In this document: in pieces, positions 1 to 64,000 of the stretch | Numbering within the stretch: the stretch's first letter is position 1 | Layout: every line of letters begins with the position of its first letter | Sequence record: LC788709.1 | Length of the DNA: 64,000 nucleotides | From: Escherichia coli phage Shin27 | Strand: one strand, 5' to 3' | Program-made: the position numbers and the translations under genes | Notes under the pieces: generated by a model | Told to the model about the DNA's origin: nothing | Database searches by the model: none | The model's input: the letters and a program-made list of their open reading frames with translations, nothing else

Positions 1-189
1 TTTTTTTTTTTTTTTGAGAGGGTGCAAAACGAACCTCTTGCATTTTGCGTTTTCATATTGTACATAAGAACAGCCTAAGAATCAGCGAACTGTTAACATA
101 ACAGAACACGCGTTGCGTTGCTAGGATAATCAATGTTCAGGCTTGTTTCGCAGCAATATTTTTCAGTGACAGATTGCACTCCACTTATA

Positions 190-3100
190 CTACGGTAGTT
201 CTGTAATTGTTGGAGCATTTCCGTTAAGCATTGATTTTACAAGGTTTTTCAGTTCATATAACTCATTGCGTAATACGTTAATTTCCTCCTGTTGATTATC
301 AATCTTTGCTTTTTGCTCTTTGAATGCGTTAACAAGAAGTGCGACAACACCATTATAGTTAATGCCTTTGATTGCCTCGCCTTTTGGGTCTAGCTGACCA
401 TCGTTATTCAAAGAATGAACCGCTTCCGGCAAAACCCTTTCAACATCTTGTGCGATCAATCCAGCCTCAATACTATAAACGCTGTTTTCATCTTCAATTA
501 GATTGTTGCGCTTGTAGTAAGTATAACCAGTTAGATAATCAATTTTGTCGGATGCCGTTTCGATCTCTTTTAGATGTGCTTTTAATCTAATGTCAGACCT
601 GCTAACCCAATTTGATGCGCTACCATTTCCAGCACTATCAAAAATAAATTCAGCGCCCTTAACATAAAGATGTGTTTCAGCGCTGCCAGAAGTCCACGGA
701 ACAACATCCATGCCAGCTATCCAATCTTTCCCCCAATAAACAGATTTAAATATGGCAACCGCAGAATCAAATCCAGTGTGCTCAACAAGCAATCCAGACG
801 CACGACTACGCCAGTCGGCAAATGCACCACCCTCAACTTGACCAGCAATAAGAGCGTTTGGATCACCGCGCCTAACTCCATTTACATACATACCCCTTGC
901 GTAATCATCAGCATAAGATGATATGACCCTGTAAGTGTTTATTCCTGATGGAGTCCATGCAAATATTCTCGCTGAATCAGCAAACGCGCTTATGTGACCA
1001 TCACGATCCCATTTAAGACCTGAATCATGATCCCCAATTGCTATAGAGTAATCACCAAGAGCCGATTGAGCATCAGGACTTAATAACATCAATTGCTTAT
1101 CAGATCTTGCTATCCTGTACCATCCACCCCAAGAGCCATTATTGCAAATGATACCCCATTTATTGCCATTCATTGTGGTTGCAACAATATTTCCATACTC
1201 AACATGGCCGTTTGCATTTTTACGGTGAACATGCAATTCATACATCCACCAACCAGAGGCTTCAGGTGGTTGATATGTAACAAGTTCTCCGCTTGAGTAA
1301 TAACCGCTTTCTGCGTATGTTGACATAAACCCAAGAATGTTTGAAGTATCCGGGATGACAATTGCTTGACCACCAACAGGAGTGTTTAAGTTCTTTCTTG
1401 CTCCAACATCACTTGTTGCACCAGTGCCGCCCTGTTGAATTCCAAGAGGAACAAACTGTTGCGTTGCAGTATTCCAATAACCCCAGCCATCATTACCAAC
1501 CGTTAGGTATTTAATTGTATCTGGCGACTGAATAAATGTTTCACCATCACCCTGATTAAACCTGTTAACCTGAAAATTAATTCTCGCTTGAGCAACGTTT
1601 TCAGCACCAGTACCGCCAGCATCAATAGAAAGCGCAGATGTGCTGTTATTGTCATTACGCGTAACGCGCCATTCCCCATTGTTAGCGATCCGTAATTCAT
1701 AAGTCCATGCAGGATTACGAAAAGAATTATAAGCGCCAGCATATTGATCTTTTACAGAATTAACAGCCTCAACTTTTAGCGCCTCCCTTGCAAGGTCTTT
1801 GTTTGCAAGATCATTAAGGTTCTGATCCTTCTTTAACGACGCTTGCATAACCTGTTCTGCTGATGCAGCCGCTGTCTCCGCTCTATCTGCTGCACTGGTG
1901 GCATTAGTAGCTTTCTCTCCTGCTATTGTAGCGCTACCAGCGGCCTCCAGGGCCTTGTCTGTTGCTGTCGTTGCAGCAGTAGTGGCGGTATTTTTAAATA
2001 CCTCTGCTTCGTCTCTGTAGCCTTTGGTTGTGGTCATCGCTTGCGTAGCTGTATTCGCACTACCTGATGCACTTTGCTGAGCTAGCTTAGCAGCGTCTTC
2101 ACTAGCTTTTGAGTTAATTTCACTAGTCTTTGTATTAGTTTCTGAGTTTTTTGCTGCTAATGCTGATGTGGAGGCTTGTGCAGCGAATGCTTCTGCTTCA
2201 TCCCTGAATCCTTTGGAGTCAGAAGCAGAGGCAGCGGAATCAGCAGCATTAGTCTCACTAGTTTTTGCTGCTGCATATGCTGCTGCATTAGTCTCACTAG
2301 TTTTTGCATTAATCTCACTAGTTTTTGCATTAATCTCACTAGTTTTTGCTGCAGCTGATGATTCTTCACTAGTTTTTGCTGCTGCATATGCTGCTGCATT
2401 AGTCTCACTAGTTTTTGCATTAATCTCACTAGTTTTTGCATTAATCTCACTAGTTTTTGCTGCAGCTGATGATTCTATAGCAGTAGTTTCACTAATTTTT
2501 GCTGCAGCTGATGATTCTGCAGCTTTAGTAGCGGATGCAGCAGATTGAGAAGCAGAAATAGCAGACTGAGAAGCAGAAGCTTCAGAAGCTTCAGCAGAAA
2601 TAGCAGATTCATTCTCAGAATTCTTAGCATTAAGTTCTGAAGTCTTAGCAGCTATCTCGGAGTCTTTTGCAGTAGTAGCGTATTCTCCCGCCTCTGTAGC
2701 AGAACCAGCAGCAGCAATAGCCTGATTGGTAGATTCAGTAGCAGATGTAGCAGCATTTTGCTCAGAAGTAGCAGCAGCAGTCTTAGCAGCCTCAGCGTCC
2801 TTCTTAGCTTGTTCAGCTAATAGACGACTCTGTTCAGCATTTTGTGCAGCAAGTTCAGCAGAATCACGGAATCCTTTGGATTCCTCAGCTGACGTAGCAG
2901 AGGCATCAGCACTATCTTTAGATAAACCAGCTTGTCTCTCCGCTTCAGTAGCAGAAGCAGCAGATTGAGTTGCAGAAGTTTCTGAAGAGTTAGCGTAAAT
3001 TGCAGCTAGGTTCTCCGAGTCCTTAGCATTTGTTTCAGATTCTTTTGCTGCAATTTCAGAATCTTTTGCTGCCGCAGCAGAAGCAGCAGAGGCCTCAATA

Positions 3101-3240
3101 GCCCCTGTTAGTTCACTAGCAGTAATAGAACTAATAGAAGTACCTAAAACTACCGTATACTTAGGATATTTACTAGCAGTAGTTGTAGTGTCATCTATGT
3201 TCAGAATCTGCTGTACAATAATTTTAGTTTTAAGTGCCAT
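190..3240 (-). CDS. L-shaped tail fibre protein (T5 pb1-like) with A/S/T/E-rich repeat shaft and C-terminal intramolecular-chaperone-like domain
   Basis: 1016-aa ORF; low-complexity repeats; C-terminal ~150 aa resembles self-cleaving tail-fibre chaperone domains; distal end of tail module. Confidence 0.6.
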   Translation of the reverse strand: MALKTKIIVQQILNIDDTTTTASKYPKYTVVLGTSISSITASELTGAIEASAASAAAAKDSEIAAKESETNAKDSENLAAIYANSSETSATQSAASATEAERQAGLSKDSADASATSAEESKGFRDSAELAAQNAEQSRLLAEQAKKDAEAAKTAAATSEQNAATSATESTNQAIAAAGSATEAGEYATTAKDSEIAAKTSELNAKNSENESAISAEASEASASQSAISASQSAASATKAAESSAAAKISETTAIESSAAAKTSEINAKTSEINAKTSETNAAAYAAAKTSEESSAAAKTSEINAKTSEINAKTSETNAAAYAAAKTSETNAADSAASASDSKGFRDEAEAFAAQASTSALAAKNSETNTKTSEINSKASEDAAKLAQQSASGSANTATQAMTTTKGYRDEAEVFKNTATTAATTATDKALEAAGSATIAGEKATNATSAADRAETAAASAEQVMQASLKKDQNLNDLANKDLAREALKVEAVNSVKDQYAGAYNSFRNPAWTYELRIANNGEWRVTRNDNNSTSALSIDAGGTGAENVAQARINFQVNRFNQGDGETFIQSPDTIKYLTVGNDGWGYWNTATQQFVPLGIQQGGTGATSDVGARKNLNTPVGGQAIVIPDTSNILGFMSTYAESGYYSSGELVTYQPPEASGWWMYELHVHRKNANGHVEYGNIVATTMNGNKWGIICNNGSWGGWYRIARSDKQLMLLSPDAQSALGDYSIAIGDHDSGLKWDRDGHISAFADSARIFAWTPSGINTYRVISSYADDYARGMYVNGVRRGDPNALIAGQVEGGAFADWRSRASGLLVEHTGFDSAVAIFKSVYWGKDWIAGMDVVPWTSGSAETHLYVKGAEFIFDSAGNGSASNWVSRSDIRLKAHLKEIETASDKIDYLTGYTYYKRNNLIEDENSVYSIEAGLIAQDVERVLPEAVHSLNNDGQLDPKGEAIKGINYNGVVALLVNAFKEQKAKIDNQQEEINVLRNELYELKNLVKSMLNGNAPTITELP
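2245..2480. repeat. intragenic tandem repeats in tail fibre gene
   Basis: ~21-bp unit CTCACTAGTTTTTGC(A/T)... iterated about 8 times within two copies of a ~110-bp unit. Confidence 0.7.
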
Positions 3241-3662
3241 TATTGAGTTACTCCATCGCTGATGTATACTTTACCTTCCATAATACGGAAAGAATTGACT
3301 TCAGAGCCAATTACATCACGAGTCATTAGGATATCATAATAACCAGCAAAACGTTGTCTTGGGTTATACTTATCACGTTCTTTAGATGCTTTTTCACCAA
3401 TATTAGTAGTGTCTGCAATGGAAAGACTAATTGCAGCAGCACCTTGGGCAGCATCAATAATATGAGTTTTAAAATCAGCTAGAACCTCGGCGTTCTCATC
3501 TAAACTAGATTTAATAGTTCCTCGGAGTGAATATCCGGTTAAGTTAACAGGAACTTCTGTTGGTGGATATACACTGTCATCAACATCCATAAACTGCATG
3601 ATAAGACCATAAGGTACTTTCTCATCAACAACAATATCAATAACTCGGTTTTCTGTACTCAT
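3240..3662 (-). CDS. tail collar protein (T5 p132-like)
   Basis: 140-aa ORF between fibre and central-fibre genes; size and position match the T5 collar protein as recalled. Confidence 0.45.
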
Positions 3663-3667
3663 TATAA

Positions 3668-5725
3668 TTACCTTATATGGATATACCCACTATTTAGGTC
3701 TATCTTCATCTTGTAGTATGCTTCAGGGTTCCCTGATAATGCAGCATTTCTATCGTAGATTATATTAACACCTATTTGTGATAAGAAGGCATTTCCTGCC
3801 ACAATCTTATCAGCAGTTACAGTTCCATTAACAATCATGTTGCCATGAAGAACCATTGCAGGGTTAATCCATCCAGCCCCGTTCCATTGACGGGTAAATG
3901 CTGTTTGTGGAGCATTACTGTTAAATTGTGTTAAGACATCGTATTTAACTGGAGGTTTTCCAAAGTTATTTTGGAAGAATGCATTAGCCTGTCCATCATC
4001 CCAACCACCTAATCCAGGAATACCCATGGAGTACATCCCAGGACCACGCTGTCCATCATGTCCTATAGTACCTTCAGTACCACTCCACTGAACCACATCA
4101 GACCAGCTAGTACCTTCGAGAAGTTTGTTAGTAACTGGATCAAGTGTACCCGTAGTAGCATAGATATTTTGTGTCATATCTGTACGATTAGGTGGAGTTT
4201 TTGACCAACCAGGAGGTGGATAATCTTGTTCTAGCGGTTTAGCTGGTAGAGATGTTGCTAACTTATAAACAAATACTGTTTGTTTACCCTGTAATCCAGT
4301 ACCAATATCTACGTCACCATTTGGTGTTCCAATTACTACACCACTAGAAATACGTAGGGTAGTACCATCATAACGTATCCATTGTGTAGCATTACCAATG
4401 TCTAATTTAGCTTTGGCAGAGGTATTATCCATGCCCATCCAAATACCAGAGTTATTATCTCCCCAAGATTTACCTTGAGTGTAAATTGCTGGATTATCTT
4501 TACCAGACAAGTTAGTCATAATAAAGTTTGCAGCATTAATATCTCTAGTGATTACTTTACCATCAACGTTAACAATACGGTTTATAGGGTCGAAAGAAAT
4601 AGGTGCTTTACCTTCTTCATCTAGCAGACCAATGTTAATAGCACCAGTAGCTGCATCAATTAGGAATGTTTGTCTCCAGATTTCCCCATCTTTCATGCTG
4701 CCTTTAATAAAGGCATAGTTAACATCAATACCCGTCTCATTGACAAAGCTGTTGTCTAGAGGAGTATCTTCATTCAGAATAAATGTTACAGGAACTGACT
4801 CTGTTATATCTTGTTTATTTGGTCCCCAGGCAATTGATGATACCTTAAAAGTATGTTCAACTTTCCATGGGAATGATATAATTGTTGCAGCTCTGGCAGC
4901 ACCCACGTTTATCTTTTGAGCTTTAGCCCATCCGGTTTTAGCATATTCCTCGGAGTTTATGTAAGTAACCAAAAACTCACGAACGTTAGCACCAGCACCA
5001 CGTTCCCAATCCCACTCAATTCTAACATCATATCGTTCTTTACCATCTGCAATTCGTGCAGCTTTAAAAACAATATCGATAGGTGCGGTAGGAGGAACAA
5101 AGTTATAAGCTACAGTTAGAATACTAGGGAATTCATAGTATCCAGAAGAATCAACTGTAACACCATCAGGCATAGTTACTTGACCAGATATTCTGATCTT
5201 ATAATCTCCGATAGGAACTCCACCAAATTTAATAGTAGAACCTAAAGCCCCAATGTAATATTTAGTCCATGGACTGTCTTCAGTGGCTGTACTTTTTAAC
5301 TCAATAGTACAGTAGCTTGCTTCACCAGTTGTTTCCACAACAACTATCGGTGAGCCCACCCCAACATCCACGGGTTCTGACTCAGATCTTGCTGCAACAA
5401 TTATTGGCTTCTCTTTTGTTTTAAAGTTAGTTTCATTAGAGAGGTTAATACCAATTTTTGCATTTAAAAGTTCTGAGTCAATAATTGAGTCATAAAAAGC
5501 TCCCTGAACCTGATAGGTAGTTGAGGGAGTTAAGTTATTGATCATAACAAAGAAAGTGTCGATTCCAGTGAAATCTCTTCTATCCACTTCTTCGCCAAGT
5601 TTAAGCCAAAATGATCTACCGATAACATCGTAGTCGGTATAGATAGAATGCTGGATATACGCCATAGTATATCCAGTCATAATACTATTTAAGACCATCT
5701 TGGCTGGTGCATTATTCGAAATCAT
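3668..5725 (-). CDS. central straight fibre / tail tip protein (T5 pb4-like)
   Basis: 685-aa ORF directly downstream of the baseplate hub gene; size close to T5 pb4. Confidence 0.55.
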
Positions 5726-8575
5726 TTAAATAGATGCCCAATCCACAGATTGCTCGCCATTATCACCTTCTGCTCTTATACGGAAGCGTAACTTCCTATT
5801 AATACCTAGAGCATCCTCGTTATGAAGAGCATAGTCTGCCTTATTGTATATCAGTAGATAATCGTAGACATACTGATCTTCAATTCGTACACTTCTTAAT
5901 AAACGATCTAGGTTATCGTAGATTTCGAGAGTGTAGAAGATTCCATCAATAATATCTTCTTCTGGAATTCTATCCCAGGCCAACTTAACGTCTGGTCCTA
6001 CAAACTCCGATGCATCTCCTGAAGCTGTGTTAGTAACCCTGAAATTACTAACGACGCTTAAGTTTTTAGCAGAGTTAAGTTCTACCGATAGTGTTACAGG
6101 AGAACTTCGTCTACCATTAATATCTACAGCTCTAATCTCAAAGACTGCTAAACCAGCAGGTTCTCCAATAATTTCTTGGATCATTCGTAGATTTGGATTA
6201 GTTTCTAGTTGCTGTACTATATAAGGATCAGCATGCCCAGAGTGAACGATGGAGTAATAAACAACGTTATTAGTTAAGCTAGGAAGCCAAGATAGCTCAC
6301 CATTCTTACCAATAGATCCTACTTGTCCACCAGGTGTTGGTGTATACATAAAGTCTCTAGGAGGCAGTACGTTATTACTAACATCAGGAATATCATTACC
6401 ACTATTATCTACCTGTTCAGAGTTAATAAATACATCTTCTCCATACTCTTGTAGAGTAATATTAATCTTGCCTTCTCTTGAGTTCTCAACCTCATCTACT
6501 AGGAAGTATTTCTTATTCCACCCATAACGGTCATAAGTAAACGCTACTGGATCGTTGGGTTCAATACCAATGAAATGGTAAGGTAGAGAGAAAGATAGAG
6601 TTCGAGAGTAACGAGACTTTTTAAGTTCTCTATCAGCAAAACTACGTGCAGTGTAGTAGTTAGTAATGTTTGCAAAGGATAATTGCAGCTTTTTATCTAA
6701 TCCTTTATCCTGCTCTTTAAATATAGAGTTAAAGAATGTAATGGAGTTAGTTTTCCAGCTTAATGCGGGATCTAGTATAGAGGCTTGTACTGAGTTAAAC
6801 TTATTTCTACCAGTAGTATCTGATAGCTCCAGATCACCATAGGTATCTAAGAAGTCAATCTCTAATGGGGTGTTTGAGAACTTCTCAACAGTTATTCTAT
6901 ACTGTCCAGATAAGTTGTTGATAGCACCGCCATAAGACTCTATTAATCCCTGCACGTTTTTAAATACTGACTCAGAGGTATCGAGAATAGTATTCATTTG
7001 AACTATTTGTCTATTCTCTCCTACAGCATCAGTCCATCCAACGTATCTCCAGTAGGGCTGCCAAGAAACCTGATAGGATTCATCAATGATATCCAGGATA
7101 GCTGCTTCTTGAATAAGTTGCTGGAGAGGGAACTGATCAATAGTGATATTAGCACCGTAGCGGTCAGAGGTTAGGTAGTCCAGAGTTTGCCAGATACCAT
7201 TTAAGCTAGTCTTATCAGCAGTTACTCTACCATCTGAATGATAGATCTTAATCTTCTTACCTTGAACTTCAGCGCTAACTTCTGGAATTTCTGTTCTGTT
7301 TTCATTAATAGTAAAGCGAACAATAGCATAAGCAGTATCTAACAGTTTATAACGAGTGTCCCAGTATTCCGGTCCATTCTCATTCATGTTCTGTAGATAG
7401 AAACCTTTCTCTTTTGCAATGTTAACTAGAACATCAGCAGCAGATTGATCAGCCTTACCATGATAAGTCCAGATACGGATATCGCCATTACCATCATTAT
7501 ACTTATATTCCTGTCCATGAACAGAAGGTTCAGAGCTTGGTTGACCAGAAGCAATACGTTGCATGGTATCGCCAGCTACTTTCTTAGTACCAAAGCAAGT
7601 ACGAGACTTACTATCATTAGGATCAATACAGATCATTGGTACATCACCAAAGTAAAAATCTAGGAACCCATCAATCTCACCCTCACAGAAAGCGTATACT
7701 ACATATACGATATTAGGATTATGCAGTTCAGTATCTGCAAATACTGGGACTCCAGGAATTTTCTGAACTCCATATACTACTGGCAGGAATTTAGCAGCTA
7801 AGTTAAAATCAAGATCTACTTCCTTAGTTACAGTCTCATAGTATTTCTTTAGGCTATAGCTTCTAGAAAGACCAAATAACTTTTTCTTAGATTGTAACTT
7901 ATAACGTTCTTCCTGAACCTGATACTTAGCAAGAATAGAAATACTCTTGTTAGCATGAAAGAATCCGTAGTCCTCTTGATATTCAGGTCGTTTAGCACCA
8001 TTAGATGGAACTAATTGGCCAGCAACAATCTCAAGTCCCCTATGGTCAGCATCATCTGTGAAACGTCCGTTTACTCTATCAAAGTCATAGAATTGGTTTG
8101 AACAGTTCCATGTAATAACAGATGTACTAACTCCAGAAGTACCAATGTTATCCTTAATACCACCACCAGTGATTTTACCACGGAAGTAAAGTAAAGGACC
8201 ATTAGTATCTGGATCTACAGGAAGAATGTTACCTTCTTCATCAATAACCGCTTGATGGATTGAAATAGATCTATCTAGGAAGGATACACCATTTTGGACT
8301 AGTTTTAATACTTCATCCTCAGCAGTACCTGTGATAGTAAAAGAAAGGCTACCAATGGAAAGTTTTCTATTTTGTTTATGTGTTGTTATAGACTTAACTT
8401 TACCGGATGTGTAAAGAATACCATTATAAATTACATCCCTAAAATAGTCTGTAAGATAAATGTACGCAGAACTTGATCCGGTAGAGCTTGGCAATTCAAG
8501 AGTAATAAGGCATGCAGTTTTTATTTTATTATTGGTTCTTAGATACTCTCTTGCACTGTCAAGAATTTTCTTCAT
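5726..8575 (-). CDS. baseplate hub protein (T5 pb3-like)
   Basis: 949-aa ORF following the distal tail protein; size and position match T5 pb3 as recalled. Confidence 0.6.
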   Translation of the reverse strand: MKKILDSAREYLRTNNKIKTACLITLELPSSTGSSSAYIYLTDYFRDVIYNGILYTSGKVKSITTHKQNRKLSIGSLSFTITGTAEDEVLKLVQNGVSFLDRSISIHQAVIDEEGNILPVDPDTNGPLLYFRGKITGGGIKDNIGTSGVSTSVITWNCSNQFYDFDRVNGRFTDDADHRGLEIVAGQLVPSNGAKRPEYQEDYGFFHANKSISILAKYQVQEERYKLQSKKKLFGLSRSYSLKKYYETVTKEVDLDFNLAAKFLPVVYGVQKIPGVPVFADTELHNPNIVYVVYAFCEGEIDGFLDFYFGDVPMICIDPNDSKSRTCFGTKKVAGDTMQRIASGQPSSEPSVHGQEYKYNDGNGDIRIWTYHGKADQSAADVLVNIAKEKGFYLQNMNENGPEYWDTRYKLLDTAYAIVRFTINENRTEIPEVSAEVQGKKIKIYHSDGRVTADKTSLNGIWQTLDYLTSDRYGANITIDQFPLQQLIQEAAILDIIDESYQVSWQPYWRYVGWTDAVGENRQIVQMNTILDTSESVFKNVQGLIESYGGAINNLSGQYRITVEKFSNTPLEIDFLDTYGDLELSDTTGRNKFNSVQASILDPALSWKTNSITFFNSIFKEQDKGLDKKLQLSFANITNYYTARSFADRELKKSRYSRTLSFSLPYHFIGIEPNDPVAFTYDRYGWNKKYFLVDEVENSREGKINITLQEYGEDVFINSEQVDNSGNDIPDVSNNVLPPRDFMYTPTPGGQVGSIGKNGELSWLPSLTNNVVYYSIVHSGHADPYIVQQLETNPNLRMIQEIIGEPAGLAVFEIRAVDINGRRSSPVTLSVELNSAKNLSVVSNFRVTNTASGDASEFVGPDVKLAWDRIPEEDIIDGIFYTLEIYDNLDRLLRSVRIEDQYVYDYLLIYNKADYALHNEDALGINRKLRFRIRAEGDNGEQSVDWASI

Positions 8576-9186
8576 AGACTTTCCCTCAAGGAAAGTGAAA
8601 TACCAGTATATGTACCATTACTATTTAACGTAGAGCCAAAACTGTCTCCGTTCATTAATTTAGTTCTAAACAGAATACCATTAAATACCGGTTTCTCACT
8701 ACCCGTAGTAGTAATGAATAGATCAGGATAAACACTTATATTCCAAGTATTTCCTGCTGTGTTGATAGAAGTGATTTTGTACACTTTTGGATGGTTGGAC
8801 AATTTAAATAAATCGCCTGGTTTAGGCAGTCCACGAAGTGTACCTTTAGTGTCCATAATAACTATTGAACCTTTTTGTCCGGCAGGAATATTTACAGCAC
8901 TAGTATCACCACGAACTCGGAAAGCCTCATATTGTGGTAATAACACATCAATATAGCTACCTGTTCTTTTATAATCTAGAATGAATGAGTCTAATTTAGC
9001 AAATTCATCTGGGAATAATTCTGGATAAGAGATATTAATACCCCAATATTGAGCAGACACCTTAACCTCCCTAACTTTACCATTAGGTAATTCATCACGA
9101 ATCATAGGGTCATTGTCTACTAAGTTAACGCTTTCAAAACCTAACCCTGATAGCTCTGGGTTCGTGTATGGGTCTGGTAGTCTCAT
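8572..9186 (-). CDS. distal tail protein (T5 pb9-like)
   Basis: 204-aa ORF immediately after the tape measure gene. Confidence 0.6.
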   Translation of the reverse strand: MRLPDPYTNPELSGLGFESVNLVDNDPMIRDELPNGKVREVKVSAQYWGINISYPELFPDEFAKLDSFILDYKRTGSYIDVLLPQYEAFRVRGDTSAVNIPAGQKGSIVIMDTKGTLRGLPKPGDLFKLSNHPKVYKITSINTAGNTWNISVYPDLFITTTGSEKPVFNGILFRTKLMNGDSFGSTLNSNGTYTGISLSLRESL

Positions 9187-9212
9187 AGTTAATTTCTCCT
9201 CTTAATAACAAT

Positions 9213-9241
9213 ATTATAATAGGATTGGAAAATTTTATCAA
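9213..9241 (-). promoter_or_regulatory. sigma70-type promoter (TTGATA-N17-TATAAT) upstream of distal tail protein gene
   Basis: read on minus strand; follows the terminator hairpin after tape measure gene. Confidence 0.45.
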
Positions 9242-9257
9242 GAAATTTTTATTTTTC

Positions 9258-9290
9258 CATAAAGAAAAGGAGGACATAAAGTCCTCCTCC
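9258..9290 (-). terminator. rho-independent terminator after tape measure gene
   Basis: GC-rich hairpin GGAGGAC-ATAAA-GTCCTCC followed by U-run on minus strand. Confidence 0.5.
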
Positions 9291-9294
9291 AGTA

Positions 9295-12200
9295 TTAAGA
9301 ATTACCAAGTGATTTCAGGGTGGTTCCATTCTCATTAAGAGCCTGTTCTACGGCATCCCTGAAAGCAGCACTGTTGCTCGAAGCAAAGTCTCGGAAGCTA
9401 GCCGCATCCATCGTACTGATGTTCAGCACAATAGGTCTACCCGATGTACCCTTTGAAGATCCTTTGAGTTCATCAGTAGGAGTAGCCTTCATCGGAACCA
9501 TAGGAGTGATTACTTCGGTACCATGTTCACCCATCTGGTAACTAACTCCAGGATACATATTACCACCTTCTGCACGGGGTACGAAAGAGTTAGCATTACC
9601 AATCCCTTGATCTCCTCGAATATAAGAAAGCTCACCTGCGTTAGCCGACATAGAAACGTCTACGTTCTTCTGGCGCTCTCCAAGAGTTAAGTAACCAGCT
9701 GTCTCAGCACCAGAGTCCCCAATAGAAGACATACCAGATGCAGAGGATGCTTGAGCAAGAGCCATAGCACCTGCTAAACCAGCCGCAACCATCAGAGGAA
9801 TAGAGAATGGATACGGAACAGCTGTTGCTGCCTGCATCACCGCTACTGCCGTCTGGATAATGATTTGCTTCTTAGCCGCATCTTGCTGGATCTTGAGCTT
9901 TTCAGCCTCTAACTTCTTGATCTTAGCTTTAGATTGCTCAGATTTACCATCACGTTTCTGTTCTGCTGCAATAGCTGCATCAATAGCACTTACCTGTTGA
10001 CCAACACTATACTGAATCATTGAAGATACAGTTTGCATACCAGCCGCTACTAGAGAAGTGGTATCCAGAGATCCTTGTGAAAACTGGATCATAGCATTAG
10101 TTAGGTTACCCATGCTTTGTGCTACAGCAGTTGCTTCGGAGTTCAGTTCAGACAGCTTAGAAATAGCCTGGTCATAGGATGCCATTCTATTCTGCATATC
10201 CATATTTGCTTTATCATCTCCTTCCAGTCCAGTTGTTGGAGTGTAAACACCACCAACAGAAGAAGTGACTTGCTGCTGCATCTGAGCATCACGTTGCATC
10301 TTAAGCTGTGCTAGAGCTGCCGAAGTTTCTTGGATTTTACGCTTATACTCTTCCTGAGCTTGTGCATTTCCTTTTGTAATTTCCAGTAAACTTTGGTACA
10401 GAGCTTGCTGTTCGGTTAGTCTCTGAGATTCCCCCGTAACGTTTCTGCTAGTCTGTGAAATATTAAGAGCTCTTTCACGTCCAGAAGCCATTTCCCTTTG
10501 CTGATCCTGACGGAATTTCCAGATTTCACGTTCAATTTGTGCCTGAGCTCGTCTTGATTGTTCAGCTTCCTTCTGCTTATCAATCTGCTTGGAGTACCAC
10601 ACATACTTCTCTTTCTCGATAGTCAGTTCAAGGTTCAACTGAGCTAAACGATATTGAGTATCTGTCATAGTACGGTTATTCAGGAGAGCAATTTCACGAT
10701 CAACACCAAGAATCTTATCGGTATAGTCCTTAACCTTCTTCTGAGCTTCCATACCCTGGTTAGTGATCTTGATACGTTCTAGCTGAATCTTAGCTATCTC
10801 ACCTTCGATTGCTTTGTTACCCTTGTTAGTTTCTAGGACACGCTTAAGAGCTGCTTCCTGTTCTTCTAACTGTTGGATTTCCAGACGTCTACCAGCTTCC
10901 TGTGCTTTCTCTTTGTCCTTAGTCTGGCTATACACTTCGGCAATCTTCTGCTGAACTTCTAGCTGATTCTTAGTCTCATTACCAGTTAATTTTACATAAC
11001 CAGCAAGAGCTTGTGAAGCAGTCTTCATCTCACTAAGAGTATTATACCCTAAGTTCAGGCTCTTAACATACTCATCAGCATTTTTACCAGTACCCGCGGA
11101 TAGAGACTCAATAGTCTTAATCGTATCTGATAAGGATGCACTAGTTTTAGCCGCAGTATTAGTATTCTGAGCGATGTTCTGGATATCGTTAGCTAAATCA
11201 CTAGCAGTTTTCTTAGCCTGATCATATGCTTTCTGCTGTTCTGTCAGTCCTTTCAGAGTTGCAGAGTTGAAGTCATAAACCGCATCAGGGTCATTTGCAT
11301 CTTTCTGTAGGTTAATTTGCTTCTGGAATTCTGGATTAGCCTTAGCAGCTGCAGCACCAGCAGCTTGGTATGCCGATTTCCATGCATTAAGATTGCCAGT
11401 TGAATCCTCTACTTCCTTATCAAGACGCTCTACCTGGAGAGCTAATGCAGCAGTATCTGCAATAAATTTCTGGTTTTCTTCAGAAGATCCTATGCGAACT
11501 CCTCCTACTTCAAAACCTCCTGCAGCTAACCCTACCGGTGCACCTTGAGCAACTAAACGAATAGCCCCTGCTGTAGATGCATCTGCTTGCTGCATACGCT
11601 TATCTAGATCAGCTTTTAACTTATTACGCTTTTCTAGAGATTCTTTGTACATATCAAGAGCTTTATTATATCCTTCCTCAGAAGCGGAAAGACTTAAAGC
11701 TACAGCACCAACGTTAGTTGGGTCAATCTGACGGTTAGTTTCTTCCTGTGCTCTAGCAGCAGAGGCCGAGATAGATGCTTGAGAAGTATAGAACACTGCG
11801 TTGATAGAATCAATTACTGGCCCTAAATACTTAGCAGCAGCCTGTTGAACCTTTCTCAGTGCAGCATCAGCATTAGCAGCAAACTGTTCCCAGGGGGTTG
11901 CACGAAGTACATCATCAAGATAGCCGAAACGTTTAGTAGATTCAGCGATAACTGCGTTAGCATATGCTTGTTGCTTCTGGAAAGTAGAGAGACTATTAAC
12001 GTTATATGTAATACCTGTGTTAGCAGCATTTAACTGTTTAACGTAGTCTGCGTAAGCATCGTTAAGACGAATAGTAACACCAAGTTCGTCCAGAAGTTCG
12101 ATTTCTTGTTTAGATACACCCTTGATTACACGGTTAAGTGCATCAGTCATATCAACACCAAGAACAGCAGCAGCACGACGAGCTACTAGACCAAATTTAT

Positions 12201-13002
12201 TAAGTTGTTCAGCATCAAATCCATATGCAGAAGCAGAGGATGCCTGTCTCATTGCTTCTTCGAAGGAGATTGCATAACCAGCAGCCTCTTGTAGAGATCT
12301 AGCTAGAGTTTGTACAGGAGTACCTGTTTGAGTACCAACAATAGTACCAAACTTCTCAAGACGGTTTAACTGATCCCCCATCTTAAGTTGTTCGAAGGCA
12401 GATTGTAGAACGAACACGTTAGATGCGATAGCAGCATACATAAGAGGCAAACTACCGCCCACTTTAGCCATAGCTGCGAAATCACGAGTAGCACCACGTG
12501 CTGAACCAGAAGTATTACCAATTGCACGACTAGCACGTCCTGCGGAGGTAGTTGTATCGTTAAAGCCTCTAGCAGTATTGCCTAGTGCTCGGTTAGTATC
12601 ATATAATCTATCTTGAACTTTTTCGGTTGCAGCAGCTACATCGTTACCCATAGCCTTAACAGATTTACCCACATGTGTAAATCCAGACTCTAGCTTCTCA
12701 GATACTTCGATCATAGCAAGGGCAAGATCATCTAGCTTATCACCAATACCTTCAATGGATTTAGTGATACCAGCCATACCTCTACTAGCCTGCATTTTAG
12801 TTAGACTTTTAGCTGCTCTATCCGCCGCCCTCTCAATGGAGTAAAGAGTTTTGGGCATTTTTCCTAACTGCTCATTAGTCAGTTCGGAAGCGGCAGCAGC
12901 ATTTTCTAACGCATCGGAAACGTTCTCAATAGATTTTGCAGTACTGGTTGCCCCTTTCTGCTTTACATCTATAAGTAGTTCTCGTATTAGCTTATCAGTC
13001 AT
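9295..13002 (-). CDS. tail tape measure protein (T5 pb2-like)
   Basis: 1235-aa ORF, long Ala/Gln/Glu-rich coiled-coil, hydrophobic segment near C-terminus; position after chaperone genes. Confidence 0.8.
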   Translation of the reverse strand: MTDKLIRELLIDVKQKGATSTAKSIENVSDALENAAAASELTNEQLGKMPKTLYSIERAADRAAKSLTKMQASRGMAGITKSIEGIGDKLDDLALAMIEVSEKLESGFTHVGKSVKAMGNDVAAATEKVQDRLYDTNRALGNTARGFNDTTTSAGRASRAIGNTSGSARGATRDFAAMAKVGGSLPLMYAAIASNVFVLQSAFEQLKMGDQLNRLEKFGTIVGTQTGTPVQTLARSLQEAAGYAISFEEAMRQASSASAYGFDAEQLNKFGLVARRAAAVLGVDMTDALNRVIKGVSKQEIELLDELGVTIRLNDAYADYVKQLNAANTGITYNVNSLSTFQKQQAYANAVIAESTKRFGYLDDVLRATPWEQFAANADAALRKVQQAAAKYLGPVIDSINAVFYTSQASISASAARAQEETNRQIDPTNVGAVALSLSASEEGYNKALDMYKESLEKRNKLKADLDKRMQQADASTAGAIRLVAQGAPVGLAAGGFEVGGVRIGSSEENQKFIADTAALALQVERLDKEVEDSTGNLNAWKSAYQAAGAAAAKANPEFQKQINLQKDANDPDAVYDFNSATLKGLTEQQKAYDQAKKTASDLANDIQNIAQNTNTAAKTSASLSDTIKTIESLSAGTGKNADEYVKSLNLGYNTLSEMKTASQALAGYVKLTGNETKNQLEVQQKIAEVYSQTKDKEKAQEAGRRLEIQQLEEQEAALKRVLETNKGNKAIEGEIAKIQLERIKITNQGMEAQKKVKDYTDKILGVDREIALLNNRTMTDTQYRLAQLNLELTIEKEKYVWYSKQIDKQKEAEQSRRAQAQIEREIWKFRQDQQREMASGRERALNISQTSRNVTGESQRLTEQQALYQSLLEITKGNAQAQEEYKRKIQETSAALAQLKMQRDAQMQQQVTSSVGGVYTPTTGLEGDDKANMDMQNRMASYDQAISKLSELNSEATAVAQSMGNLTNAMIQFSQGSLDTTSLVAAGMQTVSSMIQYSVGQQVSAIDAAIAAEQKRDGKSEQSKAKIKKLEAEKLKIQQDAAKKQIIIQTAVAVMQAATAVPYPFSIPLMVAAGLAGAMALAQASSASGMSSIGDSGAETAGYLTLGERQKNVDVSMSANAGELSYIRGDQGIGNANSFVPRAEGGNMYPGVSYQMGEHGTEVITPMVPMKATPTDELKGSSKGTSGRPIVLNISTMDAASFRDFASSNSAAFRDAVEQALNENGTTLKSLGNS

Positions 13003-13011
13003 TTATTTTTC

Positions 13012-13046
13012 CCAATAAAAAAGGCTCTGGGCAAATCACCCAGAGC
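13012..13046 (-). terminator. rho-independent terminator
   Basis: hairpin GGCTCTGGG-CAAATCA-CCCAGAGCC followed by U6 on minus strand. Confidence 0.6.
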
Positions 13047-13082
13047 CAAGCCTCATCGTGGAACGCCCATTGGAGGAAACTT

Positions 13083-13451
13083 TTACTGAGCTCGAGATCT
13101 AGCATGCGGTTTAATGTTCGGAGTACGACCATTAGGTTTACTATGCTTCTCGGCTCTCTTACGAGCTGCATCTACAGCTTTCGAATCAAATATATTGATG
13201 ATGTGTAGAACAAACTCTTTCTCTATAGGATCAGTAATCCCATAGATATCAAATAAAACACCTAGTGCACTTTTGTCTTTTCCTATAAAGATAGGAAAGT
13301 CACCTGGTATGAAACAGTCAATAAGACTGTTATAAATATTCATACTAGTAGATACAATAGGTGGAAAATCTTCGAGTTCAACAGGCATTGCCTTAGGATC
13401 AGGTTCAATACCTAGTGACTCACAAAGCATTAAATATTGTTGTTTTGTCAT
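13083..13451 (-). CDS. tail assembly chaperone (putative)
   Basis: 122-aa ORF directly upstream of tape measure gene. Confidence 0.35.
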   Translation of the reverse strand: MTKQQYLMLCESLGIEPDPKAMPVELEDFPPIVSTSMNIYNSLIDCFIPGDFPIFIGKDKSALGVLFDIYGITDPIEKEFVLHIINIFDSKAVDAARKRAEKHSKPNGRTPNIKPHARSRAQ

Positions 13452-13512
13452 TTTAGATGCTGAGGATTTAATGCATTTATCTGCAAAATCGGCAACAGCA
13501 TCTAGTAACTGC

Positions 13513-13917
13513 TTACGCTTTTGAGCTACGAAAAGTGTCTAAGTGGAACACTGTCTGGTTGATCCAAGAATCAAACGCAGCAGAGTTCTGCATAAGCATG
13601 ATAGCATTATCGCGGCTAAATGGAACTTCAGTAGTAGGATCAGCTTCAGTTTCGATAAGCATCAGCTTCTCAACATCTCCAATCGTCAAGCCAGTCCAGC
13701 CAGCAATTGCAGTATCAACGAAAGCTTCAATAAACTTATCATCATCCTGAACCTGAATCATAGTACCGTTAACCCACTCATCACGCTTAGCGGAAGAGAT
13801 AACACGCTTAGATGCAGCACGAGACATGTAGTTCAGTTGCAGCTTGAAGTTAGGCATACCTGGGTAAGCCAGCTCAATAGTACGAGTTTCAAGGGTAATA
13901 TCTTTTAAATTGATCAT
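13513..13917 (-). CDS. tail assembly chaperone (putative)
   Basis: 134-aa ORF between tail-tube-proximal genes and tape measure. Confidence 0.35.
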   Translation of the reverse strand: MINLKDITLETRTIELAYPGMPNFKLQLNYMSRAASKRVISSAKRDEWVNGTMIQVQDDDKFIEAFVDTAIAGWTGLTIGDVEKLMLIETEADPTTEVPFSRDNAIMLMQNSAAFDSWINQTVFHLDTFRSSKA

Positions 13918-14813
13918 TTCTTTATTTCTCCAAAGAAGTCGATTCTTACCGGATCAGAGTCTGCAGTAGGGATTACATCCCATTCAACTCTGTATATATC
14001 CGAGAATTGTAGGCGTTTTGTTATACGTGCTGAAGGAAAATCAATCGAAATATGTTCATTTCGGATGGTTAATGGTATGTCAGTTTCGGGTTCAATATTA
14101 TAAAACATATCACCAGCAAATCGCTTGGTGTAGTAAAATGCAATTGTTGCCGAAGCATTCATTTCATTAACATAAGCTCTCTTATTATTATATATTTTGT
14201 TTATGTCAAATACGCTTTTATCTTCTCTCCAAGAACATTGTTGCTGGAATGACATAGAAGCGGATAAAAGAGCTGGTAAAACATTACTGTTGGTAGATAC
14301 TCTAGGAGGACTATATGACATAACTTTACCCTGAACAATAGAACCAGCAGGAGTAAAAGTAGACACCTCAGAGAACTTACCAGATTCAATTCCTACGTTT
14401 AGGATAGGAACGCTTTTATCTAGAGAAAAGTCTACAGTAGATACATAGCAATTCTCAAAGTATACACAGTTATTATCTTTATTAACTATGTATATATTAA
14501 ACATTGTTGGCTCAATATTTGTACTATAAAGTGGTAGTAAGAATGTGTTACCCTCTCGGTCAAAGCCCATCCATTCAAAGAAGTTAGCTTCAGTAAGGGT
14601 ATTACTAAAATTTATAGCCAGTGATATTGAAGATGGAGTTTGTGCATTAATAATAGAGTCAGCATAGTTGGTTCTACGATGGATAGTCCTACGAAGAGTT
14701 TTAAATTCCTCATAGGACGTATTGATATCGTAATTTGACAGGGCATCAAAATGATAAGCCCTGCCATCATACTCAACTATAACTTTTGACTCCCTCATTA
14801 GAGAGTAGTACAT
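13914..14813 (-). CDS. tail tip ring protein (T5 p140-like)
   Basis: 299-aa ORF downstream of tail tube gene; size matches T5 p140 as recalled. Confidence 0.4.
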   Translation of the reverse strand: MYYSLMRESKVIVEYDGRAYHFDALSNYDINTSYEEFKTLRRTIHRRTNYADSIINAQTPSSISLAINFSNTLTEANFFEWMGFDREGNTFLLPLYSTNIEPTMFNIYIVNKDNNCVYFENCYVSTVDFSLDKSVPILNVGIESGKFSEVSTFTPAGSIVQGKVMSYSPPRVSTNSNVLPALLSASMSFQQQCSWREDKSVFDINKIYNNKRAYVNEMNASATIAFYYTKRFAGDMFYNIEPETDIPLTIRNEHISIDFPSARITKRLQFSDIYRVEWDVIPTADSDPVRIDFFGEIKK

Positions 14814-14817
14814 TTAA

Positions 14818-16227
14818 TTAGCCACCAGAAGCAGTAACTGTAATGCTCTTAGTACCTTCTACACCAGAACCATCTTTAGCTACAGCTTTCACAGTAACTG
14901 CACCAGTCTTAGAAGCATCAGCGGTCAGTAAACCAGAAGTTGCATCAATAGTAGCAGCAGTACCAGAGGAAATAGACCAAGTTACTTCCTTATTAGTAGC
15001 TTCAGCAGGTAAAACGTCTACAGTCATCTGAAGAGTTGCGCTATTCTCAACGGAAGTTGTATCGCCCGCAGATTTAACAGTAATACCTGTTACCTTAACC
15101 GGAGCTGCTTTACCACCGTCACCAGTTGCAATCAGATTTGCAATAGTAGTTTTGGTGTACTTATTAGAGAAACCAAGATAACCTTCATCACCAGTATCCA
15201 GATCAGTAGGAATTGCTTTGAACTCTACAGAAGTACCAAGTACATCGTCAGTCTCAATAGTTGGGATGTTAACGTGAGCTTGCTTAGCAACTAGAACAGC
15301 GGCTGGGCGCTCATCATCATATTCACCGCCAAGTACTAGAGCGATTTCGAAACGGTTAACTACCTTCAGGGTCTTAATCAGATCTTTATACAGATCCATA
15401 GAACCTAGAGCTTTATCGCTAAGATAAGCGGTCAGAGAACCAGTTAATTCGAATGCACCAGTAAATGAACCGATTGGGATGTTAACACGGGACATGACGT
15501 TAGGAGTCAGATAGGTGATGTTGTTGTTAATTGTAAAGCTACCACCAGTGATCGGAATGTCATATGCCTTACCAGTATCCATATCCTTAATTTTGAGGAT
15601 AGTCAGTTTGTTCTTGATGTAAGAACCCTGGATAGTCATGTAAGTTTCATCATCAATACCCACAGTATCAGGATCAAAGGGAGCAGCGTCCAGAGGGATC
15701 AGCTGGTTACCATTACCCGACCAAGTTACACGACCGATATCTTCGATATCAACGTTTACTTCAGCCTGGTTGATCTGACAGGAATCGATGTAGCTCCATG
15801 CTTTATCAGTAAGGATGTAAATATGTAGCATTGCCAGCTCGTGGTATGCGTTATCCTTAAAGTTAACCATGAAGTTAGTTTCGTTAGTGTGAGCACCTGT
15901 ATCACCATCTAGGTTGATAGGCTTACCGCTAGAAAGAGCATGCCACAGCATGTAGTCCGGGACGATCTGCTTACTAGTAGTCTTATCTAAGTAAGGCAGG
16001 ATGTAAGTAGAGAAACTCCACTCAGCTGCGTTCAGGGAGTCGTTGAAACGTTTTGAACCACGAGTTGGACGCGGACCAGCTTCGTTAACAGTAATATCGG
16101 TTGAGTTACTGTCCTGACCCCAAGAAATATCATCTTGAACTAGAATCTCTTGCGTGTTGGTCTTATCGTGACCAGTCTTAACCGTAGACACGAAGATTCG
16201 AGTATTACGTAATAGTTGTAAAGACAT
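14818..16227 (-). CDS. major tail tube protein (T5 pb6-like) with C-terminal Ig-like domain
   Basis: 469-aa ORF; C-terminal T/S/V-rich Ig-like segment; position upstream of chaperones and tape measure. Confidence 0.7.
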   Translation of the reverse strand: MSLQLLRNTRIFVSTVKTGHDKTNTQEILVQDDISWGQDSNSTDITVNEAGPRPTRGSKRFNDSLNAAEWSFSTYILPYLDKTTSKQIVPDYMLWHALSSGKPINLDGDTGAHTNETNFMVNFKDNAYHELAMLHIYILTDKAWSYIDSCQINQAEVNVDIEDIGRVTWSGNGNQLIPLDAAPFDPDTVGIDDETYMTIQGSYIKNKLTILKIKDMDTGKAYDIPITGGSFTINNNITYLTPNVMSRVNIPIGSFTGAFELTGSLTAYLSDKALGSMDLYKDLIKTLKVVNRFEIALVLGGEYDDERPAAVLVAKQAHVNIPTIETDDVLGTSVEFKAIPTDLDTGDEGYLGFSNKYTKTTIANLIATGDGGKAAPVKVTGITVKSAGDTTSVENSATLQMTVDVLPAEATNKEVTWSISSGTAATIDATSGLLTADASKTGAVTVKAVAKDGSGVEGTKSITVTASGG

Positions 16228-16253
16228 TTATTTATATTCTCCTAATCTGTAAC

Positions 16254-16739
16254 TTATCTGCGAAGTGCCCTACGAGGTGGCTGATACCTCACTGTTACAT
16301 TTATTTCCGCTAAACCATATGGGGCCAGTAGACCCTCATCTGTAGCTACTGAGGTGATGCTCATATCAGTTGCCTCACATGGGAAGGTCGATCCATTAGG
16401 TTTACTAACAGTATATTCTAAATTTCCACCTGTGTCAATGACGGTTTTTATGTCAGCTACGAGTTTTTCAAGTTGCTCTTGAATATCTGTTTTCTCTTTA
16501 TCATACACGAGGATTGGAAGTTCTAAAAACACCCACTGTTGGCCTGAAGGAAGATACTGCCCAGTTTCAGTTCCGATATGGACTGCCACATAAGGAAATT
16601 CTCGGATTTCCTCGAATTTATAAGTTTGACGAGAAACGTTTCCATAAAGGTTATTGAAATACTCGTCAGGTTGTGAACCATCCATTTGTGTGGCGATTCG
16701 GTCAACCACTGCTTGTGCAATACTTGTTCTGTGATCCAT
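16254..16739 (-). CDS. tail terminator / completion protein (putative)
   Basis: 161-aa ORF between capsid and tail tube genes. Confidence 0.4.
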   Translation of the reverse strand: MDHRTSIAQAVVDRIATQMDGSQPDEYFNNLYGNVSRQTYKFEEIREFPYVAVHIGTETGQYLPSGQQWVFLELPILVYDKEKTDIQEQLEKLVADIKTVIDTGGNLEYTVSKPNGSTFPCEATDMSITSVATDEGLLAPYGLAEINVTVRYQPPRRALRR

Positions 16740-16742
16740 TTA

Positions 16743-17510
16743 TTAGGTTCCTTGATTAACCTTGATTTTATATCTAGAGTGAATCAGGTCTCTTGCAGCT
16801 TTTGCGATTGCTTCCCCAATAAGTTTTTGAGGGTTTCGAGCGCCAGGGTAAGGTCGTAGAGAAAGTCTTCGATATGTAGAAACTGCGGGGTTGAACACAG
16901 AGTAAGGACGAACCATATAGTTATACGTCACATTCAGCTCTGGAGCACCTTTACTAGTTTCTGCATCACGTAGCATAACGTCTTTAATCTTTAAGGAGTT
17001 AGCAAAGCGACCAGTTCTGAACTTCAATGGTGCCCCTGCTTTTTTCATATCCTTGATTAAATATTCCTTAGCAACTATCTCAAGAATAGCACGCATGTTA
17101 CTGTTCGATACGAAACGACCGGAAGCACCTGTTACTGCACCAGAATAGCCATCTTCAGTATCTCTAGGATCTCCAAAGTTTACCTGAACTCTACCGGTAG
17201 AACGTTTTTTACCAACAGCAGAACGTTTACCTGCTGTTGCTTGAATTAAATTCTCTAGAGCGCCTAAATCACCAGAAAGATCTAAATTAGAAGAAACAGC
17301 CTTCAGTATAGATGCTGTCCTAACATTTAATAAGTCTTGAGATACTGGTTTTGAGAATTTGAAAGATACCTGTGCAACTGTACCATCTCTTGTAGGATCT
17401 TTCAAACCTGTCTCAACTGTATACACAACAGTATTCTTATTATTCTCAGATCGTCCTGCAGTATCTAGCTGCTCTTTAATAATTTGTCTAGCTAGATCAG
17501 AAAGAGCCAT
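16743..17510 (-). CDS. head-tail joining / tail completion protein (putative)
   Basis: 255-aa ORF in connector region. Confidence 0.4.
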   Translation of the reverse strand: MALSDLARQIIKEQLDTAGRSENNKNTVVYTVETGLKDPTRDGTVAQVSFKFSKPVSQDLLNVRTASILKAVSSNLDLSGDLGALENLIQATAGKRSAVGKKRSTGRVQVNFGDPRDTEDGYSGAVTGASGRFVSNSNMRAILEIVAKEYLIKDMKKAGAPLKFRTGRFANSLKIKDVMLRDAETSKGAPELNVTYNYMVRPYSVFNPAVSTYRRLSLRPYPGARNPQKLIGEAIAKAARDLIHSRYKIKVNQGT

Positions 17511-18022
17511 TATACTCTCCTGTAGACTTCGATGATTGTACGAATATGCTCTGGAATACCAGACTTAGTATTGTTAAACGTAACTGTCTCACCACCAATA
17601 GTCTTGGCTTGACGATAATCTTGCTTATGCCAGTGGTCTACTAACAGACATGCTGCCAGTTTAAGATCTTCAGGCATTGGATTGAAACCACCTTGAGTAT
17701 ACTCTACATCCATATACCCTTCAGGAGGATTAAACTTAAGAAGAATAACACCATCAGGATACAGTTTAAACTGTTCCGGGTCTATTTCATTCTCGTTAAT
17801 AGTCATCTTTGTAATAGATGTGGCTGAAGGAGAACTCAGGAAATATTTCCTACGGCTAGGTTTTGTGGTAATTAATTGATCTACCGCATCTGCATCATCC
17901 ATACCTAGAAGGCTTGTAATCAGCGTATTGGCAGCTTTAATCATCATCTCAACCTGAGTTTCCATATCAGGACGTTTTAAATTCCCATATAGTTTATAAT
18001 CTTCAACAGTGATGATTTGCAT
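17510..18022 (-). CDS. head completion protein (putative)
   Basis: 170-aa ORF immediately downstream of major capsid gene. Confidence 0.4.
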   Translation of the reverse strand: MQIITVEDYKLYGNLKRPDMETQVEMMIKAANTLITSLLGMDDADAVDQLITTKPSRRKYFLSSPSATSITKMTINENEIDPEQFKLYPDGVILLKFNPPEGYMDVEYTQGGFNPMPEDLKLAACLLVDHWHKQDYRQAKTIGGETVTFNNTKSGIPEHIRTIIEVYRRV

Positions 18023-18031
18023 TTATTTTTC

Positions 18032-18060
18032 CCAATAAAAAAGGAGAGCCGAAGCTCTCC
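18032..18060 (-). terminator. rho-independent terminator after major capsid gene
   Basis: hairpin GGAGAGC-CGAA-GCTCTCC followed by U6 on minus strand. Confidence 0.6.
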
Positions 18061-18081
18061 TTATCGGCTGAAAAGCCTGTA

Positions 18082-19458
18082 TTAAGATGCAGCGTAAGCA
18101 CCAGATACAACGCCGTTTTCGAAGTAACGTTGCAGGTTAACACGCTGGGTAACGTAGTATGCATCACGCTGTTTGCCAGCTTGGCGCTCACGTTCAACAG
18201 TAACGGCACGCTGACGCGGCATTACGAAGTTATCTTTATAAACAATAACTGCGAATTCAGCGGAAGCAGCTTTAGCTGGGAAGTACTCAGAAACTACAAC
18301 CGGCAGACCGTAAATACGACCAACCTGACCCTGCAGTTTAACAGCATCGTTACCAACCTGGGCAACATCCTGCCATTCTTCATCTTCCAGCAGATCGTAG
18401 TAAGCATCCATAGATACGATCAGTACCAGTTTGCTTAGTTTCAGACCGTGACGGCCCAGTTTACGACGCAGCTTGGAGATAGTCTTAGCAGTTACCAGAA
18501 CAGAACCGTCAGCTTTAGCTTCGGTAACAACCTTAGCACCATCATCAGCAGCCAGTTTCAGCAGACCCTTAGGCTGACCAGTACCATTACCGGACATGAA
18601 AGCTTCTTCGATAGAAACAGCGTGTGCTTCGATCAGACGCTTACGCAGCAGAGGCAGCAGGGAGAAGATTGCATCTTCTTCAGTTTCATCAGTGATGAAG
18701 GATTTAGCAGCCAGCTTGTAAGTTTTGAAGCTGATTTCAGTCAGTTGACCTTTAACTTCGTCACCAACAGTTTCGTCAGTACCGAATTTGGAAGCATCTA
18801 CCCAAGTAGCACGACCAGCTTCTGGTTCAACGAGCATAGTAAGGATTTTGCTGGACATTGGCAGTTCATCGAACAGTGCACCAACTACCAGTTCCTTCTG
18901 CAGGTCACGGATAATACGGGTAGAGAAGATAGTTTCGTATGCTTCGCTAGACATGGAAACGGAAGAAGAACCGTTAACAGCTTTAACGTGAGCCTTACCA
19001 TGTTCAGTTTCGAATACGTCTTTCTCCATCATATAAGACAGAAGAACCAGTTTCTCAACTTCATCTTCGAAAGCATCCTGAGTGCCATAAAGAGCTTTAG
19101 CTACGCTATCACCAACGAAGGAACGACCTTCACGAGCTGCCAACAGAGACTTGATTTCGTCCTGAAGACCAACGATGGTTTCCTGTTGCTTTTCTACAGT
19201 CTGTGCAAACAGTTCTGCGCTCTTCTTAGACTTCTCATCCAGGTTCTTAACCAGATCCAGAGCTTCTTCCAGACGCTTACGGTCTTCACCAACAGCTTTA
19301 GATACTAGGTCGTTCATACGAGCCAGTTCTTTTTCTTCCTGCTCTTCACGCAGACGCTTAGCTTCCGCAGCTTTCTGAGCAGCAGTCAGACCTTCCAGAG
19401 ATTTAGCCAGATCACCCAGACCAAGTTCTTCCTTCAGCTTATTAATATCAATAGTCAT
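18082..19458 (-). CDS. major capsid protein precursor (T5 pb8-like, HK97 fold expected)
   Basis: 458-aa ORF following prohead protease; N-terminal coiled-coil scaffolding-like delta domain; size matches T5 pb8. Confidence 0.8.
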   Translation of the reverse strand: MTIDINKLKEELGLGDLAKSLEGLTAAQKAAEAKRLREEQEEKELARMNDLVSKAVGEDRKRLEEALDLVKNLDEKSKKSAELFAQTVEKQQETIVGLQDEIKSLLAAREGRSFVGDSVAKALYGTQDAFEDEVEKLVLLSYMMEKDVFETEHGKAHVKAVNGSSSVSMSSEAYETIFSTRIIRDLQKELVVGALFDELPMSSKILTMLVEPEAGRATWVDASKFGTDETVGDEVKGQLTEISFKTYKLAAKSFITDETEEDAIFSLLPLLRKRLIEAHAVSIEEAFMSGNGTGQPKGLLKLAADDGAKVVTEAKADGSVLVTAKTISKLRRKLGRHGLKLSKLVLIVSMDAYYDLLEDEEWQDVAQVGNDAVKLQGQVGRIYGLPVVVSEYFPAKAASAEFAVIVYKDNFVMPRQRAVTVERERQAGKQRDAYYVTQRVNLQRYFENGVVSGAYAAS

Positions 19459-19475
19459 TTTTAAATAATTCTCCG

Positions 19476-20108
19476 TTATTCTTTAACGTAGCCTAAAGCT
19501 ATCGCAAGTTTTTCTAGTTCAGAAAGATTACGTTCTTGAGCTGGGACAGCCTTAGAACTTGTTGCAGTAAAAGATTTGCGCCATTCAGTGTAATCGTGGC
19601 CATTCATACTCTTAGCGAGGTTGAACGTTGAGTCCTGATTACAAGGTACAGAAACTACCGAAACTTCGTATAGTTCTAAATCTTTAATAATAAATATGTC
19701 AGTAGCTTCATCCCATTCTGCGTCTAGGCAGCGGAATCCGATACTGAAGGTTTTCAGTACACCGTTTTTAATTAGTGAGAAGATAGCTGGATCAGAACTT
19801 TCATAAATCTCGCATTCAATTTCGAGACCCATTTCAGTAGGGTTAAGATCAATACACTTGCCGATTGGACGACGATGGTCGTGGCCGAAAAGAATAATCG
19901 GGTTTTTCATGTAGTTAGCAAGTGCATTAGACGTTTTCCATGCCGAAGCAGGAATTACGTCACCAGCGCGATCTTTACTAATTGTATTAGCGAATCCACG
20001 GATTTTTACAACACCCTCTTTGGATTCGCTATCAATAGACTTAATGTAAGCGTCTAAATGAACCGGTGCTGATTTTAACTTGTTATAGTCAATAGCAGCA
20101 TTTGTCAT
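19476..20108 (-). CDS. prohead protease (T5 pb11-like)
   Basis: 210-aa ORF between decoration and capsid genes; conserved His/Ser-containing protease-like core. Confidence 0.65.
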   Translation of the reverse strand: MTNAAIDYNKLKSAPVHLDAYIKSIDSESKEGVVKIRGFANTISKDRAGDVIPASAWKTSNALANYMKNPIILFGHDHRRPIGKCIDLNPTEMGLEIECEIYESSDPAIFSLIKNGVLKTFSIGFRCLDAEWDEATDIFIIKDLELYEVSVVSVPCNQDSTFNLAKSMNGHDYTEWRKSFTATSSKAVPAQERNLSELEKLAIALGYVKE

Positions 20109-20111
20109 TTA

Positions 20112-20594
20112 TTAAGCCTCCGGCGCAGGGTTGATAGTTGTTACACACTCATTAGAAGTAATGGAAGTAGATTTACTATCCGTTACAACAACTTTGTAAG
20201 TACCAGCATCTTCTGCAACAGCTGTAGCTTTGTTGAAATTAGGGCCAGTAACACCACTAAGTGGAGAACCGTCTTTAGTCCAAGCATAAGTATATGGTGC
20301 AGTACCACCAGTAACTGTTACGCCCAGATTAATTGCTGCACCAGTATCAACAGCTAGAGTTTTAGCCAAATTCTTCGTGAAAGCTAGAGCCGGAACAACC
20401 GGAGCAGTAACTTCGTATGCTTCTTTGAACTTATTCCAAACCTTGCGGTTGGTATGTGCAGTGGTCATTCCAAACTCTTTACGTAGAGTAGCGTAGTTTG
20501 GAACGAACTTGTGTGCTGCAACCGTAGCAAAGAAGATATGAGATTCTGGCAGCTTTTCACCAAAAATGGCCTTTAGACCATCATAATCAATCAT
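20112..20594 (-). CDS. capsid decoration protein with Ig-like domain (T5 pb10-like)
   Basis: 160-aa ORF downstream of portal; C-terminal Ig-like T/V/G-rich segment. Confidence 0.55.
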   Translation of the reverse strand: MIDYDGLKAIFGEKLPESHIFFATVAAHKFVPNYATLRKEFGMTTAHTNRKVWNKFKEAYEVTAPVVPALAFTKNLAKTLAVDTGAAINLGVTVTGGTAPYTYAWTKDGSPLSGVTGPNFNKATAVAEDAGTYKVVVTDSKSTSITSNECVTTINPAPEA

Positions 20595-21808
20595 TCTTTA
20601 TCCCCATCGGCAGTGCCTTGCGGTCTACCACCTTCTTGACCAGATACACCTGTTGCAGAACCAGCAACGTTAGCAGGAATACGAATCTTATTCATCTGCT
20701 CATCATCTAAAGGTTCAAGGTTAAGCTCTTCACGAGCCTCGTTACCAGTCATGATACCGTTATTAACCAAAGAGGTTAAATGTTTAGCCTCAGCTTCTTT
20801 ATCTGGCGTCAGTGCAGCTACTTCCTTAGTATTAGGAGTAACCTTGTAGCCAAAGAAGAAAGTAAGAGAACTAGTCAGCTTGTTCAGCATAGGAATGACA
20901 GTCATGTAATAGAACAATTCGATGTTTGGTCGAATGTTAGCATTATTACCACCATCAAGTAACACTTGCGGAACACCAAAGGCAAGACAGATGGATTTAT
21001 TAAATCCTTCGATATCTTCCTTGAAGTCTAGATCTTTAAAAGAGGATATTTGGGAGTACGGTTTTGCTTTCATACCACCATCTAGAATCAGGACAGTAGA
21101 CTGACCAGTACTAGGATTATAATCGAGTTGTAATTCTTCTTGTTTACGCTCACGCAATTTCTTGTTCAGGATTTCATCCGTCTCAAGAATAAGACCAATC
21201 ACAGTGCCGTTATCGAGGAACTTCTCTTTAAAGTTAAGCATTTTAGAACGCTTCTCAAGAGAGTCAATAACTGTAGCAACACGAGATTGTCCAGAAATTT
21301 GGGAGTTTGTGCCACACACGTAACTGTTATCCTTTATAAAGATAATCTCATCTACGCGATAGTCTATCTGGTTATTAAATATGAATTTTTTGATAAACTT
21401 ATTGGCATCTGCCTCTACTTGCATTAGTGCAGCAGGGACATGGTAAAGTGCTGTGCCATCCCAATAGATGTATGCACAACCCTCAAAAAGTAGGTCAGTG
21501 ACTACAAGTCTACGGAATGTGCTTATATCCATGAATGGATTAGGTCGTACATTTAAGAGAGTGTCTAGAGTCTTTGCCTTGACGCCATTAGCGTACGTGA
21601 CAATATTATATTTATCTCCGACAGTATAAGAACACTCCGCCGCACTATCGATAACCATGTTAGCAGTTCGGTTGAGAATCTCAATCTTACTGTAGGCTTG
21701 TCCAGTGGTAAATGGCTTACGGTTAGTGCGATGACTAACTGGTTCCATGTCTCTTATAATACGTTGACCCGGATTTAGCTTTTCAGTAATCCAGCTTTTT
21801 AAACCCAT
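20591..21808 (-). CDS. portal protein (T5 pb7-like)
   Basis: 405-aa ORF downstream of terminase; size and position typical. Confidence 0.75.
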   Translation of the reverse strand: MGLKSWITEKLNPGQRIIRDMEPVSHRTNRKPFTTGQAYSKIEILNRTANMVIDSAAECSYTVGDKYNIVTYANGVKAKTLDTLLNVRPNPFMDISTFRRLVVTDLLFEGCAYIYWDGTALYHVPAALMQVEADANKFIKKFIFNNQIDYRVDEIIFIKDNSYVCGTNSQISGQSRVATVIDSLEKRSKMLNFKEKFLDNGTVIGLILETDEILNKKLRERKQEELQLDYNPSTGQSTVLILDGGMKAKPYSQISSFKDLDFKEDIEGFNKSICLAFGVPQVLLDGGNNANIRPNIELFYYMTVIPMLNKLTSSLTFFFGYKVTPNTKEVAALTPDKEAEAKHLTSLVNNGIMTGNEAREELNLEPLDDEQMNKIRIPANVAGSATGVSGQEGGRPQGTADGDKE

Positions 21809-22332
21809 TATAAGAACCTTGCGAATCCTGATTTAGTTTCAGTCTTGACTTGTGTCTTTTCTTGAGGATTCTGTAGCTTTTCCTTTTGTTTAAGAACCCA
21901 TGCCTTCTGCTTATTAGCGGAAAAAAGAGGAGGTTCTTTAGTGTACACCTTATGTAATAGTTGGTGATGGTGTACACAAAGGGTAACAGTGTCATCTACT
22001 AGCTCATGCCTATATCTTTCATAGAATGCCGTCCTATTTGAGAGGACTGTTTCTTCGTCAGTGAAATCCAATTGGAGTTCTTTAGCAAATTTTTTGACTA
22101 GTAGAGACACTGTATGGTAATGATGAAGCTCTAATTCTTCACCACAACCACAGATTTCGCAGCGATCGGCTTTTTTATATTGACTTTTTATACCATCTCG
22201 CATGAGTGATATAGCATCACGTTTATATTTTACATTTCCTGCCACAGTATTCTCCTCAACTGTATGAATATAGTATACATAATCATGTCGAATTTGTAAA
22301 GGGGATTTTAAAATGCAGGAATGGGATACCAA
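21808..22332 (-). CDS. HNH endonuclease
   Basis: 174-aa ORF with CEICGC and HHY / VHHHQLLH motifs; inserted between terminase and portal. Confidence 0.5.
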   Translation of the reverse strand: MVSHSCILKSPLQIRHDYVYYIHTVEENTVAGNVKYKRDAISLMRDGIKSQYKKADRCEICGCGEELELHHYHTVSLLVKKFAKELQLDFTDEETVLSNRTAFYERYRHELVDDTVTLCVHHHQLLHKVYTKEPPLFSANKQKAWVLKQKEKLQNPQEKTQVKTETKSGFARFL

Positions 22333-22359
22333 CTGAGTAGTATCCCATCCTATACTTAT

Positions 22360-23676
22360 TTATTTCCCACGGGAAATTGAGTAAATTCCATAACGCAGTG
22401 CGTCACAAAGGTGAGAGTTCGCATCATGACGTGGTTTTTCACGTGATAATTTCTCTTCGCCTTCCTGGAAGTCCCACTTGTAGTTCGCTAGGGCGTGGAT
22501 CAATGAGGTACATGAAGCATCTACGATGATCTTACCTTGCTGGAACAGTGCTTGCAGGCATGCCAAACCATCTAGGACAGATTTCTTAGCAGGTGCAGAA
22601 GCGATTTCATGTTCATAGGCTAAGTCCTGACGGAACTGAGCAGCAGCGGAGTCTACAAATATACGATCAACATTATAACGATCTATGCAGTGTTGGATAT
22701 AAGCAGCGTGTTGAGCTGTAGTCTTTTCAGCTTGCTGATACTCTTCCAGTACGTAGTAAATATCTTCATCGTAGTGATACTTAATAGTAAGAACTGCTGT
22801 AGGATCACGATAACCAACGTCGATACCAAGTAATGTTTCGAATGCTTCATCATCTTTAAAGAAGTGACGCATACCCTTGAGGTCTTTAACATGCTCTATA
22901 GCATTGAAAGTATCAAAGATCTGACCTTCGAATACGGAGAAGTCAGCTTCATATTCTTGGCGGAAGTAGTTTTTACTAACAGTACGACGCGCTTCCTCGA
23001 TATCGTTCAGGTCAGCACGTGGGTTATCACGATATGTACCATGAATGGATACCCAGTTAGGTAACGTTTCGTTAAATCCTTTCTCGTAGAACTCTTTGAA
23101 CCAGTTACCACCACGAGGTGTGGAAATAAATAGAGCTTTAGAGTTTGGCTTATCTAGGGTAGGACGTAACTGAATATCGAAAGCTGCACCACCAACGTCG
23201 GAAATCGCTGCTTCGTCAAAAATGATGAAGTCATATGAACGACCAACCGCGGAGTCAGCCTGAGCCGCAGAAGCTAGTTTAAAGAGAGAACCATTCGCCA
23301 GTTCAATCTCTTTATCTTTGGCATTCTCACGTTCAGTCTGTAGTCCATACTTCTTAATAAGACCACGAATCTGAGACCAACCGATATTAGCTAGGGAGTA
23401 GTTAGGTGCAACTACCAGCACCTTCACATTAGGTTCCAGAAGTTTTAGGAACCCAAGTGTATATGCGATGAATGACTTACCTACACGACGTGATACACAT
23501 GCAGTCACGAAGCGGTGTTTTGGGTCTTCCAGCGCATTAATGATTGCAATCTGAGGGGCATTAGGTGTAATCCCCTCTTGAGCTAAAATGCTAGAGACTG
23601 GCAGACGGAAGAATCGTTTGTCAATACCAAAGTCAATAACATCTGTGGTGTTAATATAGTCTCTAGAGACTTTCAT
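22360..23676 (-). CDS. terminase large subunit
   Basis: 438-aa ORF; Walker A-like CVSRRVGKS, Walker B-like IIFDEAA, C-terminal nuclease acidic motifs. Confidence 0.85.
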   Translation of the reverse strand: MKVSRDYINTTDVIDFGIDKRFFRLPVSSILAQEGITPNAPQIAIINALEDPKHRFVTACVSRRVGKSFIAYTLGFLKLLEPNVKVLVVAPNYSLANIGWSQIRGLIKKYGLQTERENAKDKEIELANGSLFKLASAAQADSAVGRSYDFIIFDEAAISDVGGAAFDIQLRPTLDKPNSKALFISTPRGGNWFKEFYEKGFNETLPNWVSIHGTYRDNPRADLNDIEEARRTVSKNYFRQEYEADFSVFEGQIFDTFNAIEHVKDLKGMRHFFKDDEAFETLLGIDVGYRDPTAVLTIKYHYDEDIYYVLEEYQQAEKTTAQHAAYIQHCIDRYNVDRIFVDSAAAQFRQDLAYEHEIASAPAKKSVLDGLACLQALFQQGKIIVDASCTSLIHALANYKWDFQEGEEKLSREKPRHDANSHLCDALRYGIYSISRGK

Positions 23677-24158
23677 TATCTCTTACCTCCTCCTGCTAGA
23701 GCGGTAATAAGATTCATATAGTTTTCGTCACCACTTCCAGCAATAATATTATTCTGAATATTAGTCTGGTTAGCCGGAGTACGGGCTGCTGCCTTCACTT
23801 TCTCCAGTTCTACCATCATTTTCATTTCTTCCATCTTCATCTTGTGCGCCTTCCAGAGAATATCCATGATATCCTGGTCAGAACCCATGCCAGTTTCTTC
23901 AAGTTCTTCCAGCTTACGCTTGATAACTTCGTCAAGAACTCCGAATAAGCGGTCACGATTACGGAAGCCACTTTCCATAAAGATATCGTTGAGATAGTTT
24001 TTAACTTCCCCACGATTCATTATATCACGGAATGCAATCTCGGACATTCCAAGACTACGAGCGGCGGCAGGAACATCACTACCGCACTGTAAATAGGCTT
24101 CAATAACATCCATGCCTTCGGGAGACATGAGATCGGGAACTAATACATCATTTGCCAT
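23676..24158 (-). CDS. terminase small subunit (putative, HTH)
   Basis: 160-aa ORF translationally coupled upstream of large subunit; helix-turn-helix-like segment. Confidence 0.5.
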
Positions 24159-24168
24159 ATATCCTCCT

Positions 24169-25950
24169 TTAGGTTAGGCGTTGAACTGTTACACGTAGTC
24201 TTGGCAAGAAAACAGCTGCCGCTTCTGCAGCGTGAATGATAACACCCAACTCAACGTTGCCATTACCAAGGTTTTTAATAGTATAAATATATCCGTTCCT
24301 ACGGAAAGCAAACTCATCAGGCCTACTAGCCCAAGTCTGTGTATAACTATAGGAAGTTGTACTGTGATAAGGTACTAGATATCCAGGTGGCAGAGTAAGA
24401 ATCTGGTGGAATACACCATCACCAGCTGTATAACTTTGTTGACGTCTACCTTGTACCTGCCAAGCGCTACCGCCGTAAGTACGCACAGGCATTCCAGCAG
24501 TATTAAGATTACCCATAATAACTTCAGTAGTTAATATAACAGTAGAGTGAGCATTTGGTAATCCCAACCAAACTGTGGCCAAAGGTGTGTAGAAGTCACC
24601 AGCACCAGGGTAGGATGGAGTTATATCGTCCCCTACATAAGTACTTGCAACGTTGCCTGGGAATAACCTGAGTGGTACAGTACTAGGACTCCACACAGGT
24701 CCATGTTCATTACCAATGGAGTTGGTATTAGTATCTACATACCATTGTTTACCTACACCAAATTTATATAAGCTAATTTGAGAAGCTGCACCCCCATAGT
24801 TAACAGGAGACCACAACCCGCCATTACTAGAGCCGATAAATTCACATCGTGCAGTATTATCACCAAAAACTCCGGTATACGCAGCGTTATTACCAACATA
24901 CTCCATATCAGGGCGATAGCCTAAGTTTCCGAAAGCATTCTGGTTAATAAATTTATAGCCTGTATTTGGTAGGCTAACACCTTTAATAGTAAAATTAGAC
25001 GGAGATATTAGGATATCTGAACCGGTAAATGGATTACCAGAAACTCCCATACTACCATTAGAATAGCGCAGATTTAGCACATACCAAATAACCTTAGTTG
25101 GCGTAACGTTATACCAGTCCTGTACATATACCTTTCTAGCAGACTGAGCAGCCATATTAGAAGTAGAACCTCTACAAACATATATTTTTTCTGGGTATGC
25201 AGGAGATTGGTAAAGAACGTTTACGTTATCTGGTAGTACGCCTTTTTTACCTGCGAAGCCACGAATATTAGAACTACAAACATAAAACCAATCATGGCCT
25301 CTACCAGCAGAACCAATAGGCGCCTGCCAGTTAGGTTCCCAATAATCTGCGTTACCACCATCTAAAGGAACAGTAGAGACACCAGTTGGAAAACCCATAA
25401 GACTCCAGGCTCTGGCAATGGCTTCACCAGCAGAAACACCACCAGGTCTAAAGATCTGGAAACCAGAGGACTGTAGTAAACTGCCTCCAGAACCTTGCCT
25501 AGCAATAGATTCCTCATGACCAAGACCACCATTATAGATATAAGTACCATGAGCTAAACTATCACCGATCGCAAAAGCAGATGTTACAGATAATTCAGCA
25601 CCAGCACGTGGTGGGTCTTCAAAGAATGATAAGAACTGGCCAACCTGAGATTGAGTACCATTCAGAAATCCACGATGAGTACCGTTTATCTCAATAGCAG
25701 TTAATATAACTCTACCCGGATCATTGGATTTAATATTTATAATATCCCAAGGCATCTGAGTAACAAAGTATCCATTACCTGCATTACCTAGGGCTGCTTC
25801 ATAAGTCCCATCAACTAGGACAAATGGCATATCTGAGTGGAAGATACTATTAGTATTTGGAGAGTAGTGCTGATTTATATCACCACCATTAGCAGCGTTT
25901 AGAGATAATACAGTTTTACCATCACTAAATTTTCCTGCGAAAAAACTCAT
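24169..25950 (-). CDS. receptor-binding tail protein (T5 pb5/Oad-like)
   Basis: 593-aa Gly/Asn/Tyr-rich ORF at the end of the late module, divergent from a lipoprotein gene as for T5 oad-llp. Confidence 0.5.
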
Positions 25951-25975
25951 ACAATCTCCTTCTTTAAAAATGTAT

Positions 25976-26004
25976 TTGCTTAGATCCCTCTATTTTGCTA
26001 TAAT
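25976..26004 (+). promoter_or_regulatory. T5-type sigma70 promoter (TTGCTT-N17-TATAAT) for the llp-like gene
   Basis: consensus hexamers with 17-bp spacer, AT-rich leader ATATTTATAAATT, ~30 bp upstream of ATG at 26034. Confidence 0.6.
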
Positions 26005-26033
26005 ATATTTATAAATTAAACAGAGGAACGATT

Positions 26034-26300
26034 ATGAAAAAGTTACTAGCCATCGTAGTTGCAGCAGTAGTGTTGACGGGTTGTGTGCCAGCTCCCGAGC
26101 CATTTTGTAAGGCATATGTGAAGTCTTATGGTCATGTTGGTGAAGAACACTACGCTTTAGATATTCGAGAAGCACGTACTGTGGGCTACCGATTCCCTAA
26201 AACTCAGTTACGCACTAAGTTTGGGTGGTGGGATTTGTCACAGTTTGATCTCAAATATGGTGATTGCAAATTTAAACTAGAACAATCTGGTCACTTGTAA
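26034..26300 (+). CDS. llp: lipoprotein, Llp-like receptor-blocking / superinfection-exclusion candidate
   Basis: 88-aa ORF with signal peptide and lipobox LTGC; divergent from putative RBP gene; own sigma70 promoter. Confidence 0.55.
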   Translation: MKKLLAIVVAAVVLTGCVPAPEPFCKAYVKSYGHVGEEHYALDIREARTVGYRFPKTQLRTKFGWWDLSQFDLKYGDCKFKLEQSGHL

Positions 26301-26629
26301 TTAGTATAAAGTAAAAAGATCTCGAAGTAAACAAAAATTTTTATTTCTGGGATGAGGTACAGGTAGCAAACACAATGCAAGATGAAGAAAAGTCCTTTCA
26401 GGAACCTGTTAACTTTGAAATAAATCCCAGGAATAAAAAGCAATACATGATGCAATTGATGAAATCATTCAAGACGTCATAGAAGATACAATAGAAGACG
26501 TGATGGGAACATCCTTCTTACTAGAAGAATCCGGCTTCGACGAAGTAATGGATCTAATCGGGACAGTCGTAATGGTTCGTGCAATTGCTAGGGTATTCCA
26601 AATACCAAGACTATAGGAGAAGCAAAGAG

Positions 26630-26764
26630 ATGTCAGACGACAACAGAAGAAAGAACAGACGCGGGGAAGTGTACGAAAGTTGGATAAATAGTTTCGGATT
26701 CGGGACTGTGTTATTCTTTATCTTTGTACTCTTTTGGTTAGCAGCTATGGCGGGGTGGTTATAA
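26630..26764 (+). CDS. small membrane protein
   Basis: 44-aa ORF from ATG with AGGAG RBS, basic N-terminus and C-terminal TM helix; ORF track gives a longer GTG-start version from 26579. Confidence 0.35.
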   Translation: MSDDNRRKNRRGEVYESWINSFGFGTVLFFIFVLFWLAAMAGWL

Positions 26765-26868
26765 TGGAAGTAGTAATTATTACTTTACTAGTTGTGGTAA
26801 TTATAGGGCAGTGTATTTTAGATAACCACTTAGCTCGTATTGAACGTAAGCTGCGGGGAGATAAATAA
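26764..26868 (+). CDS. small membrane peptide
   Basis: 34-aa ORF, N-terminal TM helix, stop overlaps next start (TAATG). Confidence 0.3.
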   Translation: MEVVIITLLVVVIIGQCILDNHLARIERKLRGDK

Positions 26869-27062
26869 TGGATTGGTTAGGACTTATTACACTTGTAGTA
26901 TGGATTGTCTGGATTGTTGGATACATGACGTCACATCGTAATCGTATACAGAAGCTAGAGGATAAAGTCACCCAACTAAACATTAATATGGATAAGTTAC
27001 TGGACTCCCAACGTAATGATCGGGCGCGTATTCACCAACTTGAGAGGGAATTAGATGTTTAG
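26868..27062 (+). CDS. small membrane protein with coiled-coil tail
   Basis: 64-aa ORF, N-terminal TM, translationally coupled. Confidence 0.4.
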   Translation: MDWLGLITLVVWIVWIVGYMTSHRNRIQKLEDKVTQLNINMDKLLDSQRNDRARIHQLERELDV

Positions 27063-27300
27063 CTTTGTAGCTATCTTCATTATCGGAGTGCTTGCGGGGA
27101 TCTTCGGAACACTCGGGGCGATTAACAAGCATCGTGAATACGTTGCGGGAATATCGCGGGAGCTTTCGGAAAGGGAGCGGAGGTTTGCGGAGAAACGTGC
27201 GGAGTTTGAGCGGGAGTGGTCGGATGGATCTCGGGCGTCGCGGAGGAGATTTCGTATGTCAGAATCAGGAGACAAGCCGGTAGACCGGTGTTCCTCCTAA
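27055..27300 (+). CDS. small membrane protein with charged coiled-coil tail
   Basis: 81-aa ORF, N-terminal TM, R/E-rich C-terminus. Confidence 0.4.
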   Translation: MFSFVAIFIIGVLAGIFGTLGAINKHREYVAGISRELSERERRFAEKRAEFEREWSDGSRASRRRFRMSESGDKPVDRCSS

Positions 27301-27463
27301 GTTAGCGCTAATTACCAATTCTCGAAATCTCATAAGATTACACATGAAGGTGTGCCCAGAGGTTACCTAGATGAGAATGAGTCTCATTACCGCCCCGGTA
27401 CTTAGCAAGCTAATAGTCACACTATGTGATGATAACATAGTGTGACTATTTTATTTTTAATTG

Positions 27464-28198
27464 TTAGGCGACTTTTAATTTATCAATGAATTGTTGCGGG
27501 CTGCAACTATATTCTGCGCGTTCTTCCTCGGTCATACCTTCCCAACACATTTTTAAACGGTCGGCTAGGAATTGATAATCATTATCATCATCTAATGATT
27601 CATCAATAAAGGTTTCACCGATCAATGTTACGCCGATTGATAGGATATCATTAACGGCTTGAGCGTCCAGCGTTTTAAATCCAGCACTTGCCGCCGCCGA
27701 TAATACGCCTTTATGATCATCAATCATCGTAAAATCAGCGTTCGGATATAACTGTTTAAACAGTTCAAAGTAATAGCTTTTGTATACAGCGTCTTTACTA
27801 TGATATATTTCGCTAACCTTATCCGCTTCAAAGTATTTGTGTAATGTATCGCGAGAGAATACGCGGATATTGCTATTTCCGCGCCCTCGCAAGCCTTGTT
27901 TACGCAAATAAAAGTAATCGCTTTTAGACATAAGGCGCGCGGTACAAATAATATTTAAAGTATTTGCATCATTCATACATTGGCGCATATATTCAACCAA
28001 TGGCAATAAAGAATCCTGCATAATTAAATCATGTTTACAGGCTTCGCGTGAATACTTATTTAAATTTAAATTCCCGTTATCATCAAAGCAAGGCGCTACA
28101 CGGTGGAAAGAATTAATGATAGTTCCGTCTAAGTCCCAAATCATAACGCGGGAAATATGCGGGAAAGCGCGGGCAATATTCAAGGTTACTTGATTCAT
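27464..28198 (-). CDS. dmp: HAD-family 5'-deoxyribonucleotidase (T5 Dmp-like)
   Basis: 244-aa ORF with HAD motif I (IWDLDGTI); size and position next to A1-like gene. Confidence 0.65.
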   Translation of the reverse strand: MNQVTLNIARAFPHISRVMIWDLDGTIINSFHRVAPCFDDNGNLNLNKYSREACKHDLIMQDSLLPLVEYMRQCMNDANTLNIICTARLMSKSDYFYLRKQGLRGRGNSNIRVFSRDTLHKYFEADKVSEIYHSKDAVYKSYYFELFKQLYPNADFTMIDDHKGVLSAAASAGFKTLDAQAVNDILSIGVTLIGETFIDESLDDDNDYQFLADRLKMCWEGMTEEERAEYSCSPQQFIDKLKVA

Positions 28199-28285
28199 TT
28201 GTTACATTCTCCATTTAAGGGATTTAGGTTAATTCAATCTTGCCAGCTAATTATATTGGATTAGCTGGCAATGTTCAATTAACTA

Positions 28286-28678
28286 TTAATTAGTGAGGCC
28301 ATACGCTAGCGCGTCACCAATAAAGCTAATATCTTCACCATGTACGCTAGAACGAATCCCCGCGCAAGTGTAAACCATCGCGCTAGCTTCTGGATTGCAG
28401 ACCGGACACGGCTTAACAACTGCAAACGCTAGACCGGATTTAAGCGCATCAATAATAATTGTTTGCACTGTCAAAGTATCAGCGTAAACGCCTTTTGCTT
28501 TCGTATGGCTTGCCACTTTGCCGGTATCATAAGCAAAGGTAGTAACCTGCAAAGCGTCGTTATAATTCAGCAAATCAAAATTAACTTGCCCCGCCTCGAC
28601 GTGATAACGTTCACCATTAGAATAAACTAGAACGATGGAAGAAGTAGCACGATCAAAAGGAATGTTTTGGTTTTTCAT
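28286..28678 (-). CDS. hypothetical pre-early protein
   Basis: 130-aa ORF between dmp-like and A1-like genes. Confidence 0.4.
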   Translation of the reverse strand: MKNQNIPFDRATSSIVLVYSNGERYHVEAGQVNFDLLNYNDALQVTTFAYDTGKVASHTKAKGVYADTLTVQTIIIDALKSGLAFAVVKPCPVCNPEASAMVYTCAGIRSSVHGEDISFIGDALAYGLTN

Positions 28679-28710
28679 GTTTATGACTCCAGATTATTTA
28701 ATTACGGGAT

Positions 28711-28989
28711 TTATTGAAAAAATACATTTAAAGATAAATCAGTTTTACGAAAATATGTTTCGTCGCCGTCTTTCCTTTCTTGATTAAGGTAATCGCCTGT
28801 CATTACCTGAATATGATCTTTTTCGAAAAAGATCATATTTTCGCCAATATTACTATCCCATACGGCATACATTCCCGCGTACATTCCACGGGTAACTAAA
28901 TAAACGCAACTATCAAAAGACATTTCAGACCATGCAATATCTTCTAAACAATTGCTATCAGGGATAGATATATTAATTTTACTAGCCAT
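28711..28989 (-). CDS. hypothetical pre-early protein
   Basis: 92-aa ORF. Confidence 0.4.
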   Translation of the reverse strand: MASKINISIPDSNCLEDIAWSEMSFDSCVYLVTRGMYAGMYAVWDSNIGENMIFFEKDHIQVMTGDYLNQERKDGDETYFRKTDLSLNVFFQ

Positions 28990-29041
28990 TTAATAAACCT
29001 TTTATTAATGGCGGTATATTTCAACCGCCGATTAAATTTAA

Positions 29042-30706
29042 TTATGCAAAGAATTTACCGTTTTTGAAATCAATCAAAGTACGTTGCCCGTTTGCATAGG
29101 TAATTAAATGCGTTTGCGTCCAGCTTGACGCGCCCACGTTGTAGCCCATATCAAGGGAACCAGCAACGCCAGCGGTATAAACGCCGCCGTAAATGCTAGC
29201 CGTGTGAGTGTGACCAGTGTTAAGGCGTCCCAACTTTTTAAACTGCTTAGGATTGCCCCGACTGCCGTTAATGCCATTGTGACCATGTACGCCGCATTCA
29301 ATGCCAGCGATTTTAAAGGACTGGTCAGTAGTCAAAAAAATGGCGTTAAATTCGCATCCTGCAACGTTTCTAAGCGCATAATCTAACACGTTAAAGGTAT
29401 CATCCTTTTCAGCAATAGCGGCGTAAATCGCAGCGTTTAGACGGTGATACAGTTCCGCGTTTGCGGGATCATCTTTAATGTTTGCGTTACGATCATCTAA
29501 CCAGCGGGATAATGCTAAATCATGGTTAGATTCCACAATGATTGTTTGACTAAAATCACGTTCCATAGATTCTAATACGCGTCCAGTATCGATAAGATCA
29601 TCAATAACTTTATCACGTCCGGCGGCGTATTGTTTCGCAAGGAATACACCACTAGCGCGGTTATGATGGTTACGCGATGTAAAATCATGCACGTCATGAA
29701 TAAATTGATATTTCGGTTTAAGAATATCAAGCAAGCTGTTTTCACTAGCCCATGAAGCGACGGCGCAATCATCATCTAATTTTTCGGCGTGAATATCGCC
29801 ATATTGCAAGCCTAGAACATGATCGGACGTTTCAAAACATCCGGTAGGCATAGCGCAAACATTCAAATCATAGAACATTCCGCTTTCATCCATTGTTTCA
29901 ATCTGGCGAGCATAAAATTCGCCGTCGTCGTCGAACTCTACCAGCAAAGCGCCATAATTATGTAAAGCCTCAGCTTTTTGACCTGCTTTCTGCTGAATGT
30001 AGTTTTTAAGCGTAGCCGTTCCGGTTGAATACATACGGCACACTACTTCACCTTTTAACGCTGGCACACTTTCAGCGGTAATTTTAGCGTGACCAATTGC
30101 CAGACCTTCAATATTTAAAGCCGTGGCGGTTTCTGCGAATCCTGAAAGCGGGTAATCTGCCGTTGGTAAAACGTTAATTTCAGCCATGAAAGCAAAGCGG
30201 CGGTTATTTAAAAATACGTTTTTATCACAAACATATTTATCAAATGCGGGATCGTATTTAATACCGTTTGCCCCTTCCCCGTTCTGAAATCCGTTTTTGT
30301 TGTAAATGAATTTGCTAACAAGTAATTCAGCGCCGCAATATTCAGCGAATTTTTCCAGACTTGCTAAAAAGTTTTTATGCGGGAAAGTATTATTTTGAAT
30401 CGACGTTAGAATAAAACGGCGACCGGACTTAACTTCCCATTGCTCAACGGTGCTAGAAACAATTCCCGCCGCCTCTGGGCGATCATCGTTTTTAATCGCC
30501 TTTTCGGCTTTTGCCGCTTTCGGTTTCGCTGGTTTATTTGCTTCCAGCCAGTCACAAATTGCGGTCGAATGTTTCGGCGTACCATAAACAGCTTTTGAAA
30601 TATCGTCGCAAACTTCCAATTTAGTAGCGCGTAAACGCTTACCGTAGAAGTTAAAATCTGCGGCCATTTTCAAAATTTGAGCTTGTTTTTCTGCGGAAAT
30701 ATTCAT
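29042..30706 (-). CDS. A1: metallophosphoesterase, T5 A1-like (host DNA degradation / second-step transfer)
   Basis: 554-aa ORF with calcineurin-like motifs (GDIHAE, NHD, GHTHT); size matches T5 A1 as recalled. Confidence 0.65.
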   Translation of the reverse strand: MNISAEKQAQILKMAADFNFYGKRLRATKLEVCDDISKAVYGTPKHSTAICDWLEANKPAKPKAAKAEKAIKNDDRPEAAGIVSSTVEQWEVKSGRRFILTSIQNNTFPHKNFLASLEKFAEYCGAELLVSKFIYNKNGFQNGEGANGIKYDPAFDKYVCDKNVFLNNRRFAFMAEINVLPTADYPLSGFAETATALNIEGLAIGHAKITAESVPALKGEVVCRMYSTGTATLKNYIQQKAGQKAEALHNYGALLVEFDDDGEFYARQIETMDESGMFYDLNVCAMPTGCFETSDHVLGLQYGDIHAEKLDDDCAVASWASENSLLDILKPKYQFIHDVHDFTSRNHHNRASGVFLAKQYAAGRDKVIDDLIDTGRVLESMERDFSQTIIVESNHDLALSRWLDDRNANIKDDPANAELYHRLNAAIYAAIAEKDDTFNVLDYALRNVAGCEFNAIFLTTDQSFKIAGIECGVHGHNGINGSRGNPKQFKKLGRLNTGHTHTASIYGGVYTAGVAGSLDMGYNVGASSWTQTHLITYANGQRTLIDFKNGKFFA

Positions 30707-30814
30707 AACTAAATCAACTCCTATAAAGGGATAAATATTAATACTGGCAATATTGCCAAATATAACGCCTTGCCTGAAGTGAGGACAATTTAAAAGGCGT
30801 TATAATTTGCAATA

Positions 30815-31060
30815 TTATTCTAGAATTGGCATAAGACTAGAACTAAAACCGCAACTAATAGCCAGCGTTAAAAATATAATCGCTAGATATTTTTGTTTAT
30901 TAGCTTGACGTTTAAACATATCAGCGGCATAAGCTGAATTAATGCCGATAATAGAGATTATATATTTGCCGTAATTAAATATAAATATAGCGGCAACTAT
31001 AAATAAACCTAAAATAAACGCTTCACTAGGGAAGAAAATCATTTTAATAACTCCGGTCAA
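30815..31060 (-). CDS. small membrane protein
   Basis: 81-aa ORF with two predicted TM helices. Confidence 0.4.
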   Translation of the reverse strand: MTGVIKMIFFPSEAFILGLFIVAAIFIFNYGKYIISIIGINSAYAADMFKRQANKQKYLAIIFLTLAISCGFSSSLMPILE

Positions 31061-31100
31061 AGGGAAATTATAGCGGGGAATATTCCCCGCTAATTAGAAT

Positions 31101-31517
31101 TTATTCACCTGCGGCCTGTTTTACTTCCTCCGCTACGCCTAACAATTGCGCTACGGCGTCCAGCGTTTCCAGTTTAGCACTTTCAAGGCTTGCCAGATCG
31201 TCGGCATCTTTTACGATACCTGAATCAATGGCGTGTTTAGCGATGACGCGCACATAGTGAGCTTTACGAATTGAGCTACCGCCGCCAACTTTGCGAGGTT
31301 TATCGCTTTTCTGATAGGCTTTTGCGCTTGTCAGTTTAGAACGTACAGACACCGGACTAGCAGCACCAACGGCGGCGGCAATTTCTTTCAGGCCGTCACT
31401 GTTAGCAAATTCACTTCCGCTTTTAGCGACCATTTCAGAATACATAGAAACAGCTTTTTCGGTGTTTTCTTCGTTCCAAGAGAATTTTGCGGTTTTTTCG
31501 GTTTTAACGTTAGACAT
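31101..31517 (-). CDS. hypothetical pre-early protein (possible A2 equivalent by size and position)
   Basis: 138-aa ORF immediately upstream of A1-like gene. Confidence 0.35.
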   Translation of the reverse strand: MSNVKTEKTAKFSWNEENTEKAVSMYSEMVAKSGSEFANSDGLKEIAAAVGAASPVSVRSKLTSAKAYQKSDKPRKVGGGSSIRKAHYVRVIAKHAIDSGIVKDADDLASLESAKLETLDAVAQLLGVAEEVKQAAGE

Positions 31518-31805
31518 AATTTAATACTCCATTCAATTATTAATTAAGGGATTATGATTAACTAAATGTTAATCGCTATATATTCTATTAGCTAGAATAT
31601 ATATAACGGAAACATTTTATTTTTATTTCCAGTTTCAAGCGGTTTATTAATTCCCGAATATATTTATATTCTCACCTTACCCGGCTTGCCAGAGAATTAA
31701 TAAGGCAACATTGTATTTATACGCTGTTTATTATTCCGTTCACGCTAGGAATATTTCGAGTTATCTTTATTGCCTAACTAAGCATGATATGTAAGGCGCA
31801 TTAAT

Positions 31806-32057
31806 TTATGCGATAGCTTGCCATTTATCATCTTTCTGAATGATTTTTACAACGTCGCCAGATTTAACACGGACGTTATAAATAGGCTTGCCGTGGTTAC
31901 TGCGTTCCGTTTCCGCATAGACCGCTTCAATCTTATCAAAGGGATCAAGCGCCGCACCTTTAATACGTTCAGCTTTTCCAGTTAATTCATCCGTTTTAGT
32001 AACGAAAGGAATAAAAACGGATTGACCTACTTTCGGTGCGGTGATAACGTTTTGCAT
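31806..32057 (-). CDS. hypothetical protein
   Basis: 83-aa ORF with GGAG RBS. Confidence 0.4.
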   Translation of the reverse strand: MQNVITAPKVGQSVFIPFVTKTDELTGKAERIKGAALDPFDKIEAVYAETERSNHGKPIYNVRVKSGDVVKIIQKDDKWQAIA

Positions 32058-32223
32058 TTTTAATACTCCGGTTTATTGGGGGATTATTCCACAATAGCGC
32101 CTCGATACTTTGAAACGCTATTAGATTATAATCCGCTAGGAGTTAGCCTAAACATTACCGTTTTTCCAAATTGTTAAAGAGCAGTTACTACGGGGAACAT
32201 CTTAAAACCTATCGGCTAGCGTG

Positions 32224-32433
32224 TCAATCGTTTTTTAAACTTTTTTCGATTTGATGGGAGTTATATAAATCAATCATTATATTACGCCACACCATTTCCA
32301 GCCCTTGTTGCTTGCCTTTCTTGTATTGCTTGAATCTGTATTTTACAGATCGTTGCGCTACTGTCAACAAATTTTTTGTTCTGCTATCAAGCGACTTGAT
32401 AGGCTTGCCAGTGATCAAAAGCGTTTGTTTCAT
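32224..32433 (-). CDS. hypothetical basic protein
   Basis: 69-aa ORF with AAGGA RBS, Lys/Arg-rich. Confidence 0.35.
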   Translation of the reverse strand: MKQTLLITGKPIKSLDSRTKNLLTVAQRSVKYRFKQYKKGKQQGLEMVWRNIMIDLYNSHQIEKSLKND

Positions 32434-32840
32434 ATCGTCGATTCCTTATAATATCTAAGTTTACCGCCGATAGGCTTTAAGATGTTCCCTAATTTTTAAA
32501 GAGCATGGCAGGGTTTTGAAAGGTCAAACAGACTGTCAATCGCTGTTATCCCCGCCGTGTAGTTCGTCATTGCCGCCCTACGTGATAAATAATAGGAGAA
32601 TACCGAGAAGGGCGCAAGCGTATTTTTGTAAAGAAACGTAAAGAAAACCACTACTCGCAAACGTCCAGCGGCGCATTAAATTTAATGAAACGGGCGCGCG
32701 AATAACACCAAAACAACCATTTTAGCAAGTAATTTTTTTCATTTATATTTGCTTTGCCATACTTGACAAAATCTAAAATCCTCGTGGTGAGGTTTTCTCG
32801 GTGTATCCCTTATGATTGCCTATCCTTTCCTTTGAGGCGC

Positions 32841-32867
32841 TTAGAATGCGTTACAGAGCGTTTTAGA
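32841..32867. repeat. 27-bp exact direct repeat, copy 1
   Basis: TTAGAATGCGTTACAGAGCGTTTTAGA identical to 37085-37111. Confidence 0.8.
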
Positions 32868-33185
32868 CCCTGTTAATAACTTATACAAAAAGCAAAAATG
32901 AAATTTAATGAGTTATCCACTTGATTTTTCAAAAAAGTATTTTCTGCTGTTATTTTTCATTGACAAATAAGTTTAGACGTGCATTTATTGGTTAGCAGAC
33001 TAATAATCGCTAGGAGGATAATCACGCTGGTGGATTGTAACAGCCGAAACAGTTAGCGGACTATTAATACTTTAAAAACCTATTAGCCAACTAACTATTT
33101 CATAATATATAATATACACATAAATTAATGAGAAATAATAACTATGAGAAACTATCGGGCTAAGTGAGAACCACTATCATTTAGG

Positions 33186-33255
33186 TTATGCACAAAGCTA
33201 TCCACAGCACAAAATAACTTGACGCAATAGGCGACGTTTTGGCGACTTATCCACA
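33186..33255 (+). promoter_or_regulatory. DnaA-box cluster
   Basis: TTATGCACA 33186-33194, cTATCCACA 33198-33206, TTATCCACA 33247-33255. Confidence 0.5.
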
Positions 33256-33295
33256 GACTTATATACAGGTTATCCTACTGTATAAATATACAGGG
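33241..33295. repeat. inverted-repeat arm L (DnaA box + LexA-like box)
   Basis: TTATCCACA at 33247-33255 and TACTGTATAAATATACAG at 33276-33293; reverse-complement partner at 37141-37205. Confidence 0.65.
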
Positions 33296-33543
33296 TAGAA
33301 TGGTAGCAGTAACAACCGCAATCAAATTTAAGCGGCCTAGAACGCGCTACACGGCGTTTTCTCACTGCTACCCTTATTATAATAAAGCCTTGTGTACGCT
33401 TACAGAGAGCTAGAAATAGAAAACGCGCGATTATCATAAAAACGGGCAGTAGGCAAGGAATAAAAAACCTTTTCTTTTTTTCTTGCCCCTAGCGAACAAT
33501 TATCTATATCATTCACTCACCGATTAACGAGGGAGACAAAGAA

Positions 33544-34545
33544 ATGTCTACTGTAAGAATTGCAGTACCAGCAAACGCAACTATTATTAAAGGTAGTTTG
33601 CGCAACCTGCTAGATGGTAGTAGTGCGGCAAGTATTCAGCACACCGCCGCAATGGTTGAAAAAATTCACGAGGATATTTTAGATAATAATGATACTCATT
33701 ATTCAGTCGATGATTTCACGCTATTACTAGACCAGACAAGGGCGCTAGTAATTTTCAACCGTGATTATCACATTTTCCGTAATAGTCAGGGAACTGATAT
33801 TGATTTTATCATTGTTGGTTATAGTGAGTCTCATAGTGGTTACATTGCGCGATTATATAACGTGCAAGAAAAAGAGCAGGTAACAGCAACAAAAGTAAAT
33901 AATATCAGATTGGATAGTGTCGGATCGTTATTAAATAGTATCTGGCGTGAATTATCATCCAGTTATAAAGGTGCTGATAGTGACGCAATCGAAACAACTG
34001 GCGTATTGTGCTTTGAACGCGCTAGCGGTAACATGTTGATCCCTAACGATTATTTAGAGTATGGGAATGAATCAAACGTTGCAAACGCTGGATTTACACT
34101 TTTACCGCTTGACAATGTAGCAAAACAGGCTGTAAACTCTCAAACTTCAAGCGCAAATGCGCAAACTACTGAAAATAAAGGAAATATTATGTCTAAAGTA
34201 TCTTCTATCGTTGCCGCTAATAAATCCGCCGTTGTTAACGCTGCTAAACTGGAAGCGGGTAAAATTGCACTGACTCAAATCACAAAAGTAGCGGCGAAAA
34301 AAGCGCCGTTTATGATTAAAGGTTATATCGATACGCCGATCGGTCGCGTAGTGATCGCTAACCTGTTAAGCGTAGCGGTTGACCAGTACGCCCCGACTAA
34401 TGCGAAAGCGAAAGCGGTAGCAGGCGCGGCAATGGAAGCGGCAATGCTGGAAATGGTACAGAGTTTCAATATTGCGGAAATGATCGATGAAATGGTAAAA
34501 GGTATTGACATTTCTACTTTTACCACTAACACCGAAAGTGAGTAG
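33544..34545 (+). CDS. hypothetical protein, first gene of plus-strand pre-early cassette
   Basis: 333-aa ORF with GAGGGAG RBS; Ala/Lys-rich C-terminal half; no recognisable motif. Confidence 0.55.
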   Translation: MSTVRIAVPANATIIKGSLRNLLDGSSAASIQHTAAMVEKIHEDILDNNDTHYSVDDFTLLLDQTRALVIFNRDYHIFRNSQGTDIDFIIVGYSESHSGYIARLYNVQEKEQVTATKVNNIRLDSVGSLLNSIWRELSSSYKGADSDAIETTGVLCFERASGNMLIPNDYLEYGNESNVANAGFTLLPLDNVAKQAVNSQTSSANAQTTENKGNIMSKVSSIVAANKSAVVNAAKLEAGKIALTQITKVAAKKAPFMIKGYIDTPIGRVVIANLLSVAVDQYAPTNAKAKAVAGAAMEAAMLEMVQSFNIAEMIDEMVKGIDISTFTTNTESE

Positions 34546-34612
34546 TAATAACTAGCGGGGATTATTTCCCCGCGTTACTATTTCCCTGTTAATTGTTAGG
34601 AGACTACTTATT

Positions 34613-34921
34613 ATGCAACTGAATCAAATCATGTTGACGCAATTAGCCGAAAAAATGCCGAATAGCCCCCATGTTAATTATTCGGACGATCAAAGCAATA
34701 TTCCTATATGGGAAAAACAAGGCCGTCCCTTTTTATGGGAACATGTAGAAAGCGCGAATAATTATCATGCTTTCTTTGATCGTGGTTATGGCTGGCTATG
34801 TATTTTTGTAGACGAAACTTTGCTGGATTATGGAATGGATGAAATAGTCCGTGATGACGTAATTTTCTTAAATAAAGGATTTTACAGTGTAGCAAATTCT
34901 CTTTATTTCCCTGCTAATTAA
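34613..34921 (+). CDS. hypothetical protein
   Basis: 102-aa ORF with AGGAG RBS. Confidence 0.5.
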   Translation: MQLNQIMLTQLAEKMPNSPHVNYSDDQSNIPIWEKQGRPFLWEHVESANNYHAFFDRGYGWLCIFVDETLLDYGMDEIVRDDVIFLNKGFYSVANSLYFPAN

Positions 34922-34934
34922 TAGGAGGCTAGTT

Positions 34935-35429
34935 ATGTCAGAAGAAAAATATGGCTTTTCACTAGAAAGTGTGAATGAAGCTAAACACGATATGATAGTT
35001 TTAGTTGATTGTCATACTGGCTATTGCGGGGAAGGCTGGACGGAGGAACATTTTGTTCCCGCTGGCTGTGATCTGGACGCTTTCGCAAACGAACACGCAT
35101 ATGATAATGCTTCTCGTTTCGGTAGTGATGGGGAAGAAGATGAAGAAACAGGGGAATGGATTGAAAATGATAATGTTTATGCGAGTATTTATCATTATCA
35201 ATTGAGTAAATCCGGTATTTATGTAAATGGCGGCGATCCTATTAATACCGTTATGAAACTAATTATTAAACACGGTGGCGCGGAAATAATTGGTAACAAG
35301 GCGTTATTATATGCAAATCGATTAAAACAGCTTGTTTATATTCCTGATAATTCCCGTTGGGATGAATATGCCGTTTTACAGAAAGAACTAAAACGCTGTT
35401 TCGGTGTGGAAGCATTAGAAATAGTCTAA
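34935..35429 (+). CDS. hypothetical acidic protein (DNA-mimic / anti-restriction candidate)
   Basis: 164-aa ORF with TAGGAGG RBS; strongly acidic segment DGEEDEETGEWIENDN. Confidence 0.5.
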   Translation: MSEEKYGFSLESVNEAKHDMIVLVDCHTGYCGEGWTEEHFVPAGCDLDAFANEHAYDNASRFGSDGEEDEETGEWIENDNVYASIYHYQLSKSGIYVNGGDPINTVMKLIIKHGGAEIIGNKALLYANRLKQLVYIPDNSRWDEYAVLQKELKRCFGVEALEIV

Positions 35430-35536
35430 TGTAAAGTTTTGTAAAGGTCGCCTATTATGGCGACCTTTTTTGTTATAATGCCTTTACACCGAAACGGTGG
35501 GTTGAAAATTTTCCCTGATTTCTAGGAGGCGTTAAA

Positions 35537-35764
35537 ATGGTACATTCATCATCTTCTGCAATTTTTAACGGTATGGAATGGGTATCCGTTCCCGCTATTG
35601 TCAGCGTTATGGTTTCTGAGTTCGGCATAGGTAAAACTTATGTTACCATTCAGGGGCTTTACGACAATGACAAGATTGACCAGCAAACCGCCGGATTTTT
35701 GCTGGATGAATTGAAAGCTAACCATTGCACTAAAAAGCAAGCGGCAAAAATTGTTTTAATGTAA
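35537..35764 (+). CDS. hypothetical protein
   Basis: 75-aa ORF with TAGGAGG RBS. Confidence 0.45.
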   Translation: MVHSSSSAIFNGMEWVSVPAIVSVMVSEFGIGKTYVTIQGLYDNDKIDQQTAGFLLDELKANHCTKKQAAKIVLM

Positions 35765-35810
35765 TTAATAAAGGGGGTATATTATCCCCTAATTTCTAGG
35801 AGCTAATAAA

Positions 35811-35960
35811 ATGGTTATTTTTCGATCTATTCTAGCTAGTATCTTGGGCGCTATTTTATCACTGTTTGTAATAGCTTTCGGCGTTAACGTGGTTATTATT
35901 GGAGCAGGTATCGCTGGGTTTTCTTACTTGTTAGGCTGTATGACTGGTAAAGGGGAATAA
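35811..35960 (+). CDS. small membrane peptide
   Basis: 49-aa hydrophobic ORF with TAGGAG RBS; below ORF-track size cutoff. Confidence 0.35.
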   Translation: MVIFRSILASILGAILSLFVIAFGVNVVIIGAGIAGFSYLLGCMTGKGE

Positions 35961-35962
35961 AA

Positions 35963-36175
35963 ATGTTAAAGAATGTTTCCCTTGCCCGTTCTAAAGGTTT
36001 TAAGCTGGTGGATGTTAACACGTTCGAGCGTCCAGATTGTAAAATCGAATATGTAGCACGCAACAAAAACGCTTTCCGTGTTACTGAAAAGAAATTTGAC
36101 AAGCGCGGAAATTTGGTAGCCGAAACGGTTAAACACTTTGCTACTTTTTACGCTGCGTTTCGTGGGGTATTATGA
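35963..36175 (+). CDS. hypothetical protein
   Basis: 70-aa ORF tightly packed after preceding ORF. Confidence 0.45.
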   Translation: MLKNVSLARSKGFKLVDVNTFERPDCKIEYVARNKNAFRVTEKKFDKRGNLVAETVKHFATFYAAFRGVL

Positions 36176-36273
36176 GATCCTTATATATTGCTCTAGCGTT
36201 TGCTACCGTTGGCGTTGTTTGCTCATTCGCTGCATTTGTTCTAAAAATGTACCTGATATTTTCCCAGCTTTAG
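36172..36273 (+). CDS. small membrane peptide
   Basis: 33-aa hydrophobic ORF overlapping previous stop (ATGA). Confidence 0.25.
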   Translation: MRSLYIALAFATVGVVCSFAAFVLKMYLIFSQL

Positions 36274-36284
36274 GAGCTTGACAA

Positions 36285-36632
36285 ATGGTTATTTATGAGG
36301 GTAATCGCTTTGTTACTAATTGCCGTCCGGCATTATTAGCAAACTATTTAAATCAGCTTTCCCCTGTTTATAAAGGCGTGGTTAACATCTATGAAGGCAA
36401 AGCGCACTATAGAATTAATGCCGTTGTCGCTCGCGAGCTTGCCTTTCAGTTTCTTACTTTTAACTCATGCGATATTCAGGTTATGGGTGAGTCTTTGATT
36501 GCAGAAAATGAAGATGAATTTATTAACATTTTCCGCAAAGTATGTACAGAGCGCCTGATTATGAAAGGCGCATATATTCAATCAACCGCTGATAGTATTG
36601 AAACAGCGTTTCGAAAAATTGTAAATGAATAG
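36285..36632 (+). CDS. hypothetical protein
   Basis: 115-aa ORF with TAGGAG RBS. Confidence 0.5.
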   Translation: MVIYEGNRFVTNCRPALLANYLNQLSPVYKGVVNIYEGKAHYRINAVVARELAFQFLTFNSCDIQVMGESLIAENEDEFINIFRKVCTERLIMKGAYIQSTADSIETAFRKIVNE

Positions 36633-36755
36633 CTGGTGGCGTAAAACGCAATCCCATAAATCTAATAATACCGCTGGGAAACATTCCCAGCGTTTACGAT
36701 TTGGGAACGGCTTCACAATGTTAATAATAATCATTCTCATTCTAGGAGCAATGGC

Positions 36756-36995
36756 ATGGCTGTAAGAATTTTACGATATGTAGAACGTAAAGAAACCGAT
36801 ATTATGCAGCATCATTTAACTGATGGGCAATACGCGCAATTTTTAGAAATGCAGAAAAGCGGAGCTAGTACGGCGGCGCTAGGGGCGTGGATCAATTCAG
36901 TTTCAACGTGTACGCATTTTGATTCATACGGGTATACGCCAGCCGAAACCGTCCAGATCTTTGACGACTACGAGAAGGAATACATAGCAGACTAA
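36756..36995 (+). CDS. hypothetical protein, last gene of cassette
   Basis: 79-aa ORF with TAGGAG RBS. Confidence 0.45.
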   Translation: MAVRILRYVERKETDIMQHHLTDGQYAQFLEMQKSGASTAALGAWINSVSTCTHFDSYGYTPAETVQIFDDYEKEYIAD

Positions 36996-37084
36996 TAATA
37001 GCGGGGCGCAACTATCGGCCCCGCCTTTTCTGCCTGCAAACAAATTTCCCCTTATTAAAATACCTCCTCCAAAAATAAACGCGT

Positions 37085-37111
37085 TAGAATGCGTTACAGA
37101 GCGTTTTAGAG
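37085..37111. repeat. 27-bp exact direct repeat, copy 2
   Basis: identical to 32841-32867. Confidence 0.8.
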
Positions 37112-37140
37112 CTATATTAGAGTTATTCACTACGTAGGAA

Positions 37141-37205
37141 TACTGTATATTTATACAGTAGAATAACCTGTGGATAAGTCAGTGGATAACGCCTCAAAAT
37201 CGCTA
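37141..37205. repeat. inverted-repeat arm R (LexA-like box + DnaA boxes)
   Basis: TACTGTATATTTATACAGTA at 37141-37160, TGTGGATAA at 37169-37177. Confidence 0.65.
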
Positions 37206-37251
37206 GGATTTTGTCAAGTCAAATCGTGCTGTTAATAAACCTGTGGATAAC
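37169..37251 (-). promoter_or_regulatory. DnaA-box cluster
   Basis: reverse complement of TTATCCACA at 37169-37177 and 37243-37251, near-match at 37181-37189. Confidence 0.5.
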
Positions 37252-37269
37252 TTAAATAGCAGTGTTTCT

Positions 37270-37420
37270 CACTTCGCTTTCTAAATGCGAATCATTCTCA
37301 TTATGCGACTCATTCGTATTCAATTCTGTAAATGATAATCATTCCCATTCCACTTTCTAAATGCGAGTAGTTCTCATTCGCATTCAACTTCTCAAATGCG
37401 AATCAATCTCATTATCAGTT
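37270..37420. repeat. three copies of ~25-bp motif (CTTTCTAAATGCGAATCATTCTCATT family)
   Basis: copies near 37277, 37344, 37385. Confidence 0.6.
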
Positions 37421-37463
37421 GCATTTCGGCAGGCAGGGCATTTTCTATTTGCCCTGCGCTTTT

Positions 37464-38065
37464 GTGCAAATCCGACATCTGCCCCCACGGATTACGTGCC
37501 AGCGTGCATGTGCGAATCCGACAATTTTTGGTAGTGTGCAAATCCGATGGGAAATATTTTTTATATGTGCGAATCCGACAATGAATTTTCCTAAAAACTC
37601 CAGCAATCCGCAACTGCGATGCAATCCAGCTGGATTTACTAGAGTATGCGCAAATCCGACATGAGTTTATTTGTGCAAAACCGACAAGATTTTTGTGACT
37701 TCGATGAGAGGGTGTGTGATTGTGAGGGTTTGGGGAGAAGTGCGAATCCGATGAGATTTTGGGAGGAACTACGGAAGGAGCAGCGGTGATGGTGCTTTAG
37801 CACCGGTTTGCTGCATTTTTGAGGATAATGCGGGATGTTTTGGCTAGAATTGAGATTAGGGGAGATAAAGCGAAATTTTATTAGCAAAATGGGGCAAAAT
37901 CGCTTGACAAGTGAAAATTCCTGTGGCTCTAAAAAACTCAGGCAAATATGGGCCTTCGGCCCGAAATAATGCTGCTATTTTCAGTGTTCCTAAAAACTTT
38001 GGAGACTCCTATCAATGTGCAAATCCGACCATAAATTTCTAGAAACACAGTGTGCAAATCCGATA
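37464..38065. repeat. dispersed array of ~10 copies of 14-bp motif GTGCRAATCCGAYR
   Basis: copies at 37464, 37510, 37538, 37567, 37648, 37673, 37740, 38017, 38052, degenerate at ~37603; irregular spacing. Confidence 0.75.
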
Positions 38066-38230
38066 GCAATTTCCAGAAATGTGTTTTGGAAAAATGTCTC
38101 CTAGAAATAACCGCCCTCCCTATAACCGCCCTGTATTAAACCGCCTATTGCTGGAGTTTCTAGGAACATGAAAACCGCCTGAGTTGGCGAGAGTTTTCCT
38201 AGAAACTTAGGAGTCTACTAGAAAGTGTTG
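38030..38230. repeat. cluster of TTCTAGAA-type palindromes and AACCGCC repeats
   Basis: TTTCTAGAAAC, TCCTAGAAA, TTTCTAGGAAC, TTCCTAGAAAC plus four AACCGCC copies at 38100-38170. Confidence 0.6.
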
Positions 38231-38528
38231 TGCTATCCTAGCAGATGAGCGGCAACAGGTGTATCATCTTGAACATTAATTTATCTATTCAACAGTATTA
38301 GTTTTTATATAAGTATAAGATCCCCAGGGGATTGTGAGAGATGCTCCACCCCTGGGATACGAATTGCGTGAGATGGTACAAAACTTCTGAAGATTTCCCT
38401 AGCCCTCCGACAAGCTACGGGGGAAATAGAAGTTTCCCATCCACCATCCGTATCCGGGTGGATCTCTTTATTCTATGTTATTTCATAGAGTTATTATAAC
38501 ATGCAGAAATCATAACGTCAAGTAGAGT

Positions 38529-39419
38529 TTATTCATCGAACATGAGATTTCCTTTCATCCCCATCTCCGCATACTCCATGAGTTCTCCTAGGGATCTCAC
38601 AGGGTAATCTACTTTACTGAAGTTATCATAGATCTTACATGAACTCTCGTACAACTCGTTAGGTATCTGCAATTTGTTATCAGTTAGCTTCTCATAACGT
38701 GTAGAAGATTTTGTACCTTCAAACAGAACTGCAATAACTGCGGCGATTTGTTTGGTAAGATCATCTGCTCCTAGAATTATTCTATTAATAGCAATCGTTA
38801 CTTCATGCTTAGGTTTCACAGGTGGAAGGATAGGCTTGAGATCCTTAGGTAAAGGTTCTGTTCCTAGGAATCCTTCTTTTGTGCGGAACCAATAATTATC
38901 TAGATCAGATATTGTCTTAGACTTATTCCATATAGTGAAGCAAGGTTTATTTCCTTCACGATCTCTGTATTCACGAACTGGAAGATAATGATCAGGGAAT
39001 GAGTTGAGTGCATCATGCATTGGTGAGCCTGTCTTTTTAAATGACAAACCGTACAACTCATTATAATTCATAACTTCATCTTCATAAACATGGAAATCTT
39101 TATATGCTGGAAGATTAAACCATTCCTGAAGTGAATGAACTGCAAAACGTTGTGCCCAAGCATGCATCACAAGAACTCTGTACTCTTTTACTTCATCTTT
39201 TGGAGAAGTACCTCTAACTGTTCTAGCTGACCGAATACAGAACATCTCAACAACACGTCTCTCGTTTAAAGAAAGCTCAGAGTAACAACGTTCATGGCAA
39301 CCTTCTAGCATTTCTAGAAGTTCACGTAGTTTCTCTACATCGACCGGTGGAAAAGGTCTCTCTTCCACCGCGAATTTACCAACTACACCTTTCGGCTTTC
39401 TATTACTATAAAATCCCAT
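38529..39419 (-). CDS. hypothetical early protein
   Basis: 296-aa ORF, last gene before the repeat region. Confidence 0.5.
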   Translation of the reverse strand: MGFYSNRKPKGVVGKFAVEERPFPPVDVEKLRELLEMLEGCHERCYSELSLNERRVVEMFCIRSARTVRGTSPKDEVKEYRVLVMHAWAQRFAVHSLQEWFNLPAYKDFHVYEDEVMNYNELYGLSFKKTGSPMHDALNSFPDHYLPVREYRDREGNKPCFTIWNKSKTISDLDNYWFRTKEGFLGTEPLPKDLKPILPPVKPKHEVTIAINRIILGADDLTKQIAAVIAVLFEGTKSSTRYEKLTDNKLQIPNELYESSCKIYDNFSKVDYPVRSLGELMEYAEMGMKGNLMFDE

Positions 39420-40030
39420 TAACGACCTCTAGCCTTATCTGCATCAATAGCTTCGAATACTTTCGTTAACATTTCTTCAAGCTCACCTTCTTTGCTAGGA
39501 TTGCTCAAACGAATAGTATATGAGTTCCTAGAAACTCCTGAGTCTTCTTGTGCTCCGCGATCTTTTGCAAAGCCCATCATTGCAACGCCAGCTTTATTCC
39601 ACTCGTCTACGCTAGATGCTTCCCCAAATTTATATGATTGCGTATTGCTTACCACGCCACCACAAGGAACATTGTGCATATCCGGCATTAATCTTTTATC
39701 GGAATTATTCAGCATTGCGATTGGTCCCGACTGCCACGGATCTCGAATAGTCACTGGAGTACTCGGGCGGTTCACTTCAGTCTTCACGAGTTTGTATCCA
39801 GCATCGATTAGTGCATTAATCAGATTATCAGCCGGGATACGAGCCGTGCCAAAGATAGCACGAGCATTCATAAGCTTAGCCTGAAATTCCTTGCAACCTT
39901 GAAGATCAGTGTGCAAAAACGACAGTTGCATAGATTTAAACTGTACTGTAGCAGTCAGATCTTTAAAGCTGTAATCCCATGTGTCGAGTTCATGATCTGC
40001 AACTACTTTAATGGTTTGTTGTGTAAACAT
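39419..40030 (-). CDS. hypothetical early protein
   Basis: 203-aa ORF. Confidence 0.5.
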   Translation of the reverse strand: MFTQQTIKVVADHELDTWDYSFKDLTATVQFKSMQLSFLHTDLQGCKEFQAKLMNARAIFGTARIPADNLINALIDAGYKLVKTEVNRPSTPVTIRDPWQSGPIAMLNNSDKRLMPDMHNVPCGGVVSNTQSYKFGEASSVDEWNKAGVAMMGFAKDRGAQEDSGVSRNSYTIRLSNPSKEGELEEMLTKVFEAIDADKARGR

Positions 40031-40215
40031 TATTTATTCTCCAGTTTATCTAACAGCTTACGAGCTGCGATATTGTGTTGTTTAATTTCTCTGTTAAGAA
40101 TCTCGTTCTCACAGTTTAACTCTAGATTCTTAGTATTAAGACGACTGCAAATCAGTATCAAGCCTAGAATAGTTAAGAGTGAACCGCCCAGTAATATAAG
40201 AAGTAATGTTTCCAT
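40030..40215 (-). CDS. small membrane protein
   Basis: 61-aa ORF with N-terminal TM. Confidence 0.35.
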   Translation of the reverse strand: METLLLILLGGSLLTILGLILICSRLNTKNLELNCENEILNREIKQHNIAARKLLDKLENK

Positions 40216-40448
40216 TATTTGATTCCCATGTAACGTTTAAGATAAACAATGAAGTCTTCCGGTGCATGCTCTAGGCTACCTTGAGCCACGAATAACTTCA
40301 GAGCTTCACGTTGTAGTTTAAGAGTCGCCACCTCGCCACGTAACTTTGTTAGATCCTCTGCTAATTCTCTGGCTCTACGCATAATAACGAAAGATACAAG
40401 TATTACTATGAATAACATAACTACTAAGACGCTTGCTACAATTTCCAT
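40215..40448 (-). CDS. small membrane protein
   Basis: 77-aa ORF with N-terminal TM and coiled coil. Confidence 0.35.
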   Translation of the reverse strand: MEIVASVLVVMLFIVILVSFVIMRRARELAEDLTKLRGEVATLKLQREALKLFVAQGSLEHAPEDFIVYLKRYMGIK

Positions 40449-40735
40449 TAGTTACCCCAAATTAACATCCAACTCTTATCAAAGTTAGATACTCTATTAA
40501 TTAATTCGCCCATAGAAATGTTATTGTTGTCTATGGCTTCTTGTACAAACTCTTTACCGAAATCATCTACTAGGTATTCTGTACCATTTATAATAATCTT
40601 GTAGAGAGCTGGGACTAAAGGATGTTGATGATTAAGAGGACTCTCGTTAACAATTATCTCATTCTTTCCCCACGTCGTCTTGAACAGTTTGTGAGAGAGT
40701 AGAGCTAAGGGGTTTGACCAGACTACGTACTCCAT
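40448..40735 (-). CDS. hypothetical protein
   Basis: 95-aa ORF; overlaps 3' end of upstream ORF by 77 nt in another frame. Confidence 0.35.
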   Translation of the reverse strand: MEYVVWSNPLALLSHKLFKTTWGKNEIIVNESPLNHQHPLVPALYKIIINGTEYLVDDFGKEFVQEAIDNNNISMGELINRVSNFDKSWMLIWGN

Positions 40736-41201
40736 CTTTCTTTAACTCCTGTTTTAACTTTTGATCTTTATTATACCAAATTATGTGCTCACCGTCAACT
40801 ACAAATTTGTGGAAAGGTGCTGGTACGGTGTACACTCCATATTCTGTTAAGCGTGTCACAACTTTATGTGCACATAATCGGCAACCATGTCCTTCTAAGT
40901 GAGACCGTGCAGTTTGCAAGAAGTAACCATCATGATCTGGACAATAGATCTCAACTTGCTGTTGCATAGTTCTATACTTAACTCTCTCGTATCCAAAGAA
41001 CTTACCATGTGCTTCTACAGCTCTCCTGATAAAGATTAGATTAAGTGCATCTTGCTGGAAGTCTGGATGAAGTTGTTTGAGTTTAATTCTATTAATAGAT
41101 CCATCTGATTTAGTGAATCTATTTATGGGAAACTGTAATGCTTCCTCATAAAGTAATTCGTTTATTTTATCTCTCATAGTATACACGAAAGGCCAGAACA
41201 A
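40659..41201 (-). CDS. hypothetical protein (Cys/His-containing)
   Basis: 180-aa ORF; HEGHGCRLC motif; 3' end overlaps next ORF. Confidence 0.4.
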   Translation of the reverse strand: MFWPFVYTMRDKINELLYEEALQFPINRFTKSDGSINRIKLKQLHPDFQQDALNLIFIRRAVEAHGKFFGYERVKYRTMQQQVEIYCPDHDGYFLQTARSHLEGHGCRLCAHKVVTRLTEYGVYTVPAPFHKFVVDGEHIIWYNKDQKLKQELKKDGVRSLVKPLSSTLSQTVQDDVGKE

Positions 41202-41222
41202 TTAAGTCCTGGCCTCTAGAAA

Positions 41223-41645
41223 TTAGGTAGCGTCAATGCTCACTAAATCCGTTATAAATTCACCTGATTCCATAGGGATAGAGATCGCAGGGTCACATTC
41301 ACAGGAGGTTATCCATTCGTCCCATTTACTATCAAGTAAAGAGATAAAGCTATCAGGACTTCCTCTTTCTTTATACCTAGCTAAATATTCTTCTTTTAGC
41401 TCTCGTTCTGGATAAAGCAAAATAAAATCTATTCCAGCAGCATGAAGAGCATCTCGTACTTCTTTATGGCTAGAAACTAAGATCAGTTTACCTTCTTCTA
41501 TAGCTTGTGAAATGTGCTCAATATAGTTTGCTGGAAAGTTATCCTTCGGGAACTTAGAAGAATCCGAATCTAGTACACGTGGAAAACACTTAGTGAAGTA
41601 AGTCTTACCGCACCCTGGAAAAGCAGATATAACATTAAATTGCAT
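41223..41645 (-). CDS. P-loop NTPase-like small protein
   Basis: 140-aa ORF with Walker A-like FPGCGKT at N-terminus. Confidence 0.45.
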   Translation of the reverse strand: MQFNVISAFPGCGKTYFTKCFPRVLDSDSSKFPKDNFPANYIEHISQAIEEGKLILVSSHKEVRDALHAAGIDFILLYPERELKEEYLARYKERGSPDSFISLLDSKWDEWITSCECDPAISIPMESGEFITDLVSIDAT

Positions 41646-41655
41646 AATTATTTCC

Positions 41656-42039
41656 TTAATGAAGTTGCTTGCCGTTTAAGGCCATATCAGCGGTTTCCAG
41701 AAGAGATTCAGTAATCTCACGAGAAACTAGATATTCATCAATTGAGTGGCGGCGTTTGCAGGCATAAGCATTAACAATCAGATCTAGAGCACCAAGAACA
41801 TCATGAATAGTTACTTCTTCATCCTTGTCTAACTCTTCTTTGGTAATCTCAATTAACTGGCCAACTGCCATTAAAAGCCCAAGAATATCTGCTGTTTCGC
41901 CTGCCACCAGCGGATTAGCACATCCTACTGTAAGATCGAAAGCATGATTGACAATTGACTGCCCATCAACGCTTCCTTCCTCAATCTGCTTCTCCAACTG
42001 CTTCATCTGCTCTAGCACTGGATTTTTCTTTTGTGTCAT
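41656..42039 (-). CDS. hypothetical protein
   Basis: ORF trimmed to internal ATG with AGGAAA RBS; ORF track gives 41656..42105. Confidence 0.4.
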   Translation of the reverse strand: MTQKKNPVLEQMKQLEKQIEEGSVDGQSIVNHAFDLTVGCANPLVAGETADILGLLMAVGQLIEITKEELDKDEEVTIHDVLGALDLIVNAYACKRRHSIDEYLVSREITESLLETADMALNGKQLH

Positions 42040-42448
42040 GGTAAAGATTTCCTGTATCAGTTGGAAGGAATGCCGATTGTGCCTTCGGCGGATGTTGTTT
42101 AGCAATCCAGTTGAGGATCAGTACACGGCTAGGAACGATATCGGTATTATACCAGAAATCATGAACCCAATGTCGTGCATTTTCAAACTTACCGAACTTA
42201 TACGCTTTCTTGAACAGCTCAAAACCAAAACAGTCAGGTGCAAAATCTACATCACGATAAGGAATTACCTTAGATCCGGTGAGATCTTGAATCGCTGCGT
42301 TAATCTCTGTATGCGAGAACTTCGTTTCATGGAAAGTATTAAAGAAGCGGTAATTAAAACGTCCGTTCGTTTCGACAAACAACTGGATGAATAAATCATT
42401 AAATTGGCCATCAAACCAGTAATTCTGTAATCTTTGCAGTGCTGTCAT
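41981..42448 (-). CDS. hypothetical protein
   Basis: 155-aa ORF. Confidence 0.4.
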   Translation of the reverse strand: MTALQRLQNYWFDGQFNDLFIQLFVETNGRFNYRFFNTFHETKFSHTEINAAIQDLTGSKVIPYRDVDFAPDCFGFELFKKAYKFGKFENARHWVHDFWYNTDIVPSRVLILNWIAKQHPPKAQSAFLPTDTGNLYHDTKEKSSARADEAVGEAD

Positions 42449-42645
42449 TTACGAACCCCATTTATTGCTGCGATAACGCCTTCATACATGAAAGGAAGAA
42501 CTTGTGAAATGTGGAAATCTTGGACTGTCCAACCAGCTTCTTGATACATAATGTTAATGATTGCACAACTTAACATAAAAGCTGGTAGAATTATAAAGTA
42601 ATCCCACGTTGCTTTCTGCAAGTTAGGGTTATAAAAATTAATCAT
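42445..42645 (-). CDS. small membrane protein
   Basis: 66-aa ORF with TM helices. Confidence 0.35.
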   Translation of the reverse strand: MINFYNPNLQKATWDYFIILPAFMLSCAIINIMYQEAGWTVQDFHISQVLPFMYEGVIAAINGVRK

Positions 42646-42745
42646 CTGTTTTTAAGTCTCCGTATTACTTTGGCCTGCTCAACGATTATGAAAGCGGCAA
42701 CCACTAAACCGAAGATTAGGATTGCCGTAACAGTTGTTAAATCAA

Positions 42746-43078
42746 TCAAGGCAGACGCCAAATATAATGGGCTGTCCAAAGTGTTTCTGGTTCATCGTCA
42801 TGATGCATCACTAGGGACTCTGGAGAATAACTATTAGCCAGTTCTTTACGAACCATCTCACGTTCTTCGCCAGTTTCAATATTTTTAACAATCACTTTCA
42901 TATTAAGAGGAGTTAGCTCAGAAAGTGGTCGCCATAAGTCTTCCAGATCTGTTTTAGTTTTATTCTGGATGGATTGCAAGACTTCTAGTGTCTGAGGATC
43001 TACATTAATAAACCCACGTTCAGTAACAAAACCTAGAAACTCGTCCAGCAGGGTTAATTCACTAAAATTAAGCTTCAT
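42746..43078 (-). CDS. hypothetical protein
   Basis: 110-aa ORF. Confidence 0.4.
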   Translation of the reverse strand: MKLNFSELTLLDEFLGFVTERGFINVDPQTLEVLQSIQNKTKTDLEDLWRPLSELTPLNMKVIVKNIETGEEREMVRKELANSYSPESLVMHHDDEPETLWTAHYIWRLP

Positions 43079-43313
43079 CTTTCAGAATATCCTCGATCAT
43101 GTCAGAAGATTGCTGTAGTTCGTCTACAATGCGTTTAACGTCAGTTTTTGTCACTTTACAGGCCAACATCGTGAACAGCATTGCAACGATGATGATAGGA
43201 ACTGGCAGAACAAACAGTGCTACTTTAGCAACGTTCTTCGGGGTCCAGGTATGATACTTAGTAACCAGAACACCAACAATAACCAGATAAAAAGCTAAGA
43301 TAATTAACATCAT
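43068..43313 (-). CDS. small membrane protein
   Basis: 81-aa ORF with two TM helices. Confidence 0.35.
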   Translation of the reverse strand: MMLIILAFYLVIVGVLVTKYHTWTPKNVAKVALFVLPVPIIIVAMLFTMLACKVTKTDVKRIVDELQQSSDMIEDILKDEA

Positions 43314-43591
43314 TTCTTAATCTCCGTGATTACCTGAGCGCGCAGGACTTTAATAGGAAGTTTAGTGTTACCAACAAGAGTTTCAATATTCGTTAGCTTT
43401 TCTTTAAGAAGATCTGAGCGTCTTTGTGCTAATTCGATATCTTCTTCCTGTTCAACGAGACGTTTAACTAGCCCATCATTGGTGAGGCGCATCCTATCCA
43501 TATTTTTATTAGCATTAATAATGCCAATGATTCCACCAATTGCTGCTAAAGTCGTGAGAACCAGTAATCCAATTAAAATTTCTGTTATCAT
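43310..43591 (-). CDS. small membrane protein with coiled coil
   Basis: 93-aa ORF with N-terminal TM. Confidence 0.35.
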   Translation of the reverse strand: MITEILIGLLVLTTLAAIGGIIGIINANKNMDRMRLTNDGLVKRLVEQEEDIELAQRRSDLLKEKLTNIETLVGNTKLPIKVLRAQVITEIKK

Positions 43592-43995
43592 TTAAATACT
43601 CCATTAGCACACCACATGGATGGTGGGACTTCTTCTACATTTCCATAAAATTTGATCTTAAATAAGACACTACCTTTATTTTGGCAGAAAATCTTTCCTT
43701 CCTCTACCATAATTTTTGCTTGATTTGTGTCACCAGATCTTAAAACATCTATTACTGTAACCCCTGTAAATCTGGAGAATTGTTCATCAGCATATTCACC
43801 TTGTTGACGGTGTCTCTGCTCCATTTCCATGGCTGCTTTCTTTGCCTCTTCCCATTTATCCTTATGCTGGGTTGGGGCTTCCTTAACTTCTACTTTATCA
43901 CGCTGGTTAAGCATGAAATCGGTAACACCGAGTGTGATAGCTAGAGAGACTAGGGCATTCAGCCCTAGTACAAGTAAGAATTTTCCATTAGTCAT
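43588..43995 (-). CDS. membrane-anchored protein
   Basis: 135-aa ORF with N-terminal TM. Confidence 0.4.
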   Translation of the reverse strand: MTNGKFLLVLGLNALVSLAITLGVTDFMLNQRDKVEVKEAPTQHKDKWEEAKKAAMEMEQRHRQQGEYADEQFSRFTGVTVIDVLRSGDTNQAKIMVEEGKIFCQNKGSVLFKIKFYGNVEEVPPSMWCANGVFK

Positions 43996-44264
43996 TATTT
44001 CTTACCTTTCAGTTGCTTAACTTCACGCTCAAAAGATGCTGCACGACGTTCGGCAGTTGCCTGATGCTCTTTCGCAAAACGTGCTTCTTGTTTCGCAAGG
44101 TTGAATGCCATAGCATTCTTGTTCAGAGAATCATACATCTTTTTCATTGCCGGAATAGACATCTTCATGAGCTGACCTTCAAACCCTTGCATGTCCAACA
44201 GGATAGCCAATACGTTTGCCATTTCAGTTTTAGTCATGTTTTCCATTTGAACTTCCTCTCTCAT
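43995..44264 (-). CDS. hypothetical protein
   Basis: 89-aa ORF directly downstream of a T5-type promoter. Confidence 0.4.
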   Translation of the reverse strand: MREEVQMENMTKTEMANVLAILLDMQGFEGQLMKMSIPAMKKMYDSLNKNAMAFNLAKQEARFAKEHQATAERRAASFEREVKQLKGKK

Positions 44265-44278
44265 TAATTTATAAATAT

Positions 44279-44307
44279 ATTATATAAGATTTCTGGACAT
44301 TTAGCAA
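44279..44307 (-). promoter_or_regulatory. T5-type early promoter (TTGCTA-N17-TATAAT)
   Basis: minus-strand hexamers with 17-bp spacer and conserved AT-rich leader. Confidence 0.55.
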
Positions 44308-44312
44308 GTAAA

Positions 44313-44843
44313 TTATTTATTTAATTCTTCTAATGCTGGAAGCAACCCGCGAAAGACTTCCTTAACTGCTAGCTCTCCGTGAAGCTCTTCCCTTAGTATA
44401 TTAGCTGCTTCAACAGCTAAATTTAGATCTTGGTATCTAAAGTAGCCACCATGTACTGGAGTACTTTCAGAATTTCTGGCTTGGACTCTCCATTGCTGGA
44501 GATCTTTCTTCCAGCTAACCCCTAGATATCCAGAATTAGATTGTGCGACTTTATTACGATTATTTTCCTGAGATGTGGCATCCTTTAGATTACACCATCT
44601 GTTATCTTTTCTTATATTATTTAAGTGATGAACTAAACCTGGGATATAACCCTCCATATACAGGAAAGCTAATCTATGGGCTGCATATCTTTTTCTGTTT
44701 ATCCCGATAAATATATAACCATCTTTATCGGGACTGCCAGCGATAGCTCCAGCTTTAGCTCTACCCTTACTGACTTTCCTTATAAAGTCTCCTGTATCGG
44801 GATTATATTCAAATAGTTCTTTTAGTAGTTCTTGTGTTATCAT
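44313..44843 (-). CDS. HNH homing endonuclease (HNH_3/AP2-like)
   Basis: 176-aa ORF; motifs YAAHRLAF, HHLNNIRKDNRWCNL. Confidence 0.6.
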   Translation of the reverse strand: MITQELLKELFEYNPDTGDFIRKVSKGRAKAGAIAGSPDKDGYIFIGINRKRYAAHRLAFLYMEGYIPGLVHHLNNIRKDNRWCNLKDATSQENNRNKVAQSNSGYLGVSWKKDLQQWRVQARNSESTPVHGGYFRYQDLNLAVEAANILREELHGELAVKEVFRGLLPALEELNK

Positions 44844-45275
44844 TTACCAATCGTTAACGAAACCTGAGAACTCAGAAGCAAAGACTAACTCAAATTTCTC
44901 AGCAATTTCAGGATGATCTTTACAGATCAGTTCAATGCACTTCTCAGGTTCCATACCATCTTCTTCAGGATCACCGTAATACTTGTCCCAAAGATCATCA
45001 GGAATAACTTGCTCAGCTAGATCTTGGAAGTTCACTAACTGATAGCGTGGAGTATCCTCATTAATAAAGATCTCATGCAATTCCTCAGATACTTCTCCCT
45101 TATAATCGGAAATTAGCAGAGCATTGCAAGCAAAACATTCCCACATCATCAAACGCTCAGAAATCGGGTTCGATTTGTCTTGAACATAGGACTGAAAGAC
45201 TGCCTTAAAAGTAGCTTTAACTTGCTCAAACTTATCTGCTGTTGCGATTAAAAGTGCTTTATCAATCTTTTGCAT
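44844..45275 (-). CDS. hypothetical acidic protein
   Basis: 143-aa ORF downstream of a T5-type promoter. Confidence 0.45.
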   Translation of the reverse strand: MQKIDKALLIATADKFEQVKATFKAVFQSYVQDKSNPISERLMMWECFACNALLISDYKGEVSEELHEIFINEDTPRYQLVNFQDLAEQVIPDDLWDKYYGDPEEDGMEPEKCIELICKDHPEIAEKFELVFASEFSGFVNDW

Positions 45276-45305
45276 TTTGATTCCTTCTCATCAATTTATA
45301 AAGTA

Positions 45306-45334
45306 ATTATACAGAAAACTAAGCATTTTAGCAA
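45306..45334 (-). promoter_or_regulatory. T5-type early promoter (TTGCTA-N17-TATAAT)
   Basis: as above, upstream of 44844..45275. Confidence 0.55.
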
Positions 45335-45436
45335 ATGAAGTTTTAAAATAAAAGGCCTAAGCCTAGGCCCGTAAAGAAAGAGATAAGAACTACTATCCCT
45401 ATTGCTATAAATATCTCACGAGCCATGCCATCAAAA

Positions 45437-46027
45437 TCAAACATTGATATCTCCCCTCAATACCGCTGCCACATCTTCATCGATTTGGAGTATTTCACCA
45501 GTAGTGCAGTTAACCACTTTATCATAGCTTGTGAACTTGCCAGACACAATATCCTCTAGAGGAATAGGAGTCTTGCTCATCTCAAAAGAGACGTTGATAT
45601 AACGTGGGTCACGCACAGAATTGGTGTGCACATGTCCGTGAATGTTTAGCTTACCACGAAGTTCTGCTTCGTGCAATGGACAATGTGACAGCCAAAACTT
45701 CTTGCCACCACCTGTTTGCTTACCTAGAGCCTGAATATCATCATAAACGTCTACAAGATCTTTAATACGCAGACCCTGACGTTCAGCATCGTGGTTGCCC
45801 ATGATTAATTGGTTAGGCACATTGTAGATAACCGACTTCAATTTAGCCAACCCTTCACGCCCCACGGCAATATCTCCTAGCAATACAAGTTTTGTACGCT
45901 TGCCAATGTGCTTGGACAAAGTATCTAGGATATATTCATCGTGCTCTTTCCTGTTCTTAAACCACGGACGGAAGCGAAGAGTTCCAGGATGGTCTAGGTG
46001 CAAATCCGACCAGAATTTAACTTTCAT
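45437..46027 (-). CDS. calcineurin-like metallophosphoesterase
   Basis: 196-aa ORF with DLHLDH, GDIAVG, GNHD, GHVH motifs. Confidence 0.55.
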   Translation of the reverse strand: MKVKFWSDLHLDHPGTLRFRPWFKNRKEHDEYILDTLSKHIGKRTKLVLLGDIAVGREGLAKLKSVIYNVPNQLIMGNHDAERQGLRIKDLVDVYDDIQALGKQTGGGKKFWLSHCPLHEAELRGKLNIHGHVHTNSVRDPRYINVSFEMSKTPIPLEDIVSGKFTSYDKVVNCTTGEILQIDEDVAAVLRGDINV

Positions 46028-46233
46028 TACTTATTCCTTACACAAGTTGAGGTAATAGTATAACTATCGTAGAATATACCTTTTGTGAGTCCAATTTGGA
46101 TGCTGGAATTATCCAGCTTACCTCCAGCTACGTCACACAAGTGTCTAGTATCTTCTGCGGTGAATCTCATACTATTATCATAAGGATCACATCCAGCTAG
46201 TATTAGTACTGATACTAGTAGTAATCTCTTCAT
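46027..46233 (-). CDS. small lipoprotein
   Basis: 68-aa ORF with signal peptide and lipobox LAGC. Confidence 0.4.
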   Translation of the reverse strand: MKRLLLVSVLILAGCDPYDNSMRFTAEDTRHLCDVAGGKLDNSSIQIGLTKGIFYDSYTITSTCVRNK

Positions 46234-46601
46234 TACAGAACTTCCTCCGCATATTTATTCCAACCCTGACAATAACTACTAATACCACGAAGTTTGAATA
46301 TTTCATCATAAACCTCATGGTGCTCTTTTGCTTCTTGATATCCTTTGTCAAGTTCTTCTTGTCGTGCTTGCTCAAAATCAACACGATTCTCTAGCATTTT
46401 CCAGACTTTTTCATACTCTGGCCAGTCATGCTCTACCACAACGGTTTTGAGATCCTCTTTTCCACGTTGTGCTCGACTATACCACAGTTTGGATAAGATA
46501 TGTTCCAAAGTGGTAAAGTTGCTTTGAGTGATATGCCCTAATTCTAGGGCTTTCTCAATATCAGACAACTTTATAACTACATAACGTTCTTCACGTTCCA
46601 T
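46233..46601 (-). CDS. hypothetical protein
   Basis: 122-aa ORF. Confidence 0.4.
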   Translation of the reverse strand: MEREERYVVIKLSDIEKALELGHITQSNFTTLEHILSKLWYSRAQRGKEDLKTVVVEHDWPEYEKVWKMLENRVDFEQARQEELDKGYQEAKEHHEVYDEIFKLRGISSYCQGWNKYAEEVL

Positions 46602-47464
46602 TATAGAATCCTCTGTACACCACAGCTATCATTTTTATCTGTGGTAAATGTCAAGATCTTACCAGCTTCATCATTAACTTGCGCAACCGTCAACTGCCCG
46701 TTGAAAACACCGCCAGTATCGAGATAAACACGGTTCTTGTACAGAATTGGGTAAGGAACACCAGTGTGGCCATGGAATACGAAATCTACACTTTCAACTT
46801 CTGGCACTTCCACAGTCAGTTCATCTTTAAATCCTGCATAACGCTGGAAATAGGGGTGCTCTGCACCTTGCTTAGACAGATGAAAACCAATTTCCTGAAT
46901 TACATCACGATCCCATAGATATGGCTCAATGTAATAACTAGGATGATCATTAGGATCATTTTCACTTGCAGCGATATGATCAATAATATCATCCCAATTA
47001 GGTGTATGTACATCGAATCCCGCATCTTTATACTGGAATGGTATTCCACCATGAACAACACCATATTTCTTGCCACGATGGAGTACAGTCATGAATACTG
47101 GCATTTTAACTGCCATATCTTCTGCGATACCTTTAATTGTATCGGTATCTAGATCATTCATTGCCCACATTCCACCATTATACATCCAGTTGGCGTAGTC
47201 ACCAGCAATCATAAACTGATCATGGTTGCCACGAACGCTGCGGAAGCGTGGGTTATATAAGAATTTGGCTAGAACCTGTAAGTTCTGCGGGCCACGGTCA
47301 ATTAAGTCGCCAACACAGACAACATAGTCACGCTTCTCTTTATATCCTGCTAGTTTAAGAGCATCTTCCAGCATATCATTACAGCCGTGAATATCTCCTA
47401 CGAAGAACAGGTTAACATCGTCTGGTACTACTAACATTTCATGCAGGTTAAATTCTTTTTTCAT
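46601..47464 (-). CDS. Ser/Thr protein phosphatase (PPP family)
   Basis: 287-aa ORF with GDIHGC, GDLIDRG, GNHD motifs. Confidence 0.7.
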   Translation of the reverse strand: MKKEFNLHEMLVVPDDVNLFFVGDIHGCNDMLEDALKLAGYKEKRDYVVCVGDLIDRGPQNLQVLAKFLYNPRFRSVRGNHDQFMIAGDYANWMYNGGMWAMNDLDTDTIKGIAEDMAVKMPVFMTVLHRGKKYGVVHGGIPFQYKDAGFDVHTPNWDDIIDHIAASENDPNDHPSYYIEPYLWDRDVIQEIGFHLSKQGAEHPYFQRYAGFKDELTVEVPEVESVDFVFHGHTGVPYPILYKNRVYLDTGGVFNGQLTVAQVNDEAGKILTFTTDKNDSCGVQRIL

Positions 47465-47495
47465 TATCTGGTTCCTTTCTCAAGTTTATAGGTAT

Positions 47496-47524
47496 ATTAT
47501 ATCAAAATTTTAAGCGTTTAGCAA
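47496..47524 (-). promoter_or_regulatory. T5-type early promoter (TTGCTA-N17-TATAAT)
   Basis: immediately after terminator 47527-47557, upstream of phosphatase gene. Confidence 0.55.
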
Positions 47525-47526
47525 AT

Positions 47527-47557
47527 AAAGAAAAACCCAGATCAGCTAAGATCTGGG
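47527..47557 (-). terminator. rho-independent terminator
   Basis: hairpin CCCAGATC-AGCTAA-GATCTGGG followed by U-run on minus strand. Confidence 0.6.
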
Positions 47558-47566
47558 TTGGATTTA

Positions 47567-47857
47567 TTAATCTTCTGGATTATCTTCCAGGAAGTTTTTG
47601 ATTGCATCGTGCATAGTTTCCTTACGAAGCTGACGACCAATCAGAATGTGGTTGGCTTCCACACGACCATTCGGTAGACGATCTGCTAGAACTACTACAG
47701 GAACTTGTCTAACACCGAACTTCTGCATAAGTTCTGTATTATCAGTCTCTTTATGAACTTCTAGACTGTAGCCCTGTACTACTTTATCGAATACAGGCTC
47801 GAAAAGTTTACATGGGTTGCAAGTGGAACCTTTTAATAGATATATTAATTTACTCAT
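47567..47857 (-). CDS. thioredoxin/glutaredoxin-like protein
   Basis: 96-aa ORF with CNPC redox motif near N-terminus. Confidence 0.5.
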   Translation of the reverse strand: MSKLIYLLKGSTCNPCKLFEPVFDKVVQGYSLEVHKETDNTELMQKFGVRQVPVVVLADRLPNGRVEANHILIGRQLRKETMHDAIKNFLEDNPED

Positions 47858-48260
47858 GTTTATTAATGGCCTCCAAAAAGCCTTTCATTACCTTGACAGT
47901 TGCAGTGCTAAGATCTAAGGTAGCACCTAAGCACTCGGATACAGCAGCTTGATAAGGGGCTTTTAGCCTGCCTTCCGGTACTTGTACTTTCTTATAGGTT
48001 TTCTTCTTGACTTTATCCAGCATCGTTTCAAGAACATTGAGAGGCAACTTCTGACCTTCAATATTCACGCCAAGCTCTTCCATTAGCATGGTATTTAAGT
48101 CAATACGAGTAAGTTTCTTGCCCTTGCTAGACATACGAATTCCCGCCTTTTTCTCAAGTTTTGCACGCTCTGGTGAATCGAGGTCACGTAATGCGATGTT
48201 CAATTCATACGGAGCCATATTGTAATGGTTAGCCATCTGAGTATAGTAACGATCTGACAT
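47850..48260 (-). CDS. hypothetical protein
   Basis: 136-aa ORF. Confidence 0.4.
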   Translation of the reverse strand: MSDRYYTQMANHYNMAPYELNIALRDLDSPERAKLEKKAGIRMSSKGKKLTRIDLNTMLMEELGVNIEGQKLPLNVLETMLDKVKKKTYKKVQVPEGRLKAPYQAAVSECLGATLDLSTATVKVMKGFLEAINKHE

Positions 48261-48293
48261 TTGTGAAACTCCTCTGATTCAATTTATATAAAT

Positions 48294-48322
48294 ATTATAT
48301 AAAAATTTCAGCGGAAAGTCAA
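48294..48322 (-). promoter_or_regulatory. T5-type early promoter (TTGACT-N17-TATAAT)
   Basis: upstream of 47850..48260. Confidence 0.55.
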
Positions 48323-48335
48323 CTACTTTTTTATA

Positions 48336-48752
48336 TTAGTGTGCTTGATGTGGGAATCTCTTCCTAACTAAGTACATAGTTATTGGATATATTGAATACA
48401 TAAGTATAGGGGAGAAAAGGGTGAAATAAGCCGTGACTCCCCCAGCTAACATTAGTGGTATCAATGCTAGAGTAAGGGCCATAAGAATCATACCGAATGA
48501 GACAGCCAGGGCTACTGTGATGCAGTTCTCTAACTCCATCCAAAGCCAACAATATTTCGTATTCCTCTGGCAGTTGCATTTGCAAACGCCGAATGTGCCC
48601 ATAATTATATACTCTAGCCCATGAACGACTTTCTTTAATGTATCATTTTGGGTAACTAGTGCGACAACAGTGAGAATTATCATTAAGATGAAAATTACTA
48701 GGCTTATTTTCCATATTCCTAGTAATATCATGGTGAATAGTTCTGCAAACAT
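48336..48752 (-). CDS. multi-pass membrane protein (lysis-associated candidate)
   Basis: 138-aa ORF with 3-4 TM helices and a Cys cluster; adjacent to endolysin. Confidence 0.4.
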   Translation of the reverse strand: MFAELFTMILLGIWKISLVIFILMIILTVVALVTQNDTLKKVVHGLEYIIMGTFGVCKCNCQRNTKYCWLWMELENCITVALAVSFGMILMALTLALIPLMLAGGVTAYFTLFSPILMYSIYPITMYLVRKRFPHQAH

Positions 48753-48827
48753 GGCTTTCTCCTATCATTAAGTTTTTAAAGCCCCCTTTGCTTTAAAAGG
48801 CGGGAATTACCCCGCCTTGATTTATTA

Positions 48828-49241
48828 TCAGACTAATTCTACGTGACCACCGTCGTAAGTACCACGATCGATCTCATCATGATAATCACCAGAACTATTC
48901 CAGTCGGCACCAAAACGAAGTTTGACACCAAGTTCCTTACCGGCTTGTTCAAAAGCCTTCTTAACAGCCCAAAATGCTTCCAGATCTTTCCAATCAATCT
49001 TTCCATTAATATATGGTGCAAAATCGATAGCGTCTCCAGTTACATGCTTACTCTTGCTAGGGTCTTTCAAAAATGAAGTACCATTAGCAATGTTTTGGGC
49101 ACTTTGTGCTACTGTACGAATACCCTGTACGATTGTGAAATCATATGGAGATAATTCTAAAGCCCTACGAGCTACCTTTTGTAGCTCGGGCTTAACAGTT
49201 GCTAATTGTTTTTCGCTATTTTTACCAAATTTAAAACTCAT
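48828..49241 (-). CDS. lys: endolysin, M15-type peptidoglycan peptidase (T5 Lys-like)
   Basis: 137-aa ORF with VanY/M15-like HVTGDAIDF and DGGHVE motifs; size equals T5 endolysin as recalled. Confidence 0.7.
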   Translation of the reverse strand: MSFKFGKNSEKQLATVKPELQKVARRALELSPYDFTIVQGIRTVAQSAQNIANGTSFLKDPSKSKHVTGDAIDFAPYINGKIDWKDLEAFWAVKKAFEQAGKELGVKLRFGADWNSSGDYHDEIDRGTYDGGHVELV

Positions 49242-49894
49242 ATAGATCTACCTAATGATCTCCGTTGTGGGGAACAGAGCTTTGCTAAGTACTCATTAAA
49301 TTGTTCCGAATCAGCTGTATCTACGGGTTTATCCTTCCATGCAATACCTATGTATCCAGCATAGATATTATTTAGGTTGAAATATGGACAAGTGTAGACG
49401 TAATTAAAAGTAATGTTCTTAAATGCTGGTATATTTGACCCAGTATATTTATTTACTTTTACACTTAAATCCGCAGCGTAGTTAAAGCCTTCCAGGTGAC
49501 GTCTATAAAGTTCAGACGTCTTATTTACTGCTTTATCGGCCAAGTCAGCCCTATCCAATTGCGCATTGCTTTCCCATGCAATAATGTTTGAATAATCATT
49601 TATAGCATCTGGTTTATACTTTACTACAAAAACGGCATCCGCACCAGTCTGGGAGAAAAGAACCATACTCTTTTCTCGTGCTACATTAGGAAAGTTATCT
49701 ATCCTTTGGGTTTGAACATCCTGTAAAACCGAAGACGTGGAGAAAGTCTTTAAAAATGACATCACCTCGCTAGTGTTACTTACAAACAAGAAAATAATGA
49801 CAGCAACTAAGATAGTTAGCAGACGTTTTAGTAGTGAAGCTGGATCTTTCGCTTCTTGTAGCAGTATCGTTAATAGTTGTATAAACTTTTCCAC
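49238..49894 (-). CDS. membrane protein upstream of endolysin (holin candidate)
   Basis: 218-aa ORF with single N-terminal TM; translationally coupled to endolysin. Confidence 0.4.
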   Translation of the reverse strand: MEKFIQLLTILLQEAKDPASLLKRLLTILVAVIIFLFVSNTSEVMSFLKTFSTSSVLQDVQTQRIDNFPNVAREKSMVLFSQTGADAVFVVKYKPDAINDYSNIIAWESNAQLDRADLADKAVNKTSELYRRHLEGFNYAADLSVKVNKYTGSNIPAFKNITFNYVYTCPYFNLNNIYAGYIGIAWKDKPVDTADSEQFNEYLAKLCSPQRRSLGRSI

Positions 49895-49917
49895 TTGTAA
49901 CCTCCTCTAACCACTAC

Positions 49918-49946
49918 CATTATACTAATTCTAGAGTAAAATTACA
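49918..49946 (-). promoter_or_regulatory. sigma70-type promoter (TTGTAA-N17-TATAAT) upstream of lysis cassette
   Basis: upstream of 49238..49894. Confidence 0.45.
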
Positions 49947-50007
49947 ATGTGTTTTTTAAGATCACTTCTGGAGCACAATTTTTTGTCGTTGTCAAGAAGA
50001 ATTTTAG

Positions 50008-50041
50008 GCAAAAGAAAAGCCAGAGTCGTTAAACTCTGGCT
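50008..50041 (-). terminator. rho-independent terminator after ClpP-like gene
   Basis: hairpin GCCAGAG-TCGTTAAAC-TCTGGC followed by U-run on minus strand. Confidence 0.55.
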
Positions 50042-50050
50042 TAAAACTAC

Positions 50051-50650
50051 TTACACTTCTCCATGTTCTTCTGGATGCGGGGCTTGAGCTTTACTACACT
50101 GCTCTTTACGATAATTCGCCAAAATTTCAATACGCTTATTGATTTCTTTGCTGTTGAGATAGATATTCTTATTCTCTTTTACCATATCCTCGATTTCGTC
50201 GACAGAGAAGAACGGAAAGTAAATATCTAGCATCATATCTTCTACAAACTGGTTGTAGGATTCATAGGCTTTCTTGATTTCTTGACCTTTCTCGCAGAAT
50301 CCGCCAGAGAACGTATGTCCCATAAGCGTAGCATGTGGATGTACAACCCAACCGTGGCAAGACAGGAAGATTGTGCAGTAAGCAGAAGCACTAGGACCGA
50401 GCAGGTGTCCAATAACAGTTCCACGACAGTTAGCGATTAGGTTAGATAGTTGTGCAGCAGTATCAACGTAACCACCCGGCCCATTAATCATCAGATTAAT
50501 TTCATCATCTTCACCAGCCTGCATCAGTATCATGGATAGGTCACGATACTCATCCGGTGAGCCTAATTCTTCATCAAAGAAAAAGGTATATTCGTTAGAT
50601 TGGCGAACAGTGTGAAACAGGTTAGTCTTTTCTTCTTTCTTATTAGTCAT
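50051..50650 (-). CDS. ClpP-like serine protease
   Basis: 199-aa ORF; INGPGG, GPSASAY, LMGHTFSGG segments resemble the ClpP core. Confidence 0.55.
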   Translation of the reverse strand: MTNKKEEKTNLFHTVRQSNEYTFFFDEELGSPDEYRDLSMILMQAGEDDEINLMINGPGGYVDTAAQLSNLIANCRGTVIGHLLGPSASAYCTIFLSCHGWVVHPHATLMGHTFSGGFCEKGQEIKKAYESYNQFVEDMMLDIYFPFFSVDEIEDMVKENKNIYLNSKEINKRIEILANYRKEQCSKAQAPHPEEHGEV

Positions 50651-50662
50651 AGTGATCCTTAA

Positions 50663-51415
50663 TTATCCAACTAGTGGTTCTAGTTCTAAGTCACAGAAGT
50701 GGTACACATCGGTACGAAGTGCATCAAGTCCGTTGAAGGTATTCTCAAATTTATGAGAAATGTATTTTTCAGGAATACCGCTTTCAGACGGATGATCTGT
50801 CTCGATGCGATACTTATTAGTAATACCAGATTCAACCTTAATAAGCATGGAATCCATATCTAGAGTATTGGTTTCCATGATTAGCTCTCCCTCATTGGGG
50901 AAACGCACATCGGTAACGATTGCGACGTCTGGGTCGTCTTTATCGATGGATTGCTCCAGAATTATGAGCCAAATGCGTTCATGCACCAGCTGCCTTCCTA
51001 ACTCAGTACCTACAAGCTGTAGCATTTTTCTTGGGGAGATAAATACGCTATACAGCGCATCATCAGCTTGCCCAATTAACTGCTGAGGATCAAGGTATTT
51101 TCCTTCAAAAATCGGCCAAACGTACGAGAAGTCCTCAAACTTATCGATACCATACTTAAACCATACGTCTCTAGCTCGCTCCAATTGAGATTGTGTGACC
51201 GTAAACCATTGGTCAATCTCTTTTCCCCTGCGCTCTCCCAGAAACTCTGGAGTTACCCCGAGGATTACGGATGCAAGTTCGTAAACGGGTTTAGCAAAAC
51301 TGTAACGACGGGATAAACACGTTGGGAACGTGTCATTACACCAGTCAATCATTAATTCTGCAACGGTATCTTTTCCCGCACCAGCCTCACCATGTAAACC
51401 GACTAATACTGACAT
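50663..51415 (-). CDS. deoxynucleoside monophosphate kinase-like P-loop protein
   Basis: 250-aa ORF with N-terminal GEAGAGKDT P-loop as in phage dNMP kinases. Confidence 0.5.
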   Translation of the reverse strand: MSVLVGLHGEAGAGKDTVAELMIDWCNDTFPTCLSRRYSFAKPVYELASVILGVTPEFLGERRGKEIDQWFTVTQSQLERARDVWFKYGIDKFEDFSYVWPIFEGKYLDPQQLIGQADDALYSVFISPRKMLQLVGTELGRQLVHERIWLIILEQSIDKDDPDVAIVTDVRFPNEGELIMETNTLDMDSMLIKVESGITNKYRIETDHPSESGIPEKYISHKFENTFNGLDALRTDVYHFCDLELEPLVG

Positions 51416-51768
51416 TAATCTTTCCTATTTGTAATGGGTGGATAGTAAACTAAGCAACGTTTTTCTTGTAAATCTTGACGATAGAAGCAAACCATACCAG
51501 TCAGTCGTGAAATGTAAGAGTAAACTGCTTCCTCGCATTTTGCTTTTGCATTCCAATCTTTGTAAGGTACAACAACTACTACGCCATCTTCGCCATTCGT
51601 AGCTAATTTCTTTTCGAATTTGAAATCAAAGCTACACGGCTGAAGTCCTTTAGGCCAGTCAACATGGGCTTGCTTTAACTCATGTGAAGGCTCTGGTTTT
51701 ATTTCTTCTGCACAGCCTGTGATTGTGATTGCGGCTGCGAGCAGTACTCCAAGTTTCCAGTTAAGCAT
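51415..51768 (-). CDS. lipoprotein
   Basis: 117-aa ORF with signal peptide and lipobox ITGC. Confidence 0.45.
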   Translation of the reverse strand: MLNWKLGVLLAAAITITGCAEEIKPEPSHELKQAHVDWPKGLQPCSFDFKFEKKLATNGEDGVVVVVPYKDWNAKAKCEEAVYSYISRLTGMVCFYRQDLQEKRCLVYYPPITNRKD

Positions 51769-52148
51769 GCTAATCTTTCCTCGAACTCCTTACTCTGCTT
51801 TTTAGCAATTAATGTAACCAATCCAGGCTTTGCAGCTATAATGTCTTGACGACTAAGTGCTTTATCAAGCTGACTAATTTTCTTGTCTAGATCTGCTTGG
51901 GAAACATTATTCATTGTGAAATACTGATTCATACGAGTTTCACGAAGTTCACTTTCAGCTTTCACATTATTAAGGGAAGTCTCTAGGGACGTAATCTTTT
52001 TAGTAGCTACTGCAAGATCACCTGCTAGAGTCTCAACCTTATTTACTAAGTGATAAGCACCGAATCCGATACCTATCGCAAGACCAGCTCCCAGGATATA
52101 CCACTTACCTTGCCATATTCCTGAAAGAAGTTTTTGTATCAAATCCAT
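51699..52148 (-). CDS. membrane-anchored coiled-coil protein
   Basis: 149-aa ORF; N-terminal TM; overlaps neighbours. Confidence 0.4.
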   Translation of the reverse strand: MDLIQKLLSGIWQGKWYILGAGLAIGIGFGAYHLVNKVETLAGDLAVATKKITSLETSLNNVKAESELRETRMNQYFTMNNVSQADLDKKISQLDKALSRQDIIAAKPGLVTLIAKKQSKEFEERLACLTGNLEYCSQPQSQSQAVQKK

Positions 52149-52803
52149 GTGCTGCTAACCTGTCTTTATCTGATACGGTAATCATATCAGGCTCACCAGT
52201 TCCTAGTACACCGAAGATATACTGTTCGAGAACTTGGTGTAAACGGTATAAGTTACTTTCAATTTCCTGCCACGGAATACCTGACTGGTGGAAACGAATG
52301 TTTGTCTGAATTACGAAGTTACGAACATCATCGTTATCGTTCTTCTTAATACCTTTCACATATGCAATTGGTACGCGCAGTTCAGATAAGATACGTTCTG
52401 CTTTAGGTTTTGCTTCAACCAACATATCTCGCATGGTTTCACGAACATCACCACGATTCTTGTCTAGTAAGTAAGAACGGGCATGTAATCCCATTTCTTC
52501 CATTTTATCAAATACAGCATCGATGTTGAACGTTTTGAAACTGAATGCCGGATGCCAGCAGGACAGCTCATGTAACCAGTAAACTTCACCTGCAATAAAC
52601 AGCGGATTTACTGAGTATTCGAAATCACCACGGAAGGATAAGGAACCTTCACGAAACACCTGACGATTATGAACAATATTCTTTTCTACATCGTCGGTTA
52701 CTTTTACTCGCAGCTCTTCAGTTTTACGCTCCCAGACACGATCTGGATCAAATAAACTATTCTGCAAATCGTATACATCATTGAACTTTGAAATGATTCT
52801 CAT
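52105..52803 (-). CDS. hypothetical protein
   Basis: 232-aa ORF downstream of a T5-type promoter. Confidence 0.5.
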   Translation of the reverse strand: MRIISKFNDVYDLQNSLFDPDRVWERKTEELRVKVTDDVEKNIVHNRQVFREGSLSFRGDFEYSVNPLFIAGEVYWLHELSCWHPAFSFKTFNIDAVFDKMEEMGLHARSYLLDKNRGDVRETMRDMLVEAKPKAERILSELRVPIAYVKGIKKNDNDDVRNFVIQTNIRFHQSGIPWQEIESNLYRLHQVLEQYIFGVLGTGEPDMITVSDKDRLAAHGFDTKTSFRNMAR

Positions 52804-52834
52804 AAATTATCCTTTTGCCTCAATCTATAAACAT

Positions 52835-52863
52835 ATTATACAATACTTGTGGCATCTGAGCAA
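52835..52863 (-). promoter_or_regulatory. T5-type early promoter (TTGCTC-N17-TATAAT)
   Basis: upstream of 52105..52803, after terminator 52876-52913. Confidence 0.5.
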
Positions 52864-52875
52864 CTGAAATTTTAT

Positions 52876-52913
52876 TACAAAAATAGCCCAGTCGCAAAAT
52901 TGCAGGCTGGGCT
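52876..52913 (-). terminator. rho-independent terminator
   Basis: hairpin AGCCCAG...CTGGGCT followed by U-run on minus strand. Confidence 0.5.
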
Positions 52914-52948
52914 TTGTCATTATTATTCTTGCTAGGAGGTGATTATCA

Positions 52949-53338
52949 TCACTCTTGTTTACTTAATTCTCTAGCACGACGTAGCGATCCAGCGGTTCTC
53001 CATAGTTTAATGTCGTCAACAACTTCTTTGTAGGGAGCAATAGTAAGACCTAGCGGCCCCGCTACCAACAGTCCAAAGAAACCAATTACACGCATGTAAA
53101 GCAAGCATTCTTTGGGAGTCATTGACTGGACAGCCTGTCTTTCCTCAGCACTGTCGAACTCGTGTTCTCGATCGTCTAAACGTAGGTACTTAATAAACCA
53201 TTCAGCAGAATATTCATCCAGATGACGAATAACTGCAATAGCATAGCCTAAACCAATAATAAACCATGCTGCTACAATGAATAAAATAAAGCTCATGATA
53301 TCTCCAGTTAAAGTTGAGGTCAGCGACCAACTCACCAC
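52949..53338 (-). CDS. membrane protein
   Basis: 129-aa ORF with 3 TM helices. Confidence 0.45.
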   Translation of the reverse strand: MVSWSLTSTLTGDIMSFILFIVAAWFIIGLGYAIAVIRHLDEYSAEWFIKYLRLDDREHEFDSAEERQAVQSMTPKECLLYMRVIGFFGLLVAGPLGLTIAPYKEVVDDIKLWRTAGSLRRARELSKQE

Positions 53339-53413
53339 TTACCGCACTAAAGGGGCACGACTCCCTTATCCGTAACAGTTGCAGGTGACGCAACTCGGTC
53401 CTACGCGAGTTCT

Positions 53414-53698
53414 TTACTTGCTCTGCATTTCAGCGCGAAACTTTTTCATCTTACGAGTTTTACGGAAGAAGAAGTAAGTAGCTACTGGCCCGAACAAGGT
53501 GTCCATGATAAGCATACCTGACATAATGAATTTGAACATCTTTTCATTGTCAAATTCTGCTAATTCTGGTGGACGATATTTGTTTATAACATAAAGAATA
53601 ACATCTTTATTTTTAGAGATATACAGATCATCAATCAGGCTGTAAATCGCGACAACTGCACCAATAACAAACCACAAAGCAAATGGAGAGATAATCAT
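53414..53698 (-). CDS. membrane protein
   Basis: 94-aa ORF with 2 TM helices. Confidence 0.4.
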   Translation of the reverse strand: MIISPFALWFVIGAVVAIYSLIDDLYISKNKDVILYVINKYRPPELAEFDNEKMFKFIMSGMLIMDTLFGPVATYFFFRKTRKMKKFRAEMQSK

Positions 53699-53988
53699 TT
53701 AAGATCCTTTTCATCAATTAGAATAGTAACAAACAATGGTACACAACCTGGGCACAAATCTTTACCAAACTTTTCCATCACATCCCAAAGTGGTAAAGTA
53801 ATCACACCATTCTTAACTCTAGGATCTGTATACTCAGCTATTCGTTTATTTGCAAAATCAGTAGCTAAATCTGAGTTATGCTCGTAGCTATAATCAGTCC
53901 AGAATTTAACATGATCCTTTCTAAGATATTCTAGTACAGCATCAGTTGCTGGAATCTGTACTAGACTGTTGAGATTTAGCTCTTTCAC
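53695..53988 (-). CDS. hypothetical protein
   Basis: 97-aa ORF. Confidence 0.4.
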   Translation of the reverse strand: MKELNLNSLVQIPATDAVLEYLRKDHVKFWTDYSYEHNSDLATDFANKRIAEYTDPRVKNGVITLPLWDVMEKFGKDLCPGCVPLFVTILIDEKDLK

Positions 53989-54439
53989 GTTCTTCTCTCC
54001 GACGTTTGCGTTCTTTCATCATGTAAGCTGCTACAACTTCATGATAGTAGTCATTAATGTTATCTTCTGGCAAGAAATGTTTAATTGTTTCTAGCTGACA
54101 GATAACACGGTAAAGATGTTTATTTGGTAGACATAGTTTCATGCCCATAACAAATCCAGAGAAGCCTGGAACACTGAACATGGGTTGGGCTTCTACGTTG
54201 CCCTCTGGATTGATACTAAGTTCAATCGAGATGCCCATTTTCATGCTATAAAGCTGACAGCCTTCACCATTGCCAAATCTTGACCAAACAGTGAAGTCCT
54301 CATCTATCTGATCTTGGATTTCTTCGACTGCATGTTTAATTCTAGGGTCTAAATTACTCATCTTCACCTTCAAAGTCGCAGTCATAACGGCAAGTAAAAG
54401 AATCAGAACTATTAGTACGTTGAGTAGTGATTTCACCAC
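53942..54439 (-). CDS. membrane-anchored protein
   Basis: 165-aa ORF with N-terminal TM. Confidence 0.4.
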   Translation of the reverse strand: MVKSLLNVLIVLILLLAVMTATLKVKMSNLDPRIKHAVEEIQDQIDEDFTVWSRFGNGEGCQLYSMKMGISIELSINPEGNVEAQPMFSVPGFSGFVMGMKLCLPNKHLYRVICQLETIKHFLPEDNINDYYHEVVAAYMMKERKRRREERERAKSQQSSTDSSN

Positions 54440-54653
54440 GTTTACTAACAGTAACAGCCGGAGTAGAGAAGTTTTTATTAGTATATATTTCTACTTTGCC
54501 ATTACGTTCTTTTACATCACGTACTTTACCATATTCGGTGGTAATGCCATTCTGCTGAACTTTAACATTACCATTTTTCATAGAAACTTTGGTAGATGCC
54601 AGAGAACCGAAACTAACTGCTGAAATTACTAGAGCAATAATAAACTTATTCAT
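54354..54653 (-). CDS. secreted small protein
   Basis: 99-aa ORF with N-terminal signal peptide. Confidence 0.35.
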   Translation of the reverse strand: MNKFIIALVISAVSFGSLASTKVSMKNGNVKVQQNGITTEYGKVRDVKERNGKVEIYTNKNFSTPAVTVSKRGEITTQRTNSSDSFTCRYDCDFEGEDE

Positions 54654-54925
54654 TATTCTTCTCCTTCACAATCGGAACAGTAGGAACCTTCTTCAGAACG
54701 ATCATGCTCTGGACACCACCAATTACAGTTACCACACTGGAAGACTTCAGCACTACTACAAGTTTCCATTAGAAGATCTTCAATTTCAGTATCTTCCATA
54801 TGTACGCCTTTCTCGGCTAACATTTCCTGAAATACTATAGCAGACTCGAATAAACTATTGCAACTGCCTTGCATATAGGAAACGATGAATATTCTAGCCA
54901 TTTCATTAATTTCTGCTTCTTTCAT
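54653..54925 (-). CDS. Cys-rich zinc-ribbon-like protein
   Basis: 90-aa ORF with CGNCNWWC and CSDC motifs. Confidence 0.4.
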   Translation of the reverse strand: MKEAEINEMARIFIVSYMQGSCNSLFESAIVFQEMLAEKGVHMEDTEIEDLLMETCSSAEVFQCGNCNWWCPEHDRSEEGSYCSDCEGEE

Positions 54926-54955
54926 TTCAAAGCCCTCTCATCAATTTATATAAAT

Positions 54956-54984
54956 ATTATATCAAAAGGAGAGGGTTTTAGCAA
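54956..54984 (-). promoter_or_regulatory. T5-type early promoter (TTGCTA-N17-TATAAT)
   Basis: upstream of 54653..54925. Confidence 0.55.
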
Positions 54985-55001
54985 ATGAATTATTTACGAA
55001 A

Positions 55002-55397
55002 TTAGTCGTAGCACCACCATAACCCACGCTTACGCAGATCATGATCGCGATTATAGTCGTAATTTTCTGGATCTTTCATCACACGATGAAGTTCGCGACG
55101 GTTTCCCTGACGAACCATTTTGTTAGAATGCCACTTAACATTCCTACTAACAGAATCCCACCAGTGCCCATCTTTCTTCTCGTTACGGATGATATTTTCC
55201 TGAATCTCCTTCTCAATTTCATCCCAAGTTTTAGCCCATGCTTCATTGGATCGAACTTGATAATACTTCCACTGCTTACCCTCCCTATCCGTGTAGGTAT
55301 ACGGAATACGGATATTAGTGCTATGAAAATTATAAGTAGAACGATGTGCATCACGCCAGTGACGATCACCAGATTGTTTACGATATGTACGGCTCAT
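55002..55397 (-). CDS. hypothetical basic protein
   Basis: 131-aa ORF, Arg/Lys/Trp-rich. Confidence 0.4.
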   Translation of the reverse strand: MSRTYRKQSGDRHWRDAHRSTYNFHSTNIRIPYTYTDREGKQWKYYQVRSNEAWAKTWDEIEKEIQENIIRNEKKDGHWWDSVSRNVKWHSNKMVRQGNRRELHRVMKDPENYDYNRDHDLRKRGLWWCYD

Positions 55398-55455
55398 ATT
55401 ACCTCCATTAAGTCTTTTAAATTAACTTAATGTGGGCGAACTTCAAAATATAACA

Positions 55456-55641
55456 TCAGTAATCTCCGTTGTTGTTGTATACTACCCCACTGCTCGGGAG
55501 TTCTTCTACTATCACATCCTCGAATTCTATAGAACTTCTATGGTTTCTAGTCAGTTCGATTGCTTCTTCTGCAGTTTCTGCAACGACAATAGCTGTACCA
55601 CCTAACCACAGGCCGCTATAGTTCACTTTAAAAATTTTCAT
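55456..55641 (-). CDS. hypothetical protein
   Basis: 61-aa ORF. Confidence 0.3.
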   Translation of the reverse strand: MKIFKVNYSGLWLGGTAIVVAETAEEAIELTRNHRSSIEFEDVIVEELPSSGVVYNNNGDY

Positions 55642-55659
55642 TTCGAAAATCCTACATAC

Positions 55660-55695
55660 AAGAAAACCCCAGACTACCTATTCAATAGCTGGGGT
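55660..55695 (-). terminator. terminator-like hairpin
   Basis: CCCCAG...CTGGGG stem with large loop flanked by T/A runs. Confidence 0.35.
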
Positions 55696-55705
55696 TTATT
55701 ATTAA

Positions 55706-56005
55706 TTAGATAATTTCGACAATATCCTGAGTTACAAAACCGTCGAATTCATCAGAGATACCACCTGTAAAGGTGATGCCCATAATCATTGCATCCATCT
55801 TTTTAATCTCCGAGATTTTCATGCCTGCTTTACTATTCTTATAGTATTTGCGAGGATTCCCACACATCCAACAAGAACAGATGCAAGGAGTGGTAGTGAT
55901 AATGCCTAACCGCTTAGGACTTTCTTCATGTGGGAAGACTGTCCAATACTTTTTGCGATTGTTTTTCACACGTTGCCGGTGATGGCGTCTTAATGCTCGA
56001 TCCAC
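55706..56005 (-). CDS. Cys-rich small protein
   Basis: 99-aa ORF with CICSCWMC motif. Confidence 0.35.
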   Translation of the reverse strand: MDRALRRHHRQRVKNNRKKYWTVFPHEESPKRLGIITTTPCICSCWMCGNPRKYYKNSKAGMKISEIKKMDAMIMGITFTGGISDEFDGFVTQDIVEII

Positions 56006-56086
56006 ACATTTCTCCTAAAACTTGGGAGATAAATGGAGTTTGCTCGACTACCTTGCGTAGCTGGGAGAAATCGTATCCAAACCCCA

Positions 56087-56455
56087 TTATATCGCCTGAG
56101 TAAATGTACGACTAATAACGTCGTTCTGTTGTTCACGCGTCAATGCGTTAAATCGAACAGCATAGCCAGAGACACGGATGGTCAACTGAGGATATTTTTC
56201 AGGATGTTTCTGTGCATCCAAAAGCTGATCACGGCTTAACACATTGACATTTAGGTGCTGACCACCCTCGACTTGAGGAACCACTTCCACATCTACAATG
56301 CGAAAGGCCTCAGGGTCAAAGTGAGGTGTGATACCTTCTAGATCTTCGACTAGAACTTTCTGTTTAAGTTCACCATCTTTAGAATATAGTTGAATGATCT
56401 GATTGTTATGAACAATGTTAATTACGCCAGACTTAAGACTTTGATATGCTTTCAT
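56087..56455 (-). CDS. grcA: autonomous glycyl radical cofactor (GrcA/YfiD-like)
   Basis: 122-aa ORF; C-terminal [10 protein letters not shown]...[24 protein letters not shown] matches the glycyl-radical signature RVSGY and the E. coli GrcA C-terminus as recalled. Confidence 0.7.
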
Positions 56456-56820
56456 TAGATCTCCCTGATGTTAGAATTTGGCTCAGCTTTTTGTTAACCC
56501 AGAAGCAAGATAAAAACTGGAAGGCAGGCTTGCTTATTAAGTGAATACCCGATAATCGCTCGTAGTCCGGCTTGTGGATTGATAGTCCCATTCAGTTTAA
56601 TAAGCACAGGAGCTTTGATTTTAACGTTGCGATCTTCCAGGTCTGTTGCAACTACGTGATTGCTCACGCTAAGACAATGGCTATCTAAAGTCTTAGCTTC
56701 TACATTTATACTCCTGGATAGCATGGAGTTGCAGTCTACTTCCTGCTGTCACGCCCGGCCATTTATAGAATGTGGACTCTCTTCTCAGCAGGATCTGGTA
56801 CAATGACCTGATCCTCTGTT

Positions 56821-56896
56821 TGGTAGTTAGTAGTGGATTTGAACCACTGTAGTCGCTCCGTATGAAGGAGGTGCATAACCACTCTGCCAACTAACT
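56821..56896 (-). tRNA. tRNA-Met(CAT): tRNA with CAT anticodon (Met / initiator / Ile2 not distinguishable)
   Basis: hand fold: 7-bp acceptor, T-loop TTCAAAT, anticodon loop TTCATAC, encoded CCA. Confidence 0.6.
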
Positions 56897-56902
56897 ATAA
56901 TT

Positions 56903-56978
56903 TGGTACTCCGACTTGGGATCGAACCAAGATTTGACGATTATCGGTCGCCTGTTCTAACCGTTTGAACTATCGGAGC
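56903..56978 (-). tRNA. tRNA-Ile(GAT): tRNA-Ile (GAT) candidate
   Basis: hand fold: acceptor GCTCCGA/TCGGAGT, T-loop TTCGATC, anticodon loop CCGATAA (C at position 33), CCA encoded. Confidence 0.5.
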
Positions 56979-56979
56979 A

Positions 56980-57273
56980 TTACATCATTTCGTCTAAGTA
57001 AGAAGTATACTGGTATTTAGCTTCTCCAGTTTTATCTACTTCGACTTCTGTTCTAGGTACTTTTCGTACCAGACCGTGAATCATCTTGTACTGAATAGAC
57101 TTAGATGGTTCGTGATCTTTTGGAAATACTTGTTTAACCGTTACTACTTTGAAGCCTTCACGAGGTGTTAGCACAACAACTTGATCACCTTCTTTTATTT
57201 TCCAAGACTCAGGAAATTCGTAAGTGTAGCGTTGACCACCCGTTTGGAACACGACAGAAAGATAACGTTTCAT
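56980..57273 (-). CDS. hypothetical protein
   Basis: 97-aa ORF between tRNA genes, downstream of a T5-type promoter. Confidence 0.4.
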   Translation of the reverse strand: MKRYLSVVFQTGGQRYTYEFPESWKIKEGDQVVVLTPREGFKVVTVKQVFPKDHEPSKSIQYKMIHGLVRKVPRTEVEVDKTGEAKYQYTSYLDEMM

Positions 57274-57303
57274 TTGGTTTCCCTCTCATTAATTTATGTA
57301 AAT

Positions 57304-57332
57304 ATTATAACAAGAAATAAGAGAGAAGGCAA
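57304..57332 (-). promoter_or_regulatory. T5-type early promoter (TTGCCT-N17-TATAAT)
   Basis: upstream of 56980..57273 and the first tRNAs. Confidence 0.5.
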
Positions 57333-57347
57333 ATGAATTTTTAAATT

Positions 57348-57422
57348 TGGTGCTCCCACCAGGAATCGAACCCGGTTCAGATGCTTACAAGGCAACTGCA
57401 TCGCCAGCAATGCTTTAGGAGC
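57348..57422 (-). tRNA. tRNA-Thr(TGT): tRNA-Thr (TGT)
   Basis: hand fold: acceptor GCTCCTA/TGGGAGC, D-stem GCAT/ATGC, anticodon loop CTTGTAA, T-loop TTCGATT. Confidence 0.6.
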
Positions 57423-57589
57423 AATAAACCCGTTATTTCAACGGAATTTCTTTTTCAAATACAGGAGACTTATCAGACATTACTGTCATAGCCAACTGCT
57501 GTAGAAATTCGAATGAGAGTTTTAAACGTTCTTCACCCAACTCAACCTCAACACACTTCATTTGCTTATCAACCTTTAGCTTTAGATTA

Positions 57590-57811
57590 TCAGCCCTCTT
57601 CGGGTTCTCTTTGCTCAGCTATTGCTAGCCAGTCTGGTAAAAGAAACTTAGTACGAAATTCTTCATATGTTTCTTCTGGATGAAAGCTATAGCCTTGCTT
57701 TTCATCATTTAATAAAACCGAACCGTCTTCCTGTTCATAAGCTCGGTATGTTTCACCAATAATTAAAACTCGTCTATTGGGGTTTTTATTACGAAACTCA
57801 AAAACGTCCAT
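57590..57811 (-). CDS. hypothetical protein
   Basis: 73-aa ORF. Confidence 0.35.
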   Translation of the reverse strand: MDVFEFRNKNPNRRVLIIGETYRAYEQEDGSVLLNDEKQGYSFHPEETYEEFRTKFLLPDWLAIAEQREPEEG

Positions 57812-57826
57812 AACGTTTCCTTAAGT

Positions 57827-57901
57827 TGGTGCGGGATACGAGAGTCGAACTCGTGTCTACTGGTTGGAAGCCAGTTATTCTAGCCACTGAACTAATCACG
57901 C
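57827..57901 (-). tRNA. tRNA-Gly(TCC): tRNA-Gly (TCC)
   Basis: hand fold: anticodon arm ACTGG-CTTCCAA-CCAGT, T-loop TTCGACT, CCA encoded; one acceptor mismatch. Confidence 0.6.
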
Positions 57902-57907
57902 ATAAAT

Positions 57908-57983
57908 TGGCTGGAGAAGGAGGAATCGAACCTACCATTAACGGAGTCAAAGGCCGTTGTGCTAACCGTTACACTACTCTCCA
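57908..57983 (-). tRNA. tRNA-Gln(TTG): tRNA-Gln (TTG)
   Basis: hand fold: U1-A72 acceptor, anticodon loop CTTTGAC, T-loop TTCGATT. Confidence 0.6.
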
Positions 57984-57989
57984 AGTATT

Positions 57990-58065
57990 TGGCTGGGATG
58001 CCACGGATCGAACGTGGAACCTTCGGAGTCAGAGGCCGACGATCTGCCAATTGATCTACATCCCA
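57990..58065 (-). tRNA. tRNA-Gln(CTG): tRNA-Gln (CTG)
   Basis: hand fold: U1-A72 acceptor TGGGATG/CATCCCA, D-stem GATC/GATC, anticodon loop CTCTGAC. Confidence 0.6.
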
Positions 58066-58072
58066 ATAATTT

Positions 58073-58273
58073 TTATTCTACAGGAACCGTGGCAATTGGA
58101 TCTGGTTCTTCTAGACGTTTACCATTATGGTCAACACGAATAATACCACAACCTTCACAGATTACAACAGCACCATAGCCTTCTTTAACTTCGGCTTCTG
58201 TAATCAGACCAGAAAGATCACCAGTATCTTTGCCCCACATATCGATAGAGCATTCTTTGCAGAAATCAGCCAT
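58073..58273 (-). CDS. Cys-rich zinc-ribbon-like small protein
   Basis: 66-aa ORF with CKEC and CEGC pairs. Confidence 0.35.
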   Translation of the reverse strand: MADFCKECSIDMWGKDTGDLSGLITEAEVKEGYGAVVICEGCGIIRVDHNGKRLEEPDPIATVPVE

Positions 58274-58287
58274 ATTTTAGTTCCTGT

Positions 58288-58362
58288 ATAAGTTAATTGG
58301 TGCATCCTCAGGGAATCGAACCCCGATCGTAAAGTTCGTAGCTTTACATTCTTTCCGTTGAA
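58288..58362 (-). tRNA. tRNA-Arg(ACG): tRNA-Arg (ACG)
   Basis: hand fold: anticodon arm TAAAG-CTACGAA-CTTTA, T-loop TTCGATT, CCA encoded. Confidence 0.65.
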
Positions 58363-58367
58363 ATAAG

Positions 58368-58444
58368 GACGCATATTTGGGGTGGCTAGTGGAATTCGAA
58401 TCCACATAGGCCTGATTCACAATCAGGATCATTAACCAATTATG
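58368..58444 (-). tRNA. tRNA-His(GTG): tRNA-His (GTG)
   Basis: hand fold: acceptor GTGGCTA/TAGCCAC, discriminator C, anticodon arm CCTGA-TTGTGAA-TCAGG. Confidence 0.65.
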
Positions 58445-58699
58445 ATATAGCCACAATTGAATACTATTAGGGGATGATCAGTCCTCCATTTGGCCGTCTA
58501 AGGTACCAAAGTTAGTCATTCTGCGCACAGGTTTTTCTCCTGATTCTTTATTGCGAATGCTCTCTAATAATACTCAATTGTGGCGGCTCTCCGAAACTCT
58601 TCTACTCTAGCCTTAGCAGCTTACTCCCGAACGCATGTCGGGAAAGTCTTACTAAGAACATCAAATAGCACCGTTACACTTTGAGCCATTAATGTATCA

Positions 58700-58835
58700 A
58701 GAAGCAGAAGGACTTGAACCTTCACGAGATAGACCATTTATCTCAGCCTCGTTTTCGGGTATCTTATGAGGAGTGGATGTTCCCCTTACGCCCTTTAGGA
58801 AGCCCCGTCTACCGATTCCGGCATACTTCAAGATT
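58700..58835 (-). ncRNA. tRNA-like element of atypical length (no canonical cloverleaf found)
   Basis: contains GGTTCAAGTCC T-arm and GAATCGGTAGA D-loop-like motifs but ~130 nt and no pairing acceptor stem by hand. Confidence 0.25.
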
Positions 58836-58925
58836 TGGCAGAAGATAATGGAGTCGAACCATCACCGTATCACTACAGCGGGCCGGTTTTCAAGACCGGT
58901 TACGTACCACTACGTCCTATCTTCT
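58836..58925 (-). tRNA. tRNA-Ser(TGA): tRNA-Ser (TGA), class II
   Basis: hand fold: perfect acceptor AGAAGAT/ATCTTCT, anticodon arm CCGGT-CTTGAAA-ACCGG, long variable arm, CCA encoded. Confidence 0.7.
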
Positions 58926-59152
58926 AGTATTTGTTCTACTTCTTTTCGAAGATCTTCTGGATTATCATGATAGGTTGTTTGCCATACATAAATAACTCCA
59001 GTATCACATGCTTTATCAAATATTTCTCGCTCAGGAAGTTTCATGCCCATTGCGTACTTGATATGAAACTCTAAAGCTTGCTTACTAGGGAATGTATGAC
59101 GCAAGAAAAACTTATCATTAACTAAATCCAACATCATAATCTTGACTTTCAT
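58910..59152 (-). CDS. hypothetical protein
   Basis: 80-aa ORF; 3' end overlaps tRNA-Ser by ~16 nt. Confidence 0.35.
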   Translation of the reverse strand: MKVKIMMLDLVNDKFFLRHTFPSKQALEFHIKYAMGMKLPEREIFDKACDTGVIYVWQTTYHDNPEDLRKEVEQILEDRT

Positions 59153-59173
59153 TTATATTCCCTATTAGTTGTT

Positions 59174-59266
59174 TGGCGGAAGAAGAGAGATTCGAACTCT
59201 CAAGCCTGCTTTAACAAGTCAGCCACTTTCCAAGCGGTTTTCGTCACCTAATCGATTTGCTCTTCC
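59174..59266 (-). tRNA. tRNA-Ser(GGA): tRNA-Ser (GGA) candidate, class II
   Basis: hand fold: acceptor GGAAGAG/TTCTTCC, anticodon loop TTGGAAA, long variable arm, T-loop TTCGAAT. Confidence 0.55.
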
Positions 59267-59440
59267 GTAGATCTCAGGATTAAATCATAAACTTCATTAG
59301 CAGATACTGGAAGTATGAGATTATACATCTTTTGGTCATACCTCTGACCATACTCTATAAACACATACTCTTTAGTTAATGTATTAACAGCTAACCAGAT
59401 ATCAGTTATAGGAGTTTTCATCATGAGTTAATCCAATGTT

Positions 59441-59521
59441 TGGTAGGGATGGAGGGACTCGAACCCACACCCGAAGACTAGAACCTAAATCTAGCGCGTC
59501 TGCCAATTTCGCCACATCCCC
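59441..59521 (-). tRNA. tRNA-Leu(TAG): tRNA-Leu (TAG)
   Basis: hand fold: acceptor GGGGATG/CATCCCT, D-loop AAATTGGCAGA, anticodon arm CTAGA-TTTAGGT-TCTAG, extended variable region. Confidence 0.6.
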
Positions 59522-59528
59522 ATTTTAT

Positions 59529-59747
59529 TTAGTTAGAAATAAATAGTAACCCTGCAACAATGGAACCTATGCCACTGAATACCATTATCAGCATAGCTTC
59601 TAAGCTGATAAAGCGGACGTTATATGGAGCGCCCCAAGAATAATCAGTAAAGAAAGTTTTCTTTTCTTTAGCTAAATCTTTAATAGTTCTAAAATAGATA
59701 GCTAGTGCTAAAGCTACAAGAACTACAGAGGCTGCTAAGAATACCAT
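59529..59747 (-). CDS. small membrane protein
   Basis: 72-aa ORF with two TM helices. Confidence 0.35.
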   Translation of the reverse strand: MVFLAASVVLVALALAIYFRTIKDLAKEKKTFFTDYSWGAPYNVRFISLEAMLIMVFSGIGSIVAGLLFISN

Positions 59748-59766
59748 ATTATTTCCTTAATTTGTT

Positions 59767-59842
59767 TGGTGGAGTCACTCAGAATTGAACTGAGTTCCAC
59801 TGCTTGCAAGGCAGTAAGTTTAACCAAATAACCTATGACCCC
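59767..59842 (-). tRNA. tRNA-Ala(TGC): tRNA-Ala (TGC)
   Basis: hand fold: G3-U70 in acceptor, anticodon arm ACTGC-CTTGCAA-GCAGT. Confidence 0.65.
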
Positions 59843-59847
59843 GAATT

Positions 59848-59926
59848 TGGTGGAGAATAAGAGATTCGAACTCTTCTGATATCCTCGGTGCAAGCGAGGT
59901 GTCCACTCCAAGCAGACCCATTCCCC
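59848..59926 (-). tRNA. tRNA-Ala(TGC): second tRNA with TGC anticodon (Ala-like, 7-nt variable loop)
   Basis: hand fold: acceptor GGGGAAT/ATTCTCC with G3-U70, anticodon arm CCTCG-CTTGCAC-CGAGG, T-loop TTCGAAT. Confidence 0.5.
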
Positions 59927-59929
59927 AAA

Positions 59930-60165
59930 ATCTTTAAGTTTACTAAGGCTATTAGCTCGGTGTGCGTATTACCCTCAGACATTAGCCAGTAGAGGATAAC
60001 CGCTCTTCACAAACCCGATACACTATTCAGTTGCCGCTGAATCTAGTGGACTAATCTAGAACTTATTGCAAAGTATCCCCCGCCATTAAGGGTCTACTTG
60101 CAATTGTGCTTTTTGGCAGCCAGTCCTAGGTCGAGCTAATACCTTAGTGAACTTTGATGAGGATT
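59930..60165 (-). ncRNA. ORF-free ~235-nt segment in tRNA array (candidate stable small RNA)
   Basis: no ORF >= 60 aa on either strand, lies downstream of promoter 60189-60217 and upstream of tRNAs. Confidence 0.2.
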
Positions 60166-60188
60166 TCTCCTCATCAATTTATATAAAT

Positions 60189-60217
60189 ATTATAACAAGA
60201 AATTAAGCATCAAGCAA
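60189..60217 (-). promoter_or_regulatory. T5-type early promoter (TTGCTT-N17-TATAAT)
   Basis: upstream of the ORF-free segment and tRNAs 59767-59926. Confidence 0.55.
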
Positions 60218-60569
60218 GTACATTTTTAGCGATTTCTTGTATTTCCTTAACGTCACTAACGAAAAGGTAATCAGAGCTTCCAGAGTGCATACTCTGCATA
60301 ACCACACCATCCTCTGGTGCATCTTCTTTCAAAGTAATACCTAACCAGAACTCGGCAAAACTAGGTGTTACCTCACCTTGACTTGCCTTGAATACATCGG
60401 CTTCTGTGATCTCCTGACCAGTAGAGAGTCCCATGTACGGTACGTTCAGATCAATATCTTTGTAAAACTCAGCTAGATCTTGTTCGAAGTCCCAACCTTT
60501 AGAGATAGCGAACTCCATTGTTACATGACCGAAATAGCCTTGAACCTTGCTTGATAATTGCATTTGCAA
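60210..60569 (-). CDS. hypothetical acidic protein
   Basis: 119-aa ORF. Confidence 0.4.
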   Translation of the reverse strand: MQMQLSSKVQGYFGHVTMEFAISKGWDFEQDLAEFYKDIDLNVPYMGLSTGQEITEADVFKASQGEVTPSFAEFWLGITLKEDAPEDGVVMQSMHSGSSDYLFVSDVKEIQEIAKNVLA

Positions 60570-60588
60570 TTCCTTATTTTGAGTTAAT

Positions 60589-60662
60589 TGGTACTCGGTG
60601 ATAGAATCGAACTATCGCAACCGCCGTGTAAAGACGGGGTTCTCCCATTAAACTAACCGAGC
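60589..60662 (-). tRNA. tRNA-Val(TAC): tRNA-Val (TAC)
   Basis: hand fold: anticodon arm CCGTC-TTTACAC-GGCGG, T-arm GATAG-TTCGATT-CTATC. Confidence 0.65.
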
Positions 60663-60666
60663 AATT

Positions 60667-60744
60667 TGGTGGATTGCCTGGGATTCGAACCCAGAACTGA
60701 CGGATTAAAGGTCCGCTACTCTTATCCGGTTGAGCTAGCAATCC
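60667..60744 (-). tRNA. tRNA-Lys(TTT): tRNA-Lys (TTT)
   Basis: hand fold: perfect acceptor GGATTGC/GCAATCC, anticodon loop CCTTTAA (C at position 33), T-loop TTCGAAT. Confidence 0.6.
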
Positions 60745-61208
60745 AATTTTTCTACTAATAATTTAAAAGCATCTAGTACAGGTACTTCAAACCATTCCCC
60801 GGATACTCTGTAGTCTTTGAGAAGATTATGTAACTCTTTCTCCGTACGTCTTTTATCTGACGAAAATCTGAAATGGTGTAGCTTGTAGTCTCTATTAGGT
60901 GAATAGGTTTGATAACTTGCTAACCTCTCATTTACATCTATAGTCATACCTATTTTATACATGCCTGGCCATGCGGGATTACCGATTACATATACAAAAC
61001 CTTCCGTTATAGGTATTTTATGTTCTCTTTTGTATTTTAAGAGATTTAAAGCTGCCATTCGATAACAGAATTTAAATTCTGAAGTTTTTAACTTACCCTC
61101 TTTACCAGAAATTTCATTATATTTGCTCATATAAGCTCTTATAAGCTTATCATCTATAATAAAATTATCAGGAAGGTTTAAGGCAGCTAAAACTTTATTA
61201 ATTAGCAT
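60735..61208 (-). CDS. T5orf172 / GIY-YIG-like domain protein
   Basis: 157-aa ORF; GFVYVIGNP...GMYKIGMT segment resembles T5orf172-type domain. Confidence 0.4.
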   Translation of the reverse strand: MLINKVLAALNLPDNFIIDDKLIRAYMSKYNEISGKEGKLKTSEFKFCYRMAALNLLKYKREHKIPITEGFVYVIGNPAWPGMYKIGMTIDVNERLASYQTYSPNRDYKLHHFRFSSDKRRTEKELHNLLKDYRVSGEWFEVPVLDAFKLLVEKLDC

Positions 61209-61383
61209 AAACTTCCTTAATAGAGTAGACTTTCAAGTAAGGATGATTAATACCAAATTCCGCCATTACTTCATTTTCATCTTTACCATAATGGGCTAGT
61301 GGATACTTCTTACGATCTTTACTAGAACGTAAATCACTTACTTTTAAACGAAATAATTTCATTTCGAAATCCTTCTATTAAAT

Positions 61384-61461
61384 TGGAAGCGGGTGCAGGA
61401 ATCGAACCTACCTCTTTCTAGCTTATGAGACTAGCGATCTCTACCAGAGATCTAACCCGCA
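61384..61461 (-). tRNA. tRNA-Met(CAT): tRNA with CAT anticodon and unpaired 1:72 position (initiator-like feature)
   Basis: hand fold: D-stem GATC/GATC, anticodon arm CTAGT-CTCATAA-GCTAG, T-loop TTCGATT, CCA encoded. Confidence 0.5.
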
Positions 61462-61467
61462 ATTGTT

Positions 61468-61545
61468 TGGTCTCCGTGGGAGGATTTGAACCCCCGACCC
61501 TATCGCCCCAAACGAAACGCTCTGGCCAAACTGAGCTACACGGAG
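61468..61545 (-). tRNA. tRNA-Pro(TGG): tRNA-Pro (TGG)
   Basis: hand fold: perfect acceptor CTCCGTG/CACGGAG, D-arm GCTC/GAGC, anticodon loop TTTGGGG, T-loop TTCAAAT. Confidence 0.65.
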
Positions 61546-61577
61546 AATATTCTTTGTTAACTCACTTTATAAAATAT

Positions 61578-61606
61578 ATTATACAGAGAATTAAGCTAAA
61601 TAGCAA
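61578..61606 (-). promoter_or_regulatory. T5-type early promoter (TTGCTA-N17-TATAAT)
   Basis: upstream of tRNA-Pro and the CAT tRNA. Confidence 0.55.
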
Positions 61607-61624
61607 CTACATTTTTTAATAAAT

Positions 61625-61855
61625 TTACTTATTGCGTAGGCCACCTGGAGGGTTCAAGCCCCACGGCTGACAAAGAAGTTTGCGAGACTTCTCTTAAACG
61701 CCAGAATAGACCCGCCGATCTATCGGAACCTACTCAATAAGTAAACTTTCGTTTACCTACACCTACCTGGTCGGGAGGATTTTCAGCGACTAGAACCGGC
61801 CGGAAACTCATCGCCTTGTTTATCTAGGAGTCCGTTCTCTAGGAAGCAGAAACCT
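61625..61855 (-). ncRNA. ORF-free ~230-nt segment in tRNA array (candidate stable small RNA)
   Basis: no ORF, between tRNA-Gly(GCC) and promoter 61578-61606. Confidence 0.2.
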
Positions 61856-61860
61856 AAATT

Positions 61861-61934
61861 TGGTGCGGTCGGAGGGAATCGAACCCTCAACTTCTGGTTG
61901 GCAACCAAAAATTATACCTTTTAACTACGAACGC
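61861..61934 (-). tRNA. tRNA-Gly(GCC): tRNA-Gly (GCC)
   Basis: hand fold: anticodon arm TTTGG-TTGCCAA-CCAGA, T-loop TTCGATT, CCA encoded. Confidence 0.6.
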
Positions 61935-61944
61935 ATAATAAGTC

Positions 61945-62060
61945 AATCTAGGCAGGACTTGAACCTGCTATCACTTGTGCGGATTTACGAGAACCATTCT
62001 TTCACTCGAATCGAACGAGCTTCTACCCTCGGCAAGCTGGTGTCCCCTCTCCACCACGCT
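61945..62060 (-). ncRNA. tRNA-like fragments (possible tRNA pseudogene or atypical RNA)
   Basis: two T-arm-like motifs (GCAGG-TTCAAGT-CCTGC and GCTCG-TTCGATT-CGAG) without a complete cloverleaf by hand. Confidence 0.2.
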
Positions 62061-62147
62061 AGAATGATAATTAGTGCCTGCTCCTTTGAATCAAGAAGTC
62101 CACCCCGGACTTTGGGTCTTTGCAGTACATCACGCTGCTCTGATGTT

Positions 62148-62224
62148 TGGTACACCCACTAGGACTTGAACCTAGAACCTACCGCTTAAGAGGCGGTAGC
62201 TCTAACCAATTGAGCTATGGATGT
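62148..62224 (-). tRNA. tRNA-Lys(CTT): tRNA-Lys (CTT)
   Basis: hand fold: D-arm GCTC-AATTGGTTA-GAGC, anticodon arm ACCGC-CTCTTAA-GCGGT, T-arm CTAGG-TTCAAGT-CCTAG. Confidence 0.6.
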
Positions 62225-62230
62225 ATAATT

Positions 62231-62305
62231 TGGCGGTACTAAGGGTAATCGAAACCCTACCTCTCCCGTGACAGGGGAGTATCCTAACCGTTAGACTATA
62301 GTACC
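62231..62305 (-). tRNA. tRNA-Asp(GTC): tRNA-Asp (GTC)
   Basis: hand fold: perfect acceptor GGTACTA/TAGTACC, anticodon arm CTCCC-CTGTCAC-GGGAG. Confidence 0.65.
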
Positions 62306-62877
62306 TTTAACTTTTTAAGTTCTTTAGGATTGCCTCCTAAAGAAGTGTATCTTTTACGCAACCCATTATCTGAATAACTTAACTTTCTCCCTGCACCTGA
62401 CCAGCCTAGCTCTCTTACTGTAACCTCGATTATTTCTTTAGTTATAGAGATATCTTTTGGTTTATGTGAAGAGCACTCCTGACATTTTTCAGCTTTTAAA
62501 GAAATAGCTTTACCACAATCCTTACAACAATTATCATGGTTTAGTTTACTAAATCCTTTATCTTTTAAAGTCTTTTCTAGATGCTGCTCTTTTGTGAGCA
62601 CTTGTAAGTTATTAAGACCCCAATAAGTAATGTCTGTGTTAATATGGTCAACTTCTAGTTCAGAGTCTAGACTTGGTAATTTCTTAAATGCACATGCTAA
62701 AATCCTATGTACACCGGTATTTCTCTGTTGACCATTTTTATGGAGACGTATAGATAAGTATCCGTAATTACTGGTTATTTGGGTTAGTATTTTGTTTGAT
62801 TTGATACTAAATACTAACCCATCCAAACTTACTAAGTACTCCTCAAACCCTGGAATGGGTAAGGATATTCCGTGCAT
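62296..62877 (-). CDS. HNH homing endonuclease
   Basis: 193-aa ORF; NUMOD4-like N-terminus, HNH core VDHINTD...NNLQVLTKEQH; abuts tRNA-Asp. Confidence 0.6.
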   Translation of the reverse strand: MHGISLPIPGFEEYLVSLDGLVFSIKSNKILTQITSNYGYLSIRLHKNGQQRNTGVHRILACAFKKLPSLDSELEVDHINTDITYWGLNNLQVLTKEQHLEKTLKDKGFSKLNHDNCCKDCGKAISLKAEKCQECSSHKPKDISITKEIIEVTVRELGWSGAGRKLSYSDNGLRKRYTSLGGNPKELKKLKVL

Positions 62878-62880
62878 AAT

Positions 62881-63066
62881 TTACTCAGTTTTGAGTTTTT
62901 CGATAGCTTCCTCAACCTCTTTTAGAGCTTCACGACGCTCTACTTGACCTTGAAGTTCTTCAAGAAGTTCAGCTTTCAGAGCCTTAATAATATTACCACG
63001 AACCTTAATATTATTAATCAGATTATCACGATCAGCTTCTAGTCGAGCAATTGCACGAGTTGTCAT
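62881..63066 (-). CDS. small coiled-coil protein
   Basis: 61-aa ORF. Confidence 0.3.
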   Translation of the reverse strand: MTTRAIARLEADRDNLINNIKVRGNIIKALKAELLEELQGQVERREALKEVEEAIEKLKTE

Positions 63067-63169
63067 ATCTATTTCCTCAGTTGTTAATGAAAAATGGTAT
63101 CTGTGACTGAATTCGATATCAGCAATGATAGCTGGTTGGCTACCGGTTTACTTAACTCTACACAGAATA

Positions 63170-63252
63170 TGGCGGGCCGTGTAGGATTCGAACCTACGTT
63201 GTCTTTCGACATGGATTAACAGTCCACCGCCAAACCGCTTGGCTAACGACCC
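63170..63252 (-). tRNA. tRNA-Asn(GTT): class II-like tRNA (Tyr-type architecture) with GTT (Asn) anticodon
   Basis: hand fold: 3-bp D-stem GCC/GGC, anticodon arm GTGGA-CTGTTAA-TCCAT, 13-nt variable arm, T-arm GTAGG-TTCGAAT-CCTAC, discriminator G. Confidence 0.5.
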
Positions 63253-63259
63253 TAAAATT

Positions 63260-63335
63260 TGGACGACCGCATGAGATTCGAACTCACATAAGGAGGTTTT
63301 GCAGGCCTCCGCCTAAGCCATTCAGCCAACGGTCG
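63260..63335 (-). tRNA. tRNA-Cys(GCA): tRNA-Cys (GCA)
   Basis: hand fold: anticodon loop CTGCAAA, T-loop TTCGAAT, CCA encoded. Confidence 0.55.
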
Positions 63336-63513
63336 ATTTATCTTGCTTTTCGAGATTAGTAAACTCTAGATCTTTAGAATGTCCTATAGATCTAGCATAA
63401 TAGCCATCTCCAGCATCGTAGCCTGATTTACCGCACTCACACATCTTAAACTCTCTATAATGAGTGAAAATATGTTCAGAACCACAACACTTAAATTTAA
63501 CTAACATTTTCAT
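63322..63513 (-). CDS. Cys-rich zinc-ribbon-like small protein
   Basis: 63-aa ORF with CCGSEH and CECG motifs. Confidence 0.35.
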   Translation of the reverse strand: MKMLVKFKCCGSEHIFTHYREFKMCECGKSGYDAGDGYYARSIGHSKDLEFTNLEKQDKSTVG

Positions 63514-63752
63514 TTAACACGCTCCGGTAAATCTTCGAGTTTATATTGAGTAGCCACATTAGCAGCATCTAGTAACAAACCCATATGTTTAAGAATCCTA
63601 GTGATAGCCTCGCCTTCTGCTTCTTCTACAAAAGTGCGTAGTTGAATGAAGTCAATACCCCCATCCATACCAGAGAAAATGTTTAGTAAGCGAAGCATTA
63701 CCAGCTTACGTTCTTTCAATTCTTGTTCTGTCATGTTGCTTCTCCAGTTCAA
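63510..63752 (-). CDS. hypothetical protein
   Basis: 80-aa ORF directly downstream of a T5-type promoter. Confidence 0.4.
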   Translation of the reverse strand: MNWRSNMTEQELKERKLVMLRLLNIFSGMDGGIDFIQLRTFVEEAEGEAITRILKHMGLLLDAANVATQYKLEDLPERVK

Positions 63753-63763
63753 TTTATGTAATA

Positions 63764-63792
63764 ATTATACAGAACTTTAAGCGGTTAAGCAA
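63764..63792 (-). promoter_or_regulatory. T5-type early promoter (TTGCTT-N17-TATAAT)
   Basis: upstream of 63510..63752. Confidence 0.55.
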
Positions 63793-63801
63793 CTACATTT
63801 T

Positions 63802-64000
63802 TTAAGAATTTGATGCCTTTCTTTTTCTTCTTATATTTCCACGTTAACGGGTTCTGTCGATTATGAACGCTTGAGATCTTTGTCTCGTCAAAGTTCTTCA
63901 AAACCATGTAATCACAGGCCAACTGTTCTAGTGGGATGTGATCTCCATCAAAAGCATAAACATAAGGCTGTTGACTAGCACGATAATGATAGACTTTGTT
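63802..64000 (-). CDS. hypothetical protein, 3' portion only (gene start beyond window)
   Basis: open minus-strand frame running to window edge, stop near 63802. Confidence 0.3.

What the first reader, a model, noticed from the sequence alone, without database searches (positions are those of the whole stretch)
56821..63335. Minus-strand array of at least 22 tRNA genes, all encoding CCA, interleaved with promoters and small ORFs
Hand folding gives CAT (x2), GAT, TGT, TCC, TTG, CTG, ACG, GTG, TGA, GGA, TAG, TGC (x2), TAC, TTT, CTT, TGG, GCC, GTC, GTT and GCA anticodons. The array continues toward the window edge. Phage tRNA sets can compensate codon bias and counter host anticodon nucleases, so the exact repertoire matters.
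Basis: partly seen in the sequence, partly recalled or inferred. Interest (0 to 1): 0.5.

Follow-up and report, generated by a model that had tools for sequence, protein, structure and literature searches.

The report
T5-like phage tRNA gene cluster
This is the well-known tRNA gene cluster of a T5-type E. coli phage: 22 tRNA genes mixed with promoters, small genes and stable RNAs of unknown function. It lets the phage keep translating on its own codon usage and despite host enzymes that cut tRNAs, so the finding is real but ordinary.

Summary
ARAGORN finds 21 tRNA genes on the minus strand at 56821-63335 and none elsewhere in the window. The 22nd, Ser(GGA) at 59174-59266, fails default predictors. 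It is still a conserved cloverleaf with encoded CCA, and phage T5 carries a tRNA-Ser2(GGA) at the syntenic position.

The window is 100% identical to E. coli phage Wa28 (Epseptimavirus, T5-like), whose GenBank record annotates the 21 tRNAs. Eight more tRNAs lie beyond the window edge. Four strong T5-type early promoters, two homing-endonuclease genes and small ORFs are interleaved.

The function is established in close relatives. The tRNAs match AT-rich codon usage and replace host tRNAs cut by PARIS, retron-Eco7 and PrrC.

Novelty: already known.

Side observations:
- The universal U33 is replaced by C33 in tRNA-Lys(UUU) and tRNA-Ile(GAU). C33 tRNA-Ile is widespread in phage tRNA arrays.
- RNA1 is a Leu-type tRNA body whose anticodon loop is replaced by a covarying arm of about 50 nt.

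The parts
56821..56896 (-). tRNA-Met(CAU), elongator type
   Evidence: ARAGORN. Rfam 51.5 bits. 100% identical to T5 tRNAM(CAU). CCA encoded.
56903..56978 (-). tRNA-Ile(GAU) with non-canonical C33 (anticodon loop CCGAUAA)
   Evidence: C33 allele also found in Enterobacter, Klebsiella and Salmonella T5-like phages.
56980..57273 (-). Small ORF, 97 aa, unknown function (phrog_4760)
57278..57352 (-). T5-type early promoter (homolog of T5 P11). TTGCCT-17-TATAAT with an A-rich upstream region.
   Evidence: 92% identical to the annotated T5 P11. Consensus scan gives 10 of 12 matches.
57348..57422 (-). tRNA-Thr(UGU). Anticodon stem-loop identical to T5's (U36AAGCA, i.e. G39 where E. coli has U39).
57590..57811 (-). 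Small ORF, 73 aa (phrog_5598)
57827..57901 (-). tRNA-Gly(UCC)
   Evidence: 65.5 bits.
57908..57983 (-). tRNA-Gln(UUG)
57990..58065 (-). tRNA-Gln(CUG)
58073..58273 (-). Small ORF, 66 aa (phrog_2210)
58298..58372 (-). tRNA-Arg(ACG). Absent at this position in T5.
58378..58454 (-). tRNA-His(GUG). Nucleotide -1 is T, so no G-1 is encoded.
   Evidence: 100% identical to T5 tRNA-His.
58456..58580 (-). Non-coding module at the position of T5 RNAIII, with a different sequence
   Evidence: No BLAST match to T5 RNAIII or to the other fetched loci. Folds into a long closing stem.
58581..58687 (-). Homolog of T5 RNAI (stable RNA, function unknown)
   Evidence: 90.7% identical to T5 rnaI. 4 compensatory pairs in 22 distinct sequences.
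58688..58832 (-). Homolog of T5 RNA1, a tRNA-like stable RNA. It has a Leu-type class II tRNA body with the anticodon loop replaced by an arm of about 50 nt. No CCA is encoded.
   Evidence: 99.4% of cells paired, 12 of 36 pairs compensatory, 0 of 500 shuffles reach this..
58836..58925 (-). tRNA-Ser(UGA)
   Evidence: Rfam tRNA 32.1 bits..
58910..59152 (-). Small ORF, 80 aa (phrog_32148). Its 3' end overlaps tRNA-Ser(UGA).
59174..59266 (-). Non-canonical tRNA-Ser(GGA)-like gene with encoded CCA. It is not annotated in the Wa28 record.
   Evidence: Missed by ARAGORN at default settings and found at -ps80. tRNA-Sec model 23.8 bits. Conserved, with compensatory changes against T5 tRNAS2(GGA).
59248..59424 (-). 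Small ORF, 58 aa. Its last 19 nt overlap the Ser(GGA) gene.
59441..59521 (-). tRNA-Leu(UAG)
59529..59747 (-). Small ORF, 72 aa (phrog_15739)
59767..59842 (-). tRNA-Ala(UGC) copy 1, with G3:U70
59848..59926 (-). tRNA-Ala(UGC) copy 2, divergent, 79 nt, with G3:U70
   Evidence: Rfam 38.1 bits in E-value mode only..
59927..60160 (-). Homolog of T5 RNA2H (stable RNA, function unknown). About 215 nt, closed by a long-range stem of about 22 bp.
   Evidence: 60 predicted pairs, 10 of them compensatory, in 24 distinct sequences.
60163..60238 (-). T5-type early promoter (homolog of T5 P13b)
   Evidence: 90.8% identical to the annotated T5 promoter.
60210..60563 (-). ORF, 117 aa (phrog_7572, unknown function)
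60589..60662 (-). tRNA-Val(UAC)
60667..60744 (-). tRNA-Lys(UUU) with non-canonical C33 (loop CCUUUAA; U36AAUCC41)
   Evidence: The same allele occurs in 4 IMG/VR T5-like contigs. No match in E. coli genomes. Compared with lysT.
60735..61208 (-). ORF, 157 aa, with a T5orf172/MUG113 domain. I read this from background knowledge as GIY-YIG-related and a putative homing endonuclease. Its 3' end overlaps tRNA-Lys(UUU).
   Evidence: Pfam PF13455 9.6e-19 and PF10544 5e-15. PHROGs.
61198..61362 (-). Small ORF, 54 aa
61384..61461 (-). tRNA-Met(CAU), annotated as initiator fMet in T5
   Evidence: 100% identical to T5 tRNAfM. A 1:72 mismatch is visible.
61468..61545 (-). tRNA-Pro(UGG)
61562..61626 (-). 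T5-type early promoter (homolog of T5 P13a). TTGCTA-17-TATAAT.
   Evidence: 92.3% identical.
61633..61733 (-). Homolog of T5 RNAIV (stable RNA, function unknown)
   Evidence: 94% identical. 36 predicted pairs, 3 of them compensatory.
61861..61934 (-). tRNA-Gly(GCC). Absent from T5.
61942..62066 (-). Homolog of T5 RNA2, a tRNA-like stable RNA with acceptor-like and T-arm-like helices and no CCA
   Evidence: 89.6% identical.. Relaxed ARAGORN places two overlapping pseudo-tRNA calls inside it.
62148..62224 (-). tRNA-Lys(CUU). Absent from T5.
   Evidence: 69.6 bits.
62231..62305 (-). tRNA-Asp(GUC)
62296..62877 (-). HNH homing endonuclease (NUMOD4 + HNH_3). Its 3' end overlaps tRNA-Asp.
   Evidence: Pfam. 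PHROG 59 at 8.5e-22.
62881..63066 (-). Small ORF, 61 aa
63095..63167 (-). Homolog of T5 RNA3 (putative tRNA-like RNA, a degenerate cloverleaf, no CCA)
   Evidence: 97% identical..
63170..63252 (-). tRNA-Asn(GUU), 83 nt, with an unusual 12-nt variable region. Anticodon stem-loop motif U36AAUCC, as in E. coli asnT.
63260..63335 (-). tRNA-Cys(GCA)
63738..63812 (-). T5-type early promoter (homolog of T5 P14b) that heads the transcription unit entering the array
   Evidence: 89.3% identical.

Best explanation
The feature is the tRNA-rich early region of a T5-like phage. The window is identical to E. coli phage Wa28 (Epseptimavirus, Demerecviridae).

Expression (inferred). Host sigma-70 RNA polymerase starts at four very strong T5-type early promoters. 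It makes long minus-strand transcripts that carry tRNAs, small mRNAs and structured 'stable RNAs' together. Host RNase P and 3' trimming enzymes then release the tRNAs. The encoded CCA and the A-rich trailers fit this route.

Repertoire (shown). The 22 genes in the window, plus 8 just beyond it, cover all 20 amino acids. The set favours U34 anticodons, which read the A-ending codons the AT-rich phage prefers.

Function (shown in relatives, inferred here). The set does two things at once. It fits the tRNA supply to phage codon usage. It also makes phage translation independent of host tRNAs, so infection survives host defences that cut specific tRNAs. These are PARIS AriB (Lys-UUU, Thr-UGU, Asn-GUU), PrrC (Lys) and retron-Eco7 PtuAB (Tyr, whose gene lies just outside the window). 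The protection works because the phage copies differ in the anticodon stem-loop or are made in excess. It was shown for T5 and SP15 and is inferred for Wa28.

Mosaic make-up (inferred). Homing endonuclease genes inside the array, one HNH and one T5orf172-type, are proposed to explain why tRNA alleles and modules differ between otherwise near-identical phages.
For: Identity:
- The region is 100% identical over 7.5 kb to phage Wa28 LC788710.1, and 645 phage records match it.
- The GenBank record annotates the same 21 tRNAs plus 8 more downstream.
- Gene order matches the curated T5 record, including promoters P11, P13b, P13a and P14b and six of the seven stable RNAs annotated in the corresponding T5 stretch.

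tRNA reality:
-.

Codon fit:
- The A-ending cognate codons of all 10 U34 tRNAs serving four- or six-codon families and Gln are over-represented in 80 window ORFs (16,823 codons), compared with 30 E. coli K-12 genes.
- Ratios: GCA 1.4, GGA 2.5, CUA 6.3, UUA 2.8, CCA 1.9, CAA 1.5, AGA 8.3, UCA 1.25, ACA 2.05, GUA 2.0.

Defence role:
- T5 tRNA-Lys(UUU), Thr(UGU) and Asn(GUU) together inhibit PARIS. AriB needs U36AAUC|A41 (PMC11464382, PMC12409363).
- Wa28 tRNA-Thr has the same anticodon stem-loop as T5, with G39.
- Wa28 tRNA-Lys has C41, the change the paper calls Mut2, plus C33.
- SP15 tRNA-Tyr and tRNA-Lys from the same region rescue phage from retron-Eco7 and PrrC170 (PMC11555353).
- At least 7 different anticodon-stem alleles of tRNA-Lys(UUU) occur among T5-like loci. 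This fits diversifying pressure.
- The phage tRNAs are only 62-68% identical to their E. coli counterparts, and the Lys gene has no E. coli match.

Homing endonucleases:
-.
- Mosaic coverage in 3-7 pieces in close relatives.
Against: - Nothing here measures expression, processing, charging or nuclease resistance of the Wa28 tRNAs.
- Wa28 tRNA-Lys(UUU) keeps U39 and C40, and tRNA-Asn keeps the full E. coli-like UAAUCC motif. PARIS resistance of this particular set is therefore not assured.
- The region is dispensable in the laboratory for T5 and SP15 (8-kb deletion mutants; PMC11464382, PMC11555353).
- Several tRNAs read codons that are not enriched (AAA 0.86, GAA 0.98, CAG 0.72, GGC 0.42). Codon fit alone does not explain the set.
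- The T5 record notes that several of these tRNAs, including Ser2(GGA), did not work as amber suppressors after anticodon replacement.
- The consensus promoter scan finds no more sites than shuffled sequence gives (19 against 18.3). The promoter assignment rests on homology to T5.
Confidence: 0.85

Rival explanations
1. Codon-usage compensation only. On this view the array exists solely to supply tRNAs for codons that the AT-rich phage uses more than its 51% GC host does. Any anti-defence effect would be incidental.
For: The A-ending cognate codons of all 10 U34 tRNAs are enriched 1.25- to 8.3-fold relative to the E. coli sample. The window is about 40% GC.
Against: - The set covers all 20 amino acids, including tRNAs whose cognate codons are not enriched (AAA 0.86, GAA 0.98, CAG 0.72, GGC 0.42).
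- Anticodon stems differ from the host's and are highly polymorphic at one locus (7 Lys-UUU alleles).
- Direct experiments show rescue from PARIS, retron-Eco7 and PrrC170 by tRNAs from this region in T5 and SP15.
Confidence: 0.15
2. Selfish mosaic. On this view the array is mainly cargo and target of homing endonucleases. The endonucleases spread themselves and the flanking tRNA alleles between co-infecting T5-like phages, as SegB does in the T4 tRNA region. Repertoire differences would then reflect endonuclease traffic rather than selection on translation.
For: - An HNH/NUMOD4 gene (62296-62877) and a T5orf172-type gene (60735-61208) sit inside the array, and both overlap the 3' ends of tRNA genes.
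- T5 has hegA, hegC, hegD and hegE in and next to its tRNA region.
- Relatives align in 3-7 pieces at 94-98% identity.
- The C33 Lys and C33 Ile alleles assort independently.
- T4 SegB precedent (PMC2330249, abstract).
Against: - Endonuclease traffic explains the mosaicism but not why full cloverleaves, identity elements such as G3:U70 in both Ala genes, and encoded CCA are kept in all 22 genes.
- It also does not explain the experimentally shown benefit of the tRNAs.
Confidence: 0.2
3. Part of the array is not translational. On this view Ser(GGA), RNA1, RNA2 and RNA3 are tRNA-derived RNAs that are never charged. They would act as decoys, regulators or processing signals, or be decaying pseudogenes.
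For: - RNA1, RNA2 and RNA3 lack CCA and lack a conserved anticodon.
- The RNA1 covariance model's next-best hits are tRNA-Leu genes.
- Ser(GGA) fails default predictors. Its T5 homolog gave no amber suppression.
Against: - Strong covariation argues against simple decay: RNA1 has 12-14 compensatory pairs and 99% of cells paired.
- Ser(GGA) keeps CCA, a UUGGAAA anticodon loop and compensated stems. This fits a working tRNA.
- No decoy activity has been shown for any of them.
Confidence: 0.3

Closest known systems
Phage T5 tRNA gene region (NC_005859, curated annotation)
   Same: - Same strand, order and spacing of tRNA genes.
- Met, fMet and His tRNAs are 100% identical. Thr and Val are 96% identical.
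- Promoters P11, P13b, P13a and P14b are 89-92% identical.
- Stable RNAs RNA1, RNAI, RNA2H, RNAIV, RNA2 and RNA3 are present at 78-97% identity.
- HNH endonuclease genes are interspersed.
   Different: - Wa28 adds Arg(ACG), Gly(GCC), Lys(CUU) and a second Ala(UGC).
- It carries different alleles of Lys(UUU), Ile(GAU), Asn, Asp, Pro and Ser(GGA).
- It has no RNAIII homolog. An unrelated 125-nt module sits in its place.
- Its endonuclease genes sit at different positions.
tRNA-rich region (TRR) of T5 and SP15 described as an anti-defence locus (Azam et al. 2024, PMC11555353; Burman et al. 2024, PMC11464382; Belukhina et al. 2025, PMC12409363)
   Same: - It is the same genomic region, about 8 kb, dispensable in the laboratory and driven by strong promoters.
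- It contains Lys(UUU), Thr(UGU) and Asn(GUU), the tRNAs that counter PARIS.
- The Thr anticodon stem-loop is identical to T5's.
   Different: - The Wa28 Lys(UUU) allele differs from both the tested T5 allele (UAAACC) and the SP15 allele (UAAUCG). It reads UAAUCC and has C33.
- The Wa28 Asn allele keeps the E. coli-like motif.
- tRNA-Tyr, the retron-Eco7 antidote, lies outside the window.
- None of these Wa28 alleles has been tested.
Phage T4 tRNA cluster with segB and the stable RNAs rnaC and rnaD (NC_000866)
   Same: It is a compact same-strand tRNA cluster that contains a homing endonuclease gene and tRNA-like stable RNAs of unknown function.
   Different: - T4 has only 8 tRNAs.
- The RNA1 covariance model finds no match in the T4 region that holds rnaC and rnaD. 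The stable RNAs are therefore analogous, with no homology detected.
Mycobacteriophage tRNA sets with anticodon-loop escape mutations (van den Berg et al. 2023, PMC10264068)
   Same: The concept is the same: phage tRNAs differ from host tRNAs in the anticodon loop at positions that matter for anticodon nucleases.
   Different: - The hosts and nucleases differ (VapC-type).
- A text search of that paper finds no mention of position 33 or of tRNA-Ile.

Membership tests
Bacterial-type tRNA genes (Rfam RF00005 / ARAGORN) | Cloverleaf that scores above the curated threshold | tested here: met
   21 genes are called by ARAGORN. 20 reach the Rfam gathering score, and the second Ala scores 38.1 bits against a 29-bit threshold with laxer filters.
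Bacterial-type tRNA genes (Rfam RF00005 / ARAGORN) | The same criterion applied to the 22nd gene, Ser(GGA), at 59174-59266 | tested here: inconclusive
   Not called at default settings. Only 23.8 bits against tRNA-Sec. Called at -ps80 together with 3 opposite-strand false calls. It has a conserved cloverleaf with compensatory changes and encoded CCA.
Bacterial-type tRNA genes (Rfam RF00005 / ARAGORN) | 7-nt anticodon loop with U33 | tested here: not met
   Met by 20 of 22 genes. tRNA-Lys(UUU) and tRNA-Ile(GAU) have C33. The row is marked not met for those two genes only.
Bacterial-type tRNA genes (Rfam RF00005 / ARAGORN) | Expression, processing and aminoacylation | not testable with these tools
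   Needs tRNA-seq or acid-gel Northern blots of infected cells.
T5-like (Demerecviridae) tRNA-rich early region | Sequence identity and synteny with the T5-group tRNA region | tested here: met
   100% identical to Wa28. Element-by-element mapping onto T5.
T5-like (Demerecviridae) tRNA-rich early region | T5-type strong early promoters heading mixed tRNA/mRNA units | tested here: met
   Four stretches are 89-92% identical to the annotated P11, P13b, P13a and P14b. Two of them also score 10 of 12 in the consensus scan. Activity was not measured.
T5-like (Demerecviridae) tRNA-rich early region | Interspersed stable RNAs (RNA1, RNAI, RNAIII, RNA2H, RNAIV, RNA2, RNA3) | tested here: met
   Six of seven are present at 78-97% identity. 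RNAIII is replaced by an unrelated module.
T5-like (Demerecviridae) tRNA-rich early region | Interspersed homing endonuclease genes | tested here: met
   An HNH/NUMOD4 ORF and a T5orf172/MUG113 ORF.
Nuclease-resistant anti-defence tRNAs (PARIS-type escape) | Substitution in the AriB motif U36AAUC|A41 relative to the host tRNA | tested here: inconclusive
   Thr(UGU) has G39, as in T5, so the criterion is met. Lys(UUU) has only C41, which the paper reports as partially protective, plus C33. Asn(GUU) has the same motif as E. coli asnT.
Nuclease-resistant anti-defence tRNAs (PARIS-type escape) | Demonstrated resistance to cleavage, or rescue of infection | not testable with these tools
   Shown only for the T5 and SP15 alleles (PMC11464382, PMC12409363, PMC11555353).
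Codon-compensating phage tRNAs | Cognate codons used more by the phage than by the host | tested here: met
   10 of 10 U34 tRNAs from four- or six-codon families and Gln are enriched. Not met for Lys-UUU, Glu-UUC, Gln-CUG and Gly-GCC. The host sample is only 30 genes.

The most novel reading that the evidence does not exclude
The array may hold anti-nuclease devices that have not been described.

(1) U33 to C. This change occurs in tRNA-Lys(UUU) and tRNA-Ile(GAU). C33 tRNA-Ile(GAU) appears to be a phage- or array-specific class. It gave 37 distinct sequences in at least 21 clusters across unrelated viral contigs. The change sits exactly at the bond PrrC cuts, 3' of nucleotide 33. It could protect against PrrC-like nucleases and against a still unknown nuclease specific for tRNA-Ile.

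(2) RNA1. This Leu-type tRNA body has its anticodon loop replaced by a conserved, covarying arm of about 50 nt. It could be a tRNA mimic that occupies tRNA-targeting defence proteins.
Probability: 0.25. Interest if true: 0.6.

Novelty: already known. Interest (0 to 1): 0.2.

Why it matters
As a discovery it adds little. The identical sequence is in GenBank with 21 of these tRNAs annotated. The T5 tRNA region is curated in the reference T5 record, and since 2024 it has been shown experimentally to be an anti-defence locus.

Its value is practical. The exact allele set predicts which tRNA-targeting defences this phage can bypass. Wa28's Lys, Thr and Asn alleles differ from the tested T5 and SP15 ones, which matters when choosing therapeutic or biocontrol phages.

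The side observations could be more interesting. C33 anticodon loops are widespread in phage tRNA-Ile. About 900 nt of the array is stable RNA of unknown function, most of it conserved and covarying. Both are cheap to test and bear on the arms race between phages and anticodon nucleases.

Tried and rejected
- **Host origin of the Lys tRNA.** A sensitive BLAST search of 5,426 E. coli genomes found no match. I dropped the idea of recent capture from E. coli.
- **Rfam on the non-coding gaps.** An E-value search up to 5 over 55500-64000 returned only tRNA-related hits and noise: plastid UTR models that are antisense images of tRNAs, and snoRNAs at E near 1-4. No 6S RNA, riboswitch or known sRNA matched, so the idea that RNA2H is 6S-like has no support.
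- **RNA1 as an intron-containing tRNA.** Rejected. The would-be anticodon region is not conserved between alleles, no CCA is encoded, and the insert is a covarying two-helix arm.
- **Homology between T5-type RNA1 and T4 rnaC/rnaD.** The covariance model gave no hit in the T4 region.
- **Thermodynamic stability as evidence for RNA1 and Ser(GGA).** Z-scores of -0.4 to -0.7 are uninformative. Covariation was used instead.
- **Relaxed ARAGORN thresholds.** At 80% there were 3 opposite-strand false calls, and at 60% there were 71 calls in total. Neither is usable as evidence on its own.
- **Plus-strand ORFs antisense to the tRNAs** (for example 57826-58143 and 61860-62162). I treat these as mechanical artefacts. 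They have TTG starts, no annotation, and they overlap tRNA genes.
- **Consensus promoter scan.** The count equals the shuffled expectation, so I did not use it alone.
- **Two file-reading errors of my own.** Searches failed because I assumed one locus per file. A first pattern was too short.

Full report

Yes. ARAGORN run on the whole 64-kb window reports 21 tRNA genes. All lie on the minus strand between 56821 and 63335, and there are none anywhere else.

Rfam's tRNA model independently confirms 20 of them at its curated threshold, at 32-70 bits. It confirms the divergent second tRNA-Ala at 38.1 bits once the speed filters are relaxed. Every one of the 21 ends in an encoded CCA. Both Ala genes carry the G3:U70 pair.

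**2. The 22nd gene, Ser(GGA)**

This is the only contested item. It lies at 59174-59266 on the minus strand.

Evidence against it from predictors:
- ARAGORN rejects it at default stringency.
- Rfam gives only 23.8 bits (E 0.37), and to the related tRNA-Sec model.
- Lowering ARAGORN's threshold to 80% recovers it. The same setting produces three calls on the wrong strand, so that alone proves little.

Comparative evidence in its favour is better:
- Homologs at 87-97% identity sit at the same place in every T5-like locus I fetched.
- All of them keep GCCA at the 3' end and the anticodon loop UUGGAAA.
- Against phage T5's annotated tRNA-Ser2(GGA), the acceptor, D, anticodon and T stems all show compensatory substitutions.

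I count it as a conserved, non-canonical tRNA gene whose function is unproven. The T5 record itself notes that an amber-suppressor derivative did not work.

**3. What the sequence is**

The 7.5 kb around the array is 100% identical to E. coli phage Wa28 (LC788710.1). Wa28 belongs to Epseptimavirus in the Demerecviridae and came from sewage in Japan. Altogether 645 phage records match, mostly Salmonella, Escherichia and Klebsiella T5-like phages.

The GenBank record annotates exactly the 21 tRNAs. It places eight more just past the window edge: Phe, Trp, Glu, Tyr, Leu-UAA, a third CAU tRNA, Ser-GCU and Arg-UCU. No tRNA lies in 63336-64000, so 'continues toward the window edge' is true of the genome but not of the window. 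With Ser(GGA), the phage encodes 30 tRNA genes covering all 20 amino acids.

**4. Anatomy**

I mapped the richly curated T5 reference record onto the window. The 6,515-nt array divides as follows:

| Component | Length | Share |
|---|---|---|
| tRNA genes | 1,718 nt | 26% |
| Homologous or positionally equivalent to T5 'stable RNA with unknown functions' | 903 nt | 14% |
| Small ORFs | 3,184 nt | 49% |
| Remainder, mostly promoters and spacers | 766 nt | 12% |

*Promoters.* Four stretches are 89-92% identical to T5 promoters:
- P14b at 63738-63812
- P13a at 61562-61626
- P13b at 60163-60238
- P11 at 57278-57352

They split the array into units in which tRNAs, stable RNAs and small mRNAs share a transcript.

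*Spacing and trailers.* tRNAs often come in pairs or triplets 4-8 nt apart. CCA is followed by an A-rich trailer, CCAAAY in 17 of 22. I infer from general knowledge of E. coli tRNA maturation that host RNase P and 3' exonucleases process them.

*ORFs.* Two ORFs look like homing endonucleases:
- 62296-62877 has NUMOD4 and HNH domains.
- 60735-61208 has T5orf172/MUG113 domains, which I read from background knowledge as GIY-YIG-related.

Both overlap the 3' end of a tRNA gene. The other ORFs match phage families of unknown function.

- RNA1 at 58688-58832
- RNAI at 58581-58687
- RNA2H at 59927-60160
- RNAIV at 61633-61733
- RNA2 at 61942-62066
- RNA3 at 63095-63167

T5's RNAIII is replaced by an unrelated 125-nt module at 58456-58580.

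**5. How it most likely works**

*Codon fit.* I called 80 ORFs (16,823 codons) in the window and compared them with 30 E. coli K-12 genes. For four- and six-codon families the phage tRNA set favours U34 anticodons. The A-ending cognate codon of all ten such tRNAs is enriched in the phage: GCA 1.4x, GGA 2.5x, CUA 6.3x, UUA 2.8x, CCA 1.9x, CAA 1.5x, AGA 8.3x, UCA 1.25x, ACA 2.05x and GUA 2.0x. The fit is not complete. AAA, GAA, CAG and GGC are not enriched, yet they have dedicated tRNAs.

*Defence evasion.* This has been demonstrated for the same region in close relatives.
- T5 deletion mutants lacking it become sensitive to PARIS.
- T5 tRNA-Lys(UUU), and later Thr(UGU) and Asn(GUU), restore infection.
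- AriB cuts E. coli tRNA-Lys at U36AAUC|A41, and the T5 copy escapes through U39A and A41C (PMC11464382, PMC12409363).
- T5 and SP15 lacking the 'tRNA-rich region' are blocked by retron-Eco7, which degrades tRNA-Tyr.
- SP15 tRNA-Lys rescues phages from PrrC170 (PMC11555353).

*Comparison with E. coli K-12 genes*:
- tRNA-Lys(UUU) reads UAAUCC. It has only the partially protective A41C change, plus C33.
- tRNA-Asn keeps the E. coli-like UAAUCC.
- The phage tRNAs are only 62-68% identical to the host's.

Across 32 T5-like loci I found at least 7 anticodon-stem alleles of tRNA-Lys(UUU), and multiple alleles for most other isoacceptors. That is what an arms race combined with endonuclease-driven exchange would produce. 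Protection by the Wa28 alleles themselves is inferred, not shown.

**6. Rivals**

- Codon compensation alone does not explain the full 20-amino-acid coverage, the allele diversity or the published rescue experiments.
- A purely selfish homing-endonuclease mosaic explains the patchwork. Relatives align in 3-7 pieces, and the C33 alleles assort independently. It does not explain why intact cloverleaves and CCA are kept.
- Some members may not be translational tRNAs at all. That remains open for Ser(GGA), RNA1, RNA2 and RNA3.

**7. Side observation: C33**

U33 is almost universal in tRNAs. Here tRNA-Lys(UUU) has the loop CCUUUAA and tRNA-Ile(GAU) has CCGAUAA, so both carry C33.

Within T5-like phages:
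- Among 514 tRNA calls (217 distinct sequences) in T5-like loci, non-U33 occurs only in these two isoacceptors, apart from one spurious call.
- The C33 Lys allele recurs in four IMG/VR T5-like contigs.
- ~174-kb viral contigs carry the same anticodon stem with U33.

Across viral contigs:
- I scanned with the Ile anticodon arm, leaving position 33 free.
- ARAGORN on all 237 viral loci held by then, including the T5-like loci fetched earlier, called 120 tRNA-Ile(GAU) genes: 59 with C33, 61 with U33, and none with A or G.
- The C33 genes form 37 distinct sequences in at least 21 clusters at 85% identity.
- They come from contigs of very different sizes, in loci with a median of 14 tRNAs.

In bacterial genomes:
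- I scanned 185,579 species' genomes with the C33 14-mer.
- Only 2 of 120 matches fell inside a tRNA, and both were in loci with 20-24 tRNAs.

C33 tRNA-Ile therefore looks like a phage or tRNA-array speciality. PrrC cuts tRNA-Lys 3' of U33 (PMC2610378), so the change sits at a known scissile bond. The yeast gamma-toxin tolerates U33C (PMC2275089), so protection is not a given.

I found no paper discussing C33 in phage tRNAs. The library is incomplete, so I do not claim priority.

**8. Side observation: the stable RNAs are real structures**

*RNA1.*
- Nine sequences give 99.4% of cells paired, with 12 of 36 pairs showing changes on both sides. Zero of 500 shuffles reach this, and slid controls give 39-49% pairing.
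- Thirty distinct sequences give 14 compensatory pairs.
- It has an acceptor stem, a Leu/Tyr-type D arm (GCCGGAAUCGGUAGACGG), a long variable hairpin and a canonical T arm.
- The anticodon loop is replaced by a two-helix extension of about 50 nt, ending in a nearly invariant loop, ACAUCCAC (ACAUCCGC in T5). No CCA is encoded.
- A covariance model built from it finds phage tRNA-Leu genes as its next-best hits at 23-30 bits. It finds nothing in the T4 region that holds rnaC and rnaD.
- In IMG/VR, RNA1 occurs in contigs of 96-122 kb (plus one 14.5-kb fragment), the size of T5-like genomes.

*Others.* RNA2H is a structure of about 215 nt closed by a 22-bp stem, with 10 compensatory pairs. RNAI, RNAIV, RNA2 and RNA3 show 3-5 each.

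Their function is unknown to me, and the T5 record labels them 'unknown functions'. No Rfam family matches.

**9. Verdict**

The finding is correct and well described, but it rediscovers a known, annotated and experimentally characterised locus. Novelty is 'already known' and interest is low. The residual interest lies in the C33 anticodon loops and the tRNA-derived stable RNAs. Both are testable with simple cleavage and plating assays.

Noticed in passing
window 60667-60744 (-) and 56903-56978 (-): tRNA-Lys(UUU) and tRNA-Ile(GAU) carry C33 in place of the near-universal U33 (loops CCUUUAA and CCGAUAA). In T5-like loci these are the only isoacceptors with a non-U33. In IMG/VR, C33 tRNA-Ile(GAU) is common and diverse: 59 of 120 genes and 37 distinct sequences. 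It was almost absent from bacterial genome hits.
   Followed up: partly
window 58688-58832 (-): Homolog of T5 RNA1. It is a Leu-type class II tRNA body with the anticodon loop replaced by a covarying two-helix arm of about 50 nt that ends in a nearly invariant loop, ACAUCCAC. No CCA is encoded. Covariation is strong. It was found in IMG/VR contigs of 96-122 kb (plus one 14.5-kb fragment), the size of T5-like genomes.
   Followed up: partly
window 59927-60160 (-): Homolog of T5 RNA2H. It lies directly downstream of a strong promoter, is about 215 nt long and is closed by a long-range stem of about 22 bp. It has 10 compensatory pairs in 24 sequences and no Rfam match.
   Followed up: partly
window 58581-58687, 61633-61733, 61942-62066, 63095-63167 (-): Homologs of T5 RNAI, RNAIV, RNA2 (tRNA-like) and RNA3 (degenerate tRNA-like). 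None is annotated in the Wa28 GenBank record. Each shows 3-5 compensatory pairs.
   Followed up: partly
window 58456-58580 (-): A 125-nt non-coding module sits where T5 has RNAIII. The interior sequence is unrelated. By eye, both are closed by the same inverted repeat (CAAUUGA...UUCAAUUG), as if the interior were an exchangeable cassette.
   Followed up: no
window 62296-62877 (-) and 60735-61208 (-): An HNH/NUMOD4 gene and a T5orf172/MUG113 gene, both putative homing endonucleases, lie inside the array. Each overlaps the 3' end of a tRNA gene (Asp and Lys-UUU). Both are annotated only as 'hypothetical protein' in the Wa28 record.
   Followed up: partly
window 63170-63252 (-): tRNA-Asn(GUU) is 83 nt long with a 12-nt variable region, which is unusual for a class I tRNA. 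This allele is shared by 9 T5-like loci.
   Followed up: no
window 58378-58455 (-): The nucleotide before tRNA-His position 1 is T, so the G-1 found in E. coli tRNA-His is not encoded, although C73 is kept. The gene is identical in T5.
   Followed up: no
window 57433-57561 (-): A 42-aa ORF between tRNA-Thr and the next annotated gene is not annotated in Wa28. By eye it resembles T5.059. A terminator-like hairpin sits at 57429-57445.
   Followed up: no
window 61734-61860 and 62067-62147 (-): Two further non-coding spacers have patchy distribution. The 81-nt spacer is 97.5% identical in a Klebsiella phage (L016) but absent from most Escherichia and Salmonella relatives. This suggests mobile non-coding modules.
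   Followed up: no
L003-L006, L010, L012, L014 (IMG/VR contigs, several of 146-176 kb): These non-T5 viral contigs carry a tRNA-Lys(UUU) with the same anticodon stem as Wa28 (GCGGA/UCCGU), but with U33 and without an encoded CCA.
   Followed up: no
L013 6734-6859 and 7256-7384 (+) (332-kb IMG/VR contig): Two elements of about 126-129 nt inside a 32-tRNA array are missed by ARAGORN but match the RNA1 model (15.8 and 28 bits). They have a class II D arm and a T arm. Expanded tRNA-like RNAs may be a general feature of phage tRNA arrays.
   Followed up: no
L001 19518-21252 (Wa28 record 66078-67812, beyond the window): Just past the remaining tRNA genes the phage carries pnuC and nadR (NAD salvage genes).
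   Followed up: no

What the first reader, a model, noticed from the sequence alone, without database searches (positions are those of the whole stretch)
58700..58835. Oversized tRNA-like element that does not fold as a canonical cloverleaf
It has a clear T-arm (GAAGG-TTCAAGT-CCTTC) and a type-II-like D-loop motif (GAATCGGTAGAC), but it is about 130 nt and has no pairing acceptor stem. A similar case with two T-arm-like motifs lies at 61945-62060. These may be tRNA pseudogenes, intron-containing tRNAs, or tRNA-derived small RNAs.
Basis: seen in the sequence. Interest (0 to 1): 0.45.

Follow-up and report, generated by a model that had tools for sequence, protein, structure and literature searches.

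The report
Known phage T5 tRNA-like RNA1
This is the counterpart, in a T5-like phage, of the long-annotated T5 gene rna1: a leucine-tRNA-shaped RNA whose anticodon loop is replaced by a conserved 48-base hairpin extension, so it is real and structured, already known, and still of unknown function.

Summary
The window is a T5-like phage, 100% identical to E. coli phage Wa28. Its tRNA cluster lies on the minus strand. The flagged element (58699-58830, minus strand) is the ortholog of rna1 in T5 and BF23, annotated there as "tRNA-like stable RNA with unknown functions". It sits in the same place: tRNA-Ser(UGA), RNA1, RNAI, RNAIII, tRNA-His.

The claim of no acceptor stem is wrong: a 6-bp stem is present and covaries.

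The fold is a class II cloverleaf. The 7-nt anticodon loop is replaced by 48 nt forming two further helices capped by an invariant loop, ACAUCCRC. In 27 distinct homologs, 97% of cells pair and 13 pairs show compensatory changes.

ARAGORN in intron mode calls a tRNA with a 40-41-nt "intron". The implied anticodon differs between lineages (AAA, UAA, AAC). The discriminator is U, and no CCA is encoded, unlike all 21 neighbouring tRNAs. It is therefore most likely a non-decoding tRNA mimic derived from tRNA-Leu(UAA).

The second site (61942-62066) is T5 rna2. Neither element has an Rfam family. Function remains unknown.

The parts
58688..58832 (-). Ortholog of T5/BF23 gene rna1 (RNA1), with extent taken from homology to the T5 annotation
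   Evidence: blastn of T5 rna1 (AY543070 30501-30644) hits 58832-58688 at 80.7% identity, E 8e-34. The covariance-model hit spans 58696-58832 at 161.7 bits.
58699..58830 (-). tRNA-like body (132 nt): a class II cloverleaf with a 41-nt formal 'intron'
   Evidence: ARAGORN in intron mode. Covariation on alignment A2.
58824..58829 (-). Acceptor stem, 5' strand GAAGUA. It is preceded by U1 at 58830, which faces U72.
   Evidence: Pairs 4-132 to 9-127 of A2. Three pairs show compensatory changes and 96% of cells are paired.
58701..58706 (-). Acceptor stem, 3' strand UGCUUC, followed by U72 (58700) and U73 (58699). No CCA is encoded.
58805..58821 (-). D arm: 3-bp stem CCG/CGG and an 11-nt loop GAAUCGGUAGA of tRNA-Leu type, containing G18 G19
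   Evidence: Sequence and the ARAGORN model. The stem is invariant, so there is no covariation evidence. RNAalifold prefers an alternative local pairing.
58799..58803 (-). Anticodon-stem equivalent, 5' strand GCUUC
   Evidence: It pairs with 58746-58750. Three of five pairs show compensatory changes.
58746..58750 (-). Anticodon-stem equivalent, 3' strand GAGGC
58751..58798 (-). 48-nt replacement of the anticodon loop. It comprises an A-rich internal loop, helix B (58791-58793 with 58757-58759), a second internal loop, and helix C (58781-58785 with 58768-58772).
   Evidence: Helices B and C each have 2-3 pairs with compensatory changes, for example GGGGA/UCCUC, AGGGA/UCCCU, UAGGA/UCCUA and GCAGA/UCUGC.
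58773..58780 (-). Apical loop ACAUCCAC, invariant except A/G at one position in all homologs
   Evidence: Alignments A2.
58726..58744 (-). Long variable arm: a 6-bp stem GAGAUA/UAUCUC with an invariant loop AAUGGUC
   Evidence: Two pairs show compensatory changes and 100% of cells are paired.
58707..58723 (-). T arm GAAGG-UUCAAGU-CCUUC
58581..58687 (-). Neighbour: ortholog of T5 rnaI (107 nt; 5' GGCUC pairs with 3' GAGCC, then G-CCA)
   Evidence: blastn 90.7% identity over 107 nt. Alignment of homologs.
58455..58576 (-). Neighbour: the position of T5 rnaIII, poorly conserved (about 52% identical to T5)
   Evidence: No blastn hit at E 1e-3.
61942..62066 (-). The 'similar case': ortholog of T5 rna2. 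It has an 8-bp acceptor-like stem, a D-like arm, an extended central arm and a T arm.
   Evidence: blastn 89.6% identity. The structure is 99.3% paired on A3, but only 2 pairs show compensatory changes.

Best explanation
The element is the Epseptimavirus ortholog of rna1 in phages T5 and BF23. It is a non-decoding, tRNA-shaped stable RNA that evolved from a class II tRNA-Leu, most like the UAA isoacceptor. It keeps the parts that make a tRNA an L-shaped substrate for the host tRNA machinery: an acceptor helix, a tRNA-Leu-type D loop with G18 G19, a T loop UUCAAGU, and a long variable arm. The 7-nt anticodon loop is replaced by a 48-nt, two-helix extension ending in an invariant 8-nt loop. Shown here: the homology, the synteny, the fold with compensatory substitutions, the lack of a conserved anticodon, the U73 discriminator, and the absence of an encoded CCA. 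Inferred: it is transcribed with the minus-strand tRNA operon. It is then cut out by RNase P at its 5' side, and by RNase P cleavage of the abutting RNAI plus exonucleases at its 3' side. It accumulates as an RNA of about 130-145 nt and acts as a folded tRNA mimic. Its elbow and its two invariant loops (ACAUCCRC on the long arm, AAUGGUC on the variable arm) would bind a tRNA-recognising host or phage factor, either as a decoy or as a platform. It is accessory rather than essential.
For: The window is 100% identical to phage Wa28, and all 21 tRNAs are on the minus strand. T5 (AY543070) and BF23 (NC_042564) annotate rna1 as a 'tRNA-like stable RNA with unknown functions' at the same place, between tRNA-Ser(UGA) and rnaI-rnaIII-tRNA-His. 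T5 rna1 hits 58688-58832 at 80.7% identity. On 27 distinct homologs, 97.3% of cells are paired and 13 pairs carry changes on both sides. 0 of 500 shuffles reach the observed percentage paired, number of compensatory pairs or covariation score. Slid controls give 41-51% paired and at most 3 such pairs. RNAalifold independently recovers the anticodon-stem equivalent, helices B and C, the variable arm, the T arm and part of the acceptor. The next-best hits of the RNA1 covariance model are tRNA-Leu genes: window 59441-59523 at 36.9 bits and T4 tRNA-Leu(UAA) at 33.5 bits. T5-type copies keep an intact CUUAAAA loop 3' of the insert. The element occurs in about 490 phage records from Tequintavirus, Epseptimavirus, Hongcheonvirus and Sugarlandvirus. 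In Klebsiella phages the core is 93% identical although the flanks are unalignable. All 21 canonical tRNAs encode CCA and RNA1 does not. T5 mutants deleted for 29191-32442, which includes rna1, are viable (PMC11464382).
Against: No expression or end-mapping data could be examined here. I could not read the basis of the T5 'stable RNA' annotation; the only trace found was the citation of Ksenzenko et al. 1982, BBA 697:235, in a reference list. The single-sequence folding energy is unremarkable (z = -0.94). The D stem is invariant, so it is assigned only by analogy with tRNA-Leu. The binding-partner or decoy step is pure inference. No complementary targets are enriched in the window. The gene is dispensable in the laboratory.
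Confidence: 0.8

Rival explanations
1. It is a genuine intron-containing tRNA: tRNA-Leu(UAA) in T5-type phages and 'tRNA-Phe(AAA)' here. The 40-41-nt insert would be removed to give a decoding tRNA, supplying the missing UUA reader.
For: ARAGORN in intron mode finds a full cloverleaf plus a 40-41-nt insert in every full-length homolog. One GenBank record (JLBYU40) annotates it as tRNA-Leu(taa). T5-type copies retain a perfect CUUAAAA loop. UUA is the commonest Leu codon in the window's long ORFs (25%), and no canonical tRNA-Leu(UAA) is present.
Against: The implied anticodon is not conserved: AAA, UAA or AAC. The internal-loop nucleotides are the most variable columns, whereas the 'intron' shows compensatory changes and an invariant apical loop. 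The insert is far too small for a group I intron, and no intron or ribozyme family is hit in Rfam. From general knowledge, bacteria lack a tRNA-splicing endonuclease. The discriminator is U, not the A73 that tRNA-Leu identity requires. Positions 1-72 form a U.U mismatch. No CCA is encoded, unlike 21 of 21 neighbours.
Confidence: 0.05
2. It is a dead tRNA gene (pseudogene) with no function of its own. It persists only because it is still cut by RNase P and so serves as a processing or punctuation signal in the polycistronic tRNA/ORF transcript.
For: The acceptor/T-arm minihelix is intact. The element lies between other processed RNAs with short spacers (5 nt after the CCA of tRNA-Ser). It is dispensable in T5 deletion mutants.
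Against: A processing signal needs only the acceptor/T-arm half. Here the inserted helices B and C and the variable arm are maintained by compensatory substitutions, and two loops are invariant across four genera. In Klebsiella phages the acceptor changed while the body stayed 93% identical.
Confidence: 0.1
3. It is part of a small protein-coding gene, as several GenBank records annotate a 'hypothetical protein' over it.
For: Short ORFs overlap it, for example 58697-58831 on the minus strand (44 aa, TTG start). 'Hypothetical protein' annotations appear in some records.
Against: T5-type homologs differ by a 1-nt indel inside the element (alignment column 79). The substitutions are pairwise compensatory in RNA helices. 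The ORFs have weak start codons, and curated T5 and BF23 records annotate an RNA.
Confidence: 0.01
4. It is an intrinsic terminator or other cis-regulatory hairpin of the tRNA operon.
For: The consensus scan lists the T arm followed by a U-rich tract (58723-58707) as terminator-like.
Against: That hairpin is a 5-bp T arm with a canonical T loop, embedded in a 132-nt covarying cloverleaf. RNAI, RNAIII and tRNA-His follow directly on the same strand. The scan found 10 terminator-like sites, against 6.0 +/- 3.1 in the shuffles.
Confidence: 0.03

Closest known systems
Phage T5 / BF23 gene rna1 (RNA1, 'tRNA-like stable RNA with unknown functions'; AY543070 30501-30644, NC_042564 3237-3380)
   Same: It is orthologous: 80.7% identity. 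It has the same neighbours (tRNA-Ser(UGA) upstream; rnaI, rnaIII and tRNA-His downstream), the same fold and the same invariant loops.
   Different: This is a different allele of the inserted arm, GGGGA/UCCUC and GGG/CCC against UAGGA/UCCUA and AGG/CCU. T5 keeps a CUUAAAA loop 3' of the insert, whereas here it reads CGAAAAC. T5 has a small ORF (T5.063) between tRNA-Ser and rna1 that is absent here.
Class II tRNA-Leu, especially tRNA-Leu(UAA) (e.g. phage T4 tRNA-Leu)
   Same: It shares the 3-bp D stem with the GAAUYGGUAGA loop, the long variable arm with an AAUG-containing loop, and the T loop UUCRAGU. tRNA-Leu genes are the best non-self hits of the RNA1 model.
   Different: 48 nt lie between the anticodon-stem strands instead of 7. 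No anticodon is conserved. It has U73 instead of A73, a U1.U72 mismatch, and no encoded CCA.
Phage T4 rnaC and rnaD (species 1 and species 2 stable RNAs)
   Same: These are small stable RNAs of unknown function (139 and 119 nt) encoded inside a phage tRNA cluster. rnaC ends in a T-arm-like hairpin.
   Different: There is no detectable homology: the RNA1 model scores 7.8 bits on rnaC. Neither shows a class II cloverleaf.
Bacterial tRNA-Leu(UAA) genes interrupted by group I introns (cyanobacteria, plastids)
   Same: The same isoacceptor lineage is interrupted in the anticodon loop (from general knowledge; formal ARAGORN call).
   Different: The insert is 40-41 nt with no group I core and no Rfam intron hit. 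The flanking 'exon' loop is not conserved, and the insert itself is under structural selection.
Other tRNA mimics lacking an anticodon (the tmRNA tRNA-like domain, viral tRNA-like structures, mascRNA)
   Same: Each has a tRNA-like elbow and acceptor half that uses tRNA-processing enzymes, without decoding (from general knowledge).
   Different: ARAGORN makes no tmRNA call and Rfam gives no match. RNA1 retains all four arms and adds a long arm. No tag ORF, alanine identity pair or encoded CCA is present.

Membership tests
T5/BF23 rna1 (RNA1) tRNA-like stable RNA | Sequence homology to the annotated rna1 genes | tested here: met
   blastn gives 80.7% identity over 145 nt, E 8e-34. Alignments.
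T5/BF23 rna1 (RNA1) tRNA-like stable RNA | Conserved position: downstream of tRNA-Ser(UGA) and upstream of rnaI, rnaIII and tRNA-His, on the same strand | tested here: met
T5/BF23 rna1 (RNA1) tRNA-like stable RNA | Shared secondary structure maintained by compensatory changes | tested here: met
   13 pairs with changes on both sides and 97.3% of cells paired.
T5/BF23 rna1 (RNA1) tRNA-like stable RNA | Accumulates as a discrete stable RNA in infected cells | not testable with these tools
   Only the GenBank notes and a cited title (Ksenzenko 1982) were available.
Canonical tRNA (Rfam RF00005 / ARAGORN default) | 7-nt anticodon loop with U33 and an anticodon | tested here: not met
   48 nt lie between the stem strands. 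There is no RF00005 hit at E<=10 and no default ARAGORN call.
Canonical tRNA (Rfam RF00005 / ARAGORN default) | T arm with a UUCRANY loop and a D loop with G18 G19 (the elbow) | tested here: met
   Both are invariant in A2.
Canonical tRNA (Rfam RF00005 / ARAGORN default) | Seven-bp acceptor stem including a 1-72 pair | tested here: not met
   Six covarying pairs plus a U1.U72 mismatch in every E. coli/Salmonella/Pectobacterium-type copy drawn by ARAGORN (window, T5, DU_PP_V, L008).
Canonical tRNA (Rfam RF00005 / ARAGORN default) | Genomically encoded 3' CCA, as in this phage's tRNAs | tested here: not met
   21 of 21 neighbouring tRNAs end in CCA. RNA1 continues UUGAUAC.
tRNA-Leu (class II) | Long variable arm, 3-bp D stem and a GAAUYGGUAGA D loop | tested here: met
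   tRNA-Leu genes are the next-best covariance-model hits.
tRNA-Leu (class II) | Discriminator A73 (the major LeuRS identity element, from general knowledge) | tested here: not met
   U at that position, nearly invariant. The phage's own tRNA-Leu(UAG) has A73.
Intron-containing tRNA | Insert located in the anticodon loop | tested here: met
   ARAGORN -i reports a 41-nt insert here and 40-41 nt in all full-length homologs.
Intron-containing tRNA | Removing the insert restores the same functional anticodon loop in all homologs | tested here: not met
   AAA, UAA or AAC depending on lineage. The loop columns are the most variable.
Intron-containing tRNA | Self-splicing (group I/II) core or a bulge-helix-bulge motif | tested here: not met
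   The insert is 41 nt. There is no Rfam intron or ribozyme hit. The junction is a 5 x 5-6 nt internal loop, not bulge-helix-bulge.
T4 rnaC/rnaD stable RNAs | Sequence and structure homology | tested here: not met
   Model R1 scores 7.8 bits (E 0.17) on rnaC and has no match overlapping rnaD at E<=10.
tmRNA | tRNA-Ala-like ends plus a tag reading frame | tested here: not met
   ARAGORN finds no tmRNA and Rfam gives no hit.

The most novel reading that the evidence does not exclude
RNA1 is an active counter-defence or host-takeover RNA. In this reading it is a tRNA-Leu-shaped decoy whose intact elbow and two invariant loops titrate a tRNA-targeting immune nuclease or another tRNA-binding host factor. 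This would parallel the T5 tRNA-Lys and tRNA-Tyr that neutralise PARIS and a retron system. A less likely alternative is that the T5-type copy is a tRNA-Leu(UAA) matured by a still unknown bacterial small-intron splicing route.
Probability: 0.12. Interest if true: 0.75.

Novelty: already known. Interest (0 to 1): 0.3.

Why it matters
T5-like phages are now a model for how phage tRNAs defeat tRNA-cleaving immunity, for example PARIS (PMC11464382). Their tRNA region also carries a set of conserved non-tRNA stable RNAs: rna1, rnaI, rnaIII, rna2H, rnaIV, rna2 and rna3. These have had no assigned function in the sources examined. They are absent from Rfam. They are left unannotated, or mis-annotated as 'hypothetical protein' or 'tRNA-Leu', in most of the roughly 490 genomes that carry RNA1. 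The covariation-backed model given here says which parts are under selection: the elbow, an extended arm with the loop ACAUCCRC, and a variable-arm loop AAUGGUC. That makes targeted mutants and pull-downs straightforward. As a discovery, however, the element is not new.

Tried and rejected
- **Metagenome scan.** A loosened two-loop pattern returned 80 loci. Only two were real RNA1 copies, both T5-type, so no extra diversity was gained.
- **Genome scan.** A scan of 185,579 species genomes gave one chance match, in Psychroflexus, that fails the covariance model.
- **E. coli genomes.** A blastn search of RNA1 against complete E. coli genomes found no match.
- **Second viral-contig scan.** It added ten loci. 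Under the covariance model, four gave matches at E<0.001: ordinary class II tRNAs (Leu in L036, Ser in L043) and unrelated oversize tRNA-like elements (L042, L037). The others gave only weak partial hits or nothing.
- **Target sites in the window.** Searching for sites complementary to the apical loop, and for further copies of the variable-loop motif, gave no more hits than chance.
- **Extension of the acceptor helix.** The AUC..GAU pairing across a UU/UU loop seen in the MFE fold shows no covariation, so it is not claimed.
- **RNA2 as tRNA plus intron.** ARAGORN -i finds nothing at default thresholds and only a poor model at a lowered threshold.
- **Literature.** Searches found no functional study of the T5 stable RNAs. 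They returned only the GenBank notes, a 1982 title, and the viability of tRNA-region deletion mutants. The T4 genome review (PMC150520) is not held.

Full report
**Identity of the window and strand.** A 1-kb query around the finding is 100% identical to Escherichia coli phage Wa28 (Epseptimavirus, Demerecviridae). It matches more than 550 T5-like phage records. ARAGORN finds 21 tRNA genes in 56.8-63.3 kb, all on the minus strand. The finding lies in a 380-nt gap between tRNA-Ser(UGA) (58836-58925) and tRNA-His (58378-58454). That gap is unannotated in Wa28 and in saus132.

**What it is.** The curated T5 record (AY543070) places three misc_RNA genes in exactly this gap. They are rna1 ('RNA1, tRNA-like stable RNA with unknown functions', 144 nt), rnaI (107 nt) and rnaIII (106 nt). 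The BF23 tRNA-region record says the same. blastn of the T5 features against the window places:
- rna1 at 58688-58832 (80.7% identity);
- rnaI at 58581-58687 (90.7%);
- rnaIV, rna2H and rna3 elsewhere in the cluster.

So the finding is the ortholog of a gene annotated in GenBank for about two decades. [quoted passage not shown] Rfam 15 has no family for RNA1, RNAI or RNAIII. The only match at E<=10 is noise.

**Anatomy (minus strand).** The arms read as follows:
- U1 (58830), then acceptor GAAGUA (58829-58824), then U8 G9;
- D stem CCG/CGG with loop GAAUCGGUAGA (58821-58805), then G26;
- anticodon-stem equivalent GCUUC (58803-58799), pairing with GAGGC (58750-58746);
- between those strands, 48 nt instead of 7: internal loop CUAAA/GAAAAC, helix B GGG/CCC, internal loop CGUAA/AUAAGAUA, helix C GGGGA/UCCUC, and apical loop ACAUCCAC (58780-58773);
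- variable arm GAGAUA-AAUGGUC-UAUCUC (58744-58726);
- T arm GAAGG-UUCAAGU-CCUUC (58723-58707);
- acceptor 3' strand UGCUUC (58706-58701), then U72 and U73, and no CCA.

ARAGORN run with introns allowed returns exactly this cloverleaf at 58699-58830. It labels it 'tRNA-Phe(aaa)' with a 41-nt intron.

**Is the fold real?** I collected homologs from IMG/VR and GenBank and aligned 27 distinct sequences (A2). They fall into at least five allelic types. For my 35-pair structure:
- 97.3% of cells are standard pairs;
- 13 pairs have changes on both sides;
- 0 of 500 column shuffles reach the observed percentage paired, number of compensatory pairs or covariation score;
- sliding the 3' partners by 1-3 columns gives 41-51% pairing and at most 3 such pairs.

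Compensatory changes occur in the acceptor (3 pairs), the anticodon-stem equivalent (3), helix B (2), helix C (3) and the variable arm (2). The D stem and most of the T stem never vary, so they are assigned by analogy to tRNA. RNAalifold recovers all helices except the tRNA-type D stem, for which it prefers a local alternative. The single-sequence folding energy is not exceptional (z = -0.94). Only the 1-72 position is a mismatch. In Klebsiella (Sugarlandvirus) phages the body is 93% identical to the window. There the acceptor is replaced by a different helix, UGAUGCCG/CGGGGUUA.

**Origin.** A covariance model built from A2 (R1) scores 161.7 bits on the window element. Its next-best hits are tRNA-Leu genes: the phage's own tRNA-Leu(UAG) at 36.9 bits, a tRNA-Leu(CAA) in another contig, and T4 tRNA-Leu(UAA) at 33.5 bits. 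The D loop is of the tRNA-Leu type. T5-type copies retain an uninterrupted CUUAAAA immediately 3' of the insert, which is why ARAGORN and the JLBYU40 record call them tRNA-Leu(taa). The most economical history is a tRNA-Leu(UAA) gene that acquired a 40-41-nt hairpin at the 5' edge of its anticodon loop.

**Why it is not a spliced, decoding tRNA.**
1. The implied anticodon differs between lineages: AAA in the window type and two others, UAA in the T5 type, AAC in Pectobacterium phage DU_PP_V.
2. The internal-loop columns are the most variable in the molecule. The 'intron' carries compensatory substitutions and an invariant apical loop, the reverse of what a discarded intron predicts.
3. 41 nt cannot hold a group I core, and no intron or ribozyme family matches.
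4. The discriminator is U, whereas the phage's real tRNA-Leu has A.
5. All 21 canonical tRNAs in the window encode CCA, while RNA1 and RNA2 do not.

One point remains in favour of the rival. UUA is the commonest Leu codon in the window's long ORFs (25%), and no canonical tRNA-Leu(UAA) is present. I give that reading about 5%.

**Why it is not junk or coding.** The element occurs in about 490 GenBank phage records across Tequintavirus, Epseptimavirus, Hongcheonvirus and Sugarlandvirus. It has a conserved body even where the flanks are unalignable. Between the window and T5 it is 80% identical, against about 52% for the neighbouring RNAIII region. Overlapping short ORFs have weak starts. A 1-nt indel separates allelic types inside the element, and the substitution pattern is that of RNA helices. 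It was not found in 185,579 prokaryotic species genomes or in complete E. coli genomes.

**How it probably works.**
- *Shown:* it is a covarying, class II tRNA-shaped RNA gene with an intact elbow, an extended arm and two invariant loops, without an anticodon or CCA.
- *Inferred from established tRNA biology:* it is co-transcribed with the tRNA operon and released by RNase P, which needs only the acceptor/T-arm half and the elbow. Its 3' end would be set by cleavage at the 5' end of the abutting RNAI followed by exonucleolytic trimming.
- *Inferred, low confidence:* it acts as a tRNA mimic that binds a tRNA-recognising protein through the elbow and the two conserved loops. It is accessory, because T5 mutants lacking 29191-32442, which includes rna1, rnaI and rnaIII, are viable (PMC11464382).
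- I found no excess of complementary sites in the window that would suggest an antisense role.

**The second site.** 61942-62066 is rna2. It has an 8-bp acceptor-like stem (one U.U mismatch in this phage), a D-like arm UGGU/ACCA, a long central arm, a T arm, and an internal T-arm-like hairpin. A hand-built structure is 99.3% paired on 9 distinct homologs, but only two pairs show compensatory change. Support is therefore weak, though consistent. ARAGORN does not call it even with introns allowed. It shares with RNA1 a GAG...AAUGGU...CUCGU hairpin motif (sequence comparison).

**Comparison and verdict.** The element is a member of the T5 rna1 family: homology, synteny and structure all match. 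Stable accumulation could not be tested here. It works like a tRNA mimic and is derived from tRNA-Leu, but it fails the tests for a canonical tRNA, for tRNA-Leu identity and for an intron-containing tRNA. T4 rnaC and rnaD are analogous stable RNAs in a tRNA cluster, but they are not homologous. The finding is real and non-random but already known. What this analysis adds is a covariation-supported structure, evidence for a tRNA-Leu(UAA) origin, and arguments against the 'intron' annotation. Interest is modest, about 0.3. It would rise only if a function, for example as a decoy against tRNA-targeting defence, were demonstrated.

Noticed in passing
window 58581-58687 (-): This is an unannotated ortholog of T5 rnaI (107 nt). 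Its 5' GGCUC pairs with 3' GAGCC, followed by G and an encoded CCA. Internal hairpins occur in two allelic versions with compensatory differences, for example CCCGA..UCGGG against CUUGG..CUAAG and CCUGG..CCAGG. It abuts RNA1 in nearly all homologs.
   Followed up: partly
window 60007-60141, 61633-61733, 63095-63167 (-): Unannotated homologs of T5 rna2H (77.8%, partial), rnaIV (94%) and rna3 (97%; 'putative tRNA-like RNA') are present. Together with rna1, rnaI and rna2, the phage carries six of the seven T5 'stable RNA' genes. None has an Rfam family.
   Followed up: partly
window 56821-63335 (-): All 21 canonical tRNAs encode their 3' CCA, in nearly every case followed by an A. RNA1 and RNA2 lack CCA, whereas RNAI has it.
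   Followed up: yes
window 62068-62147 (-): An 80-nt block between tRNA-Lys(CUU) and RNA2 is 97.5% identical to a Klebsiella phage locus (L014 6579-6658). Apart from the Wa28 locus itself, it was not found in the other T5-like loci fetched. It may be a mobile or recently exchanged segment.
   Followed up: no
loci L005, L006, L014 (Klebsiella Sugarlandvirus phages), about 395-530: The RNA1 body is 93% identical to the window, but the acceptor helix is replaced by UGAUGCCG/CGGGGUUA. Its 3' strand overlaps the 5' end of the RNAI-like element, so the two RNAs cannot both be released intact there.
   Followed up: partly
loci L007-L034 (alignment): RNA1 insert alleles (types A, B and C) are combined with different 5' flank types in different phages. 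This indicates recombination or mosaicism in this tRNA region, which is rich in homing endonucleases.
   Followed up: no
L042 2426-2532 and 2634-2732 (-); L037 4200-4309 (+): Unrelated IMG/VR contigs carry other oversize tRNA-like elements. L042 has two class II-like copies sharing one acceptor and T arm. L037 has a tRNA-like gene with a very long variable region. Non-canonical tRNA-like RNAs in phage tRNA clusters may be a wider phenomenon.
   Followed up: no
window 59178-59266 (-): ARAGORN misses a tRNA-Ser-like gene here that the saus132 record annotates as a second tRNA-Ser. Rfam gives only a weak tRNA-Sec-type hit (23.8 bits).
   Followed up: no
window long ORFs (whole window): UUA is the most used leucine codon (25%) in long ORFs. 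The tRNA cluster within the window has only tRNA-Leu(UAG) and no canonical tRNA-Leu(UAA).
   Followed up: partly

What the first reader, a model, noticed from the sequence alone, without database searches (positions are those of the whole stretch)
63170..63252. Tyr-type class II tRNA architecture carrying an Asn anticodon (GTT)
It has a 3-bp D-stem, a 13-nt variable arm and the anticodon loop CTGTTAA, which is one nucleotide from the tRNA-Tyr loop CTGTAAA. The discriminator is G, which fits Asn identity better than Tyr (A73). It could be an anticodon-switched tRNA, a decoy, or a target-mimic for a host anticodon nuclease.
Basis: seen in the sequence. Interest (0 to 1): 0.55.

Follow-up and report, generated by a model that had tools for sequence, protein, structure and literature searches.

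The report
Phage asparagine tRNA with extra arm
This T5-like phage carries a real asparagine tRNA built on the long-armed body plan that bacteria normally reserve for Leu, Ser and Tyr tRNAs; the design is conserved across many unrelated phages, is almost absent from cellular genomes, and may help the phage keep translating when host defences cut the host's own asparagine tRNA.

Summary
Window 63170-63252 (minus strand) is an 83-nt tRNA with anticodon GUU, discriminator G73, encoded CCA and a 13-nt variable region (GUC-GAAA-GAC + AAC). ARAGORN calls it tRNA-Asn and Rfam tRNA scores 59 bits.

It is not a recent anticodon-switched tRNA-Tyr. The phage has a separate, unrelated tRNA-Tyr. No sibling with another anticodon exists. 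The gene is identical or nearly so in about 270 GenBank T5-like phages.

It belongs to a large phage family: 47 distinct sequences in 68 viral contigs, against 6 hits in 185,579 bacterial and archaeal species. Family members keep G73 (the GUU anticodon was fixed by the search pattern), usually have U1-A72, and carry a Tyr-sized extra hairpin that shows compensatory changes.

T5 itself has a different, ordinary-length tRNA-Asn at the same locus.

Published work shows host tRNA-Asn(GUU) is cut by the PARIS nuclease AriB and that phage tRNA-Asn helps rescue. Phage Bas33, which has an intact long-arm Asn tRNA, needed only tRNA-Lys for rescue. Bas34's copy is a broken chimera.

Most likely it is a functional, AsnRS-charged back-up tRNA. 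The extra arm acting as a nuclease shield is inferred, not shown. I found no published description of this architecture.

The parts
63170..63252 (-). Whole gene: long-arm tRNA-Asn(GUU), 83 nt, with encoded CCA
   Evidence: ARAGORN; Rfam RF00005 at 59 bits; fold; annotated tRNA-Asn in identical GenBank records
63218..63220 (-). Anticodon GUU (RNA positions 33-35 of the gene; standard positions 34-36) inside the loop CUGUUAA
   Evidence: Sequence read directly; ARAGORN places the anticodon at position 33
63198..63210 (-). 13-nt variable region GUCGAAAGACAAC: 3-bp stem GUC/GAC, GAAA tetraloop, 3 unpaired nt AAC
   Evidence: MFE fold. The helix is 100% paired with compensatory changes in orthologues. 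Across the family, hairpin MFE is -2.85 against -0.48+-0.12 for shuffles, with 0 of 1000 reaching it
63229..63243 (-). D arm GCCA-AGCGGUU-UGGC: 3 conserved pairs plus an optional A13-U22. The D loop has C16 where host tRNA-Asn has U16
   Evidence: ARAGORN and Infernal drawings; consensus 3-bp D stem; host sequence in alignment A2
63211..63227 (-). Anticodon arm GUGGA-CUGUUAA-UCCAU. It differs from E. coli tRNA-Asn only by the pair 28:42 (U-A instead of C-G) and keeps the AriB site sequence U36-A-A-U-C|C41
   Evidence: Direct comparison with asnT (L002 4550-4625) in alignment A2; cleavage site taken from PMC12409363
63170..63173 (-). Discriminator G73 followed by the genome-encoded CCA
   Evidence: Sequence; G73 in 43 of 47 family members
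63260..63335 (-). Neighbouring tRNA-Cys(GCA), 7 nt upstream on the same strand. It is probably in the same transcript, and it is conserved with T5 at 92% identity
   Evidence: ARAGORN and Rfam; flank alignment. No sigma-70-like promoter was found on the minus strand in 62800-64000
63088..63166 (-). Degenerate tRNA-like segment directly downstream, homologous to T5 'rna3'. It marks the conserved 3' boundary of the replaced tRNA-Asn allele
   Evidence: T5 annotation; 81% homology starting inside the T arm; fold with acceptor-like stem ending in ACCA

Best explanation
This is a genuine phage-encoded tRNA-Asn(GUU), and the only tRNA-Asn in this phage's set of about 29 tRNAs. It is built on a class-II-like body: a 3(+1)-bp D stem and a Tyr-sized extra hairpin capped by GAAA.

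Inferred steps. It is transcribed within the early tRNA cluster together with tRNA-Cys and processed. Host AsnRS charges it with asparagine, because it carries the two elements that define bacterial Asn identity: the GUU anticodon and G73. It then reads AAC/AAU codons for the phage.

Its likely value to the phage is as a back-up that keeps Asn decoding going when host tRNA-Asn(GUU) is depleted by tRNA-cutting defences. PARIS AriB, which cuts host tRNA-Asn between nt 40 and 41, is the documented example. The cleavage-site sequence is unchanged here, so any resistance would have to come from the altered body. The extra arm emerges 3-4 nt from the scissile bond, and the D loop has C16 where AriB is modelled to read U16-U17.

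What is shown: the gene, its fold, its conservation and covariation, its restriction to phages, its Asn identity elements, and published rescue data for phage tRNA-Asn. What is inferred: charging by AsnRS, nuclease resistance, and the arm acting as the shield.
For: tRNA call and covariance score. It is the sole tRNA-Asn among 29 tRNAs in the complete relative Sepoy. It is identical or at least 95% identical in 268 GenBank phage records, nearly all annotated tRNA-Asn.

The family has 47 distinct sequences in 68 IMG/VR contigs. G73 is present in 43 of 47 and U1-A72 in 31 of 47, and the cloverleaf shows compensatory changes in every stem. The variable hairpin is conserved by covariation. With the anticodon left free, no other anticodon is found. 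The architecture is nearly absent from 185,579 species' genomes: 6 hits, at least two of them phage-type tRNA clusters.

Bacterial Asn identity is the anticodon plus G73 and can be transplanted into another tRNA body (PMC9976931). Host tRNA-Asn(GUU) is an AriB target, and co-expressing T5 tRNA-Lys, Thr and Asn rescues PARIS toxicity. U16->C impairs AriB cleavage of tRNA-Lys (PMC12409363).

Bas33 has an intact long-arm tRNA-Asn and a long-arm tRNA-Thr(UGU), and tRNA-Lys alone rescued it. Bas34 needed tRNA-Asn supplied in trans, and its own copy is a broken Asn/Met chimera that ARAGORN rejects.
Against: There are no aminoacylation, expression or cleavage data for this molecule. The AriB site U36AAUC|C41 is retained, unlike T5's own tRNA-Asn, which is mutated at positions 39-41, so the tRNA may well be cleavable.

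Class II synthetases approach tRNA from the variable-region side (my recollection, not verified here), so an extra arm could hinder AsnRS.

The Bas33 inference is indirect, because T4 and T7 were also rescued without any phage tRNA-Asn.

[quoted passage not shown] PrrC170's rescuing tRNA was tRNA-Lys, and I did not check which tRNA-Asn allele was tested.

The viral survey pattern fixed the anticodon arm and T loop, so conservation of those parts in that set is circular.
Confidence: 0.65

Rival explanations
1. The tRNA is an ordinary codon-supplementing tRNA-Asn, and the extra arm has nothing to do with defence. The arm would be tolerated because AsnRS reads only the anticodon and G73. It would be maintained for another reason, such as stabilising the core of under-modified, rapidly made phage tRNAs, or aiding processing of the polycistronic precursor.
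For: Asn identity does not involve the variable region. T5-like phages vary arm length freely in both directions: Sepoy tRNA-Leu(UAA) is only 77 nt, and the window's tRNA-Leu(UAG) is 81 nt. GNRA-capped hairpins are generic stabilisers. T4 and T7 did not need any phage tRNA-Asn for PARIS rescue.
Against: Compensatory maintenance of the arm across very divergent phages, and across several amino-acid families, argues for selection on the arm itself. The architecture is almost absent from cellular genomes, which is unexpected if it were simply a good stabiliser. Long and normal tRNA-Asn(GUU) genes sit side by side in several phage clusters, which suggests the two are not redundant.
Confidence: 0.22
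2. One reading: a tRNA-Tyr whose anticodon mutated GUA->GUU. Such a tRNA would still be charged with Tyr, or would be inactive, and would act as a missense tRNA or a pseudogene.
For: The extra arm has tRNA-Tyr geometry. Tyr is marginally closer in masked-anticodon identity (0.59) than Ser (0.57), Leu (0.56) or normal Asn (0.55), and Tyr tRNAs from T4-like phages are among the best single matches to the window gene (0.65-0.67). The two anticodon loops differ by one base.
Against: G73 is present instead of the universally required A73, and position 36 is U rather than A. The phage's own tRNA-Tyr is unrelated in sequence. No GTA sibling of this body exists. The GUU state is shared by orthologues in T5-like and T4-like phages of Escherichia, Salmonella, Proteus, Serratia, Erwinia, Klebsiella and Enterobacter. 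The affinity margins are small, and long-arm Cys tRNAs are closer still at 0.61. An ancient origin from a class II scaffold remains possible, but that concerns ancestry, not present function.
Confidence: 0.04
3. A serine-accepting missense tRNA. SerRS ignores the anticodon and recognises an extra arm plus G73 and G1-C72/G2-C71, all of which this tRNA has. It would therefore insert Ser at Asn codons, as proposed for allo-tRNAs.
For: G73, G1-C72, G2-C71 and C11-G24 are all present in the window gene. The logic follows that used for allo-tRNAs (PMC5389517). The serine identity rules are in PMC9976931.
Against: For SerRS the size of the arm is the major determinant. The arm here has 3 bp with 3 unpaired 3' nt, against 6 bp and 1 nt in phage and host tRNA-Ser. 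Native tRNA-Tyr, with the same arm size, is not serylated unless its variable stem is lengthened (Himeno et al. 1990, from memory; the paper could not be retrieved). Two thirds of the family have U1-A72, which is incompatible with the conserved G1-C72 of tRNA-Ser. This is the phage's only tRNA-Asn.
Confidence: 0.04
4. A decoy or sponge. The tRNA keeps the nuclease recognition sequence and binds a host tRNase such as AriB non-productively, titrating it away from host tRNA-Asn, whether or not the tRNA is itself used in translation.
For: The AriB site sequence UAAUC|C is retained exactly. The authors of PMC12409363 themselves suggest that some viral tRNAs might inhibit AriB by competition.
Against: There are no binding data. 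The full set of Asn identity elements, the encoded CCA and a canonical T arm are conserved, which a pure decoy would not need. C16 in the D loop should weaken AriB binding rather than strengthen it.
Confidence: 0.05

Closest known systems
Bacterial class I tRNA-Asn(GUU), e.g. E. coli asnT/U/V/W
   Same: The anticodon loop CUGUUAA is the same. The anticodon stem is identical except for one compensated pair, and G26 and the G27.U43 wobble are shared. G73 and a canonical T arm are present. The expected synthetase is AsnRS.
   Different: The variable region is a 13-nt stem-loop instead of the 5-nt AUGUC. The D arm is class-II-like and has C16. The first pair is G1-C72 instead of U1-A72. There is no detectable sequence homology to any E. 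coli tRNA gene by BLAST.
Bacterial and phage class II tRNA-Tyr(GUA)
   Same: The extra arm has the same size and geometry (about 13-15 nt, 3-bp stem, 3 unpaired 3' nt). The conserved D stem is 3 bp. The anticodon loop differs by a single base.
   Different: G73 replaces A73 and U36 replaces A36, so the Tyr identity elements are missing. It is not specifically related to the tRNA-Tyr of the same phage.
Phage T5 tRNA-Asn(GUU) (T5t17), the published PARIS counter-defence tRNA
   Same: It is the same isoacceptor at the same syntenic slot, between tRNA-Cys and 'rna3', in a T5-like genome. The presumed role, replacing host tRNA-Asn, is the same.
   Different: The T5 gene is 78 nt and class I, with substitutions at the AriB site (G39 U40 U41) and a mismatched anticodon stem. 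The window gene keeps the site sequence but adds an extra arm. Only the T arm and 3' flank are homologous between the two. T5 also has a T5orf172-domain ORF inserted next to its allele.
allo-tRNAs and selC* tRNA-Cys (Mukai et al. 2017, PMC5389517)
   Same: [quoted passage not shown]
   Different: Those tRNAs have 8/4 or 9/3 acceptor/T branches and Sec-like long D and anticodon stems. Most are predicted to accept Ser or Ala. The window tRNA is a canonical 7/5 tRNA with cognate Asn identity elements.
Nematode nev-tRNAs (Hamashima et al. 2012, PMC3333845)
   Same: They are class II bodies carrying anticodons of class I amino acids.
   Different: They are eukaryotic, are charged with Leu through the body, and so decode an alternative code. 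In the phage tRNA, body and anticodon disagree only in shape, and the identity elements agree with the anticodon.

Membership tests
tRNA (Rfam RF00005) | Cloverleaf scoring above the curated covariance-model threshold | tested here: met
   59.0 bits against a gathering score of 29, covering model positions 1-71. ARAGORN also calls it.
Bacterial tRNA-Asn (AsnRS substrate) | Anticodon G34-U35-U36 | tested here: met
   GUU at window 63220-63218. No other anticodon appears on this body when the anticodon is left free in the search.
Bacterial tRNA-Asn (AsnRS substrate) | Discriminator G73 | tested here: met
   G at window 63173. G73 is present in 43 of 47 family members. The identity rule comes from PMC9976931.
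Bacterial tRNA-Asn (AsnRS substrate) | Class I body with a 4-5-nt variable loop | tested here: not met
   The variable region is a 13-nt stem-loop, whereas normal phage and host tRNA-Asn have 4-5 nt. This is a typical feature of the family rather than a known identity determinant.
Bacterial tRNA-Asn (AsnRS substrate) | Charged with asparagine by AsnRS | not testable with these tools
   This needs an aminoacylation assay.
Bacterial class II tRNA body (Leu/Ser/Tyr type) | Variable region longer than 10 nt that forms a stem-loop | tested here: met
   13 nt, GUC-GAAA-GAC. The helix is supported by covariation.
Bacterial class II tRNA body (Leu/Ser/Tyr type) | 3-bp D stem with positions 13:22 not Watson-Crick paired | tested here: inconclusive
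   The family consensus is 3 bp, with G13/A22 in many orthologues. In the window sequence itself A13-U22 can pair, and both tools draw 4 bp.
tRNA-Tyr | A73 together with anticodon GUA (U35, A36) | tested here: not met
   The gene has G73 and U36. The rule is from PMC9976931.
tRNA-Ser | Large extra arm of Ser size and orientation | tested here: not met
   The arm has a 3-bp stem and 3 unpaired 3' nt, against a median of 6 bp and 1 nt in 15 tRNA-Ser genes. Size is the major determinant.
tRNA-Ser | G73 with G1-C72 and G2-C71 | tested here: met
   All are present in the window gene. However, 31 of 47 family members have U1-A72.
Phage counter-defence tRNAs (T5 tRNA-Lys/Thr/Asn against PARIS AriB) | Isoacceptor of a host tRNA that the nuclease cuts | tested here: met
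   Host tRNA-Asn(GUU) is an AriB target according to PMC12409363.
Phage counter-defence tRNAs (T5 tRNA-Lys/Thr/Asn against PARIS AriB) | [quoted passage not shown] | tested here: not met
   U39 C40 C41 are identical to the host; only 28:42 differs. The D loop does have C16 at the second AriB contact.
Phage counter-defence tRNAs (T5 tRNA-Lys/Thr/Asn against PARIS AriB) | Resists cleavage and rescues infection | not testable with these tools
   Only indirect evidence exists. Bas33, which has an intact long-arm Asn tRNA, was rescued by tRNA-Lys alone, and Bas34's copy is a broken chimera.
allo-tRNA | 8/4 or 9/3 acceptor/T-stem configuration | tested here: not met
   The gene has a canonical 7-bp acceptor stem and 5-bp T stem.

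The most novel reading that the evidence does not exclude
Phages maintain a whole class of 'armoured' tRNAs. Isoacceptors for class I amino acids (Asn most often, but also Thr, Lys, Cys, Trp, Ile, Asp, Pro and Met) are rebuilt on a class-II-shaped body with a short GNRA-capped extra arm. Identity is kept through the anticodon and discriminator, while the added arm acts as a shape-based shield against host nucleases that cut the anticodon arm (AriB and others). The window gene would be the enterobacterial T5-like example. This would be an evasion route distinct from the anticodon-loop and stem point mutations described so far.
Probability: 0.3. Interest if true: 0.8.

Novelty: new variant of a known kind. 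Interest (0 to 1): 0.6.

Why it matters
Textbook bacterial tRNA biology reserves the long extra arm for Leu, Ser, Tyr and Sec. Here an Asn tRNA carries a conserved, covarying extra arm. It is common in phages (it is the majority allele among T5-like genomes in GenBank) and nearly absent from cells. In the same phage clusters, tRNAs for several other amino acids have the same design.

Host tRNA-Asn(GUU) is now known to be a target of an anti-phage nuclease. That makes a specific idea directly testable with existing assays: that phages escape tRNA-cutting immunity by changing tRNA shape rather than the cleavage-site sequence.

The analysis also explains a published puzzle. Phage Bas34 needed tRNA-Asn in trans despite 'encoding' one, because its copy is a deletion chimera with a broken acceptor stem.

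Practically, it flags an annotation hazard. Several GenBank records label the gene tRNA-Asx or miss it altogether, and several place protein-coding ORFs over it.

Tried and rejected
(1) A recent duplicate of the phage's own tRNA-Tyr or tRNA-Ser: rejected. Pairwise comparison with all 28 other tRNAs of the Sepoy genome shows background identity only.

(2) A host-derived gene: rejected. BLAST against 5,426 E. coli genomes gives only marginal, E>0.5 matches to unrelated tRNAs.

(3) Siblings with GTA, GCT or other anticodons: none found with an anticodon-free pattern.

(4) The Bas34 result as evidence against function of the long-arm tRNA: rejected after finding that the Bas34 gene is an Asn/Met chimera.

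(5) A MAFFT/RNAalifold alignment of all 47 family members did not keep the variable arms in register. I replaced it with a shuffle test on the arms alone and an explicit pair count on 10 orthologues.

(6) Sequence-affinity analysis to decide between Tyr, Ser and Asn ancestry: the margins are too small to decide (0.55-0.61).

(7) The promoter/terminator scan around the gene gave nothing informative on the minus strand.

(8) Ten full-text literature searches, plus targeted reading, found no description of a long-variable-arm tRNA-Asn, or of variable-arm extension in phage tRNAs. One further search call failed on a too-short term. The Himeno 1990 paper could not be retrieved, and supplementary figures of PMC12409363 are not held.

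Full report
THE OBJECT. ARAGORN finds 21 tRNA genes on the minus strand of the window. One of them is tRNA-Asn(gtt) at 63170-63252, 83 nt. The Rfam tRNA model matches the same interval over its full length at 59.0 bits (threshold 29) and places a 10-nt insertion in the variable region.

Read from the minus strand, the RNA is GGGUCGU UA GCCA AGCGGUU UGGC G GUGGA CUGUUAA UCCAU GUCGAAAGACAAC GUAGG UUCGAAU CCUAC ACGGCCC G CCA. The minimum-energy fold is the cloverleaf plus a 3-bp hairpin (GUC/GAC) with a GAAA loop in the variable region.

The only nuance is the D stem. A fourth pair, A13-U22, can form in this sequence, and both programs draw it. In relatives that position is G13/A22, so the conserved stem is 3 bp.

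WHERE IT COMES FROM. The surrounding 301 nt are 100% identical to Salmonella phages bux and Sepoy (Epseptimavirus, Demerecviridae) and to Escherichia phage TrudiRoth. The gene is annotated tRNA-Asn in most of the 435 matching records. Some records annotate only a hypothetical protein there, or call it tRNA-Asx.

The 83-nt gene alone matches 268 GenBank phage records at 95% identity or better. It also matches, at 78-92% identity and 84-88 nt, T4-like phages of Klebsiella, Enterobacter, Serratia, Shigella and Erwinia and a T5-like Proteus phage. In the complete Sepoy genome it is the only tRNA-Asn among 29 tRNAs, which also include a separate 91-nt tRNA-Tyr and three tRNA-Ser genes.

NOT A RECENT ANTICODON SWITCH. 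The gene is no more similar to the phage's own tRNA-Tyr or tRNA-Ser than to unrelated tRNAs, and it has no close relative in 5,426 E. coli genomes. A pattern that fixes the body (anticodon stem plus variable arm) but leaves the anticodon free finds only the 15 IMG/VR loci that carry GTT.

The anticodon arm (G-GUGGA-CUGUUAA-UCCAU) differs from E. coli tRNA-Asn (G-GCGGA-CUGUUAA-UCCGU) by one compensated base pair. The two share G26 and the G27.U43 wobble, and that wobble is kept in 9 of 10 orthologues.

A CONSERVED, PHAGE-RESTRICTED FAMILY. I scanned IMG/VR with GGACTGTTAATCC-N(14-30)-GGTTCGAATCC, which requires a variable region of 9-25 nt. It hit 68 contigs ranging from 13 kb to 476 kb. ARAGORN called a 79-90-nt tRNA-Asn(gtt) inside a tRNA cluster in each of the 34 loci checked through the tool and in all extracted matches run locally.

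There are 47 distinct sequences, with variable regions of 9-20 nt. G73 is present in 43 of 47, and U1-A72, the usual bacterial tRNA-Asn first pair, in 31 of 47. RNAalifold recovers the cloverleaf, with compensatory changes in 14 of 19 pairs.

The variable regions fold far better than shuffles: mean -2.85 against -0.48+-0.12 kcal/mol, with none of 1000 shuffles reaching the observed value. They comprise 27 different stems, and 23 of 47 have GNRA loops. In an alignment of 10 closer orthologues, an explicit cloverleaf-plus-arm structure is 98.7% paired (0 of 500 shuffles). The arm helix is 100% paired, with changes on both sides at 3 of its 4 pairs: GUC/GAC, GUUC/GAAC, AUCC/GGAU and GUCA/UGAC.

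The same pattern found only 6 places in one genome from each of 185,579 bacterial and archaeal species. Two are dense phage-type tRNA clusters on MAG contigs, two are lone long tRNA-Asn genes on MAG contigs, and two are not tRNAs.

A caveat applies to the viral survey. The pattern fixes the anticodon arm and T loop, so conservation of those parts in that set is by construction. The independent evidence is the BLAST-based set and the anticodon-free scan. The family is also larger than the pattern shows: two more long tRNA-Asn genes turned up in loci selected for a normal-length tRNA-Asn.

WHAT KIND OF BODY IT HAS. In arm geometry the long Asn tRNAs have a median of 15 nt, a 3-bp stem and 3-4 unpaired 3' nt. 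That resembles tRNA-Tyr from the same contigs, from E. coli and from T5 (14 nt, 3 bp, 3 nt). It does not resemble tRNA-Ser (19 nt, 6 bp, 1 nt).

With the anticodon masked, sequence identity is slightly higher to long-arm Cys tRNAs (0.61) and to Tyr (0.59) than to Ser (0.57), Leu (0.56) or normal Asn (0.55). The margins are small.

'Tyr-type architecture' is therefore a fair description of the shape. An ancient origin from a class II scaffold is possible but not demonstrable, and present identity is Asn.

T5 ITSELF. T5's tRNA-Asn (T5t17) is a different gene. It is 78 nt and class I, with U32 and an anticodon stem carrying mismatches (…GCAUC UUGUUAA GUUGA…). It sits at the same slot as the window gene. 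Homology between the window and T5 covers tRNA-Cys (92%) and resumes inside the T arm of tRNA-Asn, continuing through the tRNA-like 'rna3' (81%).

T5 also has an extra ORF there, T5.069. It carries a T5orf172/MUG113 domain, which as I recall belongs to the GIY-YIG nuclease superfamily, and some GenBank records annotate the ORF at this position as a homing endonuclease. The T5-type allele occurs in 132 records at 95% identity or better, so the long-arm allele is the commoner one among T5-like phages.

LINK TO HOST DEFENCE. [quoted passage not shown] Co-expression of T5 tRNA-Lys, Thr and Asn rescues toxicity and infection. An AlphaFold 3 model has the second AriB monomer reading D-loop U16-U17, and U16->C impairs cleavage of tRNA-Lys. 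The word 'variable' does not occur in that paper.

The window tRNA keeps the site sequence U36-A-A-U-C|C41 exactly. It differs from the host tRNA at pair 28:42, it has C16 in the D loop, and it has the extra arm starting at nt 44, three to four nucleotides from the scissile bond.

Two phages in that study carry this family. Bas34 (SelmaRatti, MZ501103) 'encodes tRNA-Asn' yet needed T5 tRNA-Asn in trans. I find that its gene is a deletion chimera. It is long-arm tRNA-Asn as far as the T loop, followed by the 3' end of the downstream tRNA-Met. Three central acceptor pairs are broken, and ARAGORN does not call it.

Bas33 (HildyBeyeler, MZ501074) has an intact 86-nt long-arm tRNA-Asn with the arm AUCC-GCAA-GGAU. 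It also has an 87-nt long-arm tRNA-Thr(UGU), and it lacks tRNA-Lys(UUU). In the paper it was rescued by tRNA-Lys alone. This is consistent with the long-arm tRNAs working under PARIS attack, but it is indirect evidence, because T4 and T7 were also rescued without any phage tRNA-Asn.

MECHANISM. I judge it about 0.85 likely that this is a functional Asn-accepting tRNA. The anticodon plus G73 define bacterial Asn identity and can be transplanted into another body (PMC9976931). It is also the phage's only tRNA-Asn, and the whole cloverleaf is under purifying and compensatory selection. That its selective value is as a defence-proof substitute for host tRNA-Asn is plausible. That the arm itself provides the protection is inference, at about 0.35-0.4. 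The 0.65 confidence in the combined explanation reflects this mix.

The rivals are as follows:
- A neutral or stabilising arm on an ordinary codon-supplementing tRNA (0.22).
- A nuclease decoy (0.05).
- A Ser-accepting missense tRNA (0.04). The arm is the wrong size for SerRS, and most of the family has U1-A72.
- A Tyr-derived missense tRNA or pseudogene (0.04).

COMPARISON WITH KNOWN THINGS AND NOVELTY. The gene is already annotated as tRNA-Asn in hundreds of records, and phage tRNAs as counter-defence are established. The apparently undescribed parts are the class-II-like architecture of this tRNA-Asn, its conservation and covariation, its restriction to phages, and its co-occurrence with similarly built Cys, Trp, Thr, Ile, Asp, Pro, Met and Lys tRNAs.

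Ten full-text searches found no such description. The known non-canonical long-arm tRNAs differ from this one: allo-tRNAs have 8/4 or 9/3 acceptor branches, and nev-tRNAs are eukaryotic and Leu-charged. I therefore rate it a new variant of a known kind, with interest 0.6.

Noticed in passing
L005 9032-9115 and 9120-9203; L018 4377-4465, 4635-4716, 12820-12906, 12913-13002; L020 345-428; L022 440-525, 1324-1407, 1414-1498; L027 3029-3119, 3153-3235; L036 2071-2157, 2166-2249, 3488-3573; L075 4198-4287; L140 759-844, 845-933: Phage tRNA clusters contain other over-long (82-91 nt) tRNAs for amino acids that are normally class I: Cys, Trp, Thr, Asp, Pro, Ile, Glu, Met and Lys. In the Cys, Trp, Thr, Ile, Pro and Met examples aligned, they show the same design as the long Asn tRNA: a class-II-like D arm (GAGUGGUYGAA) and a short extra hairpin, often GNRA-capped. 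Each keeps its own discriminator, for example U73 in Cys and G73 in Trp. In a sample not selected for long Asn, 6 of about 145 tRNAs were of this kind.
   Followed up: partly
L199 17599-17681 (Escherichia phage SelmaRatti = BASEL Bas34, MZ501103 72598-72680): The annotated 'tRNA-Asn' of Bas34 is a deletion chimera. It is long-arm tRNA-Asn up to the T loop, fused to the 3' end of the downstream initiator-type tRNA-Met. The acceptor stem is broken and ARAGORN does not call it. This explains why PMC12409363 found that Bas34 needs tRNA-Asn in trans.
   Followed up: yes
L200 14775-14861 (Escherichia phage HildyBeyeler = Bas33); also L008 4406-4492: Some T5-like phages have an 87-nt tRNA-Thr(UGU) with an extra arm (GGA-GUAA-UCC). 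The window phage has a normal 75-nt tRNA-Thr(UGU) at 57348-57422. tRNA-Thr(UGU) is a primary AriB target.
   Followed up: partly
window 63088-63166 (-): Directly after the tRNA-Asn lies a degenerate tRNA-like segment: a 6-bp acceptor-like stem, two internal hairpins and an ACCA end. It is homologous to T5 'rna3, putative tRNA-like RNA'. Neither ARAGORN nor Rfam calls it. Its function is unknown.
   Followed up: partly
L072 8007-8525 (-) (T5.069, NC_005859 34006-34524): In T5, a 172-aa ORF with a T5orf172/MUG113 domain (nuclease-like; I recall it as related to the GIY-YIG fold) lies between tRNA-Cys and the T5-type tRNA-Asn and overlaps the tRNA's 5' end. It is absent from the window, where Cys and Asn are 7 nt apart. 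Some records annotate the ORF at this position as a homing endonuclease. The two tRNA-Asn alleles may therefore be exchanged along with a mobile endonuclease.
   Followed up: partly
L001 14231-14307 (Sepoy tRNA-Leu(UAA), 77 nt); window 59441-59521 (tRNA-Leu(UAG), 81 nt): This is the converse anomaly. T5-like phage tRNA-Leu genes have a class-I-sized or very short variable region instead of the long arm expected for bacterial tRNA-Leu.
   Followed up: no
window 59848-59926 (-): ARAGORN calls a second tRNA-Ala(tgc), 79 nt, next to a normal one. It is the only one of the 21 ARAGORN calls that does not reach the Rfam tRNA gathering score, and neither tRNA-Ala gene appears in the Sepoy feature table. 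Its acceptor stem appears to have the Ala identity pair G3.U70.
   Followed up: no
GenBank records matching window 63100-63400 (e.g. MK728825 Sepoy_100, MK972704, CP000917, MN187969, MF001363): Annotation is inconsistent. Hypothetical-protein CDSs are drawn across the tRNA-Asn gene. Some records lack the tRNA altogether or call it tRNA-Asx, and one labels the neighbouring tRNA-Cys 'tRNA-OTHER'.
   Followed up: no
L035 6897-7297; L075 7619-7952; L093 5794-6173; L128 944-1349: Several of the phage-type contigs with large tRNA clusters also encode a tmRNA.
   Followed up: no
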